Of a stretch of DNA of 64,000 nucleotides, positions 1 to 64,000 are shown piece by piece. The stretch comes from Candidatus Omnitrophota bacterium. GTDB lineage: Bacteria > Omnitrophota > Gorgyraeia > Velamenicoccales > JABMQK01. The notes beneath the pieces were generated by a model. The model worked only from the letters and a program-made list of their open reading frames with translations, was not told where the DNA came from and searched no databases. Each line of letters opens with the position of its first letter. Position 1 is the stretch's first letter. The DNA is taken from the NCBI GenBank assembly GCA_028711115.1, contig JAQTSV010000001.1, forward strand, positions 454,032 through 518,031, written 5' to 3'. Position numbers and translations under genes: made by a program.

Positions 1-76
1 TGCATTTGTTACAGAAAAGGGATTAATCAAGCCGCCATACAAAATTAATATAAGAAAGATTATTCATGCTCAGTAA
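1..76 (+). CDS. 3' end of an upstream gene; the tail resembles eIF-2B/MtnA (methylthioribose-1-phosphate isomerase) family C-termini
   Basis: Frame 2 reads AFVTEKGLIKPPYKINIRKIIHAQ* with TAA at 74-76, overlapping the thiL start by 11 nt. The xTEKGxI..P pattern is typical of MtnA tails. Only 24 residues are visible. Confidence 0.35.
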   Translation, partial: AFVTEKGLIKPPYKINIRKIIHAQ

Positions 77-989
77 TTTCTATAATAAATTCAGCGAATT
101 AGGGCTGATAGATTATTTCGGGAAGACTCTAAATATAAAAAAGCCGGAGATATTAAAAGGTATCGGCGATGATGCCGCCGTGGTTAAAATAAGCAAAAAT
201 AAATATCTGTTGAACACCTGCGATATGCTCATCGAGGGAAAACATTTCAGGAAAACAGACGATCTTTGCCGCGTAGGCTATAAAGCCATAGCCTGTTCTT
301 TGAGCGATATTGCGGCCATGGGCGGTAAACCCAGGTTTTCATTGATATCTTTGGGAATACCGGAAAGTTTTGGTTTCACAGACATAAAATCCCTTTCCAG
401 GGGGATAAAAAAAGCCTGCGATAAATTTTCTGTCAGCGTTATCGGAGGAGATACTAATTCTTCGCATAAATTAATTATAGATGTATCCATAATCGGATTC
501 GTCCATCCGCGGAATCTGGTTTTAAGAAACAATGCCAAGCCAGGCGATTATATTTTCGTGACAGGCAGCCTGGGAGGCTCTATTTACAGAAGGCATTTGG
601 AGTTTTTGCCACGGGTAAAAGAATCACAGTTTCTGACAAATAAATTCAAATTGCATTCGATGATTGATATTTCCGACGGATTGGTTATAGATTTGTGGAG
701 AATTCTAAAGGCGAGCGGCGTAGGGGCAGTAATCTTTGAAAACCTGATTCCCATACATAAAGACGCCAAAGGCCTAAAACAGGCTTTATATATGGGCGAG
801 GATTTTGAGCTGCTTTTTACTGTTTCTGAAAAAGAAGGCAGGAGATTGCTTGATATAATTCGTCAAGGGAAGATAAAATTTCCTTTGAGTTTTATCGGAA
901 AGGTAATTCATAAAAAATCACAGATACAGCTAATTGATAAAAACAGAAAACCAAAAATGCTTAAACCGAAAGGTTTTTTACACTTTTAA
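66..989 (+). CDS. thiL: thiamine-monophosphate kinase
   Basis: 307-aa ORF with an AIR-synthase-like N-terminus (GIGDDAAVV, CDMLIEGKHF, SDIAAMGG, VIGGDT), characteristic of ThiL. Confidence 0.85.
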   Translation: MLSNFYNKFSELGLIDYFGKTLNIKKPEILKGIGDDAAVVKISKNKYLLNTCDMLIEGKHFRKTDDLCRVGYKAIACSLSDIAAMGGKPRFSLISLGIPESFGFTDIKSLSRGIKKACDKFSVSVIGGDTNSSHKLIIDVSIIGFVHPRNLVLRNNAKPGDYIFVTGSLGGSIYRRHLEFLPRVKESQFLTNKFKLHSMIDISDGLVIDLWRILKASGVGAVIFENLIPIHKDAKGLKQALYMGEDFELLFTVSEKEGRRLLDIIRQGKIKFPLSFIGKVIHKKSQIQLIDKNRKPKMLKPKGFLHF

Positions 990-992
990 TCT

Positions 993-1499
993 ATGAGGAA
1001 ACTGTCTTTTTATTCTCATTCCAGCGATGAGACAATTGACTTTGCAAAGAATATTTCAAGTTTTCTAAAACAGGGCGATGTAGTCGGGCTTTTCGGCGAG
1101 CTGGGTTCGGGCAAGACTACTTTTGTAAAAGGACTGGCAAAAGGTTTAGGCCTGAAGGCCAAAATAAACAGCCCCAGTTTTGTGATTTTAAAGATTTATA
1201 CATTCATAAAAAACAGGAGTTTACAAAAGAAAATAATTCCGCTTTTTCATTTCGATTTATACAGACTAAATTCCCTGAAAGAACTGGAGAGTATCGGTTA
1301 TGAGGATTTTATTTATGATACCGGTGTCTGTGTAATCGAATGGGCGGACAGAGCGAATAGCTTGCTGCCCAAGGATTATTTAAAAATCAGGATACAAATC
1401 AAAGGAAAAGATAGCCGCTCGATAATTCTGGCAGGATACGGTTTAAGATATGGAAGTTTAGTTAACAGAATAAAACGTTGTTGCAAGAGGATTAAATAA
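993..1499 (+). CDS. tsaE: tRNA t6A37 biosynthesis ATPase TsaE
   Basis: 168 aa with P-loop GELGSGKTTFVKGLAKGLG and the HFDLYRL / IEW motifs of YjeE/TsaE. Confidence 0.85.
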   Translation: MRKLSFYSHSSDETIDFAKNISSFLKQGDVVGLFGELGSGKTTFVKGLAKGLGLKAKINSPSFVILKIYTFIKNRSLQKKIIPLFHFDLYRLNSLKELESIGYEDFIYDTGVCVIEWADRANSLLPKDYLKIRIQIKGKDSRSIILAGYGLRYGSLVNRIKRCCKRIK

Positions 1500-2002
1500 T
1501 GGATTACCTTAAGACGATTTATTTAATAATTTTCATAGTATTTATATCGCTCATAGGTTATTTCTGGTTATACCGCATTAAAAAAACAGTTGATGGTTAT
1601 TTGGATATATTATGCGAGTTTATCAATTGTAAGCCGATGAGCAAACGCGGCATCTTGCCAATATATTCAAAACACGAGATAGCTGGCACATATAATAACA
1701 GGCAGGTAATCGCAGGCGTCCAATACGTCGGCTTGGGATTTGAGTGGATGCCTCTGCCGTATATAAAAATAAAATTAAGAGATGTGATACGTTATAACTA
1801 CGACAGAATCCCGAATTTCGCTTTTATTAAAAATGGCTGGCTGGTGCTTAAGATTAAAGAGCGCCTGGTTTGGGGGGTATTTGATAAAAATTATAGCCGT
1901 TTCTTCACCAAGGACTTTATTATAATTACTTTAACCAGGTTATTAGCCGTGGCGGACGATGCAGAAAGAGGAAAGACTTTAGAGGAAATATTTAAACAAT
2001 GA
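1499..2002 (+). CDS. hypothetical membrane-anchored protein (one N-terminal TM helix), no recognisable domain
   Basis: 167-aa ORF. Its start overlaps the tsaE stop by 1 nt (TAATG) and its end overlaps the tsaB start by ATGA. N-terminal hydrophobic segment IYLIIFIVFISLIGYFWLY. Confidence 0.5.
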   Translation: MDYLKTIYLIIFIVFISLIGYFWLYRIKKTVDGYLDILCEFINCKPMSKRGILPIYSKHEIAGTYNNRQVIAGVQYVGLGFEWMPLPYIKIKLRDVIRYNYDRIPNFAFIKNGWLVLKIKERLVWGVFDKNYSRFFTKDFIIITLTRLLAVADDAERGKTLEEIFKQ

Positions 2003-2691
2003 AAATATTATCTATTGATACGACAAACAGGGACATTAACATAGCGTTATCTTATAACGGAAAAGTTTTTAGCATAGAAAAAGGTGTGCAGACAAATGAT
2101 TATGAAAGTATTGTTTCTCTGATCAGGACAATACTAAAAAAATCCAAACTGAATATAAAACAGATAGATTATTTCGGCGTCTGCACCGGTCCCGGATCTT
2201 TTACGGGTATACGCATAGGCCTTAGCGCAGTGAAGGCATTGGCTTATTCTATGAAAAAGCCGCTTATAGGTTATAATAGCTTGGATTTAATTGCTGAGAC
2301 TGTCAAGGGGGAATTTTCGGGAATATTATGCGTAATGCAGGATGCCCGCCGTAACAATATATATAGCGCAGTCTATAATAATTGCAGAGGCTTTTCCAGG
2401 ATTACTCCTTATTTATTAGGAGATGTTATTCAGTTGTTAAAAAGATTGCGTGAATTAAATAAGAAGAATTCAAATGTATATTTTTACGGAGATATGATTT
2501 TGCATTATAAAGATGATATCAGAAAATATTTCCCTCATTCCACAATGCTGCCACCCAAAGACGGAAATAGTAAAAGCCAGGCGATGATTTCATTAATCAG
2601 TGACAATTTGAAACAAAAATGCAATTCTTTTAGGTTATTGCCGTTTTATATGTATCCCAAGGATTGCCAGGTAGGAAAAATTAAAAAATAA
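1999..2691 (+). CDS. tsaB: tRNA t6A37 biosynthesis protein TsaB (YeaZ)
   Basis: ILSIDTT N-terminus and the GPGSFTGIRIG motif; 230 aa. Confidence 0.85.
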   Translation: MKILSIDTTNRDINIALSYNGKVFSIEKGVQTNDYESIVSLIRTILKKSKLNIKQIDYFGVCTGPGSFTGIRIGLSAVKALAYSMKKPLIGYNSLDLIAETVKGEFSGILCVMQDARRNNIYSAVYNNCRGFSRITPYLLGDVIQLLKRLRELNKKNSNVYFYGDMILHYKDDIRKYFPHSTMLPPKDGNSKSQAMISLISDNLKQKCNSFRLLPFYMYPKDCQVGKIKK

Positions 2692-3822
2692 ATGAAGAAT
2701 AAACTAGACAAATTATATCGCCCCACCCATGTGGAGATAAATCTTTCCAATATAGAGTATAATTTTAATCAGGTAAAAAGACTGGTGGGGAGCAAAACAA
2801 AAATTTTGGCAGTGTTAAAAGCCGACGCATATGGCCACGGGGCAGTCAAGGTCGCTCAGAGATTGCAAAGTTGCGGCGTAGAAAGCATTGGCGTGGCTAC
2901 CATACCGGAGGCAATTGAATTAAGAAATAATAAGATAAACGCATCAATTTTATTGCTAACAGTTTCATTCCCCCATGAATTTAGCGCTTTAATCAAATAT
3001 AGGATTACACCTACAATTGCAGATATAGATACTGCAATTCTGCTTAATAAAAAATTAAGACAATTGGGTAAAAAGTTACCGGTTCACATAAAGATAGATA
3101 CCGGCATGGGCAGAATCGGTGTTTGGCATAAAGATTCAATGGGATTTATAAAGTCACTCTCTAAATTGAAAAATTTAGTTCTCGAGGGTATCTATACCCA
3201 TTTTTCCAGCGCTGACGAGGATGATGTATTTACCAATTTGCAGATAGCATCTTTTGAAAAATTAGTAGACGATTTAGAAAAAGCGGGAATTTTTATTCCC
3301 TTAAGGCATGCAGCCAATAGCATAGCGGTTATCCGGCATAAACACTCTTACTTGAATTTGGTAAGACCGGGGCTTATGATTTATGGTTTGTATTCGGATA
3401 TCAAATCAAAGAAATTTATAAAATTAAAACCAGTTTTAAGCTTTAAAACCAAGGTTACATATTTGAAAGATGTTCCCGCCGGCCGTTCGATTAGCTACGG
3501 TAGGACATTTGTTACTCAGAAAGACACAAAGATTGCAACGCTGCCTGTGGGTTATGCAGACGGTTATAATCGTCTGCTGTCTAATAGGTCAGAGGTGTTG
3601 GTTAAAGGCAGGCGTTGTCCGGTGGTGGGCCGGATATGCATGGATCATACCATGGCAGATGTAAGCAAGGCCGATGCCCGGACAGGCGATGAGGTAATAT
3701 TAATTGGCAGGCAAGGCAAATTAGAGATCAGCGCAGAAGAGATTGCACATCTATGTTCAACGATTTCTTATGAGGTGGTATGCTGGATATCCAAGAGAGT
3801 GCCTAGAATTTACGTTGGTTAA
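2692..3822 (+). CDS. alr: alanine racemase
   Basis: PLP-lysine motif VLKADAYGHGA, C-terminal PVVGRICMD; 376 aa. Confidence 0.9.
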   Translation: MKNKLDKLYRPTHVEINLSNIEYNFNQVKRLVGSKTKILAVLKADAYGHGAVKVAQRLQSCGVESIGVATIPEAIELRNNKINASILLLTVSFPHEFSALIKYRITPTIADIDTAILLNKKLRQLGKKLPVHIKIDTGMGRIGVWHKDSMGFIKSLSKLKNLVLEGIYTHFSSADEDDVFTNLQIASFEKLVDDLEKAGIFIPLRHAANSIAVIRHKHSYLNLVRPGLMIYGLYSDIKSKKFIKLKPVLSFKTKVTYLKDVPAGRSISYGRTFVTQKDTKIATLPVGYADGYNRLLSNRSEVLVKGRRCPVVGRICMDHTMADVSKADARTGDEVILIGRQGKLEISAEEIAHLCSTISYEVVCWISKRVPRIYVG

Positions 3823-3835
3823 GAGGATATATAAA

Positions 3836-4921
3836 TTAGTTTTGAATAGAGATGAGGAATACAGAGGCAGATATAAAAATCAGAGGCGTAATCAAAACAG
3901 AGGCCAGGGGAGGAAATACGCTATTTTTACCCAAGGCTATACTTACTGCTTGCATAACGTAATATGACAGGGCTACTAAAATACTTATTCCGATAGAAGA
4001 AAATCCCACCGCTTTTCTGCGAATAGCTATAGAACAGGGCAGTCCGATGAACAACATAATCAAACAGGTGAAGTGCGCGGATACTTTTTGATAGAAGTCT
4101 ATCCATAGGTACCTGAGGGCTGTTTCTGCTCCGCTCCCCGATAATTTGTCTATATAATCAAAGAGTTCCTTAGAGTTCATATAGTTTATTTTCTGCCTTT
4201 GCCTTAAGAAATCCTCAGGCGTCTCCATGATATTAAGTTTATAATTTTCAAAATATTGTGAATTTGTCACATGATTGGATTTGTCAAAGTTATAAAGTAA
4301 ATATTGGTCAGCGACCCAAGAGTTGTTTCTCCAGGCAACCTTATTGGCGAATACCTTGGAGATCATATTTTGTCTTCTGTCATGTTCCAGGATTGTCAGA
4401 CCTTCCAGCTGGTTGGTTTTTGTATTAAAAGTGTTTATAAATAACTGCCTGTTTTGGAATCCGTAGATAGCCAGATTTTTTATTACGTCTTCAGAAAAAG
4501 GTTTCTTATCGATATATTTTGCTTTTATGCTGTCGGCTAACATCTGTGTTCTTGGTATAATTTTTTCTGATACTAAAAATGAAAAAAGGCTGAGCGTTAC
4601 ACCGATGATAAATATGGGCAATACAATTTCATAAATGCTGAGTCCGCCGCTTCGCATAGCGATTAATTCATTATTGTAATTTAGTTTGCCAATGGTGTAT
4701 ATCATCGCTATCAAGCAGGCGATAGGCGATATCTGGATAAATATCGTCGGTACAATTGCCAGATAGTATTTTAAGACTATTGCTATGGACAGTTTTTCTT
4801 TGATGAAATCATCAAGATTGGTAAAGCTGTCTACGATGATAATAAGGAATAAGAATATGAGGATGCATAAGATAAAACAAGAAACAAATTCCTTGATTAT
4901 ATGTCTATCTAGAATGCGCAT
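3836..4921 (-). CDS. lptG: LPS export ABC permease, YjgP/YjgQ family (second gene of the pair, LptG by order)
   Basis: N-terminus MRILDRHIIKEF, 6-TM profile with a large periplasmic loop; overlaps the upstream paralog by 13 nt. Confidence 0.7.
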   Translation of the reverse strand: MRILDRHIIKEFVSCFILCILIFLFLIIIVDSFTNLDDFIKEKLSIAIVLKYYLAIVPTIFIQISPIACLIAMIYTIGKLNYNNELIAMRSGGLSIYEIVLPIFIIGVTLSLFSFLVSEKIIPRTQMLADSIKAKYIDKKPFSEDVIKNLAIYGFQNRQLFINTFNTKTNQLEGLTILEHDRRQNMISKVFANKVAWRNNSWVADQYLLYNFDKSNHVTNSQYFENYKLNIMETPEDFLRQRQKINYMNSKELFDYIDKLSGSGAETALRYLWIDFYQKVSAHFTCLIMLFIGLPCSIAIRRKAVGFSSIGISILVALSYYVMQAVSIALGKNSVFPPLASVLITPLIFISASVFLISIQN

Positions 4922-6006
4922 AGTTTTCTTGAAAGGTATATACCGATTGATCCGAAGATTATATTAGGTATCCACATCCCCGAAGAAGGGGCGAGGTTTC
5001 CTTCCTTGCTTAGTGCCTCTACGAAAAGAGTCAGAATAAAATATAACCCAACAATTAAAAAGGCCAATGCTATATTTGCCGCCTTTTCCCTGCGGCGGGT
5101 AATTATTCCTAAAGGCACGCCCAATAAGAAGAATACGATACTGGAAAATGATATGGCAATTTTCTTATGTAATTCTGTAGCGATTGGGCCGTCGTAGATC
5201 TTTAGTTTCCTCAATTTATGTATTTCCGACCATAATTCTCTCATGGTCATATCTTTTGGTTTTTTGTTTATAGGTGCGTTTGTTTTATTCTTGGCGAAAT
5301 CCAGTGTCATAAAATAGGTATGAAAGTTGATTTTATACAAATTATTTGGATCGGCAGGGTTTATTTCATCAGATGTCCCGTCAATAAGTTTCAGTTTCAA
5401 TATATTTTGGTCAGGCACAGTGATAAATTCTCCGCGTTTCGCGATTATTGTGCGCGGAGGCTTATCTTCTCCCTGTGGTTCATAGATTCGAATATTCCTG
5501 AATTTATTGCCATTTATTTCGTATACAAAAATAATGTATTTTTCAAAGGTATTGATAAAGATGCCGGGTTCTAACGCAGCCGCAGGATTTTTCGAGCCTA
5601 TTTCCTGCATGAGCTGGCGTGTTTTAAAATGCGATTGCGGCGTTATGCGGTCATGCAAGAGAATAGAAAACAAGGTAAATATCAGGCCCAATACCAGGAA
5701 AGGCAGGATTACCTTAAGGGTGCTCATGCCGCTTGAGCGGATGCTGATAATTTCGTTATCCGAAGAGAGTCTGCCTAAGGACAGAAGCAGTCCGGCCATA
5801 ATTGCAATCGGTAGTATGAATTGTATAGAATAAGGCAGCGAATATAAAAACAGCTGCAGGATTATTAATACGGAAACTCCTTTTGAGACAACCAGGCCTA
5901 TGAGATAGATAATATTACCCAGCACCATGACAAAAGTCAATACAGATAATGCCAGTATAAATGCCGAGAAGAATTCTTTTAATAAATAACTGTGTATGAT
6001 TCTCAT
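4909..6006 (-). CDS. lptF: LPS export ABC permease, YjgP/YjgQ family (first gene of the pair, LptF by order)
   Basis: N-terminus MRIIHSYLLKEF, same architecture as its neighbour. The F versus G assignment rests on gene order only. Confidence 0.7.
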   Translation of the reverse strand: MRIIHSYLLKEFFSAFILALSVLTFVMVLGNIIYLIGLVVSKGVSVLIILQLFLYSLPYSIQFILPIAIMAGLLLSLGRLSSDNEIISIRSSGMSTLKVILPFLVLGLIFTLFSILLHDRITPQSHFKTRQLMQEIGSKNPAAALEPGIFINTFEKYIIFVYEINGNKFRNIRIYEPQGEDKPPRTIIAKRGEFITVPDQNILKLKLIDGTSDEINPADPNNLYKINFHTYFMTLDFAKNKTNAPINKKPKDMTMRELWSEIHKLRKLKIYDGPIATELHKKIAISFSSIVFFLLGVPLGIITRRREKAANIALAFLIVGLYFILTLFVEALSKEGNLAPSSGMWIPNIIFGSIGIYLSRKLCAF

Positions 6007-6010
6007 AATT

Positions 6011-6736
6011 TTAACTCGCCAGTGTCAACGCGGAGATTTTGCATGGATTCAATTCTTTAAGTGCGCCTGCTGCTTCTGAAAGGGTTATGCCCGTAGTCAG
6101 CACATCGTCGACCAACAAGATTGATTTTGATTGAATTTTTATACCGTCCTTAACCGCAAAACAGCCGGATATATTATTTATCCTGGATTTTTCGTCCAAG
6201 TCAATTTGAGATTTGGTGTTGCGGATGCGCACCAGGATATCTTCGGCCACGGGTTTTTTTATTATTTCACTTATCATACAGGCTAAAATCTGTGATTGGT
6301 TATATTCCCTTTCCCTTAGTCTTACCGGATGCAAAGGGACAGGTATTACCAGATCAACATCTCTTAGTATATTAAAGGTGGCGATAAATTCTTCGAATAA
6401 ATTCTTAAAGATTGTTTTGTATTGTATTTTTTGGTTATATTTAAATCTGTGGATAAGCTCTTTTATCAATCCTTCATAATTACATACGGACCAGGCGCGG
6501 TGGAAATTATACTGTCTGTTTAGACATGTAGGGCAGATACCGCTTTGTATGTTTTTTATTTCTATCAGAGCCCTCCCGCATTTTAAGCAAAAAGGAGGTG
6601 TATGTCTTTTTATATTGGAATAACAATCATTGCATATATAACCTTTGCTTTCTCCATTATTGTTCGGCCTGTTGCAACCTATACAGAGAAGAGGGTATAT
6701 TAGATTGATAATTGATTCAATAATGGCTTTTGGCAT
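6011..6736 (-). CDS. comF: ComF-family phosphoribosyltransferase-fold protein
   Basis: N-terminal paired CxxC zinc-finger motifs (CIGC, CNDC, CLKC, CPTC) and the PRTase motif ILLVDDVLTTGITL. Confidence 0.8.
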   Translation of the reverse strand: MPKAIIESIINLIYPLLCIGCNRPNNNGESKGYICNDCYSNIKRHTPPFCLKCGRALIEIKNIQSGICPTCLNRQYNFHRAWSVCNYEGLIKELIHRFKYNQKIQYKTIFKNLFEEFIATFNILRDVDLVIPVPLHPVRLREREYNQSQILACMISEIIKKPVAEDILVRIRNTKSQIDLDEKSRINNISGCFAVKDGIKIQSKSILLVDDVLTTGITLSEAAGALKELNPCKISALTLAS

Positions 6737-6797
6737 GGAATAATATTAACATTAAGTCCAGACTTTGTCAATTTGTTCGGGGGTTTTATCAAATCAA

Positions 6798-6826
6798 TTG
6801 ACACCCCCAGAGTTTATTAGTAGAAT
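6798..6826 (+). promoter_or_regulatory. sigma70-like promoter upstream of pyrE
   Basis: TTGACA (6798-6803), 17-nt spacer, TAGAAT (6821-6826). This would leave only a very short leader before the ATG at 6839. Confidence 0.4.
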
Positions 6827-6838
6827 AACCCTGTTAAA

Positions 6839-7399
6839 ATGAGAAAGATAAATAAAGCAAGAGAAGAGTTGTTTAAGCTTATAAAGTCGCAGGCCTATAG
6901 CGAAGGCAGATTTGTTCTTTCCAGCGGAAAGATAAGCAGCTATTATATTGACTGCAGAAAGGTAACCCTGACTTCCCGAGGTGCATATTTGGCCGCGCTT
7001 GTTATTTTAGACATCATAAAAAATAAGAAGATCGACGCTGTGGGTGGGCCTACAATCGGGGCAGACCCTATTGTAGGGGCGGTTTCGGTGTTGAGTTTAG
7101 TCAAGCATAATAAGCCGATTAAGGCATTTTTGGTGCGTAAATCCGCCAAATCCTATGGCGCAAAGCGACAAATTGAAGGCCCACGGCTTACCAAAGGCTG
7201 CCGTGTTGTTGTGGTGGATGATGTGGCTACAACCGGCGGTTCGCTGATTGAAACGCTGGCATGCCTGCGCAAACAAGGCATAAAAACAGAAATGGTTGTT
7301 GTTCTTGTGGATAGGAATGAAGGAGCCAAACAGGCGCTTAAAAAAGCAAAGTGTAAATTTGTGCCTATTTTTAATATAAAAGATTTTAGAAATAATTAG
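6839..7399 (+). CDS. pyrE: orotate phosphoribosyltransferase
   Basis: 186 aa with PRPP-binding motif VVVVDDVATTGGS and FVLSSGKISSYYID near the N-terminus. Confidence 0.85.
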   Translation: MRKINKAREELFKLIKSQAYSEGRFVLSSGKISSYYIDCRKVTLTSRGAYLAALVILDIIKNKKIDAVGGPTIGADPIVGAVSVLSLVKHNKPIKAFLVRKSAKSYGAKRQIEGPRLTKGCRVVVVDDVATTGGSLIETLACLRKQGIKTEMVVVLVDRNEGAKQALKKAKCKFVPIFNIKDFRNN

Positions 7400-7507
7400 C
7401 TGATTCTTTTGGAATTTTAACCTTGCCATCCCGCTACAGTAATTATTCATATAAGATAAAATTTTCCATAGATTTAAAGTCGGCAAGAAAATTATTCAGA
7501 TAACCAG

Positions 7508-8848
7508 ATGGAAATTATATTAGCCTCTAAATCCAGGGCACGCCGGGAAATTTTAGAGAATTGTGGTTTTAAGGTAAAAGTTGTTGCCTCGGACGTAAGA
7601 GAATCTAAAGGGTTAAACAGGTCTTTTAGCCACACAGTAAAGGTAAATGCCTTAAGAAAGTTAAAAGACGTGTCCAAAAAAGTAAAGACTGGCGTAATAG
7701 TCAGTGCTGATACTTTGGTCTTTCGTAAAAATTTTGTTTTCGGCAAACCCAGGGATTTAAAAGATGCCAAGCGGATATTGAAAAAGTTGAGCCGCAGGCC
7801 GCACTGGGTTTACACGGGAATTGCAGTCTTGGATAAAGGCAAGAATAAATTACTCCTGGATTATGAGAAGACCAGGGTGTATATGCACAATTTATCGGAC
7901 AAGGAAATAAAACAGTATTTTTCCCGGAATAATCCTTTGGGTTTTGCCGGGGCTTTTGATATACAGGGCCAGGGAGGATTATATATCAGGCGCATAGAAG
8001 GCTGTTTCTATAATGTCGTCGGTCTGCCATTGGCAAAATTATATTATATGTTAAGAAAAATAGGCTTATTGATATTTTTATTTATTTTTAGTATAAATAT
8101 ATTTGGCTGCACTGAATTCAATCCTGTTACGCAAAAGCAGGAGATGATTCTTTATAGCACGGACAGAGAAGTAAATATCGGCAAGAATATTTCGCAGCAG
8201 GTAGAGAAGGATTATGAGTTGGTAAAAGATCCTTTGGTTATTGAGAGAGTAAATAGAATTGCGGATAAAATTACCGCCGTCTCTGACAGGAAAGATATTG
8301 CTTATCATGTTGCACTGCTTAAGGCAAAAGATGAAGAAAAAGAAATCGGTGCCGACGTCAATGCGTTTGCCCTGCCCGGCGGATATATCTACGTATATGA
8401 CGGTCTTATTAATTTTGTTGATAATGATGACGAGCTTGCCTCTGTTATCGCTCACGAAGTTGGCCATATTGTAGCAAAACACAGCATTAAGAAACTGCAG
8501 GCATTAATGGGCTATACATTAATGAATCTTGCTGCCATGGGAATAGGCGACGCGAATTTAGCTGGCGGAGCCAACTACGCATTTATAAATATTCTCCTGG
8601 GTTATTCCAGGGAAGATGAGTTACTGGCAGATACCTTAGGTGTCCGTTATGCAAAATTGGCAGGTTATAATCCCAGGGCAATGATTGATTTTTTAGAAAA
8701 ACTCCGTAAAAAAACCAAAGATGAGCCGATAAAGCCCAAGTCAGAATATCGCACTCATCCTTATATCGCGGATAGGATAGTAACGGTAAAAAAGGAATTA
8801 GGCGAACCTTTAACTTTTAGCGATTACGTAAATACTGTCAACGAATAA
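7508..8848 (+). CDS. maf: Maf-like nucleotide pyrophosphatase (aa 1 to about 185) reading without a stop into an M48 zinc-metalloprotease lipoprotein module
   Basis: N-terminal ILASKSRARREIL, SADT and GAFDIQG motifs (Maf). C-terminal HEVGHIVAKH (HExxH) within an M48-like context. One uninterrupted 446-codon frame. Confidence 0.75.
   Translation: MEIILASKSRARREILENCGFKVKVVASDVRESKGLNRSFSHTVKVNALRKLKDVSKKVKTGVIVSADTLVFRKNFVFGKPRDLKDAKRILKKLSRRPHWVYTGIAVLDKGKNKLLLDYEKTRVYMHNLSDKEIKQYFSRNNPLGFAGAFDIQGQGGLYIRRIEGCFYNVVGLPLAKLYYMLRKIGLLIFLFIFSINIFGCTEFNPVTQKQEMILYSTDREVNIGKNISQQVEKDYELVKDPLVIERVNRIADKITAVSDRKDIAYHVALLKAKDEEKEIGADVNAFALPGGYIYVYDGLINFVDNDDELASVIAHEVGHIVAKHSIKKLQALMGYTLMNLAAMGIGDANLAGGANYAFINILLGYSREDELLADTLGVRYAKLAGYNPRAMIDFLEKLRKKTKDEPIKPKSEYRTHPYIADRIVTVKKELGEPLTFSDYVNTVNE
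8048..8848 (+). CDS. alternative product: M48-family metalloprotease lipoprotein from an internal in-frame ATG
   Basis: The ATG at 8048 opens MLRKIGLLIFLFIFSINIFGC, a textbook lipoprotein signal peptide with a lipobox Cys, followed by the HExxH protease domain. No obvious SD lies upstream. Confidence 0.45.
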   Translation: MLRKIGLLIFLFIFSINIFGCTEFNPVTQKQEMILYSTDREVNIGKNISQQVEKDYELVKDPLVIERVNRIADKITAVSDRKDIAYHVALLKAKDEEKEIGADVNAFALPGGYIYVYDGLINFVDNDDELASVIAHEVGHIVAKHSIKKLQALMGYTLMNLAAMGIGDANLAGGANYAFINILLGYSREDELLADTLGVRYAKLAGYNPRAMIDFLEKLRKKTKDEPIKPKSEYRTHPYIADRIVTVKKELGEPLTFSDYVNTVNE

Positions 8849-8877
8849 AAGAGAGACTTAAGAAAAACAAACTTTAT

Positions 8878-8961
8878 GCCGAAGTGGCGGAACTGGCATA
8901 CGCGCTGCGTTCAGAGCGCAGTTCCTTTCGGGGATTGAGAGTTCAAATCTCTCCTTCGGCA
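8878..8961 (+). tRNA. tRNA-Leu (anticodon CAG), class II with long variable arm
   Basis: Acceptor GCCGAAG/CTTCGGC. Anticodon stem CTGCG/CGCAG with loop TTCAGAG. Long variable arm, T-arm GAGAGTTCAAATCTCTC. CCA is not encoded. Confidence 0.9.
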
Positions 8962-9010
8962 TATTAGTTTATCCCGACGATAAAACAGGGTTCATTGAAG
9001 GAGCTTTTGT

Positions 9011-9985
9011 ATGTTCATATTCTATTCATTTAAAATAACCACCGTTGCTATATTGCAGATATTTTTGTTAGGATTGTGCGGCTATGTATTGACTAAGAAA
9101 AATATTATGAGTTTAGAAAATCTTAAATTTATAAGCCGCTTAGTGGTGAATTTATTTCTGCCTTGTTTTATATTTGTGCAATTAATAGAAAATTTTAATT
9201 TTAGAGTTTATGCCAACTGGTGGATTTTTCCTTTACTGAGTTTTGTTGTCACCGCCATGGGATATTTTTGCGGAGTTTTATTTGTAAAGATAGACAAAAA
9301 GCTGGAAAGTTTTAGAAAAGAATTTATCAGCCTTGTGACATTCCAGAATTCCGGTTATCTGCCGTTGATTTTGATGGCGTTTTTATTGCCACCAGGCAGC
9401 AGAGAACAGATGTATATCTATATTTTCTTATTTTTATTGGGTTTTAATCTTATTATATGGTCTGCAGGCGTGTTTTATTTAAGAGAAGAAAGGCAGGAAA
9501 AGTTTGAAATGAGTTCTTTGCTTAATGCACCGGTTATCGCCATAATCAGCGTTTTAGTCTTGATAGCTTTGGGATTGGATAAAATTATCCCCGGATTTCT
9601 GATTAAACCGGCCAAGATGCTCGGCGACTGCACTCTACCTTTAGCCATGCTTGTTGTGGGCGGAAATTTGGCCCAGATCGCTATCAGTGCCAAAGATAAT
9701 TCTAAATATATCCTGAATTTAGTCGCAGCCAAATTGTTGCTTTTGCCTTTGATGGCATTAGGATTAATATTTTTAATCAGACCACCCTATGAAGTAGCAT
9801 TTATTTTTATGCTTCAGAGCACTCTGCCTTCAGCCACATCGCTGGGGGTAATTATGCGCCATTATGACAGAAGCGACAATATCATAAGCCTGGGGATATT
9901 CTGGACACACGTGGTAAGCCTCCTGACTGTGCCTGTTTTCTTGATTGTGTTTAGCGCTTTGAGAGTCCTCATCTATCCATATTGA
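9011..9985 (+). CDS. AEC (auxin-efflux-carrier) family permease
   Basis: 324 aa, about 10 hydrophobic segments, two-halves architecture typical of AEC transporters. Confidence 0.6.
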   Translation: MFIFYSFKITTVAILQIFLLGLCGYVLTKKNIMSLENLKFISRLVVNLFLPCFIFVQLIENFNFRVYANWWIFPLLSFVVTAMGYFCGVLFVKIDKKLESFRKEFISLVTFQNSGYLPLILMAFLLPPGSREQMYIYIFLFLLGFNLIIWSAGVFYLREERQEKFEMSSLLNAPVIAIISVLVLIALGLDKIIPGFLIKPAKMLGDCTLPLAMLVVGGNLAQIAISAKDNSKYILNLVAAKLLLLPLMALGLIFLIRPPYEVAFIFMLQSTLPSATSLGVIMRHYDRSDNIISLGIFWTHVVSLLTVPVFLIVFSALRVLIYPY

Positions 9986-9989
9986 GTTT

Positions 9990-10448
9990 ATGACAGATAC
10001 GACCATCGCCACTAATAGTAAGGCATTTCGTGATTACAGCATATTAGAAACTGTAGAGGCGGGTATTGAACTGAAAGGCAGTGAGGTTAAGTCATTGAGA
10101 GAAAAGAGGGTGAGCCTTAATGATAGTTTCGCCCGTGCGGAAGCAAATGGTATAATATTGTATAACTGCCACATAACAAATTACGATAAGAGAGACGGGT
10201 TTGACAAATCAGAACCTACGCGGCCACGACGGCTTCTTTTGCATAAACAAGAAATAAATAAATTGTCCGGCAAGGTCAACCAAAGAGGATTCAGTTTAAT
10301 CCCTCTGAAGATGTATTTTAACAGGCGTGGCTTTGCCAAGGTAGAATTGGCCCTGGCCAAAGGTAAGAAACTTTACGATAAACGCCGTGACATAAAAGAA
10401 CGCCAGCTCAAACGTGAATTAAGGCGCGCAGTGCGCAGAAAAACATAG
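9990..10448 (+). CDS. smpB: SsrA-binding protein
   Basis: KAFRDYSILETVEAGIELKGSEVKSLR and a basic C-terminal tail; located directly upstream of tmRNA. Confidence 0.9.
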   Translation: MTDTTIATNSKAFRDYSILETVEAGIELKGSEVKSLREKRVSLNDSFARAEANGIILYNCHITNYDKRDGFDKSEPTRPRRLLLHKQEINKLSGKVNQRGFSLIPLKMYFNRRGFAKVELALAKGKKLYDKRRDIKERQLKRELRRAVRRKT

Positions 10449-10489
10449 ATTTTCTTAAGTTCTTTGATATTTGTCTTAATAAATATCTT

Positions 10490-10896
10490 GGGGGTGAAAG
10501 GTTTCGACTCAGGGTAATCGCAGAAGTAGAGCATGTAGAGGTGCAAGGAGGCCTCTTAAAACACCTTGCAAATCACAAACGCAAACGTTAATCGTTTAGC
10601 GGAAGCTTCAGTAGCGACAGGAAGGTTTTTTACTCCTGTCCTTGCTGGGGCACCAGTCGTCTGCCTCCAGTAAGGTAGGCGCAGCTGTTTGCCTTGCCTG
10701 AGGGGTAAATGGTTTTTTAATCAGGATAGTTGCGGAGACTGCCTTTGTCTTCGTGGCGAAACCTTAAAAGGATAGTCTCTTTTTAATCCTGTCTATGGGA
10801 GTATGAAGGGGCGAATTTTAAAAAATAGACTAAACATGTAGTCGCTGCTTTTGGGGTTTCTTGGGGACGTGGGTTCGAATCCCACCACCTCCACCA
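10490..10896 (+). ncRNA. ssrA: tmRNA (SsrA)
   Basis: The 5' GGGGGTG pairs with the 3' CACCTCC-A-CCA, including the G3:U pair (alanine identity). T-arm GTGGGTTCGAATCCCAC. PK1 (GAGG..CCTC / TGCAAGG..CCTTGCA) lies upstream of a GCA resume-codon candidate at 10581. Confidence 0.9.
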
Positions 10897-10957
10897 TTTA
10901 ATTTATATATTAAGATAAGTATTGACAATTAGTTAGGAATTTAATAGACCCAAATAA

Positions 10958-12817
10958 ATGCTTAAGATTCATTCAATTATTATGCCTTTCTTTCGCAGAG
11001 ATGTTCCTCCTTTGGGCGTAGCCTGTCTTTGTGCGTACTTTAAAAAACACAACTTAAAATTAAACTGTACAGACTTTAGATTATATAAGAATGACGTTCA
11101 GACTTTTACTTATCTTGGATATCAGGATAATTTTGTAATAGACATACCTGATTTGCCGCTAATTTTAACTATCATTAAAAATTACCAAAAGAATAAACCG
11201 CTCTTTAATGGTATGGATGAAATAGTTAGAGATTATATCCAGCACAGACCATTGATTTATTTAAAACTAAAACGAGATATTTTAGAAGTGTATAATATTA
11301 TTAATGAACGACTCCCAAAAATTTTAGACAATGATATTATACTTTTCACGACCTATGACACCAACTTTTTCTTTACGATTATGTGTTCATTGCTGTTGCG
11401 TCAGAAAAAACCCCATATAACTATTATCTATGGTGGTCCACAGGTAAGTCAAAGCGAAAATTCAAGAAAGCTTGTCTTGAAATTAGGTTTAGCTGACGTA
11501 GTTGTGATAGGGGAAGGAGAAAAAACTCTTCTGGATATCATAGAATCATATAAGGCCGGTAAATCATTAACCATTAAAGGGACAATGACATACAATAAAA
11601 ACAAAGATATCTTTGTTACGAAAACACATGATATCTTGGACATAAATACTCTTTCCTGCCCAGATTTTTCTTTTTTAAGCCAGAACGGCCCGGTACAAAA
11701 CTATGTCTTGCCTTTATATAGTTCTAGGGGCTGCATATTCAAATGTAATTTTTGTAATGAATGGAATATGTGGTATCCTTTTAGACAACTAAAACCGGAA
11801 AGAGTTGTAGAATGGATGAAGAAGTTAAGTCACGACTATGGAACATTCCGTTTTTATTTTGCAGACAGTCTTTTAAATGCTTCTATGCCTTGGCTTGAGG
11901 AATTCTGTGATAAGATACTTAAATCCAGGCTTGATTTGCAATGGTATGGATATTTTAGATCCAAGATGACTAAGGAGTTAGCCCAAAAACTTAAGAGAAG
12001 TGGCCTTTGTAGAGCATTTATTGGAGCTGAAGCCTTTTCTGAGTCGCTGTTAGAAAGGATGAATAAAAAAAATGCTATCACGCATAACATAGAATCGATT
12101 GAATCCTTCTGTTTTGCCAGTATACCTTTAGAGATAAGCACAGTAGTGGGATTTCCTTATGAAACTAAATCAGATTTTGAGAAATGCTGGGGAATTTATA
12201 GTAATTTAAAGGAAAAATATCCAGATAATATTTTAATAAATATTGAGCCTTTTCAATTAAGGCCGTCTTCTAATGTATTTGAGCGTTTCGGAGATTTTGG
12301 ATTGTCTATTAAGAGATGGGATTCTAAAACTATAAATATGCTACCTGAAATCAGCGAAATAACTTCTCGGATTCCTATGAGCGTTAAGGGTAAGCCCAGA
12401 CCACAAGAAATAATCCGAAGGGCGAATGTTATGACTAATTCATTTTATAGGGATCCATATTCATCTAAATTTTCAATGAGATATCAAAAAGAATTCTTTA
12501 AAAAAATTTTGAAGCATGTAAATTCATCTAATAAAATTGTCTTTATTTCAAACTTTCGTATAGAGCATATTAAAAAACAAATGCCCAGCGGTAAAAAACT
12601 CTTCGTGATTCATTGGGAAGGTGGAAAATATGTGATTGGCGAGGAAGAAAAGATGATATTTGATGAATTTAATAATAGAATTTCCTTATCAGAGATAGCA
12701 GATAATTTATCTAAAAAATTAAATAATAATATAGATAAGAAAAAATGCATAAAGAAAGCCTTACTTCTTTTGAATGATTTGTTAGAAAAGAATTTCTTAT
12801 TCGATATACTTTACTAG
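10958..12817 (+). CDS. class B (B12-binding domain) radical SAM enzyme with C-terminal PqqD-like (RRE) domain
   Basis: N-terminal PPLGVACLCAYFKKH.. B12-domain pattern and GEGEKTL. SSRGCIFKCNFC (CX3CX2C). The C-terminal roughly 90 aa (FVIHWEGGKYVIGEEEKMIFDEFNNRISLSEIADNL...LLLLNDLLEKNFLF) fits the PqqD fold pattern. Confidence 0.7.
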   Translation: MLKIHSIIMPFFRRDVPPLGVACLCAYFKKHNLKLNCTDFRLYKNDVQTFTYLGYQDNFVIDIPDLPLILTIIKNYQKNKPLFNGMDEIVRDYIQHRPLIYLKLKRDILEVYNIINERLPKILDNDIILFTTYDTNFFFTIMCSLLLRQKKPHITIIYGGPQVSQSENSRKLVLKLGLADVVVIGEGEKTLLDIIESYKAGKSLTIKGTMTYNKNKDIFVTKTHDILDINTLSCPDFSFLSQNGPVQNYVLPLYSSRGCIFKCNFCNEWNMWYPFRQLKPERVVEWMKKLSHDYGTFRFYFADSLLNASMPWLEEFCDKILKSRLDLQWYGYFRSKMTKELAQKLKRSGLCRAFIGAEAFSESLLERMNKKNAITHNIESIESFCFASIPLEISTVVGFPYETKSDFEKCWGIYSNLKEKYPDNILINIEPFQLRPSSNVFERFGDFGLSIKRWDSKTINMLPEISEITSRIPMSVKGKPRPQEIIRRANVMTNSFYRDPYSSKFSMRYQKEFFKKILKHVNSSNKIVFISNFRIEHIKKQMPSGKKLFVIHWEGGKYVIGEEEKMIFDEFNNRISLSEIADNLSKKLNNNIDKKKCIKKALLLLNDLLEKNFLFDILY

Positions 12818-12840
12818 GTCATTTTCTAACTGGAGATAAT

Positions 12841-14445
12841 ATGACAATTTTTTTAATCGTCTGCATCGTTAAAATCATCATTTGCGAATGTTTGGTTATG
12901 TTTATTCTTTATCGTTTTATCAACGAGAAAGAAACTGCTCAAAGTGATGTCCGCTATGTTAAGTATCGGAAATCCAAGCTGGTATATTTAATTGTGTTTG
13001 CGATTATTTCGGTATGCAGTTATTATAATTTTGGAATATTCCACGGTAACCAAACCAATAAGAGCCGCTACATTCATTATCCCGAATTTTTCGTTCACTA
13101 TATCGGACCCAAATATTTTAAGGAGCTGGGTTATTTCAATACCTATAACGCAATGGCAGTTGCCGATGCGCAAGGGGAGAATATTCTATCCGATAACCCC
13201 AGCATAATGAATTTAAGGAACTATCATTACATTTCCAAGAAAGAAATTTTAGAAAACGCGGGATATTATAAATCCCTGTTTTCTCCTTTGCGCTGGCAAG
13301 AGTTTAAGTCGGATATCGCATCTTTAAACCGGCAGTGTTCGCCGTGGCAATTTAAAAATGCAGTTGTTGACCACGGTTATAATGCCAGCCCGGTATGGAA
13401 TGCCACCGCATCCATCCTTACAAATATTGTCGGTGCCGACAAAATTATTTATTTGGCGCTTTTAGATATTTTTCTTTTGATATTAATGTTTGTTGTCTTG
13501 GGCTATTCCTTTGGTTTGGAGATAATGCTTGTTGCCTTGATTTTTTTCTCAGTCAATTTTATTTCTTCGTTTTACTGGATAGGAGGGGCGTTTTTGCGTT
13601 ATGATTGGCTGGTGGCTTTGGTGTGCGCTTTATCGATGGTACATAAAAACAAATATACGCTTGCGGGGATATTTTTGTCTTATGCAGCAATGGTAAAGAT
13701 ATTTCCGGTTTTATTTCTTGCAGGCCTGATTGTAAAGGCCGCGTGGAATATAATAGAAAAAAGAAAACTTCCCAAGAAATATATAAAGCTATTTGTTTCG
13801 TTTGCGCTGACTTCTGTTATTCTTTTTGCGTATGGCTCTATTCATGGCAAAGGCATAGCAAACTGGAAAGACTTCACTCAGAAGATAGTCTTTCATAACC
13901 AGACCTTGCTTGCCAATAATGTCGGTTTTAAAATGGTTGCTTTGTATGACCCCAGCTGGTCAGATTATAATAAATTTGAAAAAGCTTATGGCAGTACAAA
14001 AGAAAACCCCTTCATTATGTTAACGGATGTAAAACGGGCTGAGTTAAAACAGAAAAGTAAAGAATTTGTTTTGTTCTCCATGTTTTTCTTGTTTTTATTT
14101 TTCTTGCTGGTTAAGAATAAAGACGATATTGAAGCCTTTGTCTGGGGAATTTTCCTGATATTTATGCTGCTTATGCCGTGCAACTATTATTATTCATTCC
14201 TGTTTATGCTGGCGGTTATTCTTTACAGGCGTAAGGCAGACTTTGCAAATACGCTTTTCTTGGCCGTTCTTTTTCTTATTCAGATAGTTGGGTACGTCAT
14301 ACTTTTAGAAAATAGTTTTTTGCTTAATGTTTTTTACCAGGTATCATTTTTATTATTGGTTTATTTTGTAGGCTTAGTTGCGTTTGAGCTGTATCGGGAA
14401 TTTCACTTGGGTAGGCGCGTAAAACATGGTCTTCTGAAGGTATGA
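12841..14445 (+). CDS. large polytopic membrane protein of unknown function (possibly GT-C-like glycosyltransferase)
   Basis: 534 aa with more than 10 hydrophobic segments and one large early loop (about aa 70-190). It lies 23 nt downstream of the radical SAM gene with a GGAG SD. The family assignment is a guess. Confidence 0.3.
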   Translation: MTIFLIVCIVKIIICECLVMFILYRFINEKETAQSDVRYVKYRKSKLVYLIVFAIISVCSYYNFGIFHGNQTNKSRYIHYPEFFVHYIGPKYFKELGYFNTYNAMAVADAQGENILSDNPSIMNLRNYHYISKKEILENAGYYKSLFSPLRWQEFKSDIASLNRQCSPWQFKNAVVDHGYNASPVWNATASILTNIVGADKIIYLALLDIFLLILMFVVLGYSFGLEIMLVALIFFSVNFISSFYWIGGAFLRYDWLVALVCALSMVHKNKYTLAGIFLSYAAMVKIFPVLFLAGLIVKAAWNIIEKRKLPKKYIKLFVSFALTSVILFAYGSIHGKGIANWKDFTQKIVFHNQTLLANNVGFKMVALYDPSWSDYNKFEKAYGSTKENPFIMLTDVKRAELKQKSKEFVLFSMFFLFLFFLLVKNKDDIEAFVWGIFLIFMLLMPCNYYYSFLFMLAVILYRRKADFANTLFLAVLFLIQIVGYVILLENSFLLNVFYQVSFLLLVYFVGLVAFELYREFHLGRRVKHGLLKV

Positions 14446-14499
14446 TTTTAACCAAATTTGATATCGTAACTATTTGGGATATATAAAGATAAAAATATA

Positions 14500-14526
14500 A
14501 GCGGGGTCGCTTAAAACCCCGCTTTT
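14500..14526 (+). terminator. Rho-independent terminator
   Basis: AGCGGGG / CCCCGCT stem with a 10-nt loop, followed by TTTT. Confidence 0.7.
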
Positions 14527-14596
14527 CAATGGGTAAACGCTTAACGCTTCTAGACTAAGCATAACATACAGAAACAGTATTTTCAAGGCAGGCTCT

Positions 14597-15286
14597 ATGA
14601 ATAATATAATAATCTTGACTACGCTTTTATTCTTTTTCTGTGCGGTAGAAGGTTTTTCTTTGGATTACTCAAAAGAAAAAAACAGGATGATCGAAGAGCA
14701 GATTATTTCCCGCGGAGTAAATGACAAAAACGTTATTTCTGCCATGCAAAAAGTTGAGCGCCATTTGTTTGTGCCGGATAATTTGCGGCAACAGGCATAT
14801 GAAGACGGCCCTCTGCCTATAGGTTACGGCCAGACTATTTCCCAGCCTTATATAGTGGCTTATATGACCGAGGCCCTGGAATTAAAACCGGAAGATATAG
14901 TTTTAGAGATAGGCACCGGCTCAGGATATCAGGCCGCGGTTCTGGCCGAAATTGTTAAACAGGTTTATACTATAGAATTATTAAGGCCATTAGCAGATGG
15001 GGCAAGGGAAAGATTGAAAAAATCAGGTTATAGTAATATCGAAGTTAAGCAGGGCGATGGTTATCTGGGCTGGCCGGAGCATGCGCCGTTTGACAAGATT
15101 ATTGTAACCGCAGCGCCCGAAGACATTCCTATAAAATTGATAGAACAGTTAAAGGTTGGCGGAAAAATGATTCTGCCCGTGGGTTCTTTCTACCAGGAAC
15201 TTTATTTGATTACAAAGACAGACGGCGGGTTTATTAAAAAAATGCTTTTGCCCGTGCGTTTCGTGCCGATGATTAAGGAAAGGTAA
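14597..15286 (+). CDS. pcm: protein-L-isoaspartate O-methyltransferase with N-terminal signal-like segment
   Basis: TISQPYIVA, LEIGTGSGYQAAVLA (SAM motif) and PLxxQLKxGG. The N-terminus NNIIILTTLLFFFCAVEG is hydrophobic. Confidence 0.85.
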   Translation: MNNIIILTTLLFFFCAVEGFSLDYSKEKNRMIEEQIISRGVNDKNVISAMQKVERHLFVPDNLRQQAYEDGPLPIGYGQTISQPYIVAYMTEALELKPEDIVLEIGTGSGYQAAVLAEIVKQVYTIELLRPLADGARERLKKSGYSNIEVKQGDGYLGWPEHAPFDKIIVTAAPEDIPIKLIEQLKVGGKMILPVGSFYQELYLITKTDGGFIKKMLLPVRFVPMIKER

Positions 15287-15290
15287 ATTA

Positions 15291-15623
15291 TTGATGAGTA
15301 TTAATTCTAGGTATATAAAGATTGAGTATTATAGAAGCAGCGGGCCGGGCGGTCAGCATAAAAATAAAAAATTTACCGCAGTAAAGATTATGCATTTGCC
15401 TACTGGCATAACCGCAGTAGCCGCCGAGCAGCGCTCTCAGGCACAAAATCGGGAAATGGCCTTGGAACGCCTCCAGGCAAAAGTCGCAAAGCTGACCAGG
15501 AAAAAGAAAGAAAGAAAACCCACCGCCTTACCACGTTCAGTAAAAGAAAGAATCCTCGAGATTAAGAAGAAGCGCAGTCAAATAAAAAAATTAAGAAGGC
15601 AAGTCAACGAATACGAAGAGTAA
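15291..15623 (+). CDS. arfB: GGQ-domain peptidyl-tRNA hydrolase, ArfB-like ribosome rescue factor
   Basis: SSGPGGQHKNK motif, small size (110 aa) and a Lys/Arg-rich C-terminal tail. The start is more likely the ATG at 15294. Confidence 0.6.
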   Translation: MMSINSRYIKIEYYRSSGPGGQHKNKKFTAVKIMHLPTGITAVAAEQRSQAQNREMALERLQAKVAKLTRKKKERKPTALPRSVKERILEIKKKRSQIKKLRRQVNEYEE

Positions 15624-15647
15624 GCTAAGCCCAAAGGAAACCAAATT

Positions 15648-16073
15648 ATGCTTTTCTATCTAATCCTATTTTTTACTATTATTCCCATAGCCGAAATATA
15701 TGTACTGATTAAAGTCGGCCAGCACATAGGTGCATTGAATACTGTAATGATTGTTGTATTCATTGGGCTTTTGGGAATTATTTTATTCAGATTGGAAGGA
15801 TTAAGAGTTTTGTATGGCGTGCAGAGAGATTTACAGGAAGGCAAAATGCCTGCAGGCAGACTTTTAGATGGGTTGCTGATTCTCGTTGGCGCAATACTTT
15901 TAATCATTCCCGGATTATTAACAGACATAGCCGGTTTTATATTGATTATTCCCTTTACACGCTTCTTTATAAAAATTCTGCTGAGGAAGAAATTGCAGAA
16001 TATGATTGACAAAAAGCAAGGTGTTATTAATGTTAGAAGTTATAGATATGGCGGAGATTATGAAAAGGAATAA
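15648..16073 (+). CDS. fxsA: FxsA family membrane protein
   Basis: The N-terminus IPIAEIYVLIKVGQHIG and LLIIPGLLTDIAGFILIIP are FxsA hallmarks. Confidence 0.8.
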   Translation: MLFYLILFFTIIPIAEIYVLIKVGQHIGALNTVMIVVFIGLLGIILFRLEGLRVLYGVQRDLQEGKMPAGRLLDGLLILVGAILLIIPGLLTDIAGFILIIPFTRFFIKILLRKKLQNMIDKKQGVINVRSYRYGGDYEKE

Positions 16074-16171
16074 AAAGATAATTAAAAAGAGCAAAAAGTG
16101 GAAAAAGAATTTAGAGTTTTGTAAAAAGAAAAAAGTCTGTATAATGTAAAGAATTACCGGAGAATTATCCG

Positions 16172-16894
16172 ATGTTATTGTATGGTAAAAATTCTATTTT
16201 ACAGCGCTTAAAGACAAATCCGCAGAGTATAATCAAGATTTTCTTAGATGATGTTTTTGATGATTCCTACATCCTCGATATCGCCTCAAAGAAAAGGATT
16301 CCTATTATCCGCCTGCGCAGAAATGAATTCTTAAGGCTCAAGCGCGCTGATTGCCTGCAGGGCATTATTGCAGAAGTAAATAAGTTTTCTTATGTGCCGT
16401 TTAGGGAATTATTGGATAAAGGCAAAGAAGAGAACTTATCTTTTGTATTTTTGGATAGCATAAGTGATCCGCAGAATTTAGGTGCAATTATAAGAACCTG
16501 TGCCTGCTTCGGAGGTTTCGCCGTAGTATTGCCGAAACATTATGCCTGCGAGGTTACCGATACGGTTTTGCATGTTGCTTCAGGCGGAGAAAATTTTGTG
16601 CCAGTATCTATGGTGACTAATCTGTCCACAGCTTTAATAGAGGCAAAGGACAGAGGTTATTGGGCAGCAGGTGCTGTGGTTGAGGAAGGGCAGGATTTAA
16701 ATAAAACTGAATTGCCTTTTCCTCTGTGTATTGTCTTGGGCTCTGAAGGCAAAGGGATTCGTCAGGGTCTTCAGAATCAGCTCGATTTAAGAATCAGCCT
16801 GCCCATGATTGGCGCATCTCTTTCTTTTAATGTATCGATTGCCTGCGCTATCTTTTGTTATGAAATAATTAAACAAAAATCCGAAAAATCATAA
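16172..16894 (+). CDS. rlmB: TrmH/SpoU-family rRNA 2'-O-methyltransferase (RlmB-like)
   Basis: LDSISDPQNLGAIIRT, IVLGSEGKGIR and SLSFNVS motifs; 240 aa. Confidence 0.7.
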   Translation: MLLYGKNSILQRLKTNPQSIIKIFLDDVFDDSYILDIASKKRIPIIRLRRNEFLRLKRADCLQGIIAEVNKFSYVPFRELLDKGKEENLSFVFLDSISDPQNLGAIIRTCACFGGFAVVLPKHYACEVTDTVLHVASGGENFVPVSMVTNLSTALIEAKDRGYWAAGAVVEEGQDLNKTELPFPLCIVLGSEGKGIRQGLQNQLDLRISLPMIGASLSFNVSIACAIFCYEIIKQKSEKS

Positions 16895-16913
16895 TGTTAA
16901 ATAGTGAGGAGTT

Positions 16914-17495
16914 TTGAGACAAACAGAAAAACAGATTTTGGATTTTATTTGCGAAGCTGGTATTCTGAAAAGAATCAAACGCTCTGGCTGGTGGGTTTTG
17001 GGCATAAAGGATGCAGAGAGCGTCGCAGAACACAGCTTTAGATGCGCTGTCATCGGCTATGCGATTTCCAAGATGGAGAGAATTTCTCCCTATAAAGTTT
17101 TAATGATGTGTCTTTTTGGCGATATACACGAAGCGCGCATTAATGATTTACACAAGATGGCACAACGTTATGTTGATTTTGATAAAGCAGAAGATAAGGC
17201 ATTCGGCGAACAAATTAAATCTTTACCCAAAGCGATTAAAGGTGAATTAACCTATTTATACAAAGAATATAAAATGCAGAAAACCAAAGAAGGTATTGTT
17301 GCCAGAGACGCCGATATTTTAGAATGTTTAATCCAGGCAAGAGAATACCAGGAGCACGGATTTAAACTCGCATCGAAATTTATGAAGAAGGCCCCGCAGT
17401 GCCTTAAGACAAAAAGCGCACGCAGATTATGGCAATTAGCCAAAGCTACAGAGCTTAGTGCCTGGTGGGAGAAGCTGAGCGACTTCAGGCGCTGA
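16914..17495 (+). CDS. HD-domain phosphohydrolase (YfbR-like 5'-nucleotidase family)
   Basis: LKRIKRSGWW..ESVAEHSF and GDIHEARINDL motifs; TTG start. Confidence 0.65.
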   Translation: MRQTEKQILDFICEAGILKRIKRSGWWVLGIKDAESVAEHSFRCAVIGYAISKMERISPYKVLMMCLFGDIHEARINDLHKMAQRYVDFDKAEDKAFGEQIKSLPKAIKGELTYLYKEYKMQKTKEGIVARDADILECLIQAREYQEHGFKLASKFMKKAPQCLKTKSARRLWQLAKATELSAWWEKLSDFRR

Positions 17496-17638
17496 AATTT
17501 GCAGGCGTTTAAAAACGCGGTATATGTCCGATATATTAAAATAAAAGTTTTTTATTTGTGTTTTTTTGATTTAGAGATATAATAACAAAGCAACTTCTGC
17601 GTGTGGGTTTAAAATTATAAAACAAAAAGGAGGTTGGT

Positions 17639-18043
17639 ATGGCAAAGGCTATTTTGGCAAAAGAGTTAATGGTGGATACAGATAACAAGATAGGGATGCT
17701 GGCAGATATTTCTTCTCTCATAACAGATGCCGGAGTTAACATCACGGCGATTTGTGCTTATGCTGTGGCAGATAAAGCAATTTTCAGGATTATAACCAGC
17801 GACAACAATAAAGCTAAGAGCGCTTTGGCTCAAAAAGGATTTAAAGTAAGAGAAAATGACGTTGTGACCGTTATGTTAGCTGATAAAGCAGGCCAGGCAA
17901 AAATGGTTGCCGATAAAATAAAGAAGGCTGGTATTAATTTGGATTCTTTGTACGGTACGACTTGCGGCTGTAAGGATATGGAGGCACTTTTAGTTATAGG
18001 TTCAAAAGAAAGCGCAAAAGTAATTTCCGCAATCAACAGTTAA
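17639..18043 (+). CDS. ACT-domain protein (tandem ACT-like)
   Basis: 134 aa with two repeats of the pattern (D)K(I/A)G(M/Q)LA(D/K)I...AG(V/I)NI; strong SD AAAGGAGG. Confidence 0.6.
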   Translation: MAKAILAKELMVDTDNKIGMLADISSLITDAGVNITAICAYAVADKAIFRIITSDNNKAKSALAQKGFKVRENDVVTVMLADKAGQAKMVADKIKKAGINLDSLYGTTCGCKDMEALLVIGSKESAKVISAINS

Positions 18044-18086
18044 TTTTTAAGCAGTACTGTTTAATCTTGCTACATTCGGAGGATTT

Positions 18087-18320
18087 ATGATTAAGACGGT
18101 GAAGGTGTTTGAGAAAAATAAATTTCAGGAAATCAGAGTCGGAGTCAGCGAATACGAAGGCAATGACCTGATAGATATACGCACGTGGTCTCTGCCTAAG
18201 GGCGCAGAGGAAAAAGTCCCCACTTCCAAAGGCGTATCCATAAATGTAAAACTGTATCCGCAGCTTAAGGAAGCAATACTTGCGCTGGAACCAGAGCTTA
18301 AAGAGAACAATTTACTATAG
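18087..18320 (+). CDS. small PC4/YdbC-like ssDNA-binding fold protein (tentative)
   Basis: 77 aa. The pattern FQEIRVGVSEYEGNDLIDIRTW...KGVSINV resembles bacterial PC4-like proteins. Confidence 0.4.
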   Translation: MIKTVKVFEKNKFQEIRVGVSEYEGNDLIDIRTWSLPKGAEEKVPTSKGVSINVKLYPQLKEAILALEPELKENNLL

Positions 18321-18365
18321 CCGCTGTTTTAGAAACGATTTATTTATGTGCGAATTTCATGTTCA

Positions 18366-18400
18366 AAATGGTTAAGGACATCCTTAACCATTTTTGTTTT
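18366..18400 (+). terminator. Rho-independent terminator
   Basis: AAATGGTTAAGG-ACAT-CCTTAACCATTT followed by TTGTTTT. Confidence 0.75.
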
Positions 18401-18444
18401 AAAGGGCAAAAATTCATAATGATATTTATTCCCGAGGACATTAA

Positions 18445-20451
18445 ATGGCCAGTAAATTAGAAGAATTTATTTCCCTGGTAGATGTGCATGAATTTGGAGA
18501 GAAATATTCCAAGAATATCGATAATGAGCGATATTTTGGTTTTCCTCTAGATTCTATTATAGAGGCAGAGAGGAAATTGCGCAGCGCAGAAAATAAATCC
18601 ATAGCCTATATTTCCATGGAATATGGTTTGGCCACTAGTTTCTATAATACTTTTAAAAGCAGCGATGGCGTGGGAGAGAAAAACAGGGTCATCAATCACC
18701 AGATATTCTCCAATATGAGGATAGAGGATTATTTATTCGATTTTCAGATAGATAAGATTTTGGATCTGCCGATATATAGCGGAGGGTTAGGGGTTCTTGC
18801 AGGAGATACATTAAAGTCCGCTGCGGATTTGGGGATTCCTTTGGTGGCCATCGGTATTTTATGGGAAAAAGGATATTTTAAACAGAATTTTTGGTTTAAA
18901 TACGGACAGGTGCCCGAGGAGATGAATTGGGATCCGCACAATTATCCCGGCTTAATTCCTTTGAAGAATATCATAAAGATTAAATTCAAGAAAGATACTG
19001 TGCATCTTAGGCTTTGGAAATATTATGTATTTAGCCATGACAAAAAGAATGTTATACCTTTGATACTATTGGATTCTAATATCGAAGAAAATTCCGAGGA
19101 GATAAAAAGGCTTACCGACCAGCTCTATAAGAGCAGCGATAACTGGACAAAGATTATGCAGCGTTCTATCTTGGGCATAGGCGCAATAAAAACTTTGGAT
19201 GAACTTGGTTACAAGGTAGATAGGTATCATTTGAATGAAGGCCATGCTGCTATGGCGTTCGTAGAGAAGGCAAAAGAGCTCGACGGAAAACAGCTCTCTA
19301 ATTTAAGAAAAAAATTTATTTATACATGTCATACGCCAGTTTCGGCTGGGCATGATAGATTTACCACGAAAGATTTCGAGAAAATCCTGCCAACCCCGGA
19401 ATTCTCTTTTCTTGATAAATTCGGCAGAGAGGATGGTAATGGATTAATCAATTTAACTTTGTTGTTATTGAGTAATTGTGAAAAAATAAATTCAGTATCA
19501 AAAAAACACCGCTATGTTACGCACAGCCAGTTTCCCCAATTTAAAGATAAAATAACTTCTATAACCAATGGGGTTCATATTCATACTTGGTTATCCGATA
19601 ATATCCTTGAACTTTTTGATAAATATAATAATACCTTAGGCGATTACAGAAAAGACCCTTTAGTTTTAAAGAACATCCTTGCATTAAAAAATGATGAAAA
19701 ATTCAGAAAGGATTTATGGATAGCGCATCAGAAAAATAAGAAAAGATTGGCGGATATTTTTAGCCACTGGCACATAAAGGAAAATATTTTTACTGTTTGC
19801 TGGGCGAAGAGGATGGCTCAATACAAAAGGCCAAGCCTGATTCTTCATGATCCCCAAAGGTTGCTTTCTATAGCTAAAAATGCAGGCCAATTACAAATTA
19901 TTATCGCGGGCAAAGCGCACCCGGCGGATAGTTTAGCCGGTACATATATTGACGATATGATGAATACCATTGATGAATTAAGCAGCGAATTCAAGAATCT
20001 AAGGATTATAATGCTGGAGAATTATGATATCTTTTTTGGAAAGTTGCTCACAAGCTGCGTCGATGTTTGGCTCAATAATCCTCTGCCGCCTTTTGAGGCG
20101 TCAGGCACGAGCGGAATGAAGGCGATATTAAATGGCGTGGTACAGCTTACTACGCTCGACGGCTGGGTGGTTGAGGCCAATAATAAGCAAATGGGAGAGA
20201 TATTCGGCTATCACCACAACCAGGGCGATCCTATCGGCAGCGAATCAGATTTAAGGTTAAAAGAAGACTCGGAGAAATTATATGATTCTTTAGAGAGATT
20301 GGTTTCTTTGTATTACCAGACTTATAACGACGGCAACATAAATTTTAATTCCCAATGGATAGATTTGATGATAAATTGCATCGCCGAAAGCCACTATTTT
20401 AATTCTCACAGAATGGTAAAAGAATATCAGGAAAAAATGTGGCAGGCGTAA
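18445..20451 (+). CDS. glgP: alpha-glucan phosphorylase (GT35)
   Basis: GGLGVLAGDTLKSAADLGIPLVAIGILWEKGYF and the PLP-lysine motif EASGTSGMK. Confidence 0.85.
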   Translation: MASKLEEFISLVDVHEFGEKYSKNIDNERYFGFPLDSIIEAERKLRSAENKSIAYISMEYGLATSFYNTFKSSDGVGEKNRVINHQIFSNMRIEDYLFDFQIDKILDLPIYSGGLGVLAGDTLKSAADLGIPLVAIGILWEKGYFKQNFWFKYGQVPEEMNWDPHNYPGLIPLKNIIKIKFKKDTVHLRLWKYYVFSHDKKNVIPLILLDSNIEENSEEIKRLTDQLYKSSDNWTKIMQRSILGIGAIKTLDELGYKVDRYHLNEGHAAMAFVEKAKELDGKQLSNLRKKFIYTCHTPVSAGHDRFTTKDFEKILPTPEFSFLDKFGREDGNGLINLTLLLLSNCEKINSVSKKHRYVTHSQFPQFKDKITSITNGVHIHTWLSDNILELFDKYNNTLGDYRKDPLVLKNILALKNDEKFRKDLWIAHQKNKKRLADIFSHWHIKENIFTVCWAKRMAQYKRPSLILHDPQRLLSIAKNAGQLQIIIAGKAHPADSLAGTYIDDMMNTIDELSSEFKNLRIIMLENYDIFFGKLLTSCVDVWLNNPLPPFEASGTSGMKAILNGVVQLTTLDGWVVEANNKQMGEIFGYHHNQGDPIGSESDLRLKEDSEKLYDSLERLVSLYYQTYNDGNINFNSQWIDLMINCIAESHYFNSHRMVKEYQEKMWQA

Positions 20452-20494
20452 AAGATGGAAACACGGTTGAGCTTTGTGGTAAAATAAGGACGTT

Positions 20495-21526
20495 ATGAAA
20501 GTGGCAATGTATTATAGCAATAGTGATATACGCATTGAGGAAAAGCCTGTTCCTAAAATCGGCCCGGGCGAATTATTGATTCGCGTAGAGGCAAGCGGTA
20601 TTTGCGGCAGCGATGTAATGGAATGGTATCGTGCCGATAAAGTTCCTTTGGTTTTGGGCCATGAAATAGGAGGCGTAGTCACAGAGGTGGGGCAGGGAGT
20701 CAAAAAATACAAAGTAGGCGACAGGGTTTCTGCGTCGCACCATGTCCCTTGCAACGAATGTCATTATTGTTTGGGCGGCCATCCTACGGTGTGCGAAACT
20801 CTGCGTCGCACATTTTTTGATCCCGGAGGATTTTGTGAATATCTGAGACTGCCGAAGATTAATGCAGAAAAGGGGGTATATCTTTTGCCCGACGAAGTCT
20901 CCTTTGAGGAAGCGACCTTTATCGAACCTGTGGCCTGTGTTTTGCGCGGGCAGAGATTATCAAATATGAAAGAGGGCAAAAGCGTACTTGTAGTAGGAAG
21001 CGGAATCGCTGGTTTGCTTCATATTCAGATGGCAAAAATAAATAAGGCTGGTTTAGTTGTGGCTACGGATATAAATGATTACCGTCTCAAAGTAGCAAAA
21101 AAAGTCGGCGCAGATAATGTAATTAATGGTATGAATGAAGATGTCTCCGCCAGATTTAAGGAATTAAATAAAGGCCGGTTAGCTGATTTGGTGATATTGT
21201 GCACAGGCGCGCCACAGGCGATTGAGCAGGCCCTGAATTCGGTAGACAGGGGCGGCACGGTTTTATTTTTTGCACCAACCAATCAGGGCATAACAGTCCC
21301 CATCTCGGTAAATAAAATTTTCTGGCGCACAGAAATAACCCTTACTTCTTCATACGCCGGCAGCCCCGAAGACCATCTGGATGCACTGGAACTAATCCGC
21401 CGTCGTAAGATTAATATTAAAGATATGATTACTCATCGGTTAAAATTATCGCAGATACAGGTAGGATTCAAATTAGCGGTTGAGGCAAAAGATTCCTTAA
21501 AGGTGATAATAGAGCCACAGAAATAG
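20495..21526 (+). CDS. zinc-dependent medium-chain dehydrogenase (sorbitol/threonine dehydrogenase-like)
   Basis: GICGSDV, GHEIGGVVTEVG, structural-zinc Cys cluster CNECHYCLGGHPTVC, and Rossmann VVGSGIAG. Confidence 0.8.
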   Translation: MKVAMYYSNSDIRIEEKPVPKIGPGELLIRVEASGICGSDVMEWYRADKVPLVLGHEIGGVVTEVGQGVKKYKVGDRVSASHHVPCNECHYCLGGHPTVCETLRRTFFDPGGFCEYLRLPKINAEKGVYLLPDEVSFEEATFIEPVACVLRGQRLSNMKEGKSVLVVGSGIAGLLHIQMAKINKAGLVVATDINDYRLKVAKKVGADNVINGMNEDVSARFKELNKGRLADLVILCTGAPQAIEQALNSVDRGGTVLFFAPTNQGITVPISVNKIFWRTEITLTSSYAGSPEDHLDALELIRRRKINIKDMITHRLKLSQIQVGFKLAVEAKDSLKVIIEPQK

Positions 21527-21565
21527 CAGATATTTAAAAACAGATAAATAATCAGGGAGGAAAAT

Positions 21566-22357
21566 ATGGATTGGGGAATGAAGAATAGAATTTCTAAATT
21601 AATTAGGCCTGACACGGGCAGGGCGGTTTGGCTGGCAGTAGACCACGGTTATTTTTTAGGCCCGGTAAGTAAATTGGAACAGCCGAAGAAGACCATTGAA
21701 CCGCTCCTGCCTTATTCTGACGCGCTTATGTTGACGCGCGGTGTGCTGCGCAATTGTATTGATGCCAATATCGACACACCCGTCATTCTTAGAGTTTCAG
21801 GCGGCAACAGCATTGTAGGAAAGGATCTTTCCAATGAAGGAATCACCGCGTGCATGGAAGAGGCGATCCGTCTTAATGTTTGCGCAGTGGCACTTTCAGT
21901 TTATATAGGCACTGCGCACGAACATCAGACGCTCATAAATCTATCCAGGCTTATTGATGAAGGACAGAGGTACGGAATTCCCGTGCTTGCCGTTACTGCC
22001 GTGGGCAAAGAATTGGAAAAACGCGATGCGCGTTATCTTTCTTTATGCTGCCGTATTTGTGCGGAATTAGGCGCGCAATTGGTAAAGACATACTACTGCG
22101 ATAACTTTGAGAAGGTGACAAAATCTTGCCCTATTCCTGTAGTGATTGCCGGAGGGCCGAAATTAGATACGGATATGGATGCCTTTAAGCTTGCCTATGA
22201 TGCTATCCAGGAAGGGGCGGTGGGCGTAGACATGGGGCGCAATATCTGGCAGTCTGAATTTCCCGTGGCAAAGATTAAAGCCATACGCGCGATAGTCCAT
22301 GAGAATGCCTCGGTGAAGAAAGCCAGCGATTTATTCAGCAGCTTAAAAAAGAAATAA
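21566..22357 (+). CDS. class I aldolase, DhnA/LsrF (DeoC-like) family
   Basis: LAVDHGYFLGP N-terminal motif, VKTYY Schiff-base lysine region, and GRNIWQ near the C-terminus. Confidence 0.7.
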   Translation: MDWGMKNRISKLIRPDTGRAVWLAVDHGYFLGPVSKLEQPKKTIEPLLPYSDALMLTRGVLRNCIDANIDTPVILRVSGGNSIVGKDLSNEGITACMEEAIRLNVCAVALSVYIGTAHEHQTLINLSRLIDEGQRYGIPVLAVTAVGKELEKRDARYLSLCCRICAELGAQLVKTYYCDNFEKVTKSCPIPVVIAGGPKLDTDMDAFKLAYDAIQEGAVGVDMGRNIWQSEFPVAKIKAIRAIVHENASVKKASDLFSSLKKK

Positions 22358-22389
22358 GAATTATCCCTATACCGTCGATTAATAATAGT

Positions 22390-22418
22390 TTGACAGAGAA
22401 GATTTTTGTTGATATTAT
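22390..22418 (+). promoter_or_regulatory. sigma70-like promoter of the PilZ gene
   Basis: TTGACA (22390-22395), 17-nt spacer, TATTAT (22413-22418). Confidence 0.6.
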
Positions 22419-22455
22419 TAGACTAGGAAGAGAAATTTATTAAAAGAGGCCGGAC

Positions 22456-22815
22456 ATGGAGGAGAAAAGAAAATATCCTCGCTACGGTTGCTGTCCCGGA
22501 AGAAATTTTGTAGCAAGACACGAAAATAAAAAAAGTATTCTGGGGGAAATCAAGGATTTCAGCCGCGGGGGCATATGTTTTGATTCAAAAAATCGCCTAA
22601 ACACTGACGACCAGCTGGGGTTGGATTTAGAGATTGACGGATTGGACCAAAAGATGCCTGCAGGCATTCAGATCCGCTGGTGCAAAAAGAATAAAGGCCG
22701 CTATACATACGGAGCAAGATTAGTAAATATGAATCCGGGCAGTAAATTTGATATTATGGATTTATTGTATCAGGACTGGAGAAAGAATCTAAACTCGAGT
22801 TCGTTATTAAGCTAA
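22456..22815 (+). CDS. stand-alone PilZ-domain c-di-GMP receptor
   Basis: RKYPR (RxxxR) followed by DFSRGG (D/NxSxxG); 119 aa. Confidence 0.75.
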   Translation: MEEKRKYPRYGCCPGRNFVARHENKKSILGEIKDFSRGGICFDSKNRLNTDDQLGLDLEIDGLDQKMPAGIQIRWCKKNKGRYTYGARLVNMNPGSKFDIMDLLYQDWRKNLNSSSLLS

Positions 22816-22857
22816 AATTTATCCATCGGGTTAAAGCAGATTTACCATTATTTTTAA

Positions 22858-22887
22858 AATCTATCTTATAAAAAGATAGATTTTTTT
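22858..22887 (+). terminator. Rho-independent terminator
   Basis: AATCTATCTT-ATAAA-AAGATAGATT followed by a T7 run. Confidence 0.7.
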
Positions 22888-22930
22888 ATTTAATATGATA
22901 AAATACTTTCAAATAAGATGAAAGGGATGT

Positions 22931-23695
22931 ATGAAATTATTGTTTAAATATTCTTTTATTTTTGTCTGTGTGTTATTTCTTTCTTCTTGTGCGAGCGCCC
23001 CTCTGAAGCCACCACTTGGGGCAATTGGTCAAGCTATTCCTCCCTTAGATATGTCTATGCCGCGGCAAGACGTTATTCATATTGTAGGCCCTGGCGAGAC
23101 GCTTTGGCGTATAAGCAAAATGTACGACGTGAATATAGATGAGGTAATAAAGGCTAACCGTCTGGAGTCTGCCACGAAGATTACTATGGGTCAGGAACTT
23201 CTGATACCCAATGCAGCTCCTATAAGGCCTGTGATTCCTTTATACGAGACCGATAAATGGAAGTATATTATTATACACCATAGCGCTACAGACCAGGGCA
23301 ATGCCTTTTCTTTATATCAATTACATTTGCGCAGAGGTTTTTGGAACGGGCTGGGTTATCAGTTTATAATTGATAACGGCACATTCGGTAAAGGGGACGG
23401 CCAGATTGAGATTTCTCCCCGATGGATTAAACAGCAAGACGGTGCTCATTGCAGGGCTGCAGGCATGAATGAACAGGGAATAGGAATCTGCCTTGTGGGC
23501 AATTTCAGCAAAGAACAAGTCTCTGAGAAACAAATGGAGTCGTTAGTATATCTGGTGGATATGCTGAGAAAACACTACAATATCCCCAAGGACCGTATAA
23601 TGGGGCACGGCCAAGTTCCCGGCGCTGCTACAGAATGCCCGGGTTTAAGATTTCCCTGGGAAGAATTCTGGTCTAGATTAAATTCGAAAGAATAA
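22931..23695 (+). CDS. lipoprotein with LysM domain and N-acetylmuramoyl-L-alanine amidase (Amidase_2/PGRP) domain
   Basis: Lipobox LFLSSCAS. LysM pattern HIVGPGETLWRISKMY...LLIP. Amidase_2 pattern IIIHHSAT...GYQFII...HGQV...TECPG. Confidence 0.8.
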   Translation: MKLLFKYSFIFVCVLFLSSCASAPLKPPLGAIGQAIPPLDMSMPRQDVIHIVGPGETLWRISKMYDVNIDEVIKANRLESATKITMGQELLIPNAAPIRPVIPLYETDKWKYIIIHHSATDQGNAFSLYQLHLRRGFWNGLGYQFIIDNGTFGKGDGQIEISPRWIKQQDGAHCRAAGMNEQGIGICLVGNFSKEQVSEKQMESLVYLVDMLRKHYNIPKDRIMGHGQVPGAATECPGLRFPWEEFWSRLNSKE

Positions 23696-23749
23696 GTACT
23701 GAAATTTATAATTGATACCATAGATTTGTTTTTATAATCCTGAGTATTT

Positions 23750-23782
23750 CCCGAAGACAAGTGCTTGGGATTTTTTTGTTTT
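23750..23782 (+). terminator. probable Rho-independent terminator
   Basis: CCC(G)AAG / CTTGGG stem (one bulge) followed by ATTTTTTTGTTTT. Confidence 0.5.
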
Positions 23783-23799
23783 AGGTATATCATTCTATT

Positions 23800-24507
23800 A
23801 TGAGATTACAAGTTTTCTTATCACATTCGGGAGTTTGTTCGCGCCGGAAGGCGTTAGAATTAGTAATGTCCGGCAAGGTCAGGGTAAATAATGAAATTAT
23901 TACAGAGCCGTCCTGCCAGATAGATCCCGCCGCGGATATTGTTTGCTTAAATGGTAAAAAAATATTCTTAAAAGAAAAAATTCATATATTATTAAATAAG
24001 CCCAAAGGGGTAACCACGACGAAAAAAGACCCTTTTGCCGAGATAACAGTTATAGATTTATTACCGGCTCAGTATAAACATTTATTTCCCGTTGGCAGGT
24101 TAGACAAAGATTCCACGGGATTGTTGATTTTGACTAATGACGGTGATTTATCTTACAAATTGACACACCCGGCCTTTGGTATAGATAAAGTTTATGTCGC
24201 AGAGCTGGATAAAGCATTATCAGAAGACCATAGAAATAAATTGCAGAAAGGCGTTATGCTGGATAGTGAGTTAACCTCTCTTTGTAAAATTACAAAAATT
24301 AATGAGCGGAAAATAAAAATCATAATTCACGAAGGCCGCAAGCGCCAGATTAAGAGAATGCTCGCTTTGTTTAAATACAGAGTTTTGGATTTGGAAAGAA
24401 TAACTCTGGGAAATCTTAATCTGGGTGATTTACCCAGAGGCCAATGGCGGAAAATATCAGATAATGAGTTATTGCAGCTTAGAAAACTTATAAAAGAAAA
24501 CAAATGA
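23800..24507 (+). CDS. rluB: S4-domain pseudouridine synthase, RsuA/RluB family
   Basis: N-terminal S4 region (RLQVFLSHSGVCSRR) and the catalytic motif GRLDKDSTGLLILTNDG. Confidence 0.75.
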   Translation: MRLQVFLSHSGVCSRRKALELVMSGKVRVNNEIITEPSCQIDPAADIVCLNGKKIFLKEKIHILLNKPKGVTTTKKDPFAEITVIDLLPAQYKHLFPVGRLDKDSTGLLILTNDGDLSYKLTHPAFGIDKVYVAELDKALSEDHRNKLQKGVMLDSELTSLCKITKINERKIKIIIHEGRKRQIKRMLALFKYRVLDLERITLGNLNLGDLPRGQWRKISDNELLQLRKLIKENK

Positions 24508-25784
24508 ATGTGAATCTGCCCAATCTGGTATTGTCTGATAAGAGGGGAAGGATATTTGTCCATCCTGGCCTGAAAATGCTGGGCTTTTCTAATAATAAAG
24601 CCCAGTTACCTTTAAGGCAGGAATTGATTGCGATGCCTTGTGGCAGTACTCTGTTTTATATGCCAGGCCACCTAGCCATGGGTTATGAAAGAGAAACTGA
24701 CTGCGAGGTTTTTGTCAGTGAATATAAAGGAGAGCGGGTTTTTCCTGTTTCAGCATTTCTTATTCCCGGTTACACGAGGTTATTTCTGCCCGCCGCAAAA
24801 AAAATAGATAAGAAAATAACTTTGCCGCTCTGGTCTTATACGGCTATAGGATGGCAAAAAGGAAAATATTGGGTTACAGCGATAAAAATAGACCCTTTGT
24901 CCCGCCAGAGGCCTCACTATTATAATAATATTAAGTTGTTAAATAAGAATGTAAAATTATTCTTGAGGCGTTATCCAAGTAACAGGTTATTTAAACATCT
25001 TGCAAACTGTGCCTTGAATTACAATTGCCGTGCAGCCCAGAATTTATTCTTCAGGCGCTGGGAGGCGCCGTTGCCGACTTCGCCTTCCTGCAATGCGAAT
25101 TGCCTCGGCTGTTTGTCGCTGCAGGATTCCGATTGCGTGGCTGCTTCACACCAGCGTATTAAATTTATTCCCACTCCGGCAGAAATAGCCGAGGTGGCTG
25201 TGAGCCACTTAGAGAGCGCAAAGGAAGCAATTGTCAGTTTTGGTCAGGGCTGTGAAGGAGAACCTTTGTTGCAATTTGAGACTTTAAGGCAGGCCATTAT
25301 CAAAATTAGGCAGTTAACATCTCGCGGAACAATTCATCTGAATACAAATGCCTATAATCCGCAATATTTAAAAGAGCTGGCAGATGTCGGATTAAATAGT
25401 GTACGCATAAGCATAAATAGTTTTCAGGAGAATTTATATGATATTTATTATAGGCAAAAAGGATATAAGTTTAGCGACGTATTAAGTTCTATAAAAAGAG
25501 CCAAGAAATTCGGATTGTTTGTTTCTTTGAATCTTTTGGTTTTCCCGGGGTTGACCGATACGCCAAAAGAGATACATAAATTGACTGAAGTGTTAAAGAG
25601 GGGGTGCGTCGATATTCTACAGCTGCGTAATCTCTGCATCGATTCAGAGTTGTATCTGGCCAAAATTCCTAAAATAAAAGAAAAGCCTTTAGGTATACTG
25701 AAAATGATCGGTATGATAAAAAAATCCATGCCTAGAATTCGTTTTGGTTATTTTAATCTGCCCAAAGAAAGATTTGAATCTTAA
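24504..25784 (+). CDS. radical SAM enzyme with about 190-aa N-terminal domain of unknown function
   Basis: SCNANCLGC (CX3CX2C) followed by SFGQGCEGEPLL (SAM-binding GGE-like) and TIM-barrel-like repeats. ATGA overlap with rluB. Confidence 0.65.
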   Translation: MNVNLPNLVLSDKRGRIFVHPGLKMLGFSNNKAQLPLRQELIAMPCGSTLFYMPGHLAMGYERETDCEVFVSEYKGERVFPVSAFLIPGYTRLFLPAAKKIDKKITLPLWSYTAIGWQKGKYWVTAIKIDPLSRQRPHYYNNIKLLNKNVKLFLRRYPSNRLFKHLANCALNYNCRAAQNLFFRRWEAPLPTSPSCNANCLGCLSLQDSDCVAASHQRIKFIPTPAEIAEVAVSHLESAKEAIVSFGQGCEGEPLLQFETLRQAIIKIRQLTSRGTIHLNTNAYNPQYLKELADVGLNSVRISINSFQENLYDIYYRQKGYKFSDVLSSIKRAKKFGLFVSLNLLVFPGLTDTPKEIHKLTEVLKRGCVDILQLRNLCIDSELYLAKIPKIKEKPLGILKMIGMIKKSMPRIRFGYFNLPKERFES

Positions 25785-25897
25785 GTTTTATTTATAAAAA
25801 GGCGCTGTTTTTCGGAGAATTAAGATAATATTTGAAATGGATATTTATTGTAGTATAATAAAAATACTTATCCTAACTTCAATTTTTAAAACCACAT

Positions 25898-26200
25898 ATG
25901 TTTATTTTATCTAATCTAATATCTGCATTGGCAGAGGTTATCGACATCGTTTTGTCTGCTTTTTATTGGTTAGTTCTTATCCGTGCCTTGATAAGTTGGG
26001 TTAACGCCGATCCTTTAAACCCTATAGTTCAATTTTTATATAAAACTACCGAGCCAATTTTAGCGCCTGTAAGAAGAAGGCTGCCTGTAGATTTTCGTTT
26101 CGGAATCGATATTTCTCCCATAATTGTTTTTTTGATTATTATATTTTTGAAGTCATTTTTGGTAGGGACATTAATGGGATTTGCTTTACGATTAAGATAA
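25898..26200 (+). CDS. yggT: YggT family membrane protein
   Basis: 100 aa. The LIRALISWV....NPIVQFLYKTTEPILAPVRR motif is typical of YggT. Confidence 0.8.
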   Translation: MFILSNLISALAEVIDIVLSAFYWLVLIRALISWVNADPLNPIVQFLYKTTEPILAPVRRRLPVDFRFGIDISPIIVFLIIIFLKSFLVGTLMGFALRLR

Positions 26201-26210
26201 CGAGGGAATT

Positions 26211-26894
26211 ATGCTTTTAGCCTGGATTATTCTTATTTTGCTTGTTATTTTCGCAGTTGTCTTTAAGAATAAAATAAAATTAAATTTGATTCGGTATGCA
26301 ATCGTTTTTTTCATTATAGCTTATGTAAGTTTTTCAATTTATAAGTTCCTGTCGAGAATTCTTGTGATTGATGATTTTGAAGGCAAAATATCAGCCCAGA
26401 CCGTTGATTACGGCGCAGGCGCAGGTTCTCAGATAGAAGTAAGTGGCTCCAAAGACATAAAGTACCATGGCAATCAGGCATTAAAATTGAAATATAAGTC
26501 AGTGGCTGGCGGCTATATGTGGGTAGCCAGGGGTTATGGACTGGATGTAAAAGGAGCGGCTAGCTGGCGAGAGAAACCTGCAGGAATAAAATGGTCTAAA
26601 TATAGCTCACTGGGTTTTTATATGTATGGGCAGAACTCAGGGGCGATAATAGCAGTGGATATTATAGATTCAGATTTTGAGTATTTCAGGTTTATTGTAA
26701 AGGATGACTTTACAGGATGGAAAGAGATTGTTTGTCCTTTTGATAAATTTCTTGCCAGGGGTGATTGGCAGCCAGTCAAGGCCAAGACAAATGCAGTGAT
26801 AGATTTTCCCGTGAGGGCTTTTCAATTTGAACCACGGCCTATTGCAGAAGGCGTAGTTTATTTTGATTACGTGCATTTAATAAGAAAGGATTAA
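26211..26894 (+). CDS. membrane-anchored protein with CBM11/CIA30-like beta-sandwich domain (tentative)
   Basis: Two N-terminal TM segments, then DDFEG...GSQIEV...GNQALKLKY...GGYMWV...WSKYSSLGFYMYG...FTGWKEIVCPFDKF...VYFDYVHL. This matches the pattern of carbohydrate-binding-like modules. Confidence 0.35.
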   Translation: MLLAWIILILLVIFAVVFKNKIKLNLIRYAIVFFIIAYVSFSIYKFLSRILVIDDFEGKISAQTVDYGAGAGSQIEVSGSKDIKYHGNQALKLKYKSVAGGYMWVARGYGLDVKGAASWREKPAGIKWSKYSSLGFYMYGQNSGAIIAVDIIDSDFEYFRFIVKDDFTGWKEIVCPFDKFLARGDWQPVKAKTNAVIDFPVRAFQFEPRPIAEGVVYFDYVHLIRKD

Positions 26895-26898
26895 ACTG

Positions 26899-29800
26899 TT
26901 GGTTAACAGATTTAACATTATGCGCCGTATATTTAGCCTAAGCAAAGTTATCAATTTCTTATATGTCCTTCTCATTATAATTTCCTTTCTTCTTGTTCCC
27001 TACCATAATATCCGCACCGGTTTTACTAATTGGGGTTTTGTGGGAGCCGGAGGGGCAAAAGGCCCTGTCAATGCTGGCGCATTGGCGGTGCAGAGGGCTT
27101 TGACGCTATTATTGATAACTTTCTATATTTACTATTTGCGATTAAAAAGGAAGATAAGAGATGAAAACTATGAGATTGATTTAGCAATCAAGGAATCTGA
27201 AGACAGGCGTCATCGAGTCGAGAGGGAATATTTCAGGTTAAAGAAACAGATGCAGAATATATTTGATGCGATGGATGATTTTGTATTTATATGTTCCAAA
27301 GATTTTAAGATAGAATTTATGAACAAGTCCTTGAAAAAAGTTTTCGGCGAGGGCGTGGGTAAGAAATGCTATGAAATTTTATACGGCAGGCAGGATGCCT
27401 GTCCCTGGTGTTTTGGCAAGCGGGTTTATGAAGGAGAGTTTGTTACTTTAGAGCATAAGCACGAAATTAATAAAAGAATATACAGAATATACAGTAGTCC
27501 CTTGATTAATCCCGACGGCAGCATTTCAAAAATTTCAGTTATGCATGATATTACCAAAGAAAAAGAAATGCAGGTCAAAATAGAGTCATCAGAACAATAT
27601 TTCCGCAATCTTTTTGAAAATCTGCCAGTGGCTTGTTTTGGTTATGATATAGAAGGAAGAATCATTACATGGAATAAGGCAGCCAGCAATGTATACGGAT
27701 TTAAGAAGGAGGATGTTTTAAATCACTCGATATTCGATACGTTAGCTCAAGAGAAAGACCGTGAACGGACTATGCATTTTATAAAGGAGATATTTAAGGG
27801 CAGATCTTTCGACGGGCTGGAATGGGAAGATAAAACCGCCGACGGGACCAAACGTTATGTCTACACCAGCACTTATCCTTTGTATGATTTGGATGGAAAT
27901 GTTTTAATGGGCATAAGCGTCAATATAGATATCACACCGCAAAAGACAATAGAACATGAACTGAAATCTTCCAAAGAGCATTTAGAAAAAATTATGGAGA
28001 CGCCTCAAAGTTTGATTGTTGAGCTAAGCCCAGATATGAAAATTAAAATGTTCAACACGGGATGTGAATTATCAACTGGTTATAATAGGTCAGAAGTAAT
28101 AGGTAAGGATTGGTTAGAATTATTTATCCCGGACAGATTAAAGGATGAAACCAGATTTGTCTTCGAGGAGGTAAAAAATGATAGAAATATACTCCCGGGT
28201 CATCACGAAAATCCTATTTTAACTAAATCCGGCGAAGAAAAAATTATTTTTTGGTCGAATACCAATTTAAAAGACGAAGACGGCAAAGTAATTAGCGTTA
28301 TTTCCATGGGTATAGATATTACAGAACGTAAAATTGCCCAACAAAAGATTGTTGAGGCAGAAGAAAAATACAGGGCTTTCCTGGAGAATGTTCCCGTCCA
28401 TGTGGGCGTAATAGACGAGTCCGGTAAATTTGTTATTTGGAATAAGTATTCAGAACAGATGCTGGGTTACACTAAAGAAGAAGCTCTGGGAAAGATGTCC
28501 CCCGGGGATATACATGAGACAAAAGAAGAAGCCAGGGAGGTTATAGAGATAGCAAGCCAAAAAGGTATCTTCGATAAAGAGCTGAACTTAATCCATAAAG
28601 ACGGCAGAAAGATTCCTGTGAGTTTAATTGTTGTGCCCAGGGTAGTTAATAATAAAATTGTAGGTTTTCTGGGTTTTGGCAGGGATGTCAGCGAACGTAA
28701 AAACACCGAGAAAGAATTGTTGGCTGCTAAAGAGAAGTTAGAAAGCATCGCTTTAAAAGATCCGCAGACAGAGCTTTATAATAATCGCTATGTCGTGGAA
28801 AGATTGGCTTCTGAATTCGAGAGGGCTAAGCGTTCTTTTTCGCCGTTGTCTTTATTATTGATAGATTTGGATTATTTTAAATCAATTAACGATACATACG
28901 GTCATGAATTTGGCGATAAGGCTTTGGTTCAGGTGGCAAAGTTGTTAAAGTCGGAACTGCGTGCCAATGATATTGTAGCGCGTTGGGGTGGCGAGGAATT
29001 TATGGTAATCCTGCCGGAGGTTGATCGACAGAATGCAATTTTGGTTTCCAGAAAGATTCTCCGCGTATTTGAATACAAAGGGTTTGGCGATGAAAAGAAT
29101 ATCGTAAATTTAAAGTGCAGTGTTGGTATAGTCAGCTATCCAGAAGATCCGTTGTTCAGCCCTAAAGAGATGCTTGAAGCAGTGGAAAAGTCTGTTTTTA
29201 AAGTAAAGACGGCAGGTGGTAACGGCATGGGTTCTTATATGGAAGGATTCATAAAGAAAGATGATGACAAAGCAGCACTTTCCGAGAAGGACCGCCTTCT
29301 GGATTCTTTAAAAGAGAAGATGTCCCTTTTTGCCATCAGAGGGGAAGAGAGTATTCTGGAGGCGATATATTCTTTATCAAAAAGCCTGGAGTTAAAGGAT
29401 CATACTACGCGCACTCATTCCGAAAAGACGGTACACTATGCTGTAAAATTAGCCCAGAGATTTGACTTGGGAGAGCGGGAAATCGAGAATGTCAGGCGCG
29501 CAGCTATTTTGCACGATATAGGTAAATTAGGCATTCCCGATAAGATTCTTCTTAAGAAGGGGCCGTTAACTAAAAATGAGTTCGAGATTGTAAAACAGCA
29601 TCCCAAGATTGCTGCAGAGATTATGTCAGTAGCAGAGTTTCTGAAGGATAGCGTACCTTATGTAGAACATCATCATGAAAGATACGACGGTAAAGGCTAT
29701 CCCGACGGATTAAAAGGGGAAGAGATTCCTTTTGGCGCACGCATTGTTTCTATAGTAGATGTTTATGAAGCATTGACTGCGGATAGGCCATATCGCAGGG

Positions 29801-29910
29801 CATTGCCCAAAGAAGAGGCCATTAAAATAATTAAAGACAGTTCAGGAATTCAGTTTGATCCCAAAGTAGTTAATGCATTTCTCGATTTAATCAGCAGCGA
29901 GAGAACATAA
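26899..29910 (+). CDS. membrane-anchored multi-PAS sensor with GGDEF diguanylate cyclase and HD-GYP phosphodiesterase domains
   Basis: Several PAS-like repeats. I-site RAND positioned 5 aa before GGEEF. HDIGKLGIP and HHERYDGKGYP (HD-GYP). TTG start at 26899, alternative ATG at 26920. Confidence 0.85.
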   Translation: MVNRFNIMRRIFSLSKVINFLYVLLIIISFLLVPYHNIRTGFTNWGFVGAGGAKGPVNAGALAVQRALTLLLITFYIYYLRLKRKIRDENYEIDLAIKESEDRRHRVEREYFRLKKQMQNIFDAMDDFVFICSKDFKIEFMNKSLKKVFGEGVGKKCYEILYGRQDACPWCFGKRVYEGEFVTLEHKHEINKRIYRIYSSPLINPDGSISKISVMHDITKEKEMQVKIESSEQYFRNLFENLPVACFGYDIEGRIITWNKAASNVYGFKKEDVLNHSIFDTLAQEKDRERTMHFIKEIFKGRSFDGLEWEDKTADGTKRYVYTSTYPLYDLDGNVLMGISVNIDITPQKTIEHELKSSKEHLEKIMETPQSLIVELSPDMKIKMFNTGCELSTGYNRSEVIGKDWLELFIPDRLKDETRFVFEEVKNDRNILPGHHENPILTKSGEEKIIFWSNTNLKDEDGKVISVISMGIDITERKIAQQKIVEAEEKYRAFLENVPVHVGVIDESGKFVIWNKYSEQMLGYTKEEALGKMSPGDIHETKEEAREVIEIASQKGIFDKELNLIHKDGRKIPVSLIVVPRVVNNKIVGFLGFGRDVSERKNTEKELLAAKEKLESIALKDPQTELYNNRYVVERLASEFERAKRSFSPLSLLLIDLDYFKSINDTYGHEFGDKALVQVAKLLKSELRANDIVARWGGEEFMVILPEVDRQNAILVSRKILRVFEYKGFGDEKNIVNLKCSVGIVSYPEDPLFSPKEMLEAVEKSVFKVKTAGGNGMGSYMEGFIKKDDDKAALSEKDRLLDSLKEKMSLFAIRGEESILEAIYSLSKSLELKDHTTRTHSEKTVHYAVKLAQRFDLGEREIENVRRAAILHDIGKLGIPDKILLKKGPLTKNEFEIVKQHPKIAAEIMSVAEFLKDSVPYVEHHHERYDGKGYPDGLKGEEIPFGARIVSIVDVYEALTADRPYRRALPKEEAIKIIKDSSGIQFDPKVVNAFLDLISSERT

Positions 29911-29942
29911 GATAGTCTTTCTGATATCCTTCCATATTTTAC

Positions 29943-29970
29943 TTGACAATAATTTAATCTGTGCTACTAT
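29943..29970 (+). promoter_or_regulatory. sigma70-like promoter of nikR
   Basis: TTGACA (29943-29948), 16-nt spacer, TACTAT (29965-29970). It overlaps the 12-mer TATTTCTAATAA, which recurs inverted upstream of the porin gene. Confidence 0.5.
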
Positions 29971-30000
29971 TTCTAATAAAGTAATACCAAGGATAAACAT

Positions 30001-30417
30001 ATGGCTAAAGTTTTCAGGTTTGGGGTTTCTCTGGATAAAGATTTACTGGAAAAATTCGACCGCCTTTTAAACAGTAAAAATTATTCCAACCGTTCCGAGG
30101 CATTCCGGGATTTAATAAGGCACGAATTGGTGGAGAGGGAGTGGCAGCAAGGTAAAGAAGTAGCCGGCGCTATAACTATTATATACGACCATCACAAAAG
30201 GGATATTTTGAATAAAATTATGGATATGCAGCACGACTTCCAAAAGATAATTATTTCCACACAGCATATACATTTAGATCATAATAATTGCTTGGAGATA
30301 ATTGCTGTTAAGGGAAGCCCCGCTGAAGTCAGAAAATTAGCAGATACGTTGAAATCGATAAAAGGCGTAAAACACGGCACATTAAATATGTCAACTACAG
30401 GCAAAGAGATAAAATAG
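30001..30417 (+). CDS. nikR: nickel-responsive repressor NikR
   Basis: Ribbon-helix-helix N-terminus (RFGVSLDKDLLEKFD...NRSEAFRDLIR) and C-terminal metal-site residues (DHHKRD...HIHLDHNNCLE). Confidence 0.85.
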   Translation: MAKVFRFGVSLDKDLLEKFDRLLNSKNYSNRSEAFRDLIRHELVEREWQQGKEVAGAITIIYDHHKRDILNKIMDMQHDFQKIIISTQHIHLDHNNCLEIIAVKGSPAEVRKLADTLKSIKGVKHGTLNMSTTGKEIK

Positions 30418-30521
30418 GTAATATATTTTTTTGCCTCTCGGTAGCACGATTTTAATAATAGTGTTATTAGAAATATTGCGTATTTATTAAATAATCAGCA
30501 AAATAACAATAGAAAGGAGTT

Positions 30522-31907
30522 GTGTATATGGTAAGGTTAAGAAAAGCATCTTTGTTTTTGGCAGTTTTATTTTTTTGCGCTGGTAATATCTGTTGGGCAG
30601 ATGATGTTTCCTTTAGAAAAGAATTAGATCAACTAAAGGCGCGTGTTCAGGCTTTAGAAAACAAACTTGCCGAGCAGGATAAGTGTATGAACGAACAGAA
30701 AAAGTGCATTTTAGACCAGGAAAAGAAAATTTCTGCATATGAATCAAGGCTGGCGCAATTTGATACCGACTTGCACCGCCAGGTTGGTATGCCAATCGGT
30801 ATTGCCGAAGGTTTGGAAATCGGCGCCGGCGCCACAATGATTATGCAAGGAGCAAATAATACCAATAATGCTACTGCGGGCGTAAGTAAGAACGAAGGCC
30901 GTACGGACGCATCTTATTCAGCGGATATTACTATAGGTAAGGAGTTTGAGGATGCGGGCGGCAGGGCATTCTTACATCTTGAAGTGGGCCAGGGTTCAGG
31001 GCTGGAAGACGACCTTACGCTTTACTCCAACGTAAACCGCGATGCAGACAATGATAATAATGTAAGGTTGACAGAGTTGTGGTATGAACAGGCTTTCTTA
31101 AAAGATAAAGCCGCTGCCACCTTTGGCAAACTTGACCCTACCGCATATTTTGATAATAACGAAGTAGCCAATGATGAAACTACTCAATTCCTGGGAAGGA
31201 TTTTCCGCAATAGCCCGACGATTGAATTTCCCGACAATACAGCGGGCATGCGTTTTACCTACCTTCCTGCGGAGTGGCTTGAGTTAGGCTACGGCGTATT
31301 TGACGCCGATAGCGATTGGGAAAAAGTCGGCGACAACCTTTTTAACATCGGCCAGGTTACTTTTAAAACCAATTTCTTTGACCTTTCCGGAAACTACCGC
31401 TTGCTTGCCTGGCAAAACAATAGTTACCATACGAAATGGCTTGCGAATGAACAGGAAAAAGAATCTGCTTTCGGTTTTGGTTTAAGTTTAGATCAGAAAG
31501 TTAACGATATCGTAACTGTGTTCAGTCGTTATGGCTGGCAGAACCCCAAAGTTTACAATCCTAACATCACAGCGACAGGCGATGATGAAAATGACCCTAA
31601 ATATTATTCTTTGGAACATTCCTGGAGTGCAGGATTACAGGTAGAAGGTAAGCCTTGGGGCAGGGAAAAAGATATCTTGGGTTTTGCAATCGGCCAGATT
31701 TTATCGTCCAAAGACTACAAAAAATCAGACGACACTCTTAGGGCGAAGACCGAAGGGCATCTCGAGACATATTACAGGATATATATAAACGACCATTTTT
31801 CTATCAGCCCGGATTTGCAGTATATCTGGAATCCGTTCGGCAAAGATGTTGCTGAAGACACAGACCCGATATTTGTGGGCGGTGTAAGAGCGCAGATAGA
31901 TTTCTAA
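30522..31907 (+). CDS. outer-membrane porin, OprB/carbohydrate-selective-porin-like, with N-terminal coiled coil
   Basis: Signal peptide ending CWA. Heptad-rich segment (KELDQLKARVQALENKLAEQD...). Alternating beta-strand pattern ending in the aromatic C-terminus RAQIDF. The likely start is the ATG at 30528. Confidence 0.6.
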   Translation: MYMVRLRKASLFLAVLFFCAGNICWADDVSFRKELDQLKARVQALENKLAEQDKCMNEQKKCILDQEKKISAYESRLAQFDTDLHRQVGMPIGIAEGLEIGAGATMIMQGANNTNNATAGVSKNEGRTDASYSADITIGKEFEDAGGRAFLHLEVGQGSGLEDDLTLYSNVNRDADNDNNVRLTELWYEQAFLKDKAAATFGKLDPTAYFDNNEVANDETTQFLGRIFRNSPTIEFPDNTAGMRFTYLPAEWLELGYGVFDADSDWEKVGDNLFNIGQVTFKTNFFDLSGNYRLLAWQNNSYHTKWLANEQEKESAFGFGLSLDQKVNDIVTVFSRYGWQNPKVYNPNITATGDDENDPKYYSLEHSWSAGLQVEGKPWGREKDILGFAIGQILSSKDYKKSDDTLRAKTEGHLETYYRIYINDHFSISPDLQYIWNPFGKDVAEDTDPIFVGGVRAQIDF

Positions 31908-31916
31908 ATAAAATAA

Positions 31917-31982
31917 GCCCACAGCAGGCTTCCGCAGCTCATAAAGGTTATGTTTTTTTAAATATAACCAAATGCTGTGGGC
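31917..31982 (+). promoter_or_regulatory. 10-bp perfect inverted repeat enclosing nested hairpins in the porin-cbiM intergenic leader
   Basis: GCCCACAGCA (31917-31926) pairs with TGCTGTGGGC (31973-31982). An alternative local hairpin is AAGCC..GGCTT, and an inner CATAA-AGG-TTATG hairpin is followed by T7. Confidence 0.3.
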
Positions 31983-32013
31983 CCTTTATTAACAAGTTTA
32001 AAAGGAGGAAAAT

Positions 32014-32703
32014 ATGCACATACCAGACGGATATTTAGGCCCGGCAACATGCGGCGTTCTTTACGCGGTAATGCTTCCTATATGGGCGTTTGCTTCAAAG
32101 ATTGTAAAAAAGACTCTAAGGTCGCGGCAGGTGCCGATGTTAGCAATAGCAGCGGCGTTTAGTTTTGTGATTATGATGTTTAACGTGCCTATCCCAGGAG
32201 GGACAACAGGGCACGCGGTCGGCGCGGTATTGGCGGCAATACTTTTGGGCCCCTGGGCGGCGTGCATCGCGGTTACGGTTGCATTGGTTGTCCAGGCTCT
32301 GCTTTTTGGCGACGGCGGCATCACCGCAATCGGCGCGAATTGTTTCAATATGGCGTTTGTGGAAGTGTTTGTAGGTTATTACATATATAAAATTATAAGC
32401 GGGCATTCCTCTGTTATTTCGGCAAGGCGCGTTATTGCCGCCGGCATTGCCGGTTATGTTGCCATAAATATTGCTGCATTTTCTGCCGCTGTATTATTCG
32501 GCATCCAGCCTTTATTGCATAGAGCCGCAAGCGGAGAATCTTTGTATTGCCCTTACGGATTAAATGTGGCAATTCCGGCAATGTTGGGCGAACACATGCT
32601 TATTTTTGGCTGGGTTGAGGCGATTGTTACGGCAATGGTTATCAAATATTTACAGAAACAGGACCCGAATATTTTGGAGACGGCCGAGGAGGTGATAGAG
32701 TGA
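32014..32703 (+). CDS. cbiM: ECF transporter substrate-capture component CbiM/NikM
   Basis: Canonical N-terminus MHIPDGYL (metal-ligating His2), 7-TM profile and HAVGAVLAAILLGPW. Confidence 0.85.
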   Translation: MHIPDGYLGPATCGVLYAVMLPIWAFASKIVKKTLRSRQVPMLAIAAAFSFVIMMFNVPIPGGTTGHAVGAVLAAILLGPWAACIAVTVALVVQALLFGDGGITAIGANCFNMAFVEVFVGYYIYKIISGHSSVISARRVIAAGIAGYVAINIAAFSAAVLFGIQPLLHRAASGESLYCPYGLNVAIPAMLGEHMLIFGWVEAIVTAMVIKYLQKQDPNILETAEEVIE

Positions 32704-33035
32704 AAACTACGACTAAATTATGGATTGGGTTAGGGATTTTTATTCTGCTTTCTCCTTTAGGGCTAATGCTCCCGGAGCTTTTTAAGGCAGGCGATGCCTG
32801 GGGCGAATGGGGAACAGATGGCATTAAAGAATTGATAGGATATATTCCACGCGGCTTAGAAAAACTTTCCAGTTTCTGGAGCGCGCCAATGCCTGATTAT
32901 GCTTTCAAGGGTTGGGAAGAAAAAGGACTTACGCACCTAAGTTTTGCCTATATAATATCCGCCGTATTAGGAATAATCATTATTACTGCAGTAATCTTAT
33001 TGCTAGGAAAGTTTATCTCTAAGAAAGAAGATTGA
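32700..33035 (+). CDS. PDGLE-domain / CbiN(NikN)-like small membrane component
   Basis: 111 aa with TM segments at both ends, a central AWGEWG...APMPDYAF motif as in PDGLE proteins, and an overlap with the cbiM stop. Confidence 0.65.
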   Translation: MKTTTKLWIGLGIFILLSPLGLMLPELFKAGDAWGEWGTDGIKELIGYIPRGLEKLSSFWSAPMPDYAFKGWEEKGLTHLSFAYIISAVLGIIIITAVILLLGKFISKKED

Positions 33036-33071
33036 CAGGTAAATACTTTATATCTTGAGCCGAAATTTCAT

Positions 33072-33428
33072 ATGAGGAGATTTGTTCTCTATTTGGTGCG
33101 TTGGCAGTTAAGCACGCCTATTTTGTGGCTCGCAGTAAAACAGCTTGGCGTCGGCATCTGGTCTACAGTTATTGCCAATTTAATAGGCGGAGCCATATTC
33201 TTCTGGGTGGATAAGTTTATCTTTACTTCCCAGGCAGTTGAAATCTGGCATGTAAAAGAGGGGCGATGCGATAAGTGCGGGGCAGTATCGCATTTATGGA
33301 GGCTGGTTAAAACAGTCAAATACGATAAAAGTAATGCAAAGCCGATTTTCCTATGTATGAAATGTTCCAAAGAAAAGACCGATACCTTGAGAGCGCAAGG
33401 GATTCCTGTCAGAGGTAAGAGTAAATAA
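33072..33428 (+). CDS. two-TM membrane protein (GtrA-like half) with C-terminal CxxC...CxxC zinc ribbon, unknown function
   Basis: LSTPILWLAV..., IANLIGGAIFFWVDKFIFTS, then CDKCG...CMKC. It sits between the N-like and Q genes of the ECF operon. Confidence 0.4.
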   Translation: MRRFVLYLVRWQLSTPILWLAVKQLGVGIWSTVIANLIGGAIFFWVDKFIFTSQAVEIWHVKEGRCDKCGAVSHLWRLVKTVKYDKSNAKPIFLCMKCSKEKTDTLRAQGIPVRGKSK

Positions 33429-33511
33429 GTAATTGTCTTGATAGCTAATTTCTTTACGGTATAATAATAAATAATTCCCAAAGAAACATACCCATATAAA
33501 ATTATTTACCA

Positions 33512-34348
33512 GTGAAGAAGAATAACTTTATAGAGCGTTCGATTTCCGGTGCTGTATCATTTTTGAAAGAATCTATTTTTGCCGACGAGTATGCGTCAAA
33601 AAATGGATTTTTGCAATCTCTGGATCCGCGGATTAAAACGCTGACATTTCTTATGTTTATTATGGCGATACTTTTTACAAAGAGTATCGCCATTTTGCTG
33701 TGTTTATACGCGGCGTGTTTGGTTTTGGCTTTATTTTCCAAAATCAATATAGGGTTTTTCTTAAAAAGGACATGGATATTCATTCCTTTATTTTCGCTGT
33801 TTATCGCGATTCCCGCGCTGTTTAGTATTTTTACACCCGGCCAGACGATTCTTACAATAAATATAATCGGCGCAAAACTTATAATTACCCGACAAGGATT
33901 GTCCAGCGCGTCATTATTTGTCACGCGGGTTGTAACCTCGGTATCGTTTGCGGTTTTACTGAACGTAACCACCAGACATTTCGAATTGCTTCGGGTATTG
34001 CGTATTTTTAAGGTGCCGCAGATTTTTGTAATGACCCTGGGAATGTGTTACCGCTATATTTATCTTTTTTTGGAAATCGTAGAAAATACATATCTCGCTA
34101 TTAAGAGCCGCGTAGGCAGCCGCCTGCACTACAAAAAAGGCCAGGAGATCGTCGCCTGGAATATTTCTTCTTTATGGCAGAGGTCGTATTATCTAAATGA
34201 GGCGGTTTATAACGCCATGCTTTCGCGCGGTTACAGCGGAGAGCCGGTTTTATTGAATGATTTCAAAATCAAGTCAAAAGACTGGGCCTGGTTATTTTCA
34301 ATAACGCTATTTTTTGTAATTATAATTTTAGGCGGGAAGATAATATGA
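33512..34348 (+). CDS. cbiQ: ECF transporter transmembrane (T) component CbiQ
   Basis: 278 aa. LDPRIKTL motif, hydrophobic profile and the ARGY-like LSRGY motif near the C-terminus; GTG start. Confidence 0.8.
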   Translation: MKKNNFIERSISGAVSFLKESIFADEYASKNGFLQSLDPRIKTLTFLMFIMAILFTKSIAILLCLYAACLVLALFSKINIGFFLKRTWIFIPLFSLFIAIPALFSIFTPGQTILTINIIGAKLIITRQGLSSASLFVTRVVTSVSFAVLLNVTTRHFELLRVLRIFKVPQIFVMTLGMCYRYIYLFLEIVENTYLAIKSRVGSRLHYKKGQEIVAWNISSLWQRSYYLNEAVYNAMLSRGYSGEPVLLNDFKIKSKDWAWLFSITLFFVIIILGGKII

Positions 34349-35154
34349 GCGAAATAATCTTTGAATTAAAGGATGTTTGGTTTTCTTACCTGGGAAAATT
34401 TAGCGCGCTGTGCGGGGTAGACTTAACCATAGCAAAAGGCCAGAAGATTTGCGTTATCGGTGCAAATGGCTCGGGTAAATCCACGCTTTTACACATTTTA
34501 GACGGACTGATTTTCGTAGATTATGGCAGCGTAAAATTCTTAGGCAAAGAATTGAAGGAAAAATCATTTGGCGACGAGAATTTTTCAAAGGATTTCAGGC
34601 GCAGTGTAGGATTGGTATTTCAGAATCCCGATGTGCAATTATTCTGCCCCACGGTAAAAGAAGATATCTTGTTTGGTCCGCTGCAGCTTGGTATCGATAA
34701 ACTTGAAATAGAAAGTCGGTTCGAGAAACTGGTTAGGTTTCTTGATATCCGCCACCTGCTCGACAGGTCACCCCACCAGCTAAGCGTGGGCGAAAAACGC
34801 AAAGTCGCCGTTACATCAACTTTGATAATGAATCCTGACGTCCTGATCCTTGATGAGCCTACTGACGGCTTGGACCCTTTAACCACAAGGCACATTATTG
34901 ATTTATTACTGGAAGAAAACGAAAACGGCAAGACAATTATCACCTCGACCCATGACTTACATATTGTCCAGGAGATATCCGACTGCGTTTATGTGTTCAG
35001 CCAGGAAAAAAAGATTATAAGCTCCGGCTCACCGGACAAGATTTTAGAGGATACAAAACTGTTACAAGATAATAACCTCATCCATATCCACCGCCACAAA
35101 CACGACCAAACAACTCATATCCATCCGCACCAGCACTTAGAGCACCATTCTTAG
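34345..35154 (+). CDS. cbiO: ECF transporter ATPase CbiO with His-rich C-terminal tail
   Basis: Walker A GANGSGKST, signature LSVGEKRKV and Walker B LILDEPT. The tail NLIHIHRHKHDQTTHIHPHQHLEHHS has 10 His in 26 aa. Confidence 0.85.
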   Translation: MSEIIFELKDVWFSYLGKFSALCGVDLTIAKGQKICVIGANGSGKSTLLHILDGLIFVDYGSVKFLGKELKEKSFGDENFSKDFRRSVGLVFQNPDVQLFCPTVKEDILFGPLQLGIDKLEIESRFEKLVRFLDIRHLLDRSPHQLSVGEKRKVAVTSTLIMNPDVLILDEPTDGLDPLTTRHIIDLLLEENENGKTIITSTHDLHIVQEISDCVYVFSQEKKIISSGSPDKILEDTKLLQDNNLIHIHRHKHDQTTHIHPHQHLEHHS

Positions 35155-35324
35155 TCACAAGTTGCGTTGCAGATGGTTGTTTTCATTTGTCTCGCCTAAT
35201 CCCTGTTTAAATAATGCACTAATATTGAATAAGATTTACTGATTTGTTAAAGGCTTTGGAAGGGTTAAGCAATAAATATCTTATTGTCAATTAATCGATT
35301 TTCTGTTATAACATAACGATTAAT

Positions 35325-36131
35325 ATGAAAAAATCATTCGTAAAGTATTTTATTCTTCTGTTTCTCTTGTTTTTTTATATTCCAGATTGTTTTGCCAAGC
35401 CTAATAAAAAAGAATTGGTTACGGCGCAATCCGCAATATTGGTAGATCTTGCCAGGAATAAGATAATCTATGCAAAAAATATCCATACAAAGCTTGCACC
35501 AGCCAGCACCGTCAAGGTTTTGACTGCTTTGGTTACTTTGGAACAATTAGGGGCTAATGCGGAGGTGGAGGTTTCCCGTAATGCTTCTTGTGCCCAGCCC
35601 AGCAAGATATGGTTAAAGCCAGGCGAAAAGTATAATTCGTTGGATCTTATTAATGCAGCATTGATTTCTTCCGCCAATGATGCAAGCGTCGCTTTGGCAG
35701 AGGCTGTGGCCGGCAGCGAATTTCAATTTGCAAAGATTATGAATAAAAGAGCAAAATCGCTCGGTGCTAAAAATTCCAATTTTATCAATGCGACCGGCTT
35801 GCCCGCAAAGAATCAATACTCAACCGCTTATGATTTGTATAGATTGGTAAGAATAGCCTTGGATAATCCGGTAGTTTGTCAGGTTATGAAGAAGAAGAAC
35901 GAGAAAATTACCAGCGATGCAGGAAAAGAAATATCTTTAGTCAATCATAATAAATTGCTTTTCAGGATGTCTTATCCTTTAGTGTTAGGTAAAACAGGTT
36001 ATACAAAGAATGCCAAGCATTGTTACGCAGGAATAGCTTATTATGGCAAGAAGAAATATGCCGTGGTGGTATTAAAAAGCAGCAAACCCTGGACAGACGT
36101 AAAAAAACTGCTTAGCCTCGTTAAAAATTAA
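35325..36131 (+). CDS. D-alanyl-D-alanine carboxypeptidase (S11 penicillin-binding protein)
   Basis: Signal peptide, SxxK (ASTVK), SxN (SSAND) and KTG (GKTGYT). Confidence 0.8.
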   Translation: MKKSFVKYFILLFLLFFYIPDCFAKPNKKELVTAQSAILVDLARNKIIYAKNIHTKLAPASTVKVLTALVTLEQLGANAEVEVSRNASCAQPSKIWLKPGEKYNSLDLINAALISSANDASVALAEAVAGSEFQFAKIMNKRAKSLGAKNSNFINATGLPAKNQYSTAYDLYRLVRIALDNPVVCQVMKKKNEKITSDAGKEISLVNHNKLLFRMSYPLVLGKTGYTKNAKHCYAGIAYYGKKKYAVVVLKSSKPWTDVKKLLSLVKN

Positions 36132-36148
36132 TATAATTTTCCCCCGCC

Positions 36149-37000
36149 TTATTCATAGACCGCACTTGCCCGATAGTAATCGTTAAAGTCCGGTGCCAGT
36201 AACAGGAGTTTCTTATTAAGCGTTTTCTCTATTCTTTTCATTTCCTCAGTCCACTGCTTTATAAAAGATTCGTAGTTTTCTTTAGTCGAAATAATCCTTT
36301 CAATTTTGGAGATAGTTTTTTTGTCAAAGTTATTTTCTATAACTTTCTTTATCTTTGGCCAATTGCCCATCTTAAAATTATATAATTCAATGGATATTTC
36401 CTGGGTATATTTTTCCACCGAACAGCATATCGTTTTGATATCCTGTATATAAGGCAGGAAGGGTGCAATGTGCACCCGGTTGTTTATATCTCTTTCTTGG
36501 ATTTCCTTTAATATTTCCAGCCTTTCTTCTAAAGCGGAGGAATTCGGCTCAAAGATTTTTTTAGTCTTTTCGGAATTAAAATTAATAGTCAGGTAAATCT
36601 TATTTTTATTAAATTGAGAAATAATATCCAAATCTCTTTTTATGAGAGGCGATTTCGTAAGTATGGTTGCGGCCACATTATTTTTATTGAGAATTTTAAT
36701 GATATTTTGAGTAAGCAGAAATTTTTCCTCCTGCGGCGGATAACATTCTACGGTTGAGCCCAAGAGCACACGTTCGATTTTCTTATTTTTTATTTCCTGT
36801 TCAAGCAATTCCAGGCAGTTTATTTTTATATCTATAAATTCCCCCCACACTAAACCTTGTTTTTTAACGGCTTTATTTTCCTGGGCATAACAATAGAGGC
36901 AGCCAAAAGGACAGCCACGATAAGGATTGATTGTGTACGGGGCGATACTAATCTGCGTAGGCGAAAGTATTTTTTCCGCTTTTATTAGATTAATTTTCAT
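36149..37000 (-). CDS. radical SAM protein, SPL/DNA-photolyase-like (COG1533-type) family
   Basis: INPYRGCPFGCLYCYA (CX3CX2C) near the N-terminus; 283 aa; 4-nt overlap with the upstream B12-rSAM gene. Confidence 0.6.
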   Translation of the reverse strand: MKINLIKAEKILSPTQISIAPYTINPYRGCPFGCLYCYAQENKAVKKQGLVWGEFIDIKINCLELLEQEIKNKKIERVLLGSTVECYPPQEEKFLLTQNIIKILNKNNVAATILTKSPLIKRDLDIISQFNKNKIYLTINFNSEKTKKIFEPNSSALEERLEILKEIQERDINNRVHIAPFLPYIQDIKTICCSVEKYTQEISIELYNFKMGNWPKIKKVIENNFDKKTISKIERIISTKENYESFIKQWTEEMKRIEKTLNKKLLLLAPDFNDYYRASAVYE

Positions 37001-38382
37001 CCGGGGACCAGATTATTGATAAAAGAAGAAGTGAATTTTATTCTTTCCTGTGCAAACATCCTTAAAAGAATATCCGTCCTGTTTTTTACAGTTTCTCCAA
37101 GCAGAGAGTTTTGTTTATTTATTTGGCTCGGCGGATATTCTACAAAAGGATTAACCTGAGCAATCTTTGGTATGTATTTTTTATTCTCCTTTAGAAATTC
37201 TAATGTCTTTCTAAAATCTTCTTCATTCTCCCCGGGAAAACCCGTGATAAGGCTTACTTCAAACTGCAGTCCGGCGCAGCTTAATTTCCTGAAAAATTCC
37301 TTGGCCTCATCTGCATCATAACCTTTATGCATTAACTTTAATATTTTATCCGAGGCGGATTCAAGCCCTACGAAGAGATTATAGCAGCCGGAATCCTTCA
37401 TTTTTTTAAATAAATCTTCAGGCGTATCTTTTCTTATTGCGAGTTGTGCTTCCCATTTTATTCTTTGATTTTCTTTGATAAGCAGGGAACAGAATTTATC
37501 CAGCCAATCCCAATCCGCATTTATCAACGAATCGTGAAAAGAAAAAGTAGTTATGCCGTGTTTGGTTACAAGCGATTTTATAAGTTCAGCCATATACTCT
37601 GGCGAATGTTGCCGGAATGTTTTATATAATTTGCATTCAGAGCAAAAAGAACATCTTTTTATGCATCCTCGAGAAGAAAATAAAGGAAGAGCCCACGAGT
37701 TATAATTTTTTAAATCAAAACCGTTAAAATCAAGTAAAGGCAGGGCATTAAGATCGGCAATCTCATCATACATAATTATTCTTTTATTTTTATATGACGC
37801 GGTGTTTAAGCTTTTGGAATTATAAATATGCTCACAGATGTTTAATAAAGGTAATTCGCCTTCACCTAAAACAAAGTAAGAATTGTCAGAGTTAATTTGC
37901 TCAAAGAATGTTTTTCTGTGGTATTCAAAGAGTATCTCCGGTCCGCCGAAGACAAATGTTTTTGATTTTGTGGCATGGATAATTTCTCCGATTAAATCCA
38001 TTGTCGCCTTATGGTTACGCGAATACAGAGAGAATCCCAAGACCTTAGCTTTTGAGTTTGAAATCTGGCGTATCAATTCGCCAATCAATCCGGCATGCCC
38101 CTTTTTTATGCGGCTAAAAATGTTGTTCTCTAATTCCGGATTTAAAGAAAGCCATTCTTTACCGGGTAATTTCAACAAATTGTAAGAAATTATGTTTAAA
38201 TCTATTATTTTTGTTTTGAAACCATTCGCAGAAAGGAAATTTTCTAGGAAGATCAGAGACAGAGGAGGGACTTTTAGCCAGTGCGGACCCAGCAGAAACA
38301 GAATCAGTCTGGTGTCGGGCTGGACGTTTGCGTCAATAAAATTAATCTTAGCGGCCATTGTCTCATTATAATAAAAGCTCAA
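36997..38382 (-). CDS. class B (B12-binding domain) radical SAM enzyme
   Basis: PPLSLIFLENFL...GEGELPL (B12-like domain) and SSRGCIKRCSFC (CX3CX2C). The probable true start is the ATG at 38358 (MAAKINF). Confidence 0.7.
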   Translation of the reverse strand: MSFYYNETMAAKINFIDANVQPDTRLILFLLGPHWLKVPPLSLIFLENFLSANGFKTKIIDLNIISYNLLKLPGKEWLSLNPELENNIFSRIKKGHAGLIGELIRQISNSKAKVLGFSLYSRNHKATMDLIGEIIHATKSKTFVFGGPEILFEYHRKTFFEQINSDNSYFVLGEGELPLLNICEHIYNSKSLNTASYKNKRIIMYDEIADLNALPLLDFNGFDLKNYNSWALPLFSSRGCIKRCSFCSECKLYKTFRQHSPEYMAELIKSLVTKHGITTFSFHDSLINADWDWLDKFCSLLIKENQRIKWEAQLAIRKDTPEDLFKKMKDSGCYNLFVGLESASDKILKLMHKGYDADEAKEFFRKLSCAGLQFEVSLITGFPGENEEDFRKTLEFLKENKKYIPKIAQVNPFVEYPPSQINKQNSLLGETVKNRTDILLRMFAQERIKFTSSFINNLVPG

Positions 38383-38457
38383 ATATTAAGCAAGATTATA
38401 AAATTTATAATATTCCGATTGACATATATTAGTTCAATCTGCATTCGAAAATTTGGG

Positions 38458-38486
38458 TTGAAAAATTAATACTTGCTGGATATAAT
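38458..38486 (+). promoter_or_regulatory. sigma70-like promoter of the SNF transporter gene
   Basis: TTGAAA (38458-38463), 17-nt spacer, TATAAT (38481-38486). Confidence 0.6.
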
Positions 38487-38530
38487 AATCTTAAGTTTTA
38501 ACCGAATTGGGAATTTCCGAGAGATAATAT

Positions 38531-40084
38531 ATGAAAAAAATAAAAAGGGACAGCTGGGGTTCGCGCCTGGGAATTATTATGGCCGTTGCCGGCTCAGCCG
38601 TTGGCTTGGGAAATTTTTTGCGTTTTCCCGGCCAGGTTGCGCAAAACGGCGGCGGCGCATTTATGATTCCCTATTTTGTTTCCTTGTTATTATTGGGAAT
38701 TCCCTTAATGTGGATTGAGTGGACTCTGGGAAGATACGGCGGCGGATTTGAACACGGGACTGCCCCGGGGATATTCCATTCTATTTGGCAAAAGAACCGT
38801 TTCATCAAATACTTCGGAGTCATAGGAATATTCGGGCCCTTGGTTATTTTTATATATTATACCTATATAGCATCCTGGACTTTGGGTTATAGTTTTCTTT
38901 CTATGACGGGCAAATGCAGCCAAGCCACGACTCAGCAGGGGATGAAAGAAATACTGGTCAATTACCAGGGATTGAATAACGGCGGGTTGTTCAACGGCTC
39001 GAATTTAAGCATTTTATTTTTTGCCATAACGTTTATTATAAATACATTTATTATTTACCACGGTATAAAAGGAGGCATAGAGAGGCTTTGTAAAATCGCC
39101 ATGCCGATTCTTTTTTTGTGCGGGCTGGTTATTTTAATAAGGGTTTTAACTTTGGGAACGCCTAATCCCTTAAAACCCGATTGGAATATCTCTAATGGCT
39201 TGGGATATATGTGGAATCCGGATTTTGCCGCTTTGAAGAATCCCAAAGTTTGGCTGGCGGCAGCTGGCCAGATATTTTTTACATTGAGCGTAGGTATTGG
39301 CGTAATCTTAACTTATGCCAGTTATTTATCAAAGGGAGACGATGTTGTGCTTTCAGGTTTGTCCGCGGTAAGCACAAATGAACTGGCTGAGGTGATTTTG
39401 GGCGGCAGCATTATTATCCCTGCAGCTTTTGTATTTTTCGGACCGGCTGAAATTACAAATATTGCACAAGGCGGTTTATTTAATCTGGGTTTTGTAACCA
39501 TGCCTCTGGTTTTAAACCACATACCGTTTAGCGCTATATTCGGTTTTATCTGGTTCTTTTTATTATTTTTGGCAGGTATTACCTCGTCGGTATCTCTGGC
39601 ACAGCCGGCGATTGCTTTTCTGGAAGACGAATTCGATATTTCGCGTAAAAAAGCCGTTTTGATATTCGCAGCCGTAACTTTATTTTTATGTATCCCGGGG
39701 ATAATATTTTTGAGCAAAGGCGTTGTGGATGAATTGGATTTCTGGGGTGGGACATTTTGTCTGGTATTATTTGCGACTGTCGAGTCTATTCTATTCGGCT
39801 GGGTTTTCGGCATAGATAAGGCCTGGCAGGAAATTCATCACGGCGCAGATTTAAATATCCCCAGAATTTACAAATTTATTATAAAATATGTAACGCCTGC
39901 ATTTCTTTTGATTATTTTAGGCTGGTGGTTTTTAAAGGAGTGGCTGCCGCTGATTATGATGAAAGGCGTGGCCAGTGAGAATCGTATTTATATTTTGGGC
40001 ACAAGGATAATGCTTCTTGTTTTATTTATTTTGATTGCGGTTTTAGTAAAGCTTGCCTGGAAGCGCAAGAGAGTGGTAAAATAG
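38531..40084 (+). CDS. sodium-dependent transporter, SNF (neurotransmitter:sodium symporter) family
   Basis: WGSRLGIIMAVAGSAVGLGNFLRFP N-terminal signature; 12-TM profile; 517 aa. Confidence 0.85.
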   Translation: MKKIKRDSWGSRLGIIMAVAGSAVGLGNFLRFPGQVAQNGGGAFMIPYFVSLLLLGIPLMWIEWTLGRYGGGFEHGTAPGIFHSIWQKNRFIKYFGVIGIFGPLVIFIYYTYIASWTLGYSFLSMTGKCSQATTQQGMKEILVNYQGLNNGGLFNGSNLSILFFAITFIINTFIIYHGIKGGIERLCKIAMPILFLCGLVILIRVLTLGTPNPLKPDWNISNGLGYMWNPDFAALKNPKVWLAAAGQIFFTLSVGIGVILTYASYLSKGDDVVLSGLSAVSTNELAEVILGGSIIIPAAFVFFGPAEITNIAQGGLFNLGFVTMPLVLNHIPFSAIFGFIWFFLLFLAGITSSVSLAQPAIAFLEDEFDISRKKAVLIFAAVTLFLCIPGIIFLSKGVVDELDFWGGTFCLVLFATVESILFGWVFGIDKAWQEIHHGADLNIPRIYKFIIKYVTPAFLLIILGWWFLKEWLPLIMMKGVASENRIYILGTRIMLLVLFILIAVLVKLAWKRKRVVK

Positions 40085-40085
40085 C

Positions 40086-40190
40086 ATGAATACCTACGGT
40101 TTAATATTACTGGTTGTTTCTTGGTTGGGCATAATAACCCTTGTTGTTTTTTGTTTTATAAAAGTATTTTCCAGAAAGGAATTAAAATGA
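40086..40190 (+). CDS. 34-aa single-TM peptide (MetS-like small subunit candidate)
   Basis: The ATG lies 2 nt after the SNF stop. Product MNTYGLILLVVSWLGIITLVVFCFIKVFSRKELK. Its stop overlaps the next ATG (ATGA). It is below the 60-aa cutoff of the ORF track. Confidence 0.5.
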   Translation: MNTYGLILLVVSWLGIITLVVFCFIKVFSRKELK

Positions 40191-40573
40191 AAAAGAACGT
40201 ATTTATTTTTGTTGCGCTATTGGTAAGTTTTTGTTTATTTTTTTCCGGCTGTCCTTATTTGATTGTGGGTACCGTGGGGGCTTTGGGCGGATATGCCATC
40301 AGCAAAGATACCATCCAGGGTGACACGGAAAGGACTTTCAACAGCGTCTGGAAGACATCGCTTAATGTTCTGGCTATTTTAGGCACAATAAAGACTGAAG
40401 ATTTAAAGAAGGGCACGATTGAGGCAGAAGTTGAGGCTTCAGAAGTAAAGTTGATAATAGAGCAGCTGACTCCCAGGACTGTACGCATGCGCGTATCTGC
40501 CAGGAAGTATTTAATGCCTAATATCAAGCTGGCGCAGAAAATCTTCATAAAGGTCATGGAACAGGCCAAATAG
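40187..40573 (+). CDS. lipoprotein, DUF3568-like
   Basis: MKKNVFIFVALLVSFCLFFSGC lipobox, then a Gly-rich segment (VGTVGALGGYA) and the ...VRMRVSARKY pattern. The track ORF starting at 40121 is an upstream extension. Confidence 0.5.
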   Translation: MKKNVFIFVALLVSFCLFFSGCPYLIVGTVGALGGYAISKDTIQGDTERTFNSVWKTSLNVLAILGTIKTEDLKKGTIEAEVEASEVKLIIEQLTPRTVRMRVSARKYLMPNIKLAQKIFIKVMEQAK

Positions 40574-40643
40574 CAGGCGATTTTGGCAGATTCAAGAAAT
40601 TCCAAAACCATAATTTATCCTTTTGATTTTAGTCCGGTTTGTA

Positions 40644-40671
40644 TTGACAGAAAAGTTTTTTCTGATAGAAT
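40644..40671 (+). promoter_or_regulatory. sigma70-like promoter of tRNA-Phe
   Basis: TTGACA (40644-40649), 16-nt spacer, TAGAAT (40666-40671); about 28 nt upstream of the tRNA. Confidence 0.55.
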
Positions 40672-40699
40672 TGTTTCCTGTTTAAATAGAGGTAGTTAT

Positions 40700-40772
40700 G
40701 CCGAGGTAGCTCAGTCGGTAGAGCGCAGGACTGAAAATCCTGGCGTGGGCGGTTCGATTCCGCCCCTCGGCA
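40700..40772 (+). tRNA. tRNA-Phe (anticodon GAA)
   Basis: Acceptor GCCGAGG/CCTCGGC, D-arm AGCTCAGTCGGTAGAGC, anticodon stem CAGGA/TCCTG with loop CTGAAAA, T-arm GGCGGTTCGATTCCGCC. Confidence 0.92.
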
Positions 40773-40815
40773 TTTTTTATTCGCTTTATCTAAAGATAGT
40801 TTTTATTAAAGGATT

Positions 40816-42006
40816 ATGAAAATGTTGCCAGACAGATATGGACATTTCGGGATTTTCGGCGGTAAGTTCGTTCCGGAAACGCTGATGCCGGCTTTAAAGG
40901 AACTGGAGAAGGAATATCTGTGCTGCCAGAAAGACAGGGCATTTCAGAAAGAATTATATTATCTTCTTACCGAATATGCCGGCAGGCCAACCCCGCTTTA
41001 TTTTGCCAAAAATTTAAGTAAATATCTGGGCGGATGCAGAGTCTATCTTAAAAGAGAAGACTTACTGCATACAGGCGCCCATAAAATAAATAATACGCTG
41101 GGCCAGGCGCTTTTAGCCAAACGCATGGGAAAAAAGCGCATAATTGCCGAGACAGGTGCAGGCCAGCACGGCGTGGCTACTGCCACAGTTGCGGCCTTGT
41201 TGGGCCTTGAATGCCAGGTGTATATGGGCGAGGAAGATATTCACCGCCAGGAATTAAATGTGTTCAGGATGAAATTACTGGGCGCAGATGTCATACCAGT
41301 CACTACTGGCTCAAAGACATTGAAAGAAGCCTGCTCCGAGGCAATAAGAGACTGGGTGACTAACGTCAAAGATACATATTACATAATCGGTTCTGTGGTC
41401 GGGCCGCATCCCTATCCTTTAATAGTCAGGGATTTTCAATCTGTAATCGGCAGAGAAGCCAGAAAACAGATAATTTATCTGGAGAAGAAATTGCCGGATT
41501 ATCTGGTTGCTTGCGTGGGCGGCGGAAGCAATTCTATGGGTTTATTTCATCCATTCTTGAATGACAAAAAAGTTAAGATGATTGGTGTCGAGGCAGCCGG
41601 GCTTGGTTTTAATTCAGGCAAGACTGCAGCCAGTTTATTAAAAGGAAAGGTTGGGGTTTTGCATGGTTCAAAGAGCCTGGTCTTACAGGATAAAAACGGA
41701 CAGATAGAAGTGGCGCATTCCCTCGCTGCAGGCCTGGATTATCCCGGCGTAGGCCCCGAGCACAGTTATTATAAACAGATTAAAAGGGCAACTTATGTGG
41801 CCGTCACCGATAAACAGGCGCTAAAAGGTTTTGAATTATTATCGCAGACAGAAGGAATAATTCCTGCCTTAGAACCTGCCCATGCCATTGCTTATCTTGC
41901 TCATGCCAAAAGCCGTTTTAAGAAAAATTCTGTAATTGTGGTATGCCTTTCCGGCCGGGGGGATAAAGACGTAACATTAGTTTCTTCGGTCTTGAACAAA
42001 AAATGA
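40816..42006 (+). CDS. trpB: tryptophan synthase beta chain
   Basis: [25 protein letters not shown] (PLP lysine) and GGGSNSMG. Confidence 0.92.
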
Positions 42007-42788
42007 ACCGCATCACTAAAAAATTTACCGAATTAAAGAAAAAAAACAAGAAGGCGCTTGTTGTTTATCTTACTGTGGGCTATCCGGATATTGCCACCAC
42101 CGAAAAATTAATTCTGGAGCTCGCCAGGATTGGCGTGCATATGTTTGAGCTGGGCGTTCCTTTTTCTGATCCTCTTGCCGACGGGCCGGTAATTCAGGCA
42201 TCAAGTTCGTATGCCTTAAAGCACAAGATAAATCTGGACAACACATTTTCTTTAACTAAACGCCTGAGAAAAAAAATAGATAATCCTTTGCTCATCATGG
42301 GCTATTTTAATCCTGTTTTAAATTATGGCCTGGAACGTTTTGCAAAAAATGCCGGGCTCTGCGGCCTGGACGGCATAATCATCCCTGATTTGCCTACAGA
42401 GGAAGCGCGGGCATTAAGAAGTTACCTTGATAAAAACAAACTTTATCTGATAGATTTTATTGCTCCCACCACAGATTCTTCGAGGATTAAAAAAATAGCC
42501 AAAGAATGCAGAGGTTTTATCTATTATGTTTCGCTTACGGGCGTGACCGGAGCAAGAAATAAATTGCCGCGGGGAATTTCAGAGCGCCTGGCTTATCTAA
42601 AGAGATTTATAAAGATTCCTGTCTGTGTGGGGTTTGGCATATCCAACAGAAAACAATTCCAGTCCATAGCCAAATTCAGCGACGGAGTCATCGTGGGCAG
42701 CGCAATTATCAAAAATATCCGGGACAATTTAGGTAAAAAAGATTTAGTCCATAAAGTTGTCAGCTTCACAAAGAAATTAGTCCCTTAG
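42003..42788 (+). CDS. trpA: tryptophan synthase alpha chain
   Basis: [26 protein letters not shown] and GFGIS motifs; ATGA overlap with trpB. Confidence 0.9.
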
Positions 42789-42790
42789 AA

Positions 42791-44071
42791 ATGTATAAAA
42801 AAACAGTCCTCAAAAATAATCTCACCCTGGTGACGCACCAGATGAGCGATGCCTTCAGTGTTTCTGTGGGGGTTTGGCTTAAGGTCGGCTCAAGATACGA
42901 AAACGATCCCTTGGCCGGAATCAGCCATTTCTTAGAACACCTCTTATTCAAAGGCTCGCAAAAATATGACAACTATACTATCAAGAGCCAGATTGAAGGA
43001 AGGGGAGGCCTGCTCAATGGTTTTACTTCTGAAGAATTGACTTGTTATCTTGCCAAGGTTCCGCATAAAATCGCCTATTCCACATTCGAGATACTTTTAG
43101 ATATGGCGTTGCATCCGCTTCTTAAACAAGAAGATATTCAGAGAGAAAAGACTGTAATCATTGAAGAAATTAAGATGTATAACGACCTGCCGCAGCATAT
43201 CGTGCACGAATTATTGGATAAGACTATGTGGCCCGGGCATCCTTTAGGCAGGAATATCGCCGGGACCATAGAGTCGGTAAATTCTATTTCCCGCGGTGAT
43301 TTGTTGAATTTCCAAGATAAATATTACTGTGCGGATAATATGGTAATCGTCTTTGCCGGAAACATAAAACATAAAGATTGCTTGGATTTTGTCTCTAGGA
43401 AATTAGGCAAGGCCGGAATAAAAAATAAGGATTATTTTTTTAAGAATTTTTATTCACAGCAAAAAGAAGCACAGATAAAGACGCAGGTAAAAGACACAGA
43501 GCAGACCAGATTGGCCATAGGTTTTCCGTCGTATGACAGGTCACATCCCAAACGTTTCATGGAGACTTTGCTTTCTATCATTTTAGGCGGAAATATGTCC
43601 AGCCGCCTGTTTAATGAGATAAGGGAAAAGCACGGGCTGGCTTATGAAATTTCCAGCCAGTGTAAACTCTTAAGGGACACAGGCGCATTTTATATCAGCG
43701 CAGGACTAGATAATAAAAAGGTTGATCTGGCCTTAAATCTGATATTAAAGGAATTAGCCAGACTAAAGGAAAAGCCGGTGTCCCAGGAAGAATTGACCCG
43801 CGCCAAAGAATATTTCTTGAGCCAGGTGGCGATGAGCCTTGAGGATACGCTTGACCACATGCTCTTTCTGGGCGAAGCTGCCTCGGCTACCGGAGAGCTG
43901 CTCGATTTTTCCCAGATAAAGAAAAAAGTGTCCAGTATCAGACCGGCGGATTTAAAGTGCGTGGCCGGGGAGATTTTCACTAAAGACAAAATAAACATTT
44001 CCCTTGTGGGTCCGGTTAAGGATTTTAATAAGGACGGGTGTTTTAAACACATAGATACGGCTTTAGTTTAA
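42791..44071 (+). CDS. M16-family zinc peptidase (pitrilysin-like)
   Basis: Inverted zinc motif HFLEHLLFKG and the downstream E of the M16 signature; 426 aa. Confidence 0.8.
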   Translation: MYKKTVLKNNLTLVTHQMSDAFSVSVGVWLKVGSRYENDPLAGISHFLEHLLFKGSQKYDNYTIKSQIEGRGGLLNGFTSEELTCYLAKVPHKIAYSTFEILLDMALHPLLKQEDIQREKTVIIEEIKMYNDLPQHIVHELLDKTMWPGHPLGRNIAGTIESVNSISRGDLLNFQDKYYCADNMVIVFAGNIKHKDCLDFVSRKLGKAGIKNKDYFFKNFYSQQKEAQIKTQVKDTEQTRLAIGFPSYDRSHPKRFMETLLSIILGGNMSSRLFNEIREKHGLAYEISSQCKLLRDTGAFYISAGLDNKKVDLALNLILKELARLKEKPVSQEELTRAKEYFLSQVAMSLEDTLDHMLFLGEAASATGELLDFSQIKKKVSSIRPADLKCVAGEIFTKDKINISLVGPVKDFNKDGCFKHIDTALV

Positions 44072-44076
44072 AGAAA

Positions 44077-44105
44077 TTGACATTTTAACAGCATTGTGGT
44101 AAAAG
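44077..44105 (+). promoter_or_regulatory. sigma70-like promoter with extended -10, ahead of a roughly 110-nt leader
   Basis: TTGACA (44077-44082), 17-nt spacer ending in TGG, then TAAAAG (44100-44105). Confidence 0.45.
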
Positions 44106-44215
44106 TATAGGAGATTAATTTTGTCTTTTTTGCATCTAGCAGACTGGATGCGGGAATTAACTCAAAACAGAGCCGCCAGATTCCGAGGCGGACATATTCA
44201 TCAAAGGAGGAACAA

Positions 44216-44368
44216 ATGGCAGAACAGGGTTATTGCGTAAAATGCAAAAGCAAGAAGGCAATGAAGGACACAAAAGAGACAACTTTGAAGAATGGCCGCA
44301 GAGCAATGAAGGGCAAATGCACGGATTGTGGCACATCCATGTTTAAGATTTTAGGAGGCAAGGCCTAA
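44216..44368 (+). CDS. 50-aa zinc-ribbon protein (DUF5679-like)
   Basis: SD AAAGGAGG lies 6 nt upstream. Product MAEQGYCVKCKSKKAMKDTKETTLKNGRRAMKGKCTDCGTSMFKILGGKA with CxxC...CxxC. It is below the ORF-track cutoff. Confidence 0.6.
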   Translation: MAEQGYCVKCKSKKAMKDTKETTLKNGRRAMKGKCTDCGTSMFKILGGKA

Positions 44369-44398
44369 GATTAGTTTGTTTTAAAGGAGGTTTTTAAG

Positions 44399-44746
44399 AT
44401 AGAATCCAGAGAGAAGTCACGTCTTGCTGCTAAGTTTGCCAAAGGTAAAAAAGCAGAAGGTATAGTTATTTTGGATATGCGCAAAATAGCTAACTTCTGC
44501 GAATATTTTGTTATCTGCAGCGGCAGTTCCGACAGACAGGTAGTAAGTATTGCCGACGCCATTGAGGAAGGTTTTATAAAACAGAAGGTCAAGGCCTCAA
44601 ATTCCAACGGCGCAAAAAACGGAGCCTGGATGCTTTTAGATTACGGAGACGTAATTATCCATATTTTCAATAAAGAAATAAGAGAATATTATAATTTAGA
44701 GCGGCTATGGATAGATGCAAAAAGAGTACGTATTCCCAAAGATTGA
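44399..44746 (+). CDS. rsfS: ribosome silencing factor RsfS (start codon uncertain: ATA at 44399 or TTG at 44471)
   Basis: YFVICSGSSDRQVVSIAD...W.LLDYGDVIIHIF...REYYNLERLW is classic RsfS. The conserved N-terminal helix lies upstream of the first canonical start. Confidence 0.8.
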   Translation: MESREKSRLAAKFAKGKKAEGIVILDMRKIANFCEYFVICSGSSDRQVVSIADAIEEGFIKQKVKASNSNGAKNGAWMLLDYGDVIIHIFNKEIREYYNLERLWIDAKRVRIPKD

Positions 44747-46376
44747 AACAAATATATCCTCGTTACTTAAATCTTGCCTTTCTGATTTAGGTGTCTCTGA
44801 ATCGCCTTTAATCGTCATAGAAATCCCCAAGGAAAGAGCGAATGGCGATCTCTCTACGAATGTGGCATTCCGCCTCTCACCGGTTTTAAAAAAGAAACCC
44901 AAGGAAATAGCAGAACTGCTTTTATCTTCCTGCAGGAATAAGCTGGGCGAATTTAATTTAGACTCCGTTGTCAAAGACATAACTATCGCCTCCGGCGGAT
45001 TCCTCAATTTTTATCTAAAAGACAGTTTCTTATATGAGATGGCTTTGGATATTATAAAAACCAAAGATGTCCTGGGAGATATTAATTTAGGCAAAGGTAA
45101 AAATACGCTCATAGAATTTGTCAGCGCAAATCCCACTGGCCCGCTTTCCATAGCCCACGCGCGCCAGGCAGCAGTGGGAGATTCTTTAGCAAGAATTCTT
45201 GCAGTCCTGGGTTTTAAGGTAACGCGCGAATATTATAATAATGACGAAGGAAACCAGATAAATATTCTGGGAAAATCCTTGGAGCTGCGCTACCGCCAGT
45301 TACAAGGCGAGACAGTTGATTTTCCTGAGGATCATTATCAGGGCGATTACATCATCGATCTGGCCAAAGAGATAAAGGAAAAAAAGATTAAGATAAAGGA
45401 CGAACAGGGATTCCGCGATTTTGCCCTGGAAAAAATCACCAAGGTTATTCAGGATGAGCTTGGCGATTTCGGCGTGGAATTCGATGTCTGGTACAGCCAG
45501 AAAAAACTCGCCTCTTCCAAAAAAATTGAGCAGGCGCTGGATTTATTAAGGAAGAAAGATTTTATTTATGAAAACGAAGGCGCAACCTGGTTTAAGTCCA
45601 CTGAATTCGGCGACGATAAAGATAGAGTAGTAGTCAAATCCGACAAGAATTATACCTATCTTGCGCCGGATATCGCATATCACTTGGATAAATTTAACAG
45701 AGGTTTTAAGTGGCTGATAAATATTTGGGGTCCTGACCACCACGGCTATGTTCCCCGTATAAAAGCGGTTATTCAGGCCTTGGGCCACGATAAAGGATCG
45801 CTTTCCGTGATTATCGTGCAGCTGGCAACTATATACCGCGAAGGCAAATCCGTTTCTATGTCTACGCGCCGCGGTCAATACATTACTCTTCGGGAAGTTT
45901 TAAACGAAGTTGGCAGAGACGCTACAAGATTCTTCCTTCTGATGCGGCGCACAGACAGCCATTTGGATTTTGATTTGGAACTGGCCAAGAAACAATCCTC
46001 GGAAAATCCCGTCTATTACATTCAATATGCCTACGCGCGCATCTGTAGCATTTTAAATAACGCCAAGGATATCAAATTAAATCTGAAAGAAATAAATTTA
46101 AGTTTACTGAAAGAGCATGAAGAGGGCGATTTGTTGCAGCTGATTTTTCAGTTTTCTTATGTAATGGAGGTATGTTTGCGGCAGCTGGATTCTTATCCGG
46201 TCACGGCATATCTGCAGAATTTGGCTACGGCATTCCACCGTTTTTACGACCAGCATAAAGTATTGAGCGAAGATAAAAATCTCACGCTGGCAAGGTTGGC
46301 TTTAATCAGGTGCCTGCAAATTGTATTTGCACAGGGTTTGGATTTACTGGGGATATCCAAACCGGAAAAAATGTAG
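44715..46376 (+). CDS. argS: arginine--tRNA ligase
   Basis: SANPTGPLSIAHARQA (HIGH region), MSTRRG (KMSKS equivalent) and the C-terminal anticodon-binding domain; 553 aa. Confidence 0.9.
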   Translation: MQKEYVFPKIETNISSLLKSCLSDLGVSESPLIVIEIPKERANGDLSTNVAFRLSPVLKKKPKEIAELLLSSCRNKLGEFNLDSVVKDITIASGGFLNFYLKDSFLYEMALDIIKTKDVLGDINLGKGKNTLIEFVSANPTGPLSIAHARQAAVGDSLARILAVLGFKVTREYYNNDEGNQINILGKSLELRYRQLQGETVDFPEDHYQGDYIIDLAKEIKEKKIKIKDEQGFRDFALEKITKVIQDELGDFGVEFDVWYSQKKLASSKKIEQALDLLRKKDFIYENEGATWFKSTEFGDDKDRVVVKSDKNYTYLAPDIAYHLDKFNRGFKWLINIWGPDHHGYVPRIKAVIQALGHDKGSLSVIIVQLATIYREGKSVSMSTRRGQYITLREVLNEVGRDATRFFLLMRRTDSHLDFDLELAKKQSSENPVYYIQYAYARICSILNNAKDIKLNLKEINLSLLKEHEEGDLLQLIFQFSYVMEVCLRQLDSYPVTAYLQNLATAFHRFYDQHKVLSEDKNLTLARLALIRCLQIVFAQGLDLLGISKPEKM

Positions 46377-46423
46377 TTTCGATAACCGGATCCCCGATTT
46401 ATTCTCACCAATAATTAACTATC

Positions 46424-48106
46424 ATGCAGAAAAAATGGTCCATAAGAGAACCTAATCTGGAAGCTGTGGAAAATATCCAGAGAAGTCTGGGCCTCAATAA
46501 AGTTTTATCCCAGATTTTAGCCAATCGCGGTATAAAGACCGACAACCAGGCGCGGCGTTTTCTCAAATCCGATTTGGAGGATCTACATTCTCCTCTGGCG
46601 CTGAAAGATATGGACAAAGCCATAAGCCGCATAAAAAAGGCGATATCCGCAAAAGAAAAGATATTTATTTTTTCCGATTACGATGTCGACGGAATAACCT
46701 CCTGTGCGATATTGGAAAAAGAACTAAAGGAGCTGGGTGCGATTGTCTCGCATTACATTCCGCACCGCACCAAAGAAGGCTATGGCCTGAATCTTAATGC
46801 GGTTAAATTGGCGCACAAAGAAAACATTCAGCTATTCATTGCGCTGGACTGCGGAATTAAGAGTTTTAAGGAAGTGGAACTTCTTAATAAATATAAAATC
46901 GACACCATTATCGTTGACCACCACCGTCCGGAAGAAGATAAAATACCTTGCGCTTTTGCAGTTATAAATCCCAAGCAGAGAGATTGTTCTTATGAATTCA
47001 AGGATTTGGCGGCAGTAGGCCTGGTTTATAAATTAATCTGCGCATTACAAGGAAAAAACAGCGATAAATATCTGGATTTGGTTACTCTGGGTACAATCGC
47101 CGATGTTGTCCCGCTCGTTGATGAGAACCGCATTATTGTAAAAAAAGGACTGGAAGTTATTAACAACACTTCAAACTTTGGCATAAAGGCATTGATTGAG
47201 GCCAGCGGATTAAAAGATAAACAGATTAATCCCGGCAGCGTAAGTTTTATTCTGGCGCCGCGCATAAACGCCAGCGGCAGAGTGGACACCGCAGAGACTT
47301 CGTTAAGCCTTCTTTTGTCGCAGGACTATGACGAAGCCAGACAGCTTGCAGCACATCTTAATACGCACAACCGCCTGCGCCAGAAAATAGAAGAAGAGGT
47401 TTTAAGAGAGGCCCTGGAATTGGTGGATAAAATGCATTTTAAAGACTGCCACGTTATTGTCTTGGCCAAGGAAGGCTGGCATATCGGCGTGTTAGGCATT
47501 GTAGCTTCAAAAATTGCGGACAGATTTTTCAGGCCCACCATAATAATTTCGCTAAAAGACGGAGTGGGCAAAGGCTCGGGCCGTTCCATCCCGGGATTTC
47601 ATTTGTTCGACGCGCTTTTAAGTTGCAGCAAATATCTTAAGGATTTCGGCGGGCACAGCCATGCCGTGGGCTTAAGCATTGACAAGGATAAACTGGAAGA
47701 TTTCCAGAAAGATTTGGACAAAATAGCCGGCGAAAGATTTGAGCCGGATATGTTAAAGCCGGTTTTAGAAATCGACGCGCAATTGCCGCTTATGTTATTG
47801 AATCACGATTTGATAGGAGAGCTTCAGAAACTGGGACCGTTTGGCCTGGGAAATCCCCGTCCGTTATTCTGCTCGCATAATCTGACCATAAAATCAAACG
47901 CTGTTTTATTGGGCAGAGACACCATAAAATTCTGGGTCACAGACGAGGATTGCACTTACGAGGCAATCGGTTTCGGGCTGAGGGATTTTGCCCCTTATAT
48001 ATTGCCGTCCAAAAGAGTGGATTTGGCCTACAATTTGTCTCTGGACAACTGGCAGGATGCAAATTCCATACTTTTAGAGGTTAAGGATTTAAAGTTTGCT
48101 TCTTAG
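46424..48106 (+). CDS. recJ: single-stranded-DNA-specific exonuclease RecJ
   Basis: DHH motifs (SDYDVDGITS, LDCG, VDHH) and DHHA1 (GGHSHAVG). Confidence 0.9.
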   Translation: MQKKWSIREPNLEAVENIQRSLGLNKVLSQILANRGIKTDNQARRFLKSDLEDLHSPLALKDMDKAISRIKKAISAKEKIFIFSDYDVDGITSCAILEKELKELGAIVSHYIPHRTKEGYGLNLNAVKLAHKENIQLFIALDCGIKSFKEVELLNKYKIDTIIVDHHRPEEDKIPCAFAVINPKQRDCSYEFKDLAAVGLVYKLICALQGKNSDKYLDLVTLGTIADVVPLVDENRIIVKKGLEVINNTSNFGIKALIEASGLKDKQINPGSVSFILAPRINASGRVDTAETSLSLLLSQDYDEARQLAAHLNTHNRLRQKIEEEVLREALELVDKMHFKDCHVIVLAKEGWHIGVLGIVASKIADRFFRPTIIISLKDGVGKGSGRSIPGFHLFDALLSCSKYLKDFGGHSHAVGLSIDKDKLEDFQKDLDKIAGERFEPDMLKPVLEIDAQLPLMLLNHDLIGELQKLGPFGLGNPRPLFCSHNLTIKSNAVLLGRDTIKFWVTDEDCTYEAIGFGLRDFAPYILPSKRVDLAYNLSLDNWQDANSILLEVKDLKFAS

Positions 48107-48112
48107 CGGATT

Positions 48113-48358
48113 TTAGAGCGAAGTTTTCTTGACAGCTTTTATGGCTTTGTTTGCCTTGAGGCACTTTACGCAGATATAGATATACCTTCTGCCCTGAGGC
48201 GTCATAACTCTGATGCGCTGGATATTCGGCCGAAAGAAGCGGCGTGAGATGCCTACAATTTTCTTTCCTGCTCCGCCTTTTTTCTTGGCCATACCTCTGC
48301 GTTTGATGGAGCGGCCGGCAACCGGTATTTTACCGCAAACTGAACATATTCTTGACAT
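48113..48358 (-). CDS. rpmB: 50S ribosomal protein L28 (with a basic Gly/Lys insertion)
   Basis: MSRICSVCGK.PVAG...RRFFRPNIQ..RV. An extra MAKKKGGAGKKIVG segment is present relative to the usual roughly 60-78-aa forms. Confidence 0.8.
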   Translation of the reverse strand: MSRICSVCGKIPVAGRSIKRRGMAKKKGGAGKKIVGISRRFFRPNIQRIRVMTPQGRRYIYICVKCLKANKAIKAVKKTSL

Positions 48359-48415
48359 GATTTGCTCCTTGGAAATATTAAAAGTATACTTTAAAATAGG
48401 TTTTTGTCAAGTTAA

Positions 48416-48688
48416 ATGAAGAGAAAACACCTCCACAAATTTGATGCCGGTTTTGTATTTATGGAAATAATCTTTACGGCGGTAATAATCTTTATACTGT
48501 GTTATCTTTCCTTAAAAATTTATCTTAAGAAACCGTCTATGGATAAACCCGCGCAGGAAATTTTCTCGCAGGCCGGGATAAACACAACCAGCCAAAAAAC
48601 TATTTTGGACACGACCAAAGAGCGCATTAACGTTTTAAACAAACAGATATTGGGCCAGGAAAAACAGCTGGAGGATATAGCTAAATAA
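48416..48688 (+). CDS. small membrane protein with degenerate prepilin-like N-terminus (hypothetical)
   Basis: KFDAGFVFMEIIFTAVIIFIL resembles the G/F-x-x-x-E type IV pilin leader junction, but it is imperfect; 90 aa. Confidence 0.3.
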   Translation: MKRKHLHKFDAGFVFMEIIFTAVIIFILCYLSLKIYLKKPSMDKPAQEIFSQAGINTTSQKTILDTTKERINVLNKQILGQEKQLEDIAK

Positions 48689-49080
48689 TGGATATCACTC
48701 ATTCTCCTTTTGAGAATTTTCTAAAGATGTACGTCGCAGAGAAAGGCAAAGACTTCTGTAAAATAGGCCTTAGCCACAGAAAAGACCTTACCAATCCTCA
48801 CGGAATCTTTCACGGCGGAGTTATCGCCAGTATTGCCGATACAGCAGCAGTACAGTCGCTGCATATCTTATACCCCACAGGCGGGCCTTATTTTACGGTT
48901 TCGCTGAGCATTACCTATAAAAATCCTACTAGCGCCAAAGAGATTTTTGCCGAGGCAAGGTCCAGGCACTTAAGGTCTAAATTTTTTAAGACAGATGTTA
49001 CTATCACAGATTCGGATAATAAATTGATTGCCCAGGCAGAAGTGAAATCATTCCTGCCTAATTATAAACAGGATAAGTGA
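48688..49080 (+). CDS. PaaI-family hotdog-fold thioesterase
   Basis: NPHGIFHGGVIASIADTA motif; 130 aa. Confidence 0.7.
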   Translation: MDITHSPFENFLKMYVAEKGKDFCKIGLSHRKDLTNPHGIFHGGVIASIADTAAVQSLHILYPTGGPYFTVSLSITYKNPTSAKEIFAEARSRHLRSKFFKTDVTITDSDNKLIAQAEVKSFLPNYKQDK

Positions 49081-49098
49081 TTTTTTTCTGAAAATCTT

Positions 49099-49623
49099 AT
49101 GACGAAAATTGCAAAGAAAAGTTTAGGATTTTTATGCAAGAAGGCAATGGCGCTGGGCGCAAAGGATTGCAAGGTTATTAATACCTCAACAATAAAGACA
49201 GCCAGCTGGGTAAGGTATAAGTGCCAATTTGGCTGTGACGGGTTTGGAGAGACATTGACCTGTCCGCCGTATTCGCCCGCGCCTTTCGAAACTCAAAAAA
49301 TCTTAAACTGTTTTAAGAAGGCAGTGTTGATTTATTGCGAGGGCAGATCGAAAAAAGATATTTCGGATATTGCAGTCGAAATAGAAAAGCAGGCGTTTTT
49401 TGCGGGATATCATAAAGCCCTGGCAATGGGGGCAGGGCCTTGCAGATTGTGCCGCACTTGCGACACAACTGCGCTGTGCAAGAACGCTTATAAGGCGCGT
49501 CCGTCTATGGAGGCATGCGGAATAGACGTATTTACAACTGTGCGGCTGAATGGATTTAAAATTGAGACTTTGGATTCACCCCGCTGCAAGGCAAATTATT
49601 TTGCCTTGGTGCTCATTGAATAA
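49099..49623 (+). CDS. Cys-rich predicted metal-binding protein (DUF2284-like)
   Basis: CQFGCDGFGETLTCPPYSP and CRLCRTCD clusters; 174 aa. Confidence 0.5.
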   Translation: MTKIAKKSLGFLCKKAMALGAKDCKVINTSTIKTASWVRYKCQFGCDGFGETLTCPPYSPAPFETQKILNCFKKAVLIYCEGRSKKDISDIAVEIEKQAFFAGYHKALAMGAGPCRLCRTCDTTALCKNAYKARPSMEACGIDVFTTVRLNGFKIETLDSPRCKANYFALVLIE

Positions 49624-49682
49624 AGTCGATTCCAGTAAAAATTTTTGATATAATTAGAGATATTTAGAAAGAGGTCAGAATA

Positions 49683-51293
49683 ATGATTGATTCCAATAAA
49701 AAAAGGCACAGATTAAGAATAATTATCCCGGCGCACGCGGCGTTTAATATATATTCCTACATCGCCAGAGTAACCACGGCATTGGGGCCGGTAGCTGTGG
49801 CTACAGCTGTCAACGAAATGGAAGGCTGGGATGTAGAAGTCATTGACGAAAATAATTACCGCAGGCACGGCCCACGCACTGATGAAGGCCGCGTTGACCA
49901 CGAGTTTCTGCAGAATTTACGGCCTGCCGATGTGGTGGGATTTTACGGCGGATTAACCTCAACTGTGCCGCGCTTGTATGAGTTGACGCGTTTCTACAAA
50001 CAAAAAGGCTGTATCACTATTGCCGGCGGCCAGCATTTCTCAGATGAAAATGTTATTCCTGAGGCATTTGATTCCGGTATCGACTACCTTGTGTTAGGAG
50101 AAGGCGAAGAGGTGATAAAACACATATTGCGCGCGCTGGAAAATAAAGATGACTTAGGAAAAGTTAATGGCATTGCCTATCGCGTTGAGGGAAAAATTAT
50201 AAAAACTCCTGCGCAGCCGCAGATTGTGGATTTTGACAGGCTGCCTTTGCCTGATTTTTCACTGGTGCGCTACGCCAAAATCAGATTGTATCCTATCGGA
50301 AGAATCCGCGGATGCGGCATGGATTGCGAATTCTGCACGGTAAAAGGCAGGCCGCGCTGCGCTTCCCCCGAGCGCATAATTGCGCAAATCAGCTCTTTAG
50401 TCGAGACAAGGGACGCCAGGCACTTTTTTATCGTAGACGATTTGTTCGGCCAGCAGCGCGATGAGACTGTGCGTTTTTGCCATATGCTGCGTGATTATCA
50501 GCAAAAAATTTCCACGCGCCTGAATTTGTCCGTCCAGATTCGCCTGGATAAAGCCGGAGATTCCGAATTATTACTGGCTATGCGCCAGGCAGGCATAAAT
50601 TCAGTGGCTATCGGATACGAGTCGCCTATTGATGAAGAACTGGCAGCGATGAACAAGCGCCTCAAGGCGGAAGATATGGTTAAACTGACAAAGATATACC
50701 GCAAATTCGGATTTCTGGTGCACGGGATGTTTATTTTCGGTTACCCCAAACAGGAAGGCATAAATTTTCACATTTCTCCAAAGGAAAGAATAAGGCGTTA
50801 CAGGGAATTTATCAGAAAGGCAGGAATTGATACCATACAGGTATTATTGCCCATACCTTTGCCGGGCACGGAATTCCGCCAGAGGCTCAAACAGCAAAAC
50901 AGGATTTATCCTTTGGAATGCGTGGGCTGGCAGTATTACGACGGGAATTTTCCTTTATTTGAGCCGGACGAGCCTATGACCGCCGAAGAGCTGCAGGATT
51001 CCGTCAGGCAGATTATGGGAAGATTCTATCAGTTCCAGTATATATTTATGATTGCCTTAAATATTTTCTCGTTTACAACTATGATTTTTTACCTGCACGA
51101 CATACAGGAAGGCTGGAGGCGCTGGTATCGCAATTGGCGCAATCACCTGATACGTTTTATAGGCTGGCTTACCATAAAAGGCTGGATGAAATCATTTAAG
51201 AAAGATAATTTTCTGGAAAAGTTAGGCTTGGCAAAACAGCGCCTGAAGAAAAACCAGGACAGCCGTTCCTCAACACCGCAAAAGCCCGCATAA
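49683..51293 (+). CDS. class B (B12-binding domain) radical SAM enzyme with C-terminal hydrophobic segment
   Basis: B12-like N-terminal domain (GEGEEVI), GCGMDCEFC (CX3CX2C), and a C-terminal FMIALNIFSFTTMIFYL TM-like helix. Confidence 0.7.
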   Translation: MIDSNKKRHRLRIIIPAHAAFNIYSYIARVTTALGPVAVATAVNEMEGWDVEVIDENNYRRHGPRTDEGRVDHEFLQNLRPADVVGFYGGLTSTVPRLYELTRFYKQKGCITIAGGQHFSDENVIPEAFDSGIDYLVLGEGEEVIKHILRALENKDDLGKVNGIAYRVEGKIIKTPAQPQIVDFDRLPLPDFSLVRYAKIRLYPIGRIRGCGMDCEFCTVKGRPRCASPERIIAQISSLVETRDARHFFIVDDLFGQQRDETVRFCHMLRDYQQKISTRLNLSVQIRLDKAGDSELLLAMRQAGINSVAIGYESPIDEELAAMNKRLKAEDMVKLTKIYRKFGFLVHGMFIFGYPKQEGINFHISPKERIRRYREFIRKAGIDTIQVLLPIPLPGTEFRQRLKQQNRIYPLECVGWQYYDGNFPLFEPDEPMTAEELQDSVRQIMGRFYQFQYIFMIALNIFSFTTMIFYLHDIQEGWRRWYRNWRNHLIRFIGWLTIKGWMKSFKKDNFLEKLGLAKQRLKKNQDSRSSTPQKPA

Positions 51294-51435
51294 AAGATAT
51301 AAACAAGCAATTGTTGGAGAGGAAAAAGAGCTGGAGAGGTTGGAAAGATAAGTATATTTCAAAAAGGGACAGTTCCAGCAGAAGTATTTGATAGAATTAA
51401 AGATAGATAGAAACGGTCCAAAGGAATTTCTTATA

Positions 51436-52206
51436 ATGGCTATAACAGATTTCCAAAGTTTCGAGAAAAGAGTTGAAGAAACTCTTGATTGTTTATTTAA
51501 TGCGGCAAGAAAGGAGAACGAATTTGCATATATCTTCTCACTTTTAGGGATTAATTCTGGAATGGAAGATGCTGGGTGGCAACCAATAACAGAGACGTAT
51601 TCATTAATGAGAGATTTTGTGGCAATCGCTAATGCACCTTTTCATAAACATACAAAAGCTAGATTGTTATTACTTTGTTACACGCAAATTACAGAAGCTA
51701 ATTATCTTTATCACGTTATTTACAATATGCTTTTATCGATTGAAAATGAAATTTCTCCAAAAGTATTCAGTTTTTTGGATTTATATAAGAATGGTATTCC
51801 GCCGTCTGTTAAATCTAAGGTTAATATAATATGTGAAAAGTCAGAGAAACTCGGATATCAAAGAATCAAAGATTTGCTAGAGAATATATTTGATTATGGT
51901 ATCAGAAATGCAATATCTCATGCTGATTATATAATTTACAATGACGAATTACGCTTAAAACACAAAGGATTAGATATAAAAAAAATAAAATTAGACGATG
52001 TTTTTGATCTTGTCCAACGAACTATTATTTTCTTTGAAGTATTTTTCAAAGTCTCAGATGCCCATAAAAAATCTTATTCAGAAGGATATGTTATTAGCAA
52101 TCGAAAGAATAAAAAAGGGCAAAACTTGGCAAATATTATTTTAAAAGTAGATCCTGCGGTAGGTGTTATAGGGTTTCAACAATCTGATCCGTTACCAACT
52201 TGGTAA
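51436..52206 (+). CDS. hypothetical protein with HEPN-like RNxxxH motif
   Basis: YGIRNAISHADY (R codon 51904-51906, H codon 51919-51921) in a predicted all-helical protein. The gene is markedly AT-rich. The track ORF begins at a TTG at 51388, but the ATG at 51436 is more plausible. Confidence 0.45.
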   Translation: MAITDFQSFEKRVEETLDCLFNAARKENEFAYIFSLLGINSGMEDAGWQPITETYSLMRDFVAIANAPFHKHTKARLLLLCYTQITEANYLYHVIYNMLLSIENEISPKVFSFLDLYKNGIPPSVKSKVNIICEKSEKLGYQRIKDLLENIFDYGIRNAISHADYIIYNDELRLKHKGLDIKKIKLDDVFDLVQRTIIFFEVFFKVSDAHKKSYSEGYVISNRKNKKGQNLANIILKVDPAVGVIGFQQSDPLPTW

Positions 52207-52261
52207 CAAAGGATTTAAGAGGAGATTCCTTGAATTAATCTCAAAAACGTTTTCATAAAAT

Positions 52262-55174
52262 ATGGATAAGGATCTGACAAACGAAATTTTAAAAGGCGTA
52301 AATAAAGAACAAGCCGAAGCGATAACATATCAGGACGGGCCGCTGTTGATTATTGCCGGCGCGGGAACCGGAAAAACGACTGTAATCAGCCGGCGTATAG
52401 CCTGGCTTGTGGGAAGCGGCTTGGCGAAAATGGATGAAATACTCGCGCTGACATTTACCGACAAGGCAGCCGGCGAGATGACTGAGCGCGTGGATATTCT
52501 GCTTCCTTACGGTTACACAGACGTCTGGATTTCCACATTTCACGCATTCGGCGACAGAGTTCTTCGCGAAAGCGCTCTGGAGTTAGGGTTGAATCCTGAT
52601 TTTCAGGTTCTCACCAAACCCGAGGCAGCGATATTTTTCAAGGAACATTTGTTCGAATTTCCTTTGAAAATTTACCGGCCATTAAGCAATCCCACAAAAT
52701 TTATCGATACAATCCTTGTTTTATTCAGCCGTTTACGCGATGAGGATATTTCGCCTAAGGAATATCTTGATTACGCAAAAAAACTTGGCGATAAAGCTAA
52801 AGATGAAGCCGAAATCGAAAATGCCAAAAAACATCTGGAAGTTGCCTTAACTTATGAAAAATACACCGAGCTTCTGGATAAAGAAGGAAAGGTTGATTTT
52901 GCCAACCAGTTTTACCTGGCTTTGAAAATTCTCCGCGCTCATCCCAGTATCCTTAAAAGATACCAGAATCAATTCAAATATATTTTAGTGGATGAATTCC
53001 AGGATACGAATTACGCGCAGTTTCAATTATTGAAACTCCTGGCAGCCGGACACAAAAATATCTCGGTTGTCTCGGACGATGACCAGTGTATTTTCAGGTT
53101 CCGCGGCGCGGCTTACAGTAACATCCTGAATTTCATAAAAGAATATCCCAAGGCAAAACAGATTAGTTTAATCCAGAACTACCGCTCAACGCAGGTTATT
53201 TTGGATACCGCGTATACCTTAATCCAAAATAATAATCCCGAGCGTTTTGAGGTTAAGGCGGGAATCAATAAAAAACTCATAGGAATTTCTCCCAAAGGAA
53301 AGAAAGTCGAGCACCTACACTACGGAACAGTTTCTGATGAGGCTGACGGCGTAGCGGAAATTATCCAGGGCAAAGTAAAAAAAGGCGAATATGAATACGG
53401 CGACTTTGCAGTGCTTGTGCGTTCCAATAACGACGCTGACCCGTTTTTGCGCAGTCTGAATATGAAAGGAATTCCCTGGCGTTTCAGCGGAAACCAGGGT
53501 TTGTATTCGCGCGAAGAAGTGAGGATGTGTATTTCATTTTTGCGTGTCATAAATAATTTAAACGATTCCATAAATTTATATTATCTGGCTTCGTCGGAAA
53601 TTTACAAAATCCCTCTGGATGATCTGAGTTTCTGCATGCATTATTCTAAAAGGACAAATTACAGTTTGTATTTTGTGTTTAAATCCATAGAAACCATAAA
53701 AGAACTCGAGTGTGTGACCGATAAATCCAGGAAAATTATTCACAGAATAGTCAAGGACCTTGAGGATTATCTGGAATATTCGCGCATAAGCACGACAGGA
53801 AGATTATTATATAAATTTCTCACAGATTCGAATTATTTAAAGAACCTGGTTAAGGAAGAAACTTTGGGAAGCGAACAAAAGATAGAAAATCTGGCGAAGT
53901 TTTTTGATATGGTGAGGAAATTTGAGTATGTGGCGCGCGAGGACAGGTTGATTTATTTTATAAACCATCTGGATATGTTAATTGACGCCGGCGACGACCC
54001 GGCGACCGCTGAGGCGGATTTTGATGAGTCGGCGGTGAATGTTTTGACGATTCATAAAGCAAAGGGCCTGGAATTTCCGGTTGTATTTTTGGTGAGTTTG
54101 GTAAAAGGAAAATTCCCCTGGCCAAAACGCGGACAGGCAATCAGTTTTCCCGAAGAATTGATAAAGGATATTCCTCCTGTTGGTGATTTCCACATACAGG
54201 AAGAAAGGCGGCTCTTTTACGTGGGAATGACGCGCGCGAAAAAAGAATTATATTTTACTTCGGCTGCGGATTACGGAACCACGCGCATGCGCGAGATAAG
54301 TACATTTATTTTTGAGGCGCTGGGGATTTCCAAAGAAAATATTAAAGCGCTTAAATCCAGCGCAAAAGAGGCGATTGAAAGATTTTCGCCTGTAAAGGAA
54401 TCAGCTCAATCCAAGAAAAAAGAGATACCTGCTGATGAAATATTGGATTTAAGCGCATATAAACTTGATGATTACCTTACTTGCCCTTTAAAATATAAAT
54501 ACGTGCATATTTTACGCATACCAATTTTGGAGCACCACACAGTTTTATACGGCAGCGCAATACACGAAGCAGTGGAAAATTATTATAAACACAAAATGTT
54601 AAAAGAAAAAGTAAGTTTGGAACAGGTTGTTTCCTGGTTTGAAGACACGCTTAGGCCGCACGGATTTCTGACTATGGAACATTTCAAAGAGCGCCTTGAG
54701 CATGGCAAGAAAATGCTTGAAGAATTTTATAAGCGCGAAGAGAAATTAAATATAATCCCTGATTTTATCGAGAAAGAATTTTCTTTTATGGTCGATAATA
54801 ACCGCATCAAAGGCCGCTGGGACAGGATTGATACGCAAGACGGCGAGGCAGTGATTGTGGATTTTAAGTCATCTTCGGTGGATAGCCAGAAAGAGGCGGA
54901 TAAAAAAGCAAAGGATAACCAGCAGCTTTCGGTATACGCATTGGCGTATAAAGAAACTCAGGGGAAATTGCCTAAGCGCGTTGAACTTTATTTCGTGGAA
55001 TCGGGAATTGTCGGCTGTGCAGAAAAAGACGATGACGATTTTGATAAGTTACATTCCAACATAGAAACAGTATCGCAAGGCATACGCAAACAGGATTTCA
55101 AGCCAAAGCCAAATTATAATGCATGTTCCAACTGCGCCTTTAACCAGATTTGCCCGCATACAGCTTATAAATAA
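52262..55174 (+). CDS. UvrD/PcrA-type SF1 helicase fused to a C-terminal PD-(D/E)XK (AddB/Cas4-like, Fe-S) nuclease domain
   Basis: Walker A AGAGTGKT, DEFQDT, QNYRS and VGMTRAK helicase motifs. C-terminus: YLTCPLKY ... DRID ... VDFKSS ... QLSVYALAY ... CSNCAFNQIC (CX2CX5C). Confidence 0.8.
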   Translation: MDKDLTNEILKGVNKEQAEAITYQDGPLLIIAGAGTGKTTVISRRIAWLVGSGLAKMDEILALTFTDKAAGEMTERVDILLPYGYTDVWISTFHAFGDRVLRESALELGLNPDFQVLTKPEAAIFFKEHLFEFPLKIYRPLSNPTKFIDTILVLFSRLRDEDISPKEYLDYAKKLGDKAKDEAEIENAKKHLEVALTYEKYTELLDKEGKVDFANQFYLALKILRAHPSILKRYQNQFKYILVDEFQDTNYAQFQLLKLLAAGHKNISVVSDDDQCIFRFRGAAYSNILNFIKEYPKAKQISLIQNYRSTQVILDTAYTLIQNNNPERFEVKAGINKKLIGISPKGKKVEHLHYGTVSDEADGVAEIIQGKVKKGEYEYGDFAVLVRSNNDADPFLRSLNMKGIPWRFSGNQGLYSREEVRMCISFLRVINNLNDSINLYYLASSEIYKIPLDDLSFCMHYSKRTNYSLYFVFKSIETIKELECVTDKSRKIIHRIVKDLEDYLEYSRISTTGRLLYKFLTDSNYLKNLVKEETLGSEQKIENLAKFFDMVRKFEYVAREDRLIYFINHLDMLIDAGDDPATAEADFDESAVNVLTIHKAKGLEFPVVFLVSLVKGKFPWPKRGQAISFPEELIKDIPPVGDFHIQEERRLFYVGMTRAKKELYFTSAADYGTTRMREISTFIFEALGISKENIKALKSSAKEAIERFSPVKESAQSKKKEIPADEILDLSAYKLDDYLTCPLKYKYVHILRIPILEHHTVLYGSAIHEAVENYYKHKMLKEKVSLEQVVSWFEDTLRPHGFLTMEHFKERLEHGKKMLEEFYKREEKLNIIPDFIEKEFSFMVDNNRIKGRWDRIDTQDGEAVIVDFKSSSVDSQKEADKKAKDNQQLSVYALAYKETQGKLPKRVELYFVESGIVGCAEKDDDDFDKLHSNIETVSQGIRKQDFKPKPNYNACSNCAFNQICPHTAYK

Positions 55175-55228
55175 AGGAAAGAGTGGAATTTTTTTATTTA
55201 TTAGTTTAGAATAATTAATAGGTGCGAA

Positions 55229-55579
55229 ATGATAAAGACGATATTAGTCGCAGATGATGAATTAGAAATCAGCAGTTTTCTGAAAAAGGCTTTGGAGAGG
55301 AAACGCTGTGTTGTTTCTGTCGCCAGCGATGGCTTAAAGGCCAAGGAAATTTTAGACACGAAAAGCTTTGACGCCGTGCTCTTAGATTGCAGTATGCCGG
55401 GATTAACCGGGCCGGAGCTGATTAAAGTTATAAGGCAGAAAAGCCCCTTGGCTAAGATTATTATTTTTTCCGGTTATTCTGCGGTAGATGGCAAGCTCGC
55501 CCAGGATTTGGGCGCAGACGGATTTATGCAGAAGCCGCTGACTATCAAAATGATTGAACAAATGCTTAAATTAAAATGA
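55229..55579 (+). CDS. single-domain response regulator (CheY-like receiver)
   Basis: VADDE, phospho-acceptor context VLLDCSMPG, and a conserved K in MQKP; 116 aa with no output domain. Confidence 0.8.
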   Translation: MIKTILVADDELEISSFLKKALERKRCVVSVASDGLKAKEILDTKSFDAVLLDCSMPGLTGPELIKVIRQKSPLAKIIIFSGYSAVDGKLAQDLGADGFMQKPLTIKMIEQMLKLK

Positions 55580-55968
55580 AACCTATCCGCCAGAGAAATT
55601 TATTTCTGTGTTTGTTGCTGGGATTATTTATCTATGGCTGCAGCGCGCAGCTGAATACGCTCATTGAGGTTTCCCGGGAACAGGAATCGCAGAAAAAGTA
55701 TATGGAGATACAGAAACGAAAATACAATTTACTGCTTAAGCATGTAAAAGAAGGAAGAATAAAGAAAGGTTTAAACAAGGAAGAGGCATTCAGATTATAT
55801 GGCGAGCCGATTGCAATGAAAGAGATTGAACAAGGAAGTGTATTTATTTACCGTGATCCATCGGAATTTTTCCCAAGCCAGAAAGTGTTCCTTTATTTTG
55901 ATGAGCAGGGCATATTTGTGAATTCCGAAGTTGTTTCCACAAGTTTCAAAACCCAGCCGAATCAGTAA
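55576..55968 (+). CDS. lipoprotein, SmpA/OmlA (BamE)-like (tentative)
   Basis: Lipobox LFIYGCSA. The pattern KKGLNKEEAFRLYGEP....IYRD resembles BamE-type domains. ATGA overlap with the receiver gene. Confidence 0.35.
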   Translation: MKPIRQRNLFLCLLLGLFIYGCSAQLNTLIEVSREQESQKKYMEIQKRKYNLLLKHVKEGRIKKGLNKEEAFRLYGEPIAMKEIEQGSVFIYRDPSEFFPSQKVFLYFDEQGIFVNSEVVSTSFKTQPNQ

Positions 55969-55973
55969 TCCAA

Positions 55974-58670
55974 TCAGCCTAAAATAATATTTATATTTAT
56001 TTGATTGAAACGGAAAGATTGGAGAGCGCTTCTTTTTACGCGGATTTCTCTGCCTGATATCTTTTGGAAGGCCACATTAGCTTTCACCTGTTTAATCGAA
56101 TATGCGGCATAATCTTTTTTACGGGGATTAAAATAGGAGATTTTTACGCGCTTGTCTAAAAAATTGAACTGCACGCAGACCTCTTTGGATTTTTTGAATT
56201 GTTCTTTGGTTAATTTGGGAGAAATTACAAGGTCACCGAGTTCTGCGTTTACGCCGAATGCCTGCGTGAGCAGAGTCAGGATAAACCAGCTGGCTGAGCC
56301 GGTAAGATATGAATACATTCCGTGGCCATTCAAATTAAAATATTCCGGCAGGTTCGGATAGATTTTACTTGCATTGCTGTTGGCAGCCAATTCATACAGG
56401 GAATTAAGCACTTCATAACCTTCTTTGGCAAATCCCCGCGAATATAAAGCGTAAGAAAACATAACGCACATATGTGAGAATATCGCGCCGTTTTCTTTTT
56501 CGCCGTAGGCAAATGAAAACGCCCTGCCTAAATCTAATTGTGGCGTTTTGAAATCGGTGTTTAACCTGAAGCCTTTCAGTTTCTTATCCTGTAAATATAA
56601 AGTTGCTGCTTTATATATCTTTCTGATTTGTTTTTCTGTGGCAATGCCGCTTAATATGGCAAATACCTGTCCGGTTAAAGTCATTCTTACTTGATTGTTG
56701 AATTTTCCTTCCACGCGCCTGGATTTATTATCGTAATATCCGTTGAAAAATCCTGTGTCGCGGCTTATATCAATCCATTCTTTATCCTGAATGTGTTTTG
56801 ACAGCCAGTCTGCCTTGCGCCTTAAATCTTTGATAACTTCTTCGATTGCGATTTTCACTGTTTTACCTGAGACACTGAGTCTGGTGGCATTCAAGTATTT
56901 ATCCAAGAGTTTAGTTTTTGCCCGGACTGAATTATAATTCGCGGGATTATTCAGCGTATCCAATAGAATAATTATTTCTTTTAGAAGACAGATGTGTTTT
57001 ATTTTCTTTGTCTGTTTTAATTTTTCCAGTAAATCGGCGATCTTGGAAAAATTGTGAGCATAAAAAGCGCTGAAGGCGACGCTTTCGCCTTTTTGCGCTG
57101 CCATATCCAGTCCGTCATTCCAGTCGGCATTTTCCAGGCGTATGGAATTGTGCGGGCCGACATTAAAGAACTGCACAAGGTGCTGGATTAAAATATGCTC
57201 TAGGATAGTTCCTGTATAGATTTTATTCTGCTTGGTTTTCAGATGATTATCGCCGCTGTAGTTAAAATCTATTTCTCTGGCACGCATAATCTGTGAATCC
57301 CTGAAATACGCGGTTTTTTCCAGCAGGATATTTAGATTTGCGGTCTGATTGATATAGAGTTCTAACGTAAAGAACGGCCACAAACCGTGGTCCATCCATA
57401 CGCGCGGGATTTTATTCCTGTCAGAGATAAAACAGCCGGGTTTTTTGGTAACGATGGTGGCGTTTGTAGCGTCTATGCGCACGCCGGAGAAATTCGAACG
57501 CAGGAGATAATCTATATCTTTGGGTTGTGTCAGTGAAAGTGCGAGGCAATCCTGCCATAAGTCGCGCCAGCCTTTTCCGCCGCGGCCGTAATCAAAGTCA
57601 GGCAGAAAAGAACAGCCGTAAATTTTTCGCAAAGCAGGCTGCAGGTTTACCCAGCGCAGCCAGTTATCGTAATTATAATCGCCGGTATTAAACGAGAGAT
57701 TATTAATTTTATTTTTCCAGTAAATTTTGTTTTCTTCCAAAGCTGTTTTTATTTTCACGATTGTATTAAATTTTTTCAGCGTTTTGTAGATATCGCTTTC
57801 TGCCTGGGCGATTCCTAAAATCAGGCCAAAATATAGGCATTGTCCGGGTTTCAATGTTTTGGTTTTGAAACGCAATGCAGCCATTGCCTCTTTGCCTGAC
57901 AACTCTTCGGTTGATAATTTCCGGGGAGATAAATTTTCTAGAACAGCCAGAGGTTTCTGCGGATTTGCGCCTTCGCCTGTGAATGATTCCTGTGTGGGAA
58001 AAGTTCCCGCAGGTGGTTGATTGTTATTATCAATGCCGAACACATAATATGAGGTATGATTTATTCTGTGTCCTCGTTCGTCAAAAGACATAACGGGTTT
58101 AACAACTACACCGTATTTATCTTGCTTGATTCGATGTAATAACGATGTCACGTGGCGGTGGTCTCTTAAATTATCGGCTGAGCGGCAGAATAGAGGAATC
58201 GCAGAGGTAGGTGTAATTTCCAGATTAGAGCCGGATATATTTGTTATCTTGATGAGCTCTAGCTCTGCTGCGTCCTGAGTTACAGGAATAAAATTGGTTA
58301 TTTCTGCCTCAAGCCCCAGGCTTGCATTTTTTCTTGTGAGCTTATGATACAGATGCCCTGCCTCGAGAGTAATTTTATCTTTTGAATTGGTTGTACCGTT
58401 TCCCGCCAAGGGCCAGGCCTTCTTATTTTTATTCAGATAAATCCAGAAATCCCGCGCTGAATTCTTATCGGCCAGGTCAGAGCGCGAAAGTGGCAGCATA
58501 AGAAAAGAGTTATTGTCGGTTTTTATGTCTCCTTTAAGCTGCGGCGTGACAGAAGACATTACCGGGGTTTCATTGGCTAAAGGAAAATAAAGGCAGGATA
58601 TTTTCTGCGTATCCTTAGCAATAAATGTCCCGCAATTATCGGTAAATTTCCAGAATGAATTTGTATTCAT
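55974..58670 (-). CDS. GH94-like glycoside phosphorylase family protein (cellobiose/chitobiose phosphorylase-related, COG3459-type)
   Basis: N-terminal FPLANE..MSSVTPQLKGDIK pattern, the catalytic-region motif NADWNDGLD, and (alpha/alpha)6-barrel-sized C-terminal half; 898 aa. Confidence 0.6.
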   Translation of the reverse strand: MNTNSFWKFTDNCGTFIAKDTQKISCLYFPLANETPVMSSVTPQLKGDIKTDNNSFLMLPLSRSDLADKNSARDFWIYLNKNKKAWPLAGNGTTNSKDKITLEAGHLYHKLTRKNASLGLEAEITNFIPVTQDAAELELIKITNISGSNLEITPTSAIPLFCRSADNLRDHRHVTSLLHRIKQDKYGVVVKPVMSFDERGHRINHTSYYVFGIDNNNQPPAGTFPTQESFTGEGANPQKPLAVLENLSPRKLSTEELSGKEAMAALRFKTKTLKPGQCLYFGLILGIAQAESDIYKTLKKFNTIVKIKTALEENKIYWKNKINNLSFNTGDYNYDNWLRWVNLQPALRKIYGCSFLPDFDYGRGGKGWRDLWQDCLALSLTQPKDIDYLLRSNFSGVRIDATNATIVTKKPGCFISDRNKIPRVWMDHGLWPFFTLELYINQTANLNILLEKTAYFRDSQIMRAREIDFNYSGDNHLKTKQNKIYTGTILEHILIQHLVQFFNVGPHNSIRLENADWNDGLDMAAQKGESVAFSAFYAHNFSKIADLLEKLKQTKKIKHICLLKEIIILLDTLNNPANYNSVRAKTKLLDKYLNATRLSVSGKTVKIAIEEVIKDLRRKADWLSKHIQDKEWIDISRDTGFFNGYYDNKSRRVEGKFNNQVRMTLTGQVFAILSGIATEKQIRKIYKAATLYLQDKKLKGFRLNTDFKTPQLDLGRAFSFAYGEKENGAIFSHMCVMFSYALYSRGFAKEGYEVLNSLYELAANSNASKIYPNLPEYFNLNGHGMYSYLTGSASWFILTLLTQAFGVNAELGDLVISPKLTKEQFKKSKEVCVQFNFLDKRVKISYFNPRKKDYAAYSIKQVKANVAFQKISGREIRVKRSALQSFRFNQININIILG

Positions 58671-58855
58671 ATGCTTAATTTGCTTTTATTTACGTAAGCA
58701 CCAGTATAAAACATATTTTTTGTTCTTACAAGTTTTTTAAATATTTGTCAATATGTGAAAATTATCATTGACGTAAGTTATGAAATAGTCTATAAAATAG
58801 TAAGATGTTGTTGTTTCGCAGTTTTTATTCTATGAGGATTATTCAATAACAGAAT

Positions 58856-60262
58856 ATGTCAGTCAGGATTAAATTCTTAGGCGGCGTACAGACAGTCACG
58901 GGCTCAAGCCATTTAGTCTCCACGAGATTTTCCGATATACTTATTGATTGCGGTTTATTCTATGGCCGCCGCGATGAGTTCTATGAGCTGAATTCTTCCT
59001 TTAAATACAATCCGCGCGAGCTGGACGCGGTATTGTTGTCCCACGCGCATATCGACCATTGCGGAAATCTTCCCAATTTAATCAAAAGAGGATTACACTG
59101 TAAGATTTATACTACCTCTGCCACCAAGGATTTGTGCAGCCTGATGTTGGCGGACAGCGGTAAGGTCCAGGAAGAAGATGTCCGCTATCTGAATAAGATA
59201 AACCGCCGCTTAGGCCAAAGGCAGCGTATGCGCCGTCCTCTTTATACAGAAAAGGAAGGCCGCCACAGCCTGCGCAAATTCCGGGCATTATCTTATCGCC
59301 AGAGATTCAAAGTTACCAAAGATGTTACCTGTACTTTTTATGACGCCGCGCATATTCTGGGCTCAAGCATTATTGTCTTGGATATTAATTCAGACAGAAA
59401 CAACAATATGCGTATTGGCTATGCTGTGGACTTGGGGCGCAAAGGCCTGCCTTTGTTAAATGAGCCTACCATAATCGAAGGTATGGACTATTTGATTTTG
59501 GAAAGCACCTACGGCGGCAGGGTACATAGCCCTATTGCTGAGGCAAAGAATAAATTAAAAGATGCAATCAACAGGACAATAGAGCGCTCCGGAAAAGTAA
59601 TCATTCCTTCTTTTGCTCTGGAGAGGGCGCAGGAGGTTATATATTTTTTAAATGAACTCATAAAGGAAAAACAAATACCGCCGATTCCTATTTATGTGGA
59701 TAGCCCTCTGGCGACGAACATCACTGATGTTTTCCGTACGCACTACGGCTATCTCGATAACGAGACGCGTATGGCCATGAAGAGTAAGAAAGAAGGGCCT
59801 TTTGATTTTGTTAATCTCAACTATATCGCCGACAGGAATGATTCCAAGTCGCTGAATAACGATAAGCGCCCCATGATTATTATCGCCGGCTCAGGCATGT
59901 GTGAAGCAGGAAGGATTCTGCACCATCTTAAAAATAATATCACAGAATCCAAAAATACGGTTTTGGTTGTAGGTTATATGGCAGAGAATACTTTGGGTAA
60001 GAAGATAGTGGAGAGGCAGCGTTATGTGCGTATATATGGCGTGGAGTATGAACTGAATGCAGAGGTGGTGGTGATTAACGCCTTTTCCGGCCACGCCGAT
60101 AAAAATGAATTATGCGAATACGTCAAGTCGTGCCTGCCAATAAAGAAGGTATTTATTGTGCACGGAGAAAAAGAGCAGTCAGAGAACATAGCCGGTCTTT
60201 TATCGCAATCCGGCATAAATACGCACATACCCGAAAAATACGAAGAAGCAGTATTGACATAG
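58856..60262 (+). CDS. metallo-beta-lactamase / beta-CASP family ribonuclease (CPSF/RNase J-like)
   Basis: LSHAHIDHCG (HxHxDH), ESTYG, and C-terminal SGHAD motifs. Confidence 0.8.
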   Translation: MSVRIKFLGGVQTVTGSSHLVSTRFSDILIDCGLFYGRRDEFYELNSSFKYNPRELDAVLLSHAHIDHCGNLPNLIKRGLHCKIYTTSATKDLCSLMLADSGKVQEEDVRYLNKINRRLGQRQRMRRPLYTEKEGRHSLRKFRALSYRQRFKVTKDVTCTFYDAAHILGSSIIVLDINSDRNNNMRIGYAVDLGRKGLPLLNEPTIIEGMDYLILESTYGGRVHSPIAEAKNKLKDAINRTIERSGKVIIPSFALERAQEVIYFLNELIKEKQIPPIPIYVDSPLATNITDVFRTHYGYLDNETRMAMKSKKEGPFDFVNLNYIADRNDSKSLNNDKRPMIIIAGSGMCEAGRILHHLKNNITESKNTVLVVGYMAENTLGKKIVERQRYVRIYGVEYELNAEVVVINAFSGHADKNELCEYVKSCLPIKKVFIVHGEKEQSENIAGLLSQSGINTHIPEKYEEAVLT

Positions 60263-60319
60263 AATAATAAAAATTAAATTGCCTGCTTATAAGTTTATTA
60301 ATTATAATAATTATACGCG

Positions 60320-60874
60320 ATGAAGAAACATATCTTTAAAATTATGGTTTTGTTTTTATGCTTGAGTTTTTCTTCTTGCGCTACATTTTCTGAAAGTGCA
60401 GATTATTATAGGCGCGCCCGTTATCTGGCAAGGAAGAATAATTGCGATAAAGCATTTATGCAGCTTAAGGAATTATTGAGCAATGAACCTAATTCTAAAT
60501 ATGCGCCTGCGGCATCTTTTAGTGTCGGCGAGTATTATCTTGATAAAGAGGATTACCCGGATGCACTGGTTGCTTTCCAGGAATATATAAAATACTATCC
60601 CGACGATCCCGCGGTTATATTTGCTGAATTAATTATTTATAAAATCGGTTCTCAAATAAAGAAGAATAAGGAAGTTTCGTCCCAGGAGCAATATCTTTTT
60701 GAAACCATAAGACAAAAAATATTATCCAAGCCGCTGTTCCTTTTTGTTTTCAACGACAACATAGACAGGATTTCCTATAGCTCATTGTTTGGTAATAGCT
60801 ACATAGTCTTTTATTCCAAGAATAAGATTATAGCAATACGCAATGGCAAGGTTTTTGTGGAGCTCATCAGGTAG
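60320..60874 (+). CDS. TPR-like lipoprotein (BamD/YbgF-like, tentative)
   Basis: Lipobox LSFSSCAT. NSKYAPAASFSVGEYYLDKEDYPDALVAFQEYIKYYPDD resembles BamD/YbgF TPR repeats. Confidence 0.4.
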   Translation: MKKHIFKIMVLFLCLSFSSCATFSESADYYRRARYLARKNNCDKAFMQLKELLSNEPNSKYAPAASFSVGEYYLDKEDYPDALVAFQEYIKYYPDDPAVIFAELIIYKIGSQIKKNKEVSSQEQYLFETIRQKILSKPLFLFVFNDNIDRISYSSLFGNSYIVFYSKNKIIAIRNGKVFVELIR

Positions 60875-60910
60875 AGTTATTTTTGATTGTAAAACTCTAT
60901 CATTCCGCCT

Positions 60911-60944
60911 AAAAAAGAAACCCCGGACTGTACGAAAGTCCGAG
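60911..60944 (-). terminator. Rho-independent terminator of the riboswitch transcript
   Basis: The minus strand shows CUCGGACU-UUCGUAC-AGUCCGGG (8 bp including one G:U) followed by GUUUCUUUUUU. Confidence 0.75.
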
Positions 60945-61126
60945 GCTGTTGAGAAGCCCCGAAAAGTTTTTCCTAAAAACTGCTTTCCTTCGGCAACCCA
61001 GCCGCCATGTCACTTGTGTACTCGGTTTTTTCCTTGCAACCTCAGCAATCGCAAGGACTTGCAAGTGGTTTAGGCCTGTCGGCTTTGCGCCCCCTGATTT
61101 CTCAGGGTTTACCTTTTCGGGCCAGT
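60911..61126 (-). promoter_or_regulatory. c-di-GMP-I (GEMM-I) riboswitch: aptamer about 61113 to 60992 plus terminator-type expression platform
   Basis: The minus strand reads GGUAAACC-CUGA-GAAA-UCAG-GGGGCGCAAAGCC-GACAGGCCUAAACCACUUG...CAAGUGACAUGGCGGCUGGGUUGCC. This parallels the Vc2 aptamer core: P2 with a GAAA loop, the CGCAAAGCC junction, the CCUAAAC strand and the GGGUUxCC 3' strand. P1 GGUAA/UUGCC pairs fully. Confidence 0.8.
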
Positions 61127-61131
61127 AAAAG

Positions 61132-61158
61132 TATATAACAAAATCAGGCGACTTTCAA
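61132..61158 (-). promoter_or_regulatory. sigma70-like promoter with extended -10 driving the riboswitch
   Basis: On the minus strand: TTGAAA (61158-61153), 15-nt spacer ending in TGT, TATATA (61137-61132). The predicted start is near 61126. Confidence 0.5.
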
Positions 61159-61326
61159 GGTGTGGTATTTATATATTTATTATAAAAAAAGATTTCTTTA
61201 TCTCTTAACTTCTAGTAAATAAATGATTTATCTGTCAGAATAAAAATGCTTGTCTAGATAGTTTGAGGAGATTATAATATTAGCACTTGTAAGGTGCGCA
61301 TTTGCTTGTTAAACAGTGAGGTGTTT

Positions 61327-61596
61327 ATGGATAAGATAAAAATAGAAAAACCCACAGAGGCAAGACTCAAGCAATTAAATGTAAAAAGCTGGAGCCCCTG
61401 GGAGTGCGAGCCTTCTGTTTTTGACTGGGAATACGATTGTGATGAAAGTGCGTATGTATTAGAAGGCAGAGTGAAGGTAAAAACTTCCGCAGAAGAGGTA
61501 GAGATAAAAAAGGGCGACCTCGTGCATTTCCCCAAAGGTTTAAAGTGCAGTTGGAATGTCATAGAAAAGATTAAGAAAGTTTATACATTGAAATAA
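61327..61596 (+). CDS. small cupin (DUF861/cupin_3-like)
   Basis: WSPWECEPSVFDWEYDCDESAYVLEGRVKV....IKKGDLVHFPKGLKCSWNV...KKVY pattern. ATG at 61327 with a GTGAGG SD. The track ORF start at 61294 is an upstream extension. Confidence 0.7.
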   Translation: MDKIKIEKPTEARLKQLNVKSWSPWECEPSVFDWEYDCDESAYVLEGRVKVKTSAEEVEIKKGDLVHFPKGLKCSWNVIEKIKKVYTLK

Positions 61597-61650
61597 AAAA
61601 GTGCTGAGTTAGTCAGATTTATAATAACATCTCATCAAAAGGAGGACGTA

Positions 61651-61971
61651 ATGAAGAGATGTAAAAAATGCAAAGTACCTCTTTCGGGATTTTTAGGTAA
61701 GGTTTCCAAGATTGTTGCAAAGGTTAAGCCGTCCGAGAAGTTTTTGGGAGTCTGCAATAAATGCGAGCCAAAAGATGAACCCAAAGGCAAGTACTTATGC
61801 CAGATATGTGCCAGAGAGATCGATGAATCAGCTGCGCTTATGCATGTAAAGACTGAGGAGTATTTGCTGGAGCTAATCCGCAAAGACCATCCGGAGTGGA
61901 AGGAAAATAAAAGTACCTGTCCTCATTGCATTGAATACTACAGGGCACTGATAAAGAAAGCAGAGATATGA
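61651..61971 (+). CDS. hypothetical Cys-rich protein (four CxxC pairs, two predicted zinc ribbons)
   Basis: CKKC, CNKC, CQIC and CPHC motifs; SD AAGGAGG upstream; stop overlaps the pfkB-family start (ATGA). Confidence 0.5.
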   Translation: MKRCKKCKVPLSGFLGKVSKIVAKVKPSEKFLGVCNKCEPKDEPKGKYLCQICAREIDESAALMHVKTEEYLLELIRKDHPEWKENKSTCPHCIEYYRALIKKAEI

Positions 61972-62867
61972 GCATAATTGTTTTAGGCACGGTTGCCCTG
62001 GATACTGTAAAGACGCCTTCCGGGAAAAGAAAAGAAATGCTGGGCGGTTCAGCTTCGCATTTTGCTATGAGCGCGCGGTTGTTTACCAATGTAAATCTGG
62101 TGGCAATTGTCGGCGAGGACTTTCCCAAGAGACACATAGATTTTTTAAGAAAGAAAGGGGTAATCCTCACATCTTTGATTAAAGAAAAAGGCAAGACATT
62201 CCGTTGGGAAGGCGAATACAGCGGCGATTTAAATACCGCGCTAACATTGAATACAGAATTGGGCGTGTTATCGGCTTTCAGGCCCAAGATAGCCGAACAT
62301 CAAAGATATATAGAGTATATCTTTTTGGCAAATGTTGATCCCGAAATTCAGAGCCATTTGCTGGATAATATGAGGCGGCCCAAGCTGGTCGGGCTTGACA
62401 GCATGAATTACTGGATCAGGCATAAAAAAAGGCAATTGCTGAGACTTTTAAAGAGGGTGGATATTTATGTGGCAAACGACGCAGAGTCGAGGGAACTTTC
62501 CGGCGAGTCGAATTTAATTAAGGCCGCAAAAAAACTGCGTTCTTTCGGCCCGGAGATGATCGTGATAAAAAAAGGAGAGCACGGCGTCATATTTTATTGT
62601 GATAAATTTGTGTTTTCTTTGCCGGGATATCCTATAACCAGGGTGGTTGATCCCACCGGCGCAGGCGATACATTTGCCGGCGGGCTTATGGGTTATTTGG
62701 CCAGGCAAGGTAAAATTAATGAAGCCAATATAAAAAAGGCCATTGCCTATGCCACAGTAGCTGCTTCTTTCAATGTGGAAGATTTTGGCTTGAGCCGGAC
62801 ATCCAGATTGACAATGCAGGATATACAGGAAAGATTAATCGCTTTTAAAAAATGTATGTTTTTTTAA
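61968..62867 (+). CDS. PfkB-family carbohydrate/nucleoside kinase
   Basis: N-terminal GG dipeptide region (LGGSASHFA) and C-terminal DPTGAGDTFAGG. Confidence 0.8.
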   Translation: MSIIVLGTVALDTVKTPSGKRKEMLGGSASHFAMSARLFTNVNLVAIVGEDFPKRHIDFLRKKGVILTSLIKEKGKTFRWEGEYSGDLNTALTLNTELGVLSAFRPKIAEHQRYIEYIFLANVDPEIQSHLLDNMRRPKLVGLDSMNYWIRHKKRQLLRLLKRVDIYVANDAESRELSGESNLIKAAKKLRSFGPEMIVIKKGEHGVIFYCDKFVFSLPGYPITRVVDPTGAGDTFAGGLMGYLARQGKINEANIKKAIAYATVAASFNVEDFGLSRTSRLTMQDIQERLIAFKKCMFF

Positions 62868-62887
62868 ATATCTAGAAGGAAGGAGAC

Positions 62888-63685
62888 ATGAAGAGACCGA
62901 TCGGCGTATTTGATTCAGGGGTGGGCGGTTTAACCGTGGTCAAAGAATTGATGCGTCTTCTGCCCAATGAGAATATTATTTATTTCGGAGATACCGCGCG
63001 CGTGCCTTACGGAATAAAATCCAAGGAGACAATAGTAAAATTTTCTCTGGAAAATATATTATTTTTATTAAAGCAGGAAGTGAAGACAATTGTTATCGCC
63101 TGCAATACGTCTTCCAGCACGGCGCTGCCATTATTAAAAAGGCATTTTAAGATTCCTATAATCGGCGTTATCGGCCCCGGCGTAAAAGAGGCTATCTATG
63201 CCACCAGAAATAAACGCATAGGAGTGATTGCCACAAAGGCGACAATAAACAGCCATGCTTACGAGCGCCAGATAAAAAGGTTGAATCCCAAGATAAAAGT
63301 CTTTAACCAGGCCTGTCCCTTGCTGGTTCCTTTGGCTGAAGAGGGCTGGGCGCGTCGTAAAGAAACGCGCGACATTGCAAATTTTTATCTGAAGCCGATG
63401 AAAAAATCAGGCATTGATACATTGATTTTGGGCTGCACACACTATCCTTTACTTAAAGAAGTATTGCGCAGAGTCTTGGGAAATTCTGTAAGGCTTATTG
63501 ATTCTGCGCGGCAGGTCGCTTACGAGACAAAGGAGATTCTTGCCAGCGAAGGCCTGTTGAATAATAAAAAGAAACAGGGTAAATATATTTTTTATGTCAG
63601 CGACGAGCTCCAGCAATTTAAAAAATTAGCCAAGAATTTCCTGGGTAAAGATATAGAAAATCTAAAAAAGGTAAACAATGTTTGA
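62888..63685 (+). CDS. murI: glutamate racemase
   Basis: GVFDSGVGGLTV, ACNTSS and GCTHYP catalytic motifs. Confidence 0.92.
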   Translation: MKRPIGVFDSGVGGLTVVKELMRLLPNENIIYFGDTARVPYGIKSKETIVKFSLENILFLLKQEVKTIVIACNTSSSTALPLLKRHFKIPIIGVIGPGVKEAIYATRNKRIGVIATKATINSHAYERQIKRLNPKIKVFNQACPLLVPLAEEGWARRKETRDIANFYLKPMKKSGIDTLILGCTHYPLLKEVLRRVLGNSVRLIDSARQVAYETKEILASEGLLNNKKKQGKYIFYVSDELQQFKKLAKNFLGKDIENLKKVNNV

Positions 63686-64000
63686 GATTTCCATAAAATC
63701 AGAATTCAGTTCAGCGCATAACTTAAGAGGATATCTGGGGAAATGCGAATCTCTGCACGGCCATAATTGGCAGGTCGAGGCAATAGTTACCTCGAATAAA
63801 TTAGACAAGATTGGTATGGCTATCGATTTTAAGAAACTCAAAAAGATTATAAACGGTATAACAGAAAAACTCGACCACAAATATCTAAACGAATTAGTTT
63901 TCTTCAAACATATCAATCCCACCTCGGAAAATATAGCAAAATTTATTTTTAATAAAGCAAAACCTCTGTTAAAGAAAGAGTCAGTCTCTTTAAAGAGCAT
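63678..64000 (+). CDS. queD: 6-carboxy-5,6,7,8-tetrahydropterin synthase (partial, runs off the window)
   Basis: ATG at 63678 overlaps the murI end by 8 nt. Product MFEISIKSEFSSAHNLRGYLGKCESLHGHNWQVEA... carries the QueD/PTPS Cys-His-His signature. It is not in the ORF track because there is no stop in the window. Confidence 0.8.
   Translation, partial: MFEISIKSEFSSAHNLRGYLGKCESLHGHNWQVEAIVTSNKLDKIGMAIDFKKLKKIINGITEKLDHKYLNELVFFKHINPTSENIAKFIFNKAKPLLKKESVSLKS

Follow-up and report, generated by a model that had tools for sequence, protein, structure and literature searches.

A conserved c-di-GMP-I riboswitch RNA without an apparent protein-coding target, aimed at a convergent operon in Omnitrophota

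The DNA analysed here, a stretch of 64 kb from an Omnitrophota genome (the window), appears to encode a c-di-GMP-I riboswitch RNA (about 210 nt) that is transcribed as a unit of its own and has no protein-coding target. Counting the copy in the window, the element occurs nine times, in nine assemblies or samples, always in the same syntenic place and divergent from a cupin gene. Its aptamer is a member of the Rfam family RF01051 by every available computational test, and binding of c-di-GMP may be expected of it. Among its possible roles, a c-di-GMP-gated antisense transcript into the convergent beta-CASP operon is tentatively ranked first, mainly because of a conserved antiterminator; the effect of read-through on that operon is a conjecture within this reading.

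Locus and promoter

The riboswitch is situated on the minus strand in the gap between a lipoprotein gene and a cupin gene. The extent of this gap (452 nt, 60875-61326) and the lack of any minus-strand ORF of at least 60 aa following the element were both correctly described in the first-pass annotation of this DNA. Being encoded on the plus strand, the cupin gene is divergent from the riboswitch; 37 nt separate the stop codon of the convergent lipoprotein gene from the end of the T-tract. The features of the locus outside the transcript are the following.

58856-60262, plus strand, beta-CASP RNase gene, upstream of the lipoprotein gene in the same operon
60320-60874, plus strand, TPR/YfiO(BamD)-like lipoprotein gene, convergent with the riboswitch and last gene of the beta-CASP RNase operon
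61130-61158, minus strand, sigma-70-type promoter-like site (-35 TTGAAA 61158-61153, 17-nt spacer, -10 TATACT 61135-61130)
61250-61278, plus strand, cupin promoter-like site (TTGTCT-17-TATAAT), conserved among relatives
61327-61596, plus strand, Cupin_3 gene, divergent from the riboswitch and its neighbour in all nine genomes

The promoter-like site of the riboswitch matches the consensus at 10 of 12 positions in a simple consensus scan. Throughout the nine genomes CTTGAAA and TATACT are unchanged and always 17 nt apart, while the sequence of the spacer is variable, and this combination is good evidence for a real promoter. A promoter belonging to the element itself had been proposed before, and such a promoter is indeed conserved; its register was misjudged, as the relatives carry TTGAAA-N17-TATACT and not TTGAAA-15-TGnTATATA. 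The predicted 5' end falls near 61123, 0-2 nt ahead of an outer helix termed P0.

Three Rfam matches were returned by cmscan for the whole 64 kb, namely the c-di-GMP-I riboswitch, one tmRNA (10490-10896) and one tRNA. The same window contains genes for a PilZ receptor (22456-22815) and for a PAS-GGDEF-HD protein (26920-29910), as had been noticed earlier for the PilZ receptor and a GGDEF/HD enzyme. The presence of c-di-GMP enzymes and a PilZ receptor in the window was counted in favour of the antisense-gating reading.

Identity and fold of the aptamer

The earlier identification of a minus-strand GEMM-I aptamer is upheld by cmscan of the whole window, in which RF01051 matched 61123-60989 with 57.5 bits (E 1.3e-8) against a gathering score of 35 bits. 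All 87 model positions (1-87) are covered, and the P3 loop contains an insertion of 50 nt. The parts of the aptamer and the segment that follows it are listed below.

60989-61123, minus strand, c-di-GMP-I (GEMM-I) aptamer, full RF01051 model
61092-61107, minus strand, P2 with GAAA tetraloop, part of the aptamer
61032-61056, minus strand, extra hairpin inserted in P3 (CCUUGCG, 11-nt loop, UGCAAGG)
60967-60991, minus strand, purine-rich 3' bulge between the aptamer and the P0 3' strand (alignment A3)

The consensus positions GG, CAAAG and GCC are all present and unchanged in the nine copies, and the junction G (61113), AAA (61086-61084) and GCC (60994-60992) are likewise invariant. The roles of the ligand contacts G20, A47 and C92 of Vc2 have been described (PMC4744006; PMC5888326); going by the CM alignment rather than by a structure, their equivalents would be G 61113, A 61086 and C 60993. 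The P2 tetraloop is GAAA in eight of nine copies and UAAA in L087. In P3, CCUAAA occurs with CAUGG/UAUGG-like partners at the expected places, and this motif reads as tetraloop receptor-like.

The loop of the P3-insertion hairpin (61049-61039) has an invariant UGAG and is mostly UGUUGAGG. The purine-rich bulge varies in length from 13 to 26 nt within the family, with GAAGG at its start and GAAAAA at its end, both invariant. A local hairpin AGUUUUU/AAAAACU in the bulge of the window is missing from the relatives and was thus not counted in the element.

Conservation among related genomes

A homolog search with the TPR lipoprotein in the protein collection recovered only the lipoprotein itself, on contig JAQTLW010000001.1 of the Omnitrophota MAG GCA_028714715.1, and the neighbouring genes were therefore used as synteny anchors. 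With the beta-CASP RNase as anchor, 80 genome loci were obtained, among which an RF01051 match was found only at the closest (L004, 78% identity); the 39 loci L005-L043, most of which bear an Omnitrophota label, had none within 5 kb. Cupin homologs added seven syntenic loci (L084, L085, L086, L087, L088, L089 and L218). No RF01051 match was found beside cupin homologs that sit among other genes (L090, L213 and L216), and L217 was left out as too short on the upstream side. The eight homologs score 58.1-69.3 bits over the full length of the model, on the strand opposite to the cupin gene in the seven cupin-derived loci. The element and its convergent arrangement are hence both present in eight related assemblies, the kind of conservation that the first-pass annotation had proposed to look for.

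When whole intergenic regions were aligned (alignment A2), conservation on the riboswitch strand was seen to begin at the -35 box and to end at the terminator. The cupin side has two short conserved blocks only, which are the cupin promoter motifs, and downstream of the terminator nothing aligns among the nine intergenic regions.

Covariation was tested on a structure made up of the Rfam pairs, the hairpin of the P3 insertion, P0 and a candidate pseudoknot. Over the nine copies in the trimmed alignment A3, 96% of cells form standard pairs, and 11 of the 48 pairs have changes on both sides. None of 500 column shuffles reached these values, and partners slid along the alignment pair in 32-51% of cells. 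Helices 2-5 are 98-100% paired in the nine sequences, each with one or two compensatory pairs. The P3-insertion hairpin (helix 6) shows the changes C-G to U-A and G-U to A-U. The pair U/C19 with G/A42 is UA in four copies, CG in three and UG in two; this covariation supports the Rfam register, and the earlier reading of P1 as GGUAA/UUGCC was set aside on that account.

A pattern search in metagenome DNA returned 120 loci that are generic GEMM-I copies. They were rejected as members of the nine-copy family because blastn shows only the 5' half of the aptamer to be common to them. The nine genomes are fairly close relatives, and their common synteny may reflect ancestry and not function.

Expression platform

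The segment between the purine-rich bulge and the 3' end, together with the extreme 5' end, contains three helices.

61113-61121, minus strand, 5' strand of P0 (CCCGAAAAG), located at the extreme 5' end of the predicted transcript
60958-60966, minus strand, 3' strand of P0 (CUUUUCGGG), overlapping the antiterminator 5' strand
60939-60963, minus strand, candidate antiterminator hairpin (UUCGGGGCU / AGCCUCGGA), with invariant CUCAAC (60953-60948) in the loop
60909-60947, minus strand, intrinsic terminator, with an 11-bp stem (six G-C pairs) at 60947-60919, a 7-nt loop and a TCTTTTTT tail

The MFE fold of 61130-60905 (z = -2.5) contains P2, the P3-insertion hairpin, the terminator and the outer helix. 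The outer helix proposed in the first pass is therefore present in the fold, with its 5' strand displaced by one position from where it had been placed. P0 (CCCGAAAAG / CUUUUCGGG) is a 9-bp duplex of -13.5 kcal/mol in the window and of -10.2 to -13.5 kcal/mol across the family, and it is separated from the junction by the purine-rich bulge. Seven of its nine pairs are invariant across all nine sequences; as P0 almost never varies, covariation neither supports nor refutes it. It is taken as the equivalent of P1, which it would replace in closing the aptamer, since no other helix is available for this.

The terminator and antiterminator were judged from per-sequence folds and not from alignment column counts, because indels put the MAFFT alignment out of register at the terminator. 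The intrinsic terminator had been called strong, with justice, as its 11-bp stem is followed by TCTTTTTT and the hairpin is kept in all nine copies (-16.6 to -25.4 kcal/mol) with differing stem sequences. The U-tract adjoins the hairpin in eight of the nine and is displaced in L086. For the antiterminator the window gives -11.9 kcal/mol and seven of the nine copies give -9.5 to -15.1 kcal/mol; in L085 and L086 it is weak (-3.3 and -3.4 kcal/mol). The pair after GGGG in this hairpin is C-G in three genomes and U-A in four. The antiterminator takes up almost the entire 5' half of the terminator and excludes both P0 and the terminator.

P0, antiterminator and terminator accordingly exclude one another and stand in the order of a classical transcriptional OFF riboswitch, the OFF sign being suggested by the helix geometry. 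For transcripts truncated in the terminator loop, forcing P0 or forcing the antiterminator yields folds only 0.3-4 kcal/mol apart, which makes the two states nearly iso-energetic. In each of the nine sequences the antiterminator is less stable than the terminator, and termination could thus be constitutive.

The proposed course of events is as follows. Bound c-di-GMP would stabilise the junction and P0; P0 would then capture the CUUUUCGGGG segment, which would leave the downstream terminator to fold and transcription to stop near 60912. At low c-di-GMP, CGGGGY would pair with the RCCCCG of the terminator 5' half to form the antiterminator, and the polymerase would continue past the terminator and enter the convergent beta-CASP RNase / lipoprotein operon at its 3' end, in antisense direction. 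Such read-through might reduce expression of the operon by transcriptional interference or by duplex RNA. Predictions of this model are ligand binding, the OFF sign and whatever consequence read-through has.

The hairpin is unlikely to be a bidirectional terminator serving the convergent operon, because on the plus strand no U-tract follows it. The sole terminator-like site of the plus strand is the complement of P2 (61092-61107), and it is weak.

A possible pseudoknot between the P3 loop and the linker

The invariant CUCAAC falls in the linker that joins P0 to the terminator, and the antiterminator carries it in its loop. The UGAG region of the P3-insertion loop (UGAGG at about 61043-61039) is complementary to this linker over 5-9 bp, with duplex energies of -5.3 to -10.9 kcal/mol that are equalled by shuffled loops in 0.05-14% of trials, depending on the sequence. 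The pairing holds in 90% of alignment cells; in L084 and L087 the closing pair is C-G instead of G-U, and three sequences have a C-A mismatch at one internal position. Because of the kinship of the nine sequences, these figures cannot be taken as independent of one another. Taken together they are suggestive of a pseudoknot between the P3-insertion loop and CUCAAC, short of proving it.

What read-through would meet

The claim that the element is aimed at the 3' end of a convergent gene applies to all nine genomes. Read-through would first reach the lipoprotein gene in the window, a gene for a protein of about 650-690 aa (weakly YhdP-like) in six genomes, and a gene for an unrelated protein of 110 aa in two. 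In all nine genomes, this first-met gene closes an operon that begins with the beta-CASP RNase gene. Its stop codon follows the terminator at a distance of 9-37 nt in eight of nine genomes (37 here, 9-32 in seven others).

The first-pass annotation had also proposed that the riboswitch gates an antisense RNA. A covarying antiterminator that is exclusive with both P0 and the terminator fits regulated read-through of this kind; the lipoprotein, the target then named, is not a conserved one. Against antisense gating were counted the variable first gene, the weak antiterminators of L085 and L086 and the displaced U-tract of L086, and further the lack of covariation support for P0, the stronger terminator and the close kinship of the nine genomes.

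Alternative readings

A stand-alone c-di-GMP-binding sRNA is a possible, somewhat doubtful alternative and stays a close second, owing to the variable target, the terminator that is always the stronger and the two genomes with weak antiterminators. Here the terminated RNA of about 210 nt would itself be the product, acting as a sponge or buffer or in trans in a ligand-dependent manner, and read-through would have no role. Trans contacts, with RNAs or proteins, could be made by the invariant CUCAAC or by the purine-rich GAAGGA...GAAAAA segments. This agrees with the transcript having its own promoter, no ORF and a 5' end paired just ahead of a strong terminator, which is a typical design of stable sRNAs, and with CUCAAC, GAAGG and GAAAAA being invariant and single-stranded within otherwise variable linkers. 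The first antisense target that varies between genomes and the terminator that outcompetes the antiterminator in stability every time point the same way. A precedent exists in merRNA, which has no conserved downstream ORF and is proposed to be a c-di-GMP store (PMC3627812), although that sponge role is itself only hypothesised. However, a sponge or fixed sRNA needs no antiterminator, and a covarying one competes with P0 and the terminator in seven of the nine genomes; nor can a trans target be named.

An unlikely joint reading would have the UGAGG loop dock, as a pseudoknot or kissing contact, on the CUCAAC of its own transcript, the ligand setting both the 3' end and the exposed trans-acting segment. 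The RNA would then be a self-contained c-di-GMP-operated regulatory RNA of host-dependent nanobacterial Omnitrophota with a lineage-specific loop, a functional parallel to the merRNA of Bdellovibrio but independent of it.

It is improbable that the ligand is another one (3'3'-cGAMP, or that of a GEMM-I clan variant) or that binding was lost with only the terminator function left. Separate Rfam models in the clan describe GEMM-I variants whose specificity is altered (listed in PMC9943018), and one conserved consensus position does deviate in the window (GAC to GGC at 61090). However, all nine genomes match the canonical c-di-GMP-I model best when clan competition is enabled, a result in favour of c-di-GMP over a variant ligand; the junction G, AAA and GCC never change and GAC is kept in six of nine. 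The tetraloop and the receptor-like motif are retained, and the compensatory changes indicate continued selection on the fold.

Least probable is ordinary control in cis of a downstream small protein gene that has escaped recognition; in its favour it could be said that C. difficile riboswitches first reported as gene-less (PMC6200980) precede 58-aa proteins (bioRxiv 10.64898/2026.06.10.731418) and that ATG ORFs of 8 and 18 codons follow the terminator in the window, but sequence conservation stops at the terminator, no post-terminator ORF is kept in position, length or sequence in the nine genomes, and the convergent stop about 10 nt past the T-tract in L084 and L087 leaves no room and argues against an outcome of the C. 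difficile type. The two short ORFs had been pointed out before and do exist; they are not conserved among relatives. No conserved small ORF of at least 12 aa was found in the nine genomes, in line with the earlier view that the element does not control an mRNA. A small-protein gene downstream and coding inside the element were both rejected, as ORF start, frame and length differ between genomes.

Comparison with known systems

Orphan and antisense-oriented c-di-GMP-I riboswitches have already been described (PMC3627812; PMC9943018; PMC6200980). The arrangement is hence not new in kind, as the antisense and the merRNA-like category are both in the literature. No literature linking Omnitrophota with such an RNA was found.

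With RF01051 riboswitches such as Vc2 of V. cholerae and the class I OFF riboswitches of C. difficile, the present RNA shares the P2 GAAA tetraloop, the P3 receptor-like motif and the conserved junction. The class I c-di-GMP riboswitches of C. difficile cause premature termination at high c-di-GMP (bioRxiv 10.64898/2026.06.10.731418), and similarly a terminator-based platform is coupled here through a closing helix. Unlike in these types, there is no downstream coding sequence, P3 carries a hairpin-bearing insertion of about 50 nt, the closing helix is set off by a 13-26-nt purine 3' bulge, and the P3-insertion loop may pair with the linker. By a strict definition, a riboswitch has a same-strand coding sequence downstream of its platform; here a convergent gene abuts the terminator.

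The merRNA (massively expressed riboswitch RNA) of Bdellovibrio bacteriovorus is a c-di-GMP riboswitch RNA without a conserved downstream ORF, proposed to be a c-di-GMP store (Karunker et al., 2013; PMC3627812). The Omnitrophota RNA likewise has a c-di-GMP-I aptamer on a non-coding transcript, its own transcription unit, no conserved ORF downstream and conservation within a narrow lineage. A transcription unit of its own that lacks a conserved ORF is one mark of a merRNA-like RNA; very high, condition-specific abundance is another. The two differ in length, about 210 nt here as against 445 nt for merRNA, which is defined by its extreme expression in the attack phase. They were compared at the level of the aptamer, and the Omnitrophota RNA differs by its apparent antiterminator/terminator switch.

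In a 2023 survey, c-di-GMP was the riboswitch family most enriched in antisense orientation (152 versus 2,554 sense, P 4.6e-62), and validated antisense precedents cited there include the B12 riboswitch/AspocR in Listeria and the SAM riboswitch/ubiG antisense in C. acetobutylicum (PMC9943018). As in that antisense class, the riboswitch is within 500 nt of, and aimed at, the 3' end of a gene on the opposite strand (PMC9943018), and as with AspocR and ubiG its terminator would gate an antisense transcript. It is set apart from them by an immediate target gene that varies while the RNA itself is strongly conserved. We know of no antisense c-di-GMP riboswitch that has been experimentally validated or tested, and merRNA is to our knowledge still unexplained.

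The SAM riboswitches SreA and SreB act in trans, and EutX/Rli55 is a B12-gated sponge RNA. By analogy with them, a terminated riboswitch transcript or a gated non-coding RNA could be the effector; these RNAs also regulate a gene in cis or carry a protein-binding site in the read-through part, whereas neither is conserved downstream here.

The locus contributes a cleanly delimited and strongly conserved example in an uncultivated phylum, for which a three-helix platform, a bulged P1 equivalent and a possible aptamer-platform pseudoknot can be stated explicitly. With a defined promoter, nine natural variants with covariation and no confounding coding sequence, it is a compact candidate that bears on the role of c-di-GMP riboswitches lacking a gene, either as gates of antisense transcription or as functional RNAs in themselves.

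A possible alternative pairing of the riboswitch, and its surroundings

The AGCC at the base of the P3 helix recurs in the 5' end of the c-di-GMP-I riboswitch, which reads AGCCC in most members of the nine-genome family as against GGCCC in the window. GGGUU pairs with either copy in energy-based folds, and this could be an alternative pairing of the apo state. The features considered here are as follows.

61113-61124 and 61081-61084, minus strand: riboswitch 5' end (GGCCC in the window) and base of P3 (AGCC)
61092-61107, plus strand: P2 hairpin complement followed by TTTACCTTTT, scored as a terminator-like site
61250-61297, plus strand: cupin operon promoter-like site (TTGTCT-17-TATAAT; conserved across the nine genomes) with a downstream hairpin

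No canonical terminator belonging to the convergent operon lies between it and the riboswitch, and hence transcription from this operon may extend into the riboswitch gene. In the closest relative, L004, the ~650-aa gene convergent to the riboswitch is interrupted by a scaffold gap (a run of N at 8851-8860), and the single 640-aa ORF listed for it was joined across this gap.

The terminator region of the copy in another relative, L086 (2606-2650, minus strand), carries CGGAAUCAUAAAUUAAUUUUUU after the hairpin, which puts the U-tract ~17 nt away from its place. This copy, whose candidate antiterminator is weak too, may end transcription in another way or lack switching altogether.

Divergent cupin operon

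In the stretch that separates the riboswitch promoter from the cupin gene, the two blocks of the operon's promoter-like site are the sole conserved sequence among the nine genomes. The small hairpin GCACTTGTAAGGTGC lies in the 5' UTR of the window's cupin operon, 3' of the promoter-like site. The operon continues past the window end on a locus of the same genome.

L001 8569-11500: PfkB kinase, Asp/Glu racemase, PTPS (QueD-like), QueC, radical SAM (QueE-like) and QueF

The operon divergent from the riboswitch thus carries a queuosine-precursor gene set.

Other structured RNAs

The window also encodes a tmRNA (RF00023, 175.6 bits; 10490-10896, plus strand) with an insertion of ~57 nt relative to the Rfam consensus, 3' of the tag-reading-frame region.

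In three of the loci with generic GEMM-I copies, the metagenome scan returned two same-strand pattern matches each, spaced by ~1.2 kb in L130 and by 140-240 nt in L105 and L143. The latter two hold predicted tandem c-di-GMP-I aptamers.
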